Origin: Cirrosporium novae-zelandiae
Lineage: Eukaryota
Assembly (NCBI GenBank): GCA_026023565.1
Contig: JAPETS010000010.1
Coordinates: 804,298-824,297 of the forward strand
Direction of reading: 5' to 3'
DNA: 20,000 bases
A model generated the notes under the pieces. It was not told the origin of the DNA, did no database searches, and saw only the letters and a list, made by a program, of their open reading frames with translations. This document shows positions 1 through 20,000 of the stretch, piece by piece (position 1 is the stretch's first letter; every line of letters begins with the position of its first letter). The translations under genes and the position numbers were made by a program.

Positions 1-628
1 ATCACAGCTTGAATATTTCACCATCGGTTTTGCGTCCTATACTTTTCTGATATATGGGAGTTTTTGGAACAAGCCACAAGGTATTACAATGCCAATATAT
101 ATCAATGCAAGCCGGCGCCCTACCATAACAGAACTTGCCCACCTGGCAATGAAAGGGCCTATTGGCTTTTACAACTCTTTTAATCCACCGAGACATTGGA
201 TCCCAAACCTTGCATTCCATCGCAGAGTATCCAAAGATGATGTTATAAGAACCTCACCAAAATTATTCATACTAGGAGCTTTTTATGTAGCTGCTGTATT
301 CGCATACGAGTTCGGCTTTAGTTGGGTGTTTCAATTCCCTACTCTAATGGAAAAATTACTCTGGAGAATCTCTTATGTGATATCTATTAGTGTTCCAATT
401 ATCATTGGCTTAACTTTAGGATTTCGAAAGCGAACTAAGTCCCCTAAACGGTACGCAAGTCTCAGTAAGACATCTAGAGTTAGCATCGGGATATTTACAA
501 AGCTGGGGTTGGGGATCTATATCTTAGCACGCCTTTACATCACTGTTGAGATCTTTCGTACTTTCTGTTACCTGCCCCCAGACGCCTTTCGCACCACTTG
601 GGCTTCCAGTATCCCTCATATAGGCTGA
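1..628 (+). CDS. 3' part of an uncharacterised fungal multi-pass membrane protein gene (5' end outside window)
   Basis: The frame is open from position 2 (SQLEYFTIGFASYTFLIYGSFWNKPQGITMP...), so Met at 89 is internal. It has several hydrophobic segments. The LExxTxxF...YxxFWxKP, WxFxFPTxxEKLLWR and YILARLYIxVExF..LPPDAF..TW motifs are ones I recognise from a widespread fungal membrane protein family of unknown function. TGA at 626-628. Confidence 0.8.
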   Translation, partial: SQLEYFTIGFASYTFLIYGSFWNKPQGITMPIYINASRRPTITELAHLAMKGPIGFYNSFNPPRHWIPNLAFHRRVSKDDVIRTSPKLFILGAFYVAAVFAYEFGFSWVFQFPTLMEKLLWRISYVISISVPIIIGLTLGFRKRTKSPKRYASLSKTSRVSIGIFTKLGLGIYILARLYITVEIFRTFCYLPPDAFRTTWASSIPHIG

Positions 629-1309
629 CGACAGCGCGACGTCTTTTCAAAAAGCCGTACAATAGCACCTGATTAAGCGATTTGTCACTGCCTCTACCGA
701 CAGGCCCCGAGCGTGGAAGCGCACATCGGTGGCTCCAGAGGATGCTGTGAAAATGTTATGAAACAAACATGAATTTTTTTGGGGTTTTTTTTTTTTTTGG
801 ATTTTCGGGCTTTTGAATCTTCTAGTCTATATCCTGTATTTTATTACCTACCTACCTAGTACCAAAAACTTCCTGAAACCAAATTCGTCGTGAGATATTT
901 TAAGCGACTACATACCATATATTACATACTATGATAGATGTAAGGTCGAACCCCTACTTAATCTACAATCCCTGTATCTCTCACTCACTCTACTCCCCAA
1001 CATATACATATACACGTTCCATAGTCCTTGAAAAACTGGACTAGCCCATCCATCGTCTTTGGATTTGTTTTTTGCGGTCACGTCGTATCTGGGATATGTG
1101 CGAGTGAGTGATTGCTCTTGATTTGGTTTAGTTGGTTGGTGTATGTGTGCGTGGGTATGGAGTAGATGTACTTGAGAAATGAATAAATGAATGCTTGTTT
1201 TCATAAGGGGGTAATTATAGTGGAACGGGTTTTCCTTAGATCCTTGTTGCTAGGAGTCCTTCGCTTCCCTGACTGGCTGGGCAGCCCTAGCTGGTAGGTA
1301 TAGTGTGGA

Positions 1310-1584
1310 TGTACGATGATGAATATTTAGGATAGAAAGGGGAGGGGGGGGAGGGAGGTAATTTATCCGTGGGCTATGAGTATAGATCAGGCTGACAAGG
1401 GACCTCAGGGAAGGGAAGAGAAGGGAAGGGGAATATAGACTACTTGTAGACTTGTAGGCTTGACCAGACCAACCTCCTTTGGGTCTCATCACTCTCATCG
1501 GCCTACTCGAATATAGACAGAGAGAGGCTTGGGCTGGTCAATATACATATACCAAGTACTGGGTAGACCATCAGATCCATAACA
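1310..1584. mobile_element. Possible degenerate solo-LTR-like relic (copy A)
   Basis: TG...CA termini (tgtacgatg ... ccataaca) are identical to those of 5660-5905, and the two share a ~30-bp internal motif (1364-1396). No TSD (gtgga / ttaat), and the rest does not align by eye. Confidence 0.3.
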
Positions 1585-1621
1585 TTAATACAACAAAAAT
1601 TCAATCCCTCGATCCTTCAAC

Positions 1622-1648
1622 TAACAAGTAACAAGTAACAAGTAACAA
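1622..1648 (+). repeat. Tandem repeat (TAACAAG) x ~3.9
   Basis: taacaag taacaag taacaag taacaa read directly. Confidence 0.85.
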
Positions 1649-1930
1649 TCACACAAAACCAAAAACCAAAACCCTAGCCAGCCGGAAGCCACTTTGCAGT
1701 GATTTCCCCCCCGCCTCCCCTCCCCTTACTTACCCCACCCAATCAGCATTCCAGCTATTAAATTATCTAAAAGGTGACTGACTAATTTGTAAGTTTCTGA
1801 GTAACTTGGTATTACATATGTATATGTATATGGAGCATGGAGCATGGTGTGGTGTGGGACTCAACAGCCGCTTACGATATAACATAAAAAAATTCCCATA
1901 TAAACAGAAAAAAAAGAACTTGGTCTTAAG

Positions 1931-2074
1931 CAGTGAAGGGAATGGACCAGACCGACCAGACTAAGGGGTTCGGTCTGGTCGGTCTACAGACGGAGGGGCT
2001 CGGTCTGGTCGGTCTGGTCGGTCTGATCGGTCGGGATCAGACCGTCTATTTGGTCTGGTCCATTCCCTTCACTG
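1931..2074. mobile_element. 144-bp non-autonomous hAT-type MITE
   Basis: Perfect 23-bp TIRs CAGTGAAGGGAATGGACCAGACC (1931-1953 and 2052-2074). Perfect 8-bp TSD GTCTTAAG (1923-1930 and 2075-2082). The interior is rich in GGTCTGGTC/GACCAGACC repeats. An 8-bp TSD with CAG termini is typical of hAT elements. Confidence 0.92.
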
Positions 2075-2963
2075 GTCTTAAGATTCAGGGACTAGGGGGG
2101 GGTGAGGCGGGAGGCGAGTGAGAAAGAGAAATGGTATACAAGTAAGCAAGTACAAAAAGCCTAGGTACTGAAGAAGTTTTTCTTTTTCTTTTTCTTTTTG
2201 TGAGGGAGGGGTTTGTGAGTTTATGAGAGAAAGGGATAGAAGTGTAGAGGAAGAAGTTCTTGTGGAGCTCTGGAGTGGGACTTGGAGCTGGAGTACGCGT
2301 GATATGGCATAGTGCATGGTGCATAGTGATAGGAAGGTGAAGGTGGAAGTATTACTTGATATTGTTTTCTGAGGGTGGGGTTGTGAGTTGTGAGGGTGAT
2401 GGATATATTTTGTTCTTTATACTTGGTGAGTGAGTGAGGTAAGTGCTTTTAATGGGGGGGGGTTTGATATAGATAATAGATACAATACCTACCTACCCAA
2501 ATATTCAAGGACACAAGGCGGTTACAGTACAGTACTTACAGCATTCAATAGCACAACAACCCGTAGTCCACCTACTATAAAAACAACTAACCAAAATCAA
2601 CAAACAGGGTCATCTTACACATCTTCCCATTAAGAAAGAGCATACCACCAATAAATAAATAACATTCACCACCATTACTTTTTCTCTCTGGGGTACAAGG
2701 TACACTGGTATAAGTACAGTAGTGGTATAATTATAAACAAAACCATCAACATTAATTACTTTTAAAGTATAGATAAGGTGATATTAATCAGTTGTATAAT
2801 TACTCCTAATTACAACTTTACGGCCAACCAACCCTAAAATCACGTAATTGAAAAATAAAATAAAATATTATGAATCGAGGTGTAAATTTTTTTTTTTTTC
2901 CCTCGTGTTTTCGTGCAGCCTATTATTATATAACTATGTTATGATATTGTGTGACCGACAGGT

Positions 2964-5037
2964 CTATAGACCGATTAGACGGAGCCTCTCCATCCGTAGC
3001 CTAACTTCCTCCGTCTGTAGACTGACCCTCTTCGTCTGGTCTATTTCCTTCCCTGCGCTACCTTTCTTTTCCCTTCTTCTTTTAGGCTGTTCTTTTACGA
3101 CTATCCGGAGTTGTATCGTGGACATGATGGACCAACCGCCTATTTGGGAATATGTCAAGATGATATCCTTTCCAGACCGTAGAGATTTTACCAATAGCTT
3201 TGGGCAACAGTCTATGGTATATTGACAACTTTTGGGTATCCTTGTCTCACAATAGGTATACTGGTCAGATTGAGCTGAAGATTCCCACGGAATATCGACA
3301 ATCAGATCCGCAGCTGCCACACCCCCTAGTTCATCGAATACACATTCCGCTGCTCCAAAGCCCCCACCCACTCCATAGCCCCAATCCACACAGATGGCGA
3401 ATTTCTCTTTGGAGGTTTTGTTCTGATATACAATCATGCCTCTATCATTTTCACGCATAAAATGATTTAGGGTGCATGTCGTTTCTGAAGTATGTAAAAA
3501 GCTTACCCACCAGCGTTGATCAGGCTCGCACATGGTAAAGTTGGCAGATAGTGCTCCATCATTGACTAGAAGCACCTCGATATCCTGGTATTTCAGCGCG
3601 AACCCTCTATTGTATTCTTGTGTCGGTCTAGCGAGGTCCAGAATCGGGTTCGTTATATAAATATCCTCAAGTATTAAAAAACGACAGCTGAGCTCATCTG
3701 GATTGATATGTAATATCATCGGCCTTATCCGCACATATTTTCCCGAGTCTGTTTTCTATAGCGTTATGGCGATAATTTTATCGTCTTTATCCTGGCACGT
3801 TAAATACGCATTGAACAAAGGCCCTGGATAGTCTGATATGGGCCCGTGTTTTTTATCGTCGTAGCGTTCGAGGAGAAAAGAAACAGGAATTCCATGAGAG
3901 TATTGTGAATACATAGTTGGAGGACGGGAGCTATTTTTGATCCAAGCCTTGTCATACGGTCGATTGCGAGGCACAATACGCTTATATTCACTGCCGAAGC
4001 AATTCAGAGTTGGGGCAAAAAGAGGTAAAGGAGGTAAATTCCCTTCGCGTGGTCTAATCTTAGTTAATATCAACTAGTAATATAGGAATTTAGTATAAAT
4101 AAATCATACAGAAAACGGTCGTCATCCCATATAAATATGCTGTGATCAGAAAGCGTTTTGAAGAATTCCATTTGAAGTCTAAAAAAAGCCCTTGTTTCTC
4201 CTTCTCCGTATATGATTGGCATATTTATTCCGAAAAGTCCAAGAAGCGAATATATTTTATCTTCTTCTCGCGTTGTAGATCGATATGCCGCCCCGTGAAA
4301 TTTTATCGAACCATTAAAATCTTGAAGTATATTAAGATTTTGACTTGACAAAACTGTTTGGTCAATCCAAGTAATTTCAGTAAGTGGCTCTGCTAAATGT
4401 GATCGACAACCCATATAATCCCAATCTCTGTTGTAAAATAACACTTCTTTAGGAGCAATTAATTCCTGCAATGTCCATCCTCTTGAAAACCATCTTGGCG
4501 CTAGGGACCAAGATATATTCATCCAAGATTCTGAAATATTTTTACCGTTCTGAGAACGGACTTGATCAGTATCAGAAAGGTAGGCAAAGCATATTTCCGC
4601 ATCTCTGTACCAAGCAAACATCGAGTTAATAGCTTCAGAAAGCTCGGCGCTGGATTTCTGACCTATACAGCAAGTGTCAATCCACACATACAAAAGTCCA
4701 TGTGTACGTATTTTTTGGCAACATCTTTCAATTTTGAACCAAGCCTTTTCCTTTTTTTTTGGCACGTTGAAGCTGTAACTTGTGTCAACGATATTTTAAG
4801 CATAGTTTGATGATGAAGTTTTACCGGGAGTAATCCTGGCAGGTGTTGAGTTTCTGGCTGTAGATTTTTAATGTCCGTACATAGCTTGCGGAATTCTACT
4901 TCATAAGGAGACGGCTGTAGGTCCTCAAACAACACCTCATCCCCATCCCATGCATGAGATAGAATCGCGTAAGGTGGAGCCCTGCTAGGACTAGAGAAAC
5001 TTTCGAGTTTATATGTGTCGATACTAAGCAACCTCAT
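2964..5037 (-). pseudogene. HET-domain (heterokaryon incompatibility, HET-E1 N-terminal-like) gene with one frameshift and one nonsense codon; ~672 aa if repaired
   Basis: HET motifs MRLL..., PPYAILSHAW..DEV.FEDL, YVWIDTCCI..SSAELSEAINSMFAWY, RWFSRGWTLQELIAP and TTREEDKIYSLLGLFGINMPIIYGEG. One base is missing in the T9 run at 4752-4760 (adding one fuses the first two ORFs). A 56-nt GT-AG intron at 4109-4054 joins in frame. In-frame TAG at 3758-3756 (IAITL*KTDSGKYVRIRP). Confidence 0.88.
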
Positions 5038-5098
5038 GATGGAAGCCGTTAAGGATAATCTTCAATGAAAGGTAGATGTATAAAAAATAGGAGAAGTG

Positions 5099-5134
5099 CA
5101 GGTTCTACAGGTTCTACAGGTTCTACAGGTTCTA
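5099..5134 (+). repeat. Perfect 9-bp tandem repeat (CAGGTTCTA) x4 just upstream of the HET ATG
   Basis: Four exact copies starting at 5099, 5108, 5117 and 5126. Confidence 0.95.
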
Positions 5135-5659
5135 ATACTCTAAGAACCCTAGCTAACTCATATGTATGCACTTAGCCATAATTGTCAGCCTTACCACCAC
5201 TGAAACAATATGCAGAAGTCATATACTGCCTTGTTCTCATGCCATTGGTGTATTGAGGCATGTCAATCAATGCTCCTATGTATCTAGACAATCGGCGTTA
5301 GGTATAATCGAACTCTTGGTTCGATTATTGTGCTCTTTTTGACGTGCCGGCTTTTGAATTTGATATCCAATGCCTTGTGGTTTCTGTTAAGGATCTCGGA
5401 AGATGCCGTGCCAAGACTAGATAGTATAACTAGAATATTTTGGATAAATTTAATAAAGAACCATACACAAAATCACACCTCACCGTCCAGGGTGCCAACG
5501 ATGGCATTCATGTCGCTGGTGGTCCTTCACTTGAAAGGCCATATCCCCAAAGAACTTGGTAACGCTCATCCTAGAACAAACCAATCCTCTCAGAGAAAAT
5601 TACTGCTCGATCCGATCTCTCCATTATAATTTGTGGGGAGTTTTGTAATTTCTTTTTCT

Positions 5660-5905
5660 TGTACGATGGTTTACTACTAGACTACAAGCTATACCATAGT
5701 AAGATTTAAGCTTATTGGAGGAAACTAGCCGAGGAGCTAGTGATTGTGTAACCTTTATGCTGAGTGAAGTTATCTTTTAGTTATCCGTAATTTGTATGGG
5801 GGATATCCGTGGGCTGTGTACAGGTCAGGCTGGCTACTAAGGGTTTGCCTTAAAGGCATACCTCAATAGTGTAAGAGTGGTTAACTGGATTCCTTACCCA
5901 TAACA
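5660..5905. mobile_element. Possible degenerate solo-LTR-like relic (copy B)
   Basis: tgtacgatg...ccataaca termini. Read on the minus strand it ends ...tagtctagtagtaaaccatcgtaca, which resembles the end of the 17346-17502 LTR (...tagttctagtctacatcataca). Shares an internal motif with copy A. No TSD (tttct / ctcga). Confidence 0.35.
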
Positions 5906-6847
5906 CTCGAGAGGGGGCCGAGGGTAGGGTAAAATCACAACAATTAGCCAGCAAGGCTGATTCCACTCCCCTCCTATCTTATAAGCCTGAACATTAGAGG
6001 CAAGTATACAGGTATACCAAGATCTTGCCCTTATCTCCACATACATGTACATGCCTTCCAAACTTCTCAAACCCGAATTCCGGTTCAAGTATGTCCCTAA
6101 AAGGATAGCTAGCCACCGATTGACTGCAGCCTTGTCTCAGCTCCATATCCGTCCCCCCATTCTTTTTCCGATCATGACAAATGAAACTTGAAATGAACAA
6201 AAAAAAAGCCACTTTGAGCTTTGTAAGGGTGGTCTGTCCGTCTGTCTGTAAGAGGGGGCCGGTAGTGATTTGATTATTTTGTGGGTTGTTATGGCGTCAA
6301 AGTTGAGGGTATGTATGCGTGCTTAGCCGAAGTAGCATGCCAGTTTGTTTCCCGCTCCCGACTTTTTACAGGGATTTACGGGGACAAGTACAACCTGATA
6401 CCTTCGGCTGAATCTTTCGTGGTTATCCCTCCTCCTCGTCAGCAGTCTAGCCTCCCCAAGGATAAGGATAGGATCCTTATATGGATTATGATTTATCGGT
6501 TATAGGTTGTGGATATATGGGTACATATGTATGTATACTCGTGTTCAAACTGTTGAAGTTGTTTCGGCATGGCATGGTGTGGTGTGGAGTTGTTGGCAAG
6601 ATTATTGGGATGAGCGAGGGTAGTTTAGGCAGTAGAGGTGGGGGTGAGAGGAAGGAGATGATGTTGATCTCATGTGAGGAGAAGGGTGCTGTGGTATGTC
6701 TACTTTGCGTATGCAGAATGCTATTTCTTTATCACTAACAAGGGAAGAAAATATTAATCCAACCTGACCACCACCTTACATACAGTAAGTTTCACCTCAT
6801 TCCATCCCATTACATTCCATGCTGGCCAAGAAAAAAAGAAGAAACCT

Positions 6848-8807
6848 TTAAACTTCATCTATATTGTCGCTATTGTTGCTTCTTTTCTCACATTGTTTCC
6901 CTAGTCGTTTATGGGACCCCCATTTCCAATAACCCAAGGTGATGATTGTCAGGGGGATTGAGAGTGCAAAGTATACCCATATGTAGGGTGAAATTTGGAG
7001 TTTGGGTTGGGGGAAGGAGCTTTGGGTTTGGGTTTGGCTTGGGTTGTCTTCTATGTCGAAGAATCCCATTCCGAAGAAGCCCTAGATTTGTTGTCGGTTA
7101 TTGTTGTTAGAGGAAATGTAGAACGCGGGTGGGGACTTACTGCGATATAAGTGGAGGGGAGATATATCAAGGTAACGACAGTGATGACGCGGATGGTGGC
7201 GCTGTCGTCTACTGTTGCCTTGGTTTGTTGAACCATGTGGTCTGATACCGCCTGTGAGGTATCTTGATTTTTCAAATTGAAGGTGTCGGTAAGCTGCAAA
7301 CCTCGTTCGAGGTATTTTTTAGTGACTTTATTCAACACCAATAGCTCTTATTGCATTGTTATGCGTCGCTAAATTTTAAAAAAAAAAGGATTGAGGTTAG
7401 AGAAGGTATATACCTACCTGCTGGGAAGTACTCTCAATCCTCGTGAGTAAAAATTTCACGTTCTGTTCGTACCCGGATATCTTTATGAGATAATTGTCGA
7501 GCATTTCTTGCACTTGCATTTGATCTTTAGACTTCTTGCTTCCCGAGAGGAGAGTTGTATTGATTATCTGAAGTTGCTTCAACGTTTCAAGACAAGAACT
7601 GAATATTGACGAAAGAGGAGTAAGGCGCTTTTCAAGGAATTGCAGGGTTGAAAACATTCTGTAATCGACAGAAAGCCTTTTAGTGATAATAACAGTTAGG
7701 ACGTTCCTCGACTATCGCTTCATTAGAACGTGTTTCTAGGGTATACTCTAATCCTATTGCATTAGTCTTACTAGTATCAAGAGCTTTTCTTCATAGTATG
7801 CCATATACCACCGCCAGTTGTCAACATATGTCGAAATCAGTAAAATGTGAACTAAAAAAGGGTGTCGACTAATCTCTATAGATTCAGATGGCGATTTCAA
7901 GCAATTATCCAACTGCATGCGAGCAGCTGCATCTTTTTTCGGGTGGATGATAATCCATATATTCTTCATTGCTTTTGTGTCAAGTTGATGGTATACCCCA
8001 GTTTGACGGATTGACCAGGGGTCGCCATCCTCTTCCGGATATTGATTTTGTTCTGGGTACTTGAAGAGATATGCGATCTCTGCATAGGAGATAGAAGAAA
8101 ATTAGTAACCTTCCAAATTTAAAAGTTAATAAAGTGAGTTGAGAGTAAATTCCTGTACCAAGAATATTGTTTCTGTATGCTTTCCACATAGCTCCAGAAT
8201 ATGCCTCCTCGACTTCCAAAAACTTACGACTGAAAAAATATATTACATGAAGAAACTCTATCGCAACCTTGTGATAGGTCATGATTAACATCAGCATGTC
8301 TTGGGAGACATTTAAGGGCGTCCATGAATGCTGCTGCCAAATCGATCTAGAGAGGATCGGCTATCAACTTATTGCTCAATAGCGAAACGTTTCCCTGATG
8401 TCCTCCACTTTCGAATTATATATATACTTACATGACTCTTGTTGAGTAATTTTTACTTCTGTCGTCGTAAAGATAGCGTGCCATGGACGATGTATCCACG
8501 AATTCATGACATCTGCATCGAGCCAACGAGGCCCATCCTTCACCTGGGTCCTTTAGCCCTACCCAAGGAGAAAGATGATTAGGTTGTGCAAGTGCTTGGA
8601 AGATTTACTGATATTTGTGACCCCCTCCTTGTTGAGACATGGTAAACTTGCGTCTGAAGTAGTAGCATCAAGTAGATCAACTTTAATATCATGAGGCTTC
8701 TGTGTAAAAATACCAGAAGCATGACTAGCCAACTGCTTTTGAAGCGCAGACTCATATCCGGGCCCAGTGTAATGATCACTAGTTGCAAATAGCTGGCTGG
8801 GAAGCAT
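6848..8807 (-). CDS. Fungal divergent CorA-like (CorA/ZntB superfamily) membrane protein, ~500 aa, 7 exons
   Basis: Exons 8807-8609, 8558-8432, 8346-8159, 8079-7772, 7711-7418, 7293-7141 and 7081-6848 (1503 nt, all GT-AG, frame-consistent). Motifs SIWQQHSWTPLNVS, DPWSIRQTGVYHQ, HPFLVHILL...NWRWY, and a C-terminal two-TM unit DSATIRVITVVTLIYLPSTYIAGFFGMGFF ... IWVYFALSIPLTIITLGYW. Confidence 0.88.
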
Positions 8808-10356
8808 AATAATTAATTTTTCAGGACAGAATAGTAATAACAACGGATATTGAGACTGCTTGGATTAAAGATCAAAGATAGCACATGTTGAGTACGAGGG
8901 AAGGTGCGCGATGAGGGATTATAACCAAACAGGCATATACAGTAAGGCTAAAACTAATGTTCATAATTGCAGCCTTGCTAAGGTCTGGATTCGAGATACA
9001 TCCTTATATTTACTTCTAAGGCGGAATTTTCAACCCGACTTGCTTCAGTTCTTAGAGAGTAGTTTCCTAGAGGAATTTTAAATAAAAATGAACTTTAGTT
9101 GCATTATTCCAGGCAAGAACAATTTAGGATGGTACAAAGAAAATATTTTGTGTCCTAAGCGTTGTTCAAGCAACACAGAAACATCATGCCTGCACTTAAT
9201 CCCCCATGCATAGCCTGTAGCAAAAGGAACATTTCAGATCCTTGTTATCACTAATTTCCTTATCCTTGATTATACTCTTCCTGTGCCGTTCTACTTCCAT
9301 ATTAAGAACTTAGCATATTGCATCCATGAATATTTCACGAAACCCCTATAAACTGTGAGACCTTACTCTAATTCATCCTTTCAAAGTACCCAATTGACGT
9401 TAGTAATTAATATGCTTAGAACCCTTTACTGATATCGAACTAACCTTAGTGAGTTCTCGAGGAGCATCGTAGACCCAGATATCGTTGATCAACTGTACTT
9501 AAATAAGTAGCTAACCAACCTGCTTAGCAAGAGCCTACCTGGATGTTAAACGAAGATTGATTTGGAAATGTCTTCCGAAGCAATGCTTCAAGAATTTGGC
9601 GTCTGATGTAACGTCTGGCGGCCGTCCAAGTGCCCATTGCTGAAGAATGTAAGGGGTAGCGAGGTGGCTGTATGAAATTGCGATTGAGCTGAAAACTTTT
9701 CCCTAGCCTGGCAGACATAAGCAGGTTTTATATCCTGGAATTCTCTAGTTCGCGTTCGTTTTCCCCTCACTTTGATCTGGCGTCGCTATTCGGTTGCATT
9801 GAATACCTAGGTACTTAGGTATGCATATAATCAGCCTTGTTAATAGTCTGTGTAACGCCGATAACCAATATATGGAAGCATGGTGACCCTTCGACCGCAT
9901 GAAGCTTACCACCACCCCAATTCAATATTGATACATATTGTACTAATCGAAAGGACAGAATAAGAAATGGAATCATTTAGCTAGAGAGCATGGGGCTGGG
10001 ACACGAATACTACTCGAGTAGTTATCTCGTGGGCGTTCGAGTATTTTTTAACCGAAGCCCTCGATGCAATAAGACTAGCCAGTGGGCAGGACTTTTTTTA
10101 ACTACCCTTCCCAAGGGTGGTCCCCCGCCCTTGAGCGACCTTATTCATATATGAATCGTGACAAGGCTATGCTCCATACTATTGAGGTGCGCTTAAGATG
10201 TCACCAAACGGGCACGTCTGCCTCTCGGAGACTTGTATAAGTAATTCGCCTTATATCTTTCTTTCACTCCAGAAATCCGGGCAGGTTAATGACTCCTTTA
10301 AACTGTGACTTGGAAATTTTATATTTTACACACCGCGAACACTGACCAGCATCAGC

Positions 10357-13300
10357 ATGGCAGACGGCCGGAATCGTGATCTTGAATCCTCTCGACTAAC
10401 TCGTGCTCAGAACGACCTATCTCATTATGAAGACTCCTCGAGGGTAGGTTCTGGTCAGCAGCCTTCGAGTATGCCTCATGGGCGACACTCTACCCCTAAC
10501 AGCCCATATCCGGATCACGGGGGAAATAACTCCCCCCATTCTCTGAATCGTAGCGCTGATCGCGATATATCTTCTGAAACCGCCCTCAATGAGAACTCAT
10601 CTCCTATTCTAGGCCACAATTCTAGAAGCGATGACTCCCAGCCACCTGGTCCCGATCCTAAATCTTTGAGGCAAGTGATCATAGTCAAAATATTCCATCT
10701 ATCTCCAGTATATAAGCATGCTCAACTAAGTGTAGGCGTGAACTAGCAAAAAGACATATATTTGTTTGTTCCACCAACGGTCTTTCTTATAAAAAACTTG
10801 GCTTATGGGAAATTGACAGATTATTACCATTAGTTCATGCATCGGAATGGGCTTCTACGTTAAGACGGGCACAATTTTCCGGATCGGAGGAGCAGGGGCC
10901 GTTATTTACGGCTTTGCATTCGTGGGCCTTTTATCTCTTGGAGTCATGCATAATTTAGCACGAATGCTTGGAATTTGGCCTGTTCCTGGAGCACTCATCA
11001 TGTACGTGAAGACGTTCGTTGATGAGGATCTGGGCAATATTGTTGGAATATTTTATTGGTAAAGGCCCTATGAAGAAATTGCTTTGATCATTTGGATATA
11101 TTTTTTCTCTTGCGCATCAGCTGACCATAAGTAGCTTCACACAGTACTTCTCCTTCGTAGCATTGGCAACAACCGTCATTAGCCTAGTTGAAATTTTTGA
11201 AACTTCAACCGCTAAATCCATGGGCATCTCTGCAGGAGCGCTTGCACTCCCAATATGGATGAATCTGACAGAAATTCGAGTTGGTGTTCCTAATTTGAGC
11301 TCTTTTAGGCCTGCTACTAAATCTTTACCATAGGTCTTTCGCAAAGGGGTGCTTTTCTTTGGTGGATTGAACCTCGCCATTGCGTTCGCTATTATCATGA
11401 TCATGAATTGGATTAACCCGTCAGGCGAGTAACCAGATAAAAGAGATCATTTATTTGATAAGCTTCTAGGATATTTCCCTGACAGGATTGACTATAGTGA
11501 GCCAAAAACAAGATCATAGTCTAGATCCTTCAGGTTAGTGATTTCGAAAACTCAAAATGTTTTTCTATTCATTGACGTGGTACTATGCTAAATACTGCCC
11601 TGAATATTGAAGCAAGTCGAAATGTTTTCCCACATGACCCGAATTTGCGCGGAAATTGGTGGAGTGCATTTTTGTGAGCTCCTTCCAGCTCAGGATCTTC
11701 ATTCTACATTGTTAATACATTAAAAAGGGCGTCAACTTTCACGGCAGCTTTTGCATTTGCGGGGGTTGAAACTGTTACTGCTATTGCCCAAGAAGCTAGA
11801 TTTAGCCTTTCCAAGGAGGATCAAGAACACCAAGAACAGCAACGACGACAACGAGTCCAACAAGAACAAGGAATAAGAACTCAAGCTGAAGGATGTGAAA
11901 CTCGGCTAGAATGCGAGGACCCTGGAATACAACTCGAACGAACTCGGCAGCAGATTGAAGATCTTGTAAATGACATGACAAAATATTTTCAAAGCTCTGA
12001 AGAAATAACATCAACTGGTGCTCAAGAGAAAATAAACAGGTTACAGCAGCAAATTGATGAAGAAACTCGACTACGAAATGAAATTGATGAAGAAACTCGA
12101 CTACGAAATGAAATTGTGCAACCGAGAAAACCAGATGACAAATTTGAACTTCCTACAAAACTTGTCCCGGCGATACTGACAGTCATATACACTTTGGGAG
12201 GTTGGATCATCACCCAAAACCTTCCATGGAACGATGACAGATTACCCCGGTGGTCATGGGACACAGCAGTCAATGAAAACAGCCTTTCCCTGTTTGTCAT
12301 CAGTGCGGGAGATGAAACAAAGACCTTAGCAAAAGCAGTGACGGCGCTTTTAATCATTAATACGATGGGCACATCAAGTACCGCGTTATTCATTGCATCA
12401 CGAACATTATATGCTTTAACCAAAGACTTGGCTAATGAATCTTCTGGATTAGAATCACGAGATTCATACTTTAGAATCAGGCCCTTAAATAAGTTCCTGA
12501 AGCTTTTGGGAAGAAAGAGCGCATATGACGTTCCCTACGCTGCCGTCTTGGCTTCAGGTCCAATATTTATTTACCTGCCGTTGTTGAAATATGGAATAAG
12601 CGGAGGACAACTTGATATTGTGAGTTTTATCTACCGAATTCTTGGGATACTGATTGCCTAGCACTTACTAGAAATTCTCTTCATAGATTCTCTATGTCTT
12701 TTCTGAAATGGGATCCGTTTGCTGTGTTCTCGTGTGGGGATTCGAGACCTTCGCCGCTTTCAGATTTTTAAAGAGGTAAGTGAGGACAAACTTTTCTGTC
12801 CATTGAATTCCAAAATTTCTGGCGTCGTCATCGGGAACTAACAACTGGTACAACTTATATAGCTTTCATAAACATAAAAAAGATCTTATGATGGATAAAT
12901 CTTTCGAAGGGCGGTCTAAAGTATACCTACCCGTTGACAATAAGCTATGGTACTGGATCCAATGGTGTATCGCAGTATTTTCAATGGCAGGGTGTCTTAT
13001 TGTTGTGTTCGTTGGTGGACCCTTGGCCGCTTGGCAGAATCCTACGGTCGAGCAATATATAGCCGTGTTTTTGATGGTATGTCTTTGGTTCACCTAGATA
13101 CAGTGACAGGACCACAAAGCTGATCTTGAAAAAATTCCCATTTAGCCGGGAATATTTCTCGCTTCCTTGGTTACAGTAAAAGCGTGGAGGTATAGGAACA
13201 GGAACAGGTGGGCAGAATTCTGGTCATGGAAGTCATGGATACTAGCCTTGGAAAATGCGTCAACCCTCGGAGACCAAATTCGTAACCTGGAGAACGTTCG

Positions 13301-13427
13301 GATTCACACGACCACCCACAATGAAGGAAAAGAACTCAACCTAGGGAACCTCTGGGGGGTGATTCCGTCACTTGATTCACAATTTTTTAATAATATACTG
13401 AACAGGATCGGTACAGCAGAGAGGTAG
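10357..13427 (+). CDS. Divergent amino-acid permease-like (APC/YAT family) protein, ~796 aa, 11 exons
   Basis: Exons 10357-10670, 10736-10763, 10820-11058, 11135-11279, 11334-11424, 11498-11533, 11613-11673, 11728-12619, 12687-12775, 12863-13076 and 13146-13427 (2391 nt, frame-consistent; two GC donors). YAT-like motifs LRRELAKRHIF-IITISSCIGMGFY (TM1), WPVPGA...FVDEDLG..VG..Y, AAFAFAGVE...EA (TM6), LFIASRTLYAL and VPYAAV. Confidence 0.85.
12051..12116 (+). repeat. Perfect in-frame 30-bp tandem duplication (IDEETRLRNE x2) within the permease CDS
   Basis: aaattgatgaagaaactcgactacgaaatg at 12051-12080 and 12081-12110, followed by aaattg. Confidence 0.97.
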
Positions 13428-13695
13428 GAGCAGCTAAAGTGCAAAAAGCTGCCAGCAAATATAGGTTAAAGATCCAGAAGTGGAGATCTAAGATTAGGTC
13501 CTCCTATTACGTAGAATGGTTAGGCGTGTGCAAAGGAAAACGATAGGGTGCAGGCACTCGAGATTTACTTTGAAAGTGAGCAACCCAGTCTGTTGAAACA
13601 AACGGGGGAACCTAACCAGGGTCATGTAACCACTTAGGAGGCCTGTACATCTCACTTCTATATTTTAGGCGTCTCTATGGTGATAATCTAGTCTT

Positions 13696-16663
13696 TCACG
13701 AAACTATTTGCTCCCTCAAAGAGAAGAAATATGACCGGCCTTCTGCACAGCTGATAAAAACTCCCACTTCGTCTCCCTTCTCCAACAAGAAAAAATCGTC
13801 TTTATCAGGATCATAGACTATCTTTTCTTTGACCTGAGGCAAATGCAGGGTTGTAAAGTCCGTTATTTCGGCGTCCTCTACGGTAGCTAGGTAAACTTCT
13901 AAGGGGCCTGGCTTACTACCGAGAAAAACTATTTTGCTGCCTTCCTTGTTCGGAAGTATGGCTTTCAATTTTTTTCCATCATAGCTGCACTTGAATTTCT
14001 TGTTAGTGCTCATGTTTTCGCAGATTATCCATTGCTGATGCATGATTCTAATCATCAAACGACCTTTTGGAGAATTCGATAGGGCAAAAGAAGTAAGGAA
14101 AGACTCGGAGATCCCAGTCACCTGGCTATGAGTCAGTTGAAAATTCTCTTGCTTCACGGAGGAGTCAGATATGGAGTATACCAATTTGGAAAAGGGATAT
14201 TTCCCGGGTTGTGACGTGTTGTCGGTGCCCCAGGTAACGATAGAGCCACCCGTTGAATCTTTGGTATAGGCAGCGGCAAGGACTTTGCTATCATCTGAAA
14301 ATTGAAGTTTCTCCACGTTGTAGCCTTGGGCCAGACCTAAGTTTGGCGTCTTGCGGAGCCCCAGTTCCAGTAACTTCTTCACCTCAATTAAATCCGTCCT
14401 TGATAATCCCACTAATGGCATTCTCGACCTTGCTTTCGTTATTAAAATACGAGAGAGTGCCCGGAGGATTTTAGGAACTTACCGATGACATATTTCATTT
14501 CTTTCGTCTTGGTCTTGGCGCACGAGGTTCTCAGTGCGAAAGAGATAGATATGGTGTTTGATGGAGCATGCTATAAACCGGCCATCTGGAGAGATGGCAA
14601 CCTTTTGGACATCGGATCGCTTGACATCTAGGCTTCTTATTATCATTCTACCATTTTCAACTACATCTTGTTGCCATGGGCGTGCAATATTATAAAGGAC
14701 AACCTTGCAAGCCGGTTAGTAAACCACTAAAACCAACGAAGAGTCTGCAACAACAAACCTCAAATTTCAGGGAAGCTGTAATGCCAAGAAGCCATTCAGA
14801 GCTACAAAGAGTCTGCGGACAAAAGTTGAGACACCATTCATGTGTTCCTTGATTTATCGGGACTCTTAGCCTAAGAGTAGGCTCTATCTCATTTTTGTCG
14901 GTTGTTTCCCTAATTTTGTCTACCACAAAAATTTGAATGTCGCCTGTGGAAAATAAGGCAACATATTCCCCGCATGCAGAATGCGCGCGGGACAAAGGTG
15001 ACTTGGGGCTGCTAAGTAAACGATATTGTACCGGGAAGCTTTTGATATCGTCATGTATATGTCGCAGGGAAGTGAAGGCTGCGCTAGGGGACGCCCTATT
15101 ATATGGATCGACGACAAGAAGCTTCTCACGCAAAAAATGCACGATTTGTTGGGCCAGCTCTTTATCAACATCCGTCAAGCATGTTTGCTCATAGGAGTTC
15201 AAGTAAGCATCTACCTTTCCCTTACGACCTCCCTTTATGTGAAAGGCATCGCTTGGGTATCCTTCACTAAAAGAATGTAGAGCCTCCTTGACTTTCGTTG
15301 GGCCGTTATAACTGTGAATAAGGATAAGGAATAGAATACAACCGAATGCCCATATATCAACCTTGCCCGGATTCCAACCGGAAGAAGACTGCTCGGGAGC
15401 GGTATATGTTCCTTCACTTAGCCGGTTATTTCTTGAGCCAGAACGTTCAACGGGACATTCATTTGGTTTCATCACCTTCGCAGAGCCGAAATCGGTTATT
15501 GTGAAAATAATTTCGTCCTTGGTTCCAAGTTTAGCTTTTAGGTTTCGAAATACCAAGATATTTTTAGGCTTTAAGTCACAGTGATAACAGGAAATTGGGT
15601 GATCGATGTTGTCCCAGTTTTCCATCTCACTCAACCATTTCAACCCGCCTAGGACATCCGTCATGCGAGAAATGTTGTCAAGCCTTTCATTCGGCGTGCT
15701 TGGATAACATCCTTTGTTGGCTGGGTAGGCTACCTTAAGGATTGGCAAGGCTTCGTTATTTCCGAGGAGATAATCTTGGAGGTCACATTTTGCTAATGGG
15801 AAGAACAGACTGCATTGAGTTTTTGGGTCGCCTGGAATTCCATGGACAAGACTGGACGTATACATCATGATGCTGTGCGGAGGGGAGCCCTTTATGGAGT
15901 TCTTTATGGATGTTAGTGTATCCCGCTCCTTCTTGAAGTCATTGTACTTCGCTTTTCCGCTGAAGGTCTTGCAGGCCAGATCAATCGGCTAAATTAAAAT
16001 CATTAGAAACCCAAAACTCGCCAGAAGCTGATGTAGCGAACTGACCTCTGAATTCCGCATTGACAAGTTTGTTGACTTCAAAATAAAATGGCCACGTTTG
16101 ATTCTAACCATAGAAACTTTTCCGAAATTGCCTTCTTTGATGAGTCTCTCTTTTGAGTAGGGAGATCTCAAGTGGGGGTCATCATGTACTGAATCCTCTT
16201 CTTGTTCGAGAACGATGGGGAGGAAAAGGTACTGATTTTCAAAGAAGGATTTACCCATCTTATCACCAAACAACTCTTTTGTGGTTTCCTTGTTGAAAGG
16301 AAGATGGGCATCATTTTTCGTTCCTTCTTGTATTACGGAGAGGTTTTCCTTGATCGAATTTTCATCTTCGAAGTCGTAAGAGTATAAAAGTATCGATATA
16401 ATCTTACGGCGACCAGAATTAAGAAACCCAGCCTCACCAGTAATGGTGTTGAGGTACCTTTTAAGCTCGTCATCAGTTTTTCCGGAGCCATATATATACC
16501 GCAGCAAAAGTTGGAGTCTTTCTAATGTCAGAACATTTTCCGCGGTTTCATATGGCATAAAGGGTGTTTGCCTATCCTCATTGTTCACAAGTTGTTCCTT
16601 AAGGCTCCTCGCGAGTTTCTTTATTATAGATGGTGTCACATCTTCTGGAGTATCATCTATCAC
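13696..16663 (-). CDS. Ser/Thr protein kinase with N-terminal helical region and C-terminal degenerate WD40/beta-propeller-like region, ~900-930 aa, 4 exons (start codon uncertain)
   Basis: Exons 16663 (or ATG 16558)-16046, 15988-14759, 14703-14483 and 14428-13696 (GT-AG, frame-consistent). Kinase motifs EGNFGKV, LACK, KKE, HCDLKPKNILV, ITDFG, GTYTAPE, DIWAFGCI and NR. WD-like segments VQKVAISPDGRFIAC and VEKLQFSDDSKVLAA. Confidence 0.87.
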
Positions 16664-17345
16664 CGATTTTCAGAGCTTATAAGTTCAATTCATCAGCAAA
16701 ACCAAGACTGTAACTCACTGTAATTGTAAGGTGCTAGGGTCAAGTGAATAAAAGCTAAGACGCTCCTTAAGAGCTTGCACCATATGGGACTTTCACCACC
16801 TAGAAACGAATTCATAGAATATTATCTTAGTTATGGTGAAGTGGGATAGAGGGTACCTAAATTTGTTTCTTGATCAACATCGATGAGGAATAGGTACAAA
16901 ATCTTACCAAACACCATGTACCTGGTCTACTACGTCCATCCTTGATTTCTTCAAGGAAAGTCAGTTTCTGACATGGGTCCTAGCTGTCTACATTTTAATT
17001 GCTACCCGAGAGTTTTGTATGCCAACCTTCTGTATGTATAACGGTTTGGCACCAGACCTATTATCTTACTTGATACTTTCAATACCTCAGATGTCGCCAC
17101 CGCCTCCCGAACTTCCTCAACAGTAAAATAGATATTAGACACTAGGAGTGGAGATTAGCCTAATAAGGCTAGAGTGTACGGGCCACAAAGCTGACTTTCC
17201 TTGAATAAATCAAGGATTAACCAAGTAAGCACTCGAGTAGCCTCGACCAACGAAACTTAAAATCACAATTCAATGGTTCCTTTCGGAAGTAGATAAACTT
17301 TTATCAGCTACTCGAGTACACACCTATAAGGAATAGATACAGAAC

Positions 17346-17502
17346 TGTTACAACGCCTAGGATAGCCCTTATAAGGCTTATATCTAGACGCATAACTGGT
17401 GTGGGTATGTATGCTTGGGGTCCAGAATCTCAGGTACGAATGCAGGGAATCTATATAAGGACATAGACCGTAGATAATAGTAGTTCTAGTCTACATCATA
17501 CA
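17346..17502 (+). mobile_element. 157-bp solo LTR of an LTR retrotransposon
   Basis: Begins TGTTACA and ends TCATACA (TG...CA). Perfect 5-bp TSD AGAAC at 17341-17345 and 17503-17507. Internal TATA-like TATATAAG at 17452-17459. Confidence 0.75.
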
Positions 17503-17986
17503 AGAACTTTTATGGTTTCTCGCGGAAAGAAATCTTCAGTAGCAATCTATTCAGTATATCATATTTCTGCTTGCATACATCAACTCTCTTCTCACACCCA
17601 GCTACATCTACGGTTCCAAGTCAGGTCTCCACGATGTTTAATTTTGGGAGCTCAAATTTCCAAAGCCTACATCACCATGAATGGATATTACTGAGACTGA
17701 AGAACTGCTGGCTTTAGAGTGGAGAGTAGCTTCATTGTCATCGCTATTCCGTTAGGAACAGCGAGGCTGACAGATATAATACATCAAAACGACGCAATAA
17801 ACCTAGACTATTATTTGGTTTGTCCACGCCAGTAAACTGTGCGTATGACTAAGGAGTGAGGCCATGGTACACCTAGGTAGGGCATGAAGCGAAAAATCAA
17901 AACATCCAAGGAAAGATACTAGAAGAATAGAAAGTCCACCAATCTTTGACTTCAAAGCCTAGCCTCAGCTTTCAATTTGTCCACAT

Positions 17987-19444
17987 CTATTCTTCATCCG
18001 AACTTTCTTCGTCGCTGTCTGCCGTCTCCAACCATTCCAAGAATTTCTCAGCGGCCTTACGGACCTTCTTGCTGGTAGCCAAGTCAACATATTTCTTGCT
18101 GGCCTTGGAGCCCCAGTTCTTGACAACTTCTTCAGACACTAGATCTTCTTGGTAATATTGTAAGAGGATAGCAGGCACTTGGGCGATGAGTTTAGGATGG
18201 TCTTTGCCGACAAAACGTTCAGTGCCGCCGAGGAAGGCCTTTTCGTGGCGTTCGGAGGTGATCATCTGATAGGATGTTAGCGTAAATATAATGCAAACAT
18301 ATATAGATAAATTACCTTCTTGAGCATTCCAGCACGCTTAGGGATCTGTTTGATGATATTGTCATCGAAGATGGTCTGAGCGAGGACAGCGAGAGTCTTG
18401 TGCTTGATCTCGATACCAAGTTCTTTAGCTTTCATGTAAATCTCGACATCTTCGACTTCACAAACGCCGCCAGGCTTCTGTCCAGCCGAAGAAATGATCC
18501 AGCTACCAAGAACATCATAAGGATTTTCGCCTCCTTCCTCTTCCTCTTCATCAAAGGCAAGAGAGCGTTTGAGATCATCAGGAAGCTCGTTAGCTCTAGC
18601 CTTGACGGCTTCTTCGGAGACATCAACAGCCCAGTCCTCATCCTTGACTTCAGTAGGATGATTTGGAAGTGTCTGTGCCTCGGTCTTGATACGGCGTGTA
18701 AATTCATCATCACTGCCTGCATCAACAATAGCATCGCCGTTTTCACCATCAGCGTTATCAGAGTTGCTATCGGCAGCGCTACCGTTATTAGGGCTATCTT
18801 CACCATCGCCATTGGCACGACCATTAGGGCTTCCATTTTCCTTATTCTTTTCCGCGGCTTTACGGTTCTTCTTATTAGCCTTATCTTTCTTGCCTTTCTT
18901 AGGCTGGTTCTTCAAAATAAAAGAGCTGAGCTTTAGGCGGAGGTCGACGTCCGAACGTTGACCGCAGGCCTTGCAGTCCAAGAGAATATGGCCATCTTTG
19001 ATGGTGACATCGGTTTCAGGGTTCTTGCATTTCTTACATAAGACGAACCTGCTGATAAAGCCATCGAGATAGTCCTGGAGTTTGGAAGCGTCATGAGCTC
19101 CGTTGATGATCCAGCGGTCATCAGAAGGGTTTGTGTTGGTTTGAGCACCAAGTTCGAAGCCAAAGTACTTGATTACATCTGGATTTTCACCGTTAGTGGG
19201 TGGCAAATCAAGCCAAGAGTAGGGTAAACCTTACAAGAAGGGGGGCGAGCCAAAGACTGAGCGACACTACTCAAATTCACAACGACGGTCTTGATACCAT
19301 TTCCTTTGCCCTCGATTTTAGACTGGAGCCGCTCCATCTTATAACGATAGAAGGGGTCGGAGACATCCTGAAAGATATTAGTATTGTAATACTTGATCAG
19401 ATAGTAGAATCTCAACATACCCGACGAATGTTGATAGTAGCCAT
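17987..19444 (-). CDS. TIF5: Eukaryotic translation initiation factor 5 (eIF5), 432 aa, 4 exons
   Basis: Exons 19444-19421, 19367-19235, 19178-18316 and 18265-17987. MATINIRRDVSDPFYRYKM..IEGKGNGIKTVVVN, YFGFELGAQT, zinc finger CKKCKNPET...CKACG, and the C-terminal W2 acidic/aromatic box FLEWLETADSDEESSDEE. Confidence 0.98.
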
Positions 19445-19720
19445 TTTGAATGATCAACAATAATACTTTTATTCCAAATAATTTAAAAATCCCTTAATGA
19501 GCGGAGGCAAAGAACATTAAATCTGCAGACTTGACCGACGAGCGACATGCGTAAACATCCAGCTAGAAGCTATTTGGATGTCTAAGTCATCAAGAAGAGT
19601 ATGAGAATGGATGAACCGTCAACCGTAAGAGCGCATTCGTGAACTATAGGGTCTCCTCGATATGCGAAAGGCGTCGAGAATTGGTGAGAACCAAGAGGCT
19701 TTTCCACGACTGGAAGACAT
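19445..19720 (-). promoter_or_regulatory. eIF5 5' leader with six poor-context upstream AUGs / short uORFs
   Basis: Minus-strand ATGs at 19720 (tatATGt), 19636 (cgaATGc), 19590 (ttgATGa), 19558 (tggATGt), 19548 (cgcATGt) and 19517 (ttaATGt). The main start is aaaATGg. The transcription start site is not known. Confidence 0.7.
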
Positions 19721-19953
19721 ATACTGCGGCGATAGATGCGTTCTGGAAGAGTTGCGGGGAATCGTGATGGCAAAGTTGCTTTTCACAATTTATGGTAATG
19801 GGAGAAGGGAGATTCACAGATGGAATCGTTGACCAGAAGAATCCGGTAAATGGAAGATAGATTTTTCTCAGGTGAAGATGGATTGTGGGGGAAAAAGTAG
19901 AAGATGATGAAGAAGAAAAGTGTGAAAGGAATTTTCTTGGTGGGAGTTGTCTT

Positions 19954-19980
19954 GGGGGGGGGGGGGGGGGAAAAAAAAAA
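19954..19980. repeat. G17-A10 homopolymer run (pyrimidine tract upstream of eIF5 on the minus strand)
   Basis: Read directly; part of a CT-rich tract typical of fungal housekeeping promoters. Confidence 0.8.
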
Positions 19981-20000
19981 GGGAGAGGAAAAGGAAAAAA

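Follow-up and report, generated by a model that had tools for sequence, protein, structure and literature searches.

A conserved permease, CorA-like and kinase gene trio of Pezizomycotina, with an atypical copy in Cirrosporium novae-zelandiae

Three neighbouring genes of Cirrosporium novae-zelandiae, encoding a CorA-like protein, a permease-like protein and a kinase with a predicted propeller, form a conserved three-gene module of Pezizomycotina. One copy lies in the window, as we call the whole stretch of 20,000 nucleotides of contig JAPETS010000010.1 that was analysed. This copy departs from the usual form: its kinase, a member of a sister clade, stands on the permease side, its CorA-like protein carries GMG, and no permease of the subfamily is more divergent than its own. 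The best explanation of the whole, to which we assign a probability of about 50%, is a conserved module consisting of a kinase-controlled membrane pair for transport or sensing, remodelled in Cirrosporium. Literature searches for a permease/CorA-like/kinase module found no description of one.

In the annotation of the C. novae-zelandiae MAG, the trio corresponds to M1834_000782 to M1834_000784 (Table 1). All three genes are spliced and have open frames, as an earlier note on this DNA had described them; their introns are 50–254 nt long and have GT/GC..AG ends. The same note had the CorA-like and permease genes diverging around ~1.5 kb and the kinase converging on the permease with ~270 bp between stops. 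This was confirmed, with 1549 bp between the start codons of the head-to-head pair and 268 bp between the stop codons of the convergent pair. Its module end at 16663 had to be corrected, as it left out the first exon of the kinase. The joined kinase exons translate identically to the deposited protein P0007. The deposited CorA-like model P0001 ends at 274 aa, within intron 4; our longer model is matched at its C-terminus by the full-length homologue P0002 and by other loci, including a common intron position. Our permease model differs from the deposited P0008 by a 28-nt mini-exon (R-x-L-x-x-R-H-I motif) and in the TM5–TM6 loop.

Table 1. Coordinates of the three genes, their parts and their neighbours in the window.
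Feature	Position	Strand	Remarks
CorA-like gene M1834_000782	6848..8807	-	7 exons, 500 aa (own model), GT..AG introns
CorA-like exons	8807-8609, 8558-8432, 8346-8159, 8079-7772, 7711-7418, 7293-7141, 7081-6848	-	
CorA-like N-terminal domain, PF26616-type	8020-7988	-	PWSIRQTGVYH
CorA-like TM-like segments	residues 408-427 and 453-475		predicted, both C-terminal
CorA-like pore-loop motif	7072-7064	-	GMG (context GFFGMGFF)
Shared upstream region, CorA-like/permease	8808..10356	.	1549 bp, divergent genes
Permease-like gene M1834_000783	10357..13427	+	9 exons, 780 aa (own model)
Permease exons 1-5	10357-10670, 10736-10763, 10820-11058, 11135-11279, 11334-11424	+	
Permease exons 6-9	11679-12619, 12687-12775, 12863-13076, 13146-13427	+	
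Permease TM1 motif	10820-10858	+	IITISSCIGMGFY
Permease charged insert	11798..12118	+	107 aa (19 E, 17 Q, 13 R, 6 D, 3 K), between TM6 and TM7
Kinase gene M1834_000784	13696..16815	-	5 exons, 963 aa
Kinase exons	16815-16719, 16656-16046, 15988-14759, 14703-14483, 14428-13696	-	
Kinase N-terminal domain	~residues 40-235	-	ascomycete-specific
Kinase catalytic Lys	15979-15962	-	LACK
Kinase HCDLKPKN	15586-15560	-	
Kinase DFG	15496-15479	-	
Kinase APE	15403-15389	-	
Kinase C-terminal propeller	15040 to 13699	-	411 aa, predicted (AF2 + Foldseek)
HET-domain gene, outside module	2964..5061	-	four ORFs, frame changes twice, in-frame TAG 3758-3756
eIF5, outside module	17987..19493	-	eIF-5_eIF-2B and W2 domains, E 9.1e-24, 1.6e-7, 9.8e-21

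Metagenome contigs were searched with CorA-like family sequences as the sole query. The search yielded 33 CorA-like loci, 11 of them repeat samplings of a single locus, and all context loci are metagenome contigs from few studies. The 33 loci fall into 18 lineages, between which identity in a conserved block does not exceed 85%. A kinase of the same family was the nearest gene (tblastn) in all seven lineages whose contigs extend 2.5 kb or more downstream (L001, the L002 group, L013, L015, L019, L028 and the L031 group). It stood on the CorA side in six of these seven, versus the permease side in the window. Of the six lineages with 3 kb or more of upstream DNA, five (L001, L002, L013, L015 and L019) had a member of the divergent permease subfamily directly beside the CorA-like gene in head-to-head orientation, the first protein matches being 1.7–2.3 kb apart. 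In L031 the permease lay 9.3 kb from the CorA-like gene and not adjacent to it; gene order differs there too, and the trio persists. No permease was seen within 10 kb in L032 and L033, and the short flanks (2.2 kb and 0.9 kb) of L026/L027, the most divergent CorA-like lineage (GMD), held neither partner. Pkinase and AA_permease were confirmed by Pfam in the kinase and permease ORFs of the loci. The other flanking genes differed per locus (GCV_T/Aa_trans/MFS; GH18/Ank; Vta1/BTB/Bax1-I/DUF2196; rSAM/CYTH/DUF7580). The trio thereby recurs in at least seven further, deeply diverged lineages with 25–60% protein identity, the permease being assessable in six. Their adjacency in many fungi that are only distantly related marks the three genes as a working unit, and the claim that they are not three unrelated neighbours was borne out by this co-occurrence at non-syntenic loci. 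The shared upstream regions of the loci contained no common 8- to 10-mer and no known site.

The spliced CorA-like protein of the window aligns to P0002 along its length and is nested in the tree among kinase-linked CorA-like proteins; an intron position between YLPxxFxA and xxFGMN is common across loci. The AF2 model of P0002 (alignment A4; pLDDT 73.8, pTM 0.63) had a CorA fold over the whole chain, with an N-terminal alpha/beta domain, long stalk helices and two TM helices. Its top Foldseek matches were all T. maritima CorA (E 5e-11, ~400 columns, TM 0.63 by target). With the fold modelled on this homologue, the window's protein is predicted to be a CorA-fold, two-TM, channel-like protein. 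Pfam CorA (PF01544) scored 24.4 bits on P0002 (E 2.2e-5), below the gathering cut-off of 27, and did not match the window's CorA-like exon translations. The PF26616 label of the N-terminal domain is precomputed and was not returned by our own Pfam scan. At the end of TM1, where P0002 has GMN, the window's protein has GMG; alignment with relatives upheld the earlier observation of this replacement. GMN was retained in 12/16 CorA-like lineages, the remainder having GME (2), GMD (1) and GMS (1). In classical CorA, loss of the Asn reportedly abolishes Mg2+ transport. Given the GMG selectivity motif, classical Mg2+ selection has probably been altered or lost in the Cirrosporium protein.

Pfam AA_permease (PF00324) matched the deposited P0008 with 65.1 bits (cut-off 24.6), and the exon ORFs matched too. 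In APC/AA_permease proteins, G-[ST]-G is expected in the unwound part of TM1. This motif is absent from the window's permease, in which IGMG aligns with IGTG of LysP (9eyd). At the position of the window's M and the T of LysP, relatives have I (L013), L (L015, L031) or V (L019), L001 and L002 being ambiguous; judged by these alignments, the altered TM1 is a trait of the permease subfamily and not specific to the window. The charged insert includes a perfect 30-nt tandem duplication (12051-12110) and is missing from the four other lineages with the stretch in one ORF (L001, L002, L013 and L015). It falls in a loop which, by APC topology, we take to be on the cytosolic side. An altered TM1 and a large charged insertion had both been noted before, and both were recovered, the former in the LysP alignment and the latter as an E/Q/R-rich insert. 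The permeases of the loci have the subfamily motif WP[IV]..A...[FY]V..FVD.[DE]L in common, and an intron position after R/W-H/Q-I-F. The window's permease was the most divergent member of this subfamily.

Pfam Pkinase matched P0007 with 47.6 bits (cut-off 31.7), and the best solved-structure matches of the kinase were PDK1 and ULK1 (E ~1e-4). With its catalytic motifs intact (Lys, HxD..N, DFG and APE), the window's kinase looks active; HxDLKPxN and DFG were kept in 9/9 locus kinases. The relatives of the N-terminal domain were unnamed ascomycete proteins only. In the locus kinases, a family HMM matched from the N-domain through the kinase core into the beginning of the C-terminal region. Within the C-terminal region, Pfam WD40 (PF00400) found one stretch, residues 670–700, at E 0.021, its 15.9 bits lying below the cut-off of 27. 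None of 30 long kinase homologues had WD40 at E <=1e-3. The AF2 model of residues 553–963 (pLDDT 76.1, pTM 0.79, ~29 strands) had at least 500 Foldseek matches at E <=1e-3, the top ones being WD40 propellers (Vps11, RACK1-type, WDR91; E 2e-11, probability 1.0). The region is therefore predicted to form a 7-bladed WD40-type propeller; for the module-clade kinases a propeller is a tentative lead only, the AF2 model being of the window's kinase. No internal repeats were found in it, and the blades are not near-identical. Its description as degenerate fits the sequence repeats, which score below the cut-off, but not the fold, as the region still folds as a propeller by AF2 and Foldseek. The view that each of the three proteins is an aberrant family member likewise held in part: only GMG and the insert set the window's copy apart, the TM1 change and the sequence-degenerate kinase C-terminal region being common to module relatives.

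In a 138-member tree, 9/9 locus kinases fell into one 22-row clade with 99% support, and IQ-TREE gave the same result. The named members of this clade belong to the Lecanoromycetes, Eurotiomycetes, Geoglossomycetes, Leotiomycetes and Dothideomycetes. The window's kinase was placed outside, in its own 7-row clade (99% support). An AU test on groups defined only once the tree was known left both placements unrejected: this clade next to the module clade as its sister (p 0.715), and the window's kinase within the module clade (p 0.463). With its clade distinct and its gene flanking the permease instead of the CorA-like gene, the window's kinase is at most a putative orthologue of the module kinase. 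Co-divergence, suggested in the earlier note as a check of the gene trees, was significant for CorA-like and kinase when the near-duplicate pair L001/L002 was included (Mantel r 0.77, p 0.007), but not without that pair (r 0.59, p 0.096), nor in any Mantel test involving the permease. Eight haplotypes of one locus were 97.5–99.97% identical, with 9.5–24.6 variable sites per kb in the trio versus 142 and 518 per kb in the flanks. Within the population, pN/pS was ~0.55 from only 48 changes, indicating weak constraint.

Outside the module, Pfam HET was detected in ORF 4070-4795 (E 9.2e-11). Judged from its frame changes and in-frame TAG alone, the HET gene looks broken. The trio had been placed between a HET pseudogene and eIF5: the domains of both genes are present, the former being a putative pseudogene. 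The further description of a TE-scarred block was not confirmed, as 0/31 scanned ORFs (16 within and 15 outside the trio) matched a transposon domain and no long repeats were found.

The earlier note had suggested that the trio may be a sensor (permease), transducer (kinase) and membrane effector (CorA-like pore) for non-self recognition or stress signalling. In the form weighed here, the system would act in non-self recognition or stress-triggered cell death, with a functional tie to HET-type incompatibility and a likeness to bacterial CorA effectors. The linkage of the three genes is real, and the module is patchily distributed at non-syntenic positions, as this reading would have it. The HET-domain gene adjoining the window's copy is itself broken by its appearance, however, and no HET domain occurred among the 149 flank ORFs scanned in nine other loci. 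Variation of the third GMN residue in 4/16 lineages and the window (E, E, D, S and G) fits a pore freed from Mg2+ selection, yet most lineages keep the motif. The propeller of the kinase is a common recognition domain, but here it lacks near-identical repeats, and neither NACHT nor NB-ARC was found; on P0007, Pfam gave only kinase families and the weak WD40. Classical het loci have very divergent alleles, whereas the eight haplotypes are at least 97.5% identical and variable sites are scarcer in the trio than around it. Non-self recognition in a HET context was thus not supported, and we consider this reading unlikely.

It is highly improbable, in our estimate, that only the permease and CorA-like pair is functional here, with M1834_000784 as a chance neighbour and the true kinase having disappeared from the CorA side, which the broken HET gene now occupies. 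The position of the window's kinase outside the clade of the 9/9 module kinases, and on the permease side, would agree with such a loss. However, it is of the same family and architecture (N-domain, kinase core, C-terminal region), neither AU placement was rejected, and the window holds no relic of a second kinase. L031 also differs in order with its trio intact, and the probability of chance adjacency would be of the order of 0.1%, by a rough estimate for a family with few copies per genome. Only a little more credit is due to a third possibility, that the trio is kept together as a moving or inherited block (cargo of a large mobile element, or horizontal transfer) whose products need not cooperate. 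Non-syntenic flanks, a patchy taxonomic distribution and, in one population, very variable flanks around a conserved core are in line with this. Against it, the 25–60% protein identity between lineages implies long persistence, the order within the trio was rearranged at least twice (window and L031) without break-up, and neither the window nor the other loci showed a transposase, a recombinase or terminal repeats.

The conserved module, as we prefer to read it, was compared with known systems. With the CorA/MIT Mg2+ channels (T. maritima CorA; fungal Alr1, Mnr2 and Mrs2) the CorA-like family has in common the predicted whole-chain fold of P0002 and the GMN between the TM helices in 12/16 trio-family lineages. 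It differs in that its N-domain family is fungal-specific, Pfam CorA is sub-threshold on P0002 and absent on the window, where GMG occurs, and the protein is encoded together with a kinase and a permease. The yeast SPS sensor (Ssy1-Ptr3-Ssy5 with casein kinase Yck1/2) signals external amino acids through a permease-like protein, a WD40-like adaptor and a kinase; its genes are unclustered and it has no CorA-like component. The trio likewise has a permease-like protein, a propeller and a kinase, the latter two in one protein. Unlike the SPS sensor, it is clustered, includes a CorA-like protein and no Ssy5-type protease, and its permease lacks the long N-terminal domain of Ssy1 (~105 aa here). 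Yeast kinases of the Npr1/Hal4/Hal5 type control permeases and cation transporters from dispersed genes. They are alike in concept, a dedicated Ser/Thr kinase stabilising or regulating nutrient permeases and cation transport, but belong to another kinase family without N-domain or propeller, and their genes do not cluster.

Type III CRISPR CorA effectors are bacterial, are activated by nucleotide second messengers and come without kinase or permease. They too are CorA-family membrane proteins genetically linked to a sensing system, but nothing beyond the fold links the fungal trio family to them. Allorecognition genes of the HET/NLR-WD40 class (HET-E/D type) resemble the trio in the WD40-type propeller and, in the window only, in the HET neighbour. 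They differ in that the trio kinase has no NACHT or NB-ARC and no near-identical propeller repeats, the other trio loci have no HET, and allelic diversity is low.

The mechanism that we propose, a kinase acting on a membrane pair with coupled handling of solutes and cations, is drawn solely from gene order and domain content. The CorA-like and permease genes would be co-expressed from their shared upstream region. The kinase would serve as a dedicated regulator of both membrane proteins, docking via its propeller or N-terminal domain, and may phosphorylate their cytosolic parts, for which the CorA N-domain, the permease tails and, in the window, the 107-aa insert are candidates. A split of roles into sensor, transducer and effector among the three is possible. 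In Cirrosporium, the module would have been remodelled, with a sister-clade paralogue as kinase on the permease side, a GMG motif and the most divergent permease. The unit may link a flux of divalent cations to an amino-acid-like solute that is taken up or sensed, and would work in transport or as a 'transceptor' under the control of the kinase rather than as an allorecognition device.

Metagenome contigs were scanned with an alignment (A1) of the CorA-like family alone and with the patterns G[ND]PWSIRQ and [ST]Yx[DH][NK]WR[WD]Y. This yielded 33 loci (L001–L033), corresponding to 18 lineages at ≤85% identity in a conserved 105-aa block; L002–L012 represented a single locus in sister samples and L031–L033 a single region in three related fungi. 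The loci were then searched by tblastn with the window kinase, the window permease and some kinase relatives. The kinase was the nearest gene in all seven lineages with at least 2.5 kb of sequence downstream of the CorA-like gene (L001, the L002 group, L013, L015, L019, L028 and the L031 group). Five of the six lineages having 3 kb or more of upstream sequence had the permease and the CorA-like gene in a head-to-head arrangement, with 1.7–2.3 kb between the first protein matches of the two. In L031, the sixth of these lineages, the permease was 9.3 kb away, past the kinase; the 10 kb available for L032 and L033 showed no permease. L026/L027, the most divergent lineage, with GMD at the site of the classical GMN pore motif, had neither partner in its upstream flank of 2.2 kb or its downstream flank of 0.9 kb. 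The remaining lineages were on contigs of 1.1–2.3 kb and were kept outside the linkage counts. Since the query consisted of the CorA-like family alone, the recurrence was not built into the search. As kinases account for approximately 1% of the genes in fungi and APC permeases for an even smaller share, the recurrence of the trio exceeds chance by far.

Pfam analysis of 149 ORFs (≥110 aa) from nine loci detected Pkinase and AA_permease where they were expected; the remaining neighbours were unrelated between loci. The flanking domains were GCV_T, Aa_trans and MFS in L001; GH18 and ankyrin in L002; Vta1, BTB, Bax1-I, DUF2196 and epimerase in L013; and radical SAM, CYTH, C2H2 and DUF7580 in L031–L033. 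The adjacent kinase, the divergent permease and the unrelated flanks together uphold the proposal of an earlier note on this DNA that the three genes are not unrelated neighbours. Co-divergence, suggested there as a check, was found for the CorA-like protein and the kinase at seven loci (Mantel r 0.77, p 0.007), but the correlation dropped to r 0.59 (p 0.096) without the near-duplicate L001, and the tests involving the permease were not significant; co-divergence is weak evidence. In the six divergent intergenic regions, no 8-, 9- or 10-mer was shared by at least five, and Gcn4, GATA, CreA, PacC, STRE and CGG-repeat sites showed no consistent pattern.

Among L031–L033, the CorA-like gene was inverted relative to the kinase and the CYTH/radical-SAM genes: it has the orientation of the kinase in L031 and converges with it in L032 and L033. 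In L033 this gene contained a frame change and a stop within the conserved TVDDSATVRVVTLVTLIYLP, which could reflect a pseudogene or an assembly error. The ORFs of the kinase N-terminal domain in L032 and L033 had in-frame upstream matches to C2H2 zinc fingers, which may point to a gene fusion or to a separate neighbouring gene. A DUF7580 gene was located a few kb past the kinase in this lineage only.

The window had a G+C content of 34–48%, was fungal DNA and was identified by exact database matches as a contig of a Cirrosporium novae-zelandiae metagenome-assembled genome. New spliced models corrected two of the three deposited gene models (Table). The six introns of the CorA-like gene were all GT..AG and 50–124 nt long. 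The deposited protein P0001 (274 aa) runs past the donor of intron 4 and terminates inside this intron, so that the entire C-terminal half, with the coiled stalk and both transmembrane (TM) helices, is absent; its first intron also differed from that of the new model. In the deposited permease, P0008, the first intron was read through and a 28-nt mini-exon was skipped. This predicted exon supplies a conserved R-x-L-x-x-R-H-I motif ahead of TM1. The TM5–TM6 loop differed as well. The earlier note had the right spacing, as the divergent starts of the CorA-like and permease genes were 1549 bp apart and the convergent stops of the permease and kinase 268 bp apart. Its end coordinate for the group, 16663, left out exon 1 of the kinase, which begins at 16815. 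Neither tRNAs nor Rfam families were detected in the window. An inverted repeat located immediately upstream of kinase exon 1 may represent a small foldback element or act as a regulatory structure.

Table. Coordinates of features in the window and at metagenome loci
Sequence	Feature	Coordinates	Strand	Description
Window	Open frame	2-628	+	208 aa, continuing past the left edge; multi-pass membrane-protein look; no Pfam match
Window	Nested inverted repeats	1931-2074		GACCAGACC-type low complexity; no clear gene
Window	HET gene	2964-5061	-	Four ORFs; two frame changes, near an A9 run (~4750) and at ~4100; in-frame TAG at 3758-3756 within otherwise continuous coding sequence
Window	CorA-like gene M1834_000782	8807..6848	-	7 exons, 500 aa; spliced model from sequence
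Window	Permease M1834_000783	10357..13427	+	9 exons, 780 aa; spliced model from sequence
Window	Permease GC-AG introns (predicted)	10671-10735, 11425-11678	+	Two introns
Window	Permease mini-exon (predicted)	10736-10763	+	Skipped in P0008
Window	Permease insert	11798-12118	+	107 aa, E/Q/R-rich, between TM6 and TM7
Window	Tandem duplication in insert	12051-12110	+	Perfect, 30 nt; IDEETRLRNE twice
Window	Kinase M1834_000784	16815..13696	-	5 exons, 963 aa; translation identical to deposited P0007
Window	Inverted repeat	16928-16967/17188-17227		40-nt arms, 85% complementary, 220 nt between
L002	Stretches just beyond the trio	5501-6542, 14866-15500		Indel-rich; 10-50x the variability of the trio (8 haplotypes)
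L031-L033	CorA-like gene	~9900-11500 in each		Inverted between loci
L033	Disrupted part of CorA-like gene	11031-11165		Frame change and stop
L032	Kinase N-domain ORF	15613-17109	-	C2H2 matches upstream, in frame
L033	Kinase N-domain ORF	14712-16163	-	C2H2 matches upstream, in frame
L032	DUF7580 gene	19751-20809	+	
L033	DUF7580 gene	18903-19961	+	

The exons of the window CorA-like gene had no match in a Pfam scan. The closest full-length relative of the protein was P0002 (475 aa) from Lepidopterella palustris, which shared 52% identity across exon 4, is named 'CorA-like transporter domain-containing protein' in UniRef and scored 24.4 bits on Pfam CorA, slightly below the cut-off of 27. All six word-search matches of the CorA-like protein carried the precomputed label PF26616, which the Pfam scan run here did not return. 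The AF2 model of P0002 (alignment A4, 29 rows, pLDDT 73.8) combined an N-domain of the alpha/beta type with three long helices and a pair of TM helices, and its best Foldseek matches were Thermotoga CorA throughout (E 5e-11, about 400 columns). A search of the family profile against the sequences of solved structures returned nothing at E ≤1. The window protein had two TM-like segments and read ...YLPSTYIA/GFFGMGFF..., with GMG at the position of GMN in P0002. Of the 16 assessable lineages, 12 had GMN, two GME, one GMD and one GMS. The CorA-like genes had a common intron exactly between YLPxxFxA and xxFGMN; because this intron splits the motif, a regular expression for YLP...GMN matched nothing and tblastn was used instead.

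The window permease belonged weakly but clearly to AA_permease (65.1 bits, cut-off 24.6). In TM1 it read IGMG, compared with IGTG in the solved LysP. The threonine was also replaced by a hydrophobic residue in L013, L015, L019 and L031, L001 and L002 being ambiguous. The permeases of the loci shared the motif WP[IV]..A...[FY]V..FVD.[DE]L, and their genes an intron after an R/W-H/Q-I-F motif. The window copy was the most divergent, with 30–46% identity to the others, which were 44–70% identical among themselves. The charged insert of the window permease was not present in the four lineages having this stretch within one ORF. Its perfect tandem duplication suggests that the insert has recently grown through replication slippage.

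The kinase P0007 scored 47.6 bits on Pkinase and had intact catalytic motifs (Lys, HCDLKPKN, DFG and APE); it is apparently active. Relatives of its N-terminal domain of approximately 200 aa were unnamed ascomycete clusters only in atlas look-ups. The C-terminal 411 aa scored only 15.9 bits on Pfam WD40; the predicted structure (pLDDT 76, pTM 0.79, ~29 strands) matched 7-bladed WD40 propellers (E 2e-11). An exhaustive HMMER search retrieved 626 family representatives at E ≤1e-3, only five of them at ≤1e-30, and the best non-self identity to the window kinase was 32%. A word-index search with the exons of the kinase and permease genes found no proteins other than those of the window itself. The kinase domain alone was above the Pfam cut-off in all 30 long relatives. 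All 20 representatives looked up were from Pezizomycotina and, where named at all, were 'hypothetical' or 'protein kinase domain-containing'. The family HMM aligned to the locus kinases from the N-domain through the kinase core into the beginning of the C-terminal region, and each of these kinases kept HxDLKPxN and DFG.

A kinase tree was built from 138 rows: P0007, 128 of 149 representatives (after exclusion of 21 with fewer than 500 aa) and nine locus kinases. All nine were placed inside one 22-row clade with 99% support, the module clade, and IQ-TREE on a 43-row subset gave the same grouping. Named members of this clade were from Xylographa, Villophora, Aspergillus unguis, Geoglossum, Cudoniella, Rhizodiscina, Dothidotthia and Neofusicoccum. 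In atlas look-ups, the WD40-like leads for the C-terminus of one kinase of this clade stayed below threshold (scores ≤0.87). The altered TM1 and the sequence-degenerate C-terminus, which the earlier note had taken as signs of aberrant family members, are common to the relatives and are therefore traits of the module's families and not defects of the window copy; GMG and the permease insert were indeed particular to the window.

The window CorA-like protein grouped with P0002, nested among the kinase-linked CorA-likes. The window kinase was placed outside the module clade, in a separate 7-row clade (99% support) with Xylariales and Neonectria proteins, and its gene lies on the permease side, not on the CorA side. 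With groups defined after inspection of the tree, AU tests rejected neither the two kinase clades as one group (p 0.715), for which the constraint tree was 10.7 log-likelihood units better, nor P0007 within the module clade (p 0.463). No relic of another kinase was found elsewhere in the window, where matches beyond the kinase gene were no better than E 0.016. As L031 shows, the genes can be reordered and reoriented without the trio breaking up. We read the window copy as a remodelled module, arisen by paralogue replacement or by fast divergence and rearrangement.

What was established was a conserved adjacency, a head-to-head gene pair, an apparently active kinase with a predicted propeller of the docking type, and a CorA fold whose selectivity motif is largely preserved. 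In the proposed mechanism, the permease and the CorA-like gene would be co-expressed as a pair, the kinase would regulate both membrane proteins, and the trio would have a combined role in solute and cation transport or sensing. The closest analogies are the yeast SPS sensor, composed of the permease-like Ssy1, the WD40-like Ptr3 and a casein kinase, and the Npr1/Hal-type kinases, which control permeases and cation transporters. The predicted complex of the CorA-like N-domain (1–269) and the kinase propeller scored 0.00, which, without controls, is no evidence either way.

Alternatively, the trio could be a new eukaryotic membrane signalling or defence module, in which an APC-fold protein senses a ligand, the WD40-kinase transduces the signal and a CorA-fold pentamer acts as a gated pore, with ion influx, growth arrest or death as the outcome. 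If so, it would be a fungal counterpart of RIPK-MLKL-type kinase-to-pore signalling and of bacterial CorA effectors, and the GMG, GME, GMD and GMS variants would represent pores released from Mg2+ selectivity. We consider this unlikely, giving a gated pore effector about one chance in eight. The earlier note had suggested a similar chain for non-self recognition or stress, with the HET gene as its context. This context was not supported, as HET is no conserved neighbour: HET, NACHT and transposase domains were absent from the 149 ORFs of the nine other loci. The HET gene of the window looks broken; it is probably a pseudogene, or the assembly has errors at a homopolymer. The allelic diversity expected of a het-type locus was likewise not observed. 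Eight haplotypes of the L002 locus were 97.5–99.97% identical across 10 kb, and variability was below that of the two flanks (142 and 518 variable sites/kb) in the permease (24.6), the intergenic region (15.4), the CorA-like gene (15.1) and the kinase (9.5). Across 1545 codons there were 17 synonymous and 31 non-synonymous differences (pN/pS ~0.55). In this small sample from one study, the locus does not look like a het locus. A regulated transport or sensing unit remains our preferred reading.

We know of no described system composed of a permease, a CorA-like protein and a kinase. The components have known folds; the module appears undescribed as such, and its novelty lies in the composition. 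A search of main texts in the accessible literature found nothing on the trio, PF26616, the 'CorA-like transporter domain' or CorA-like proteins in Pezizomycotina. In the matching passages of PMC12881547 and PMC12258605, the string 'CorA' was 'coral' and unrelated to the trio, and the whole word was absent from PMC5307856.

Outside metabolism, conserved gene clusters are seldom found in fungi. The trio unites three large 'hypothetical' families, the PF26616-type CorA-likes, the ascomycete kinases and the very divergent permeases. From the gene order, each family gains a partner that can be tested and an initial idea of its function: the kinase may control a solute carrier and a cation channel, or the three may form a pathway from sensor to pore. 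Culturable carriers make the trio testable.
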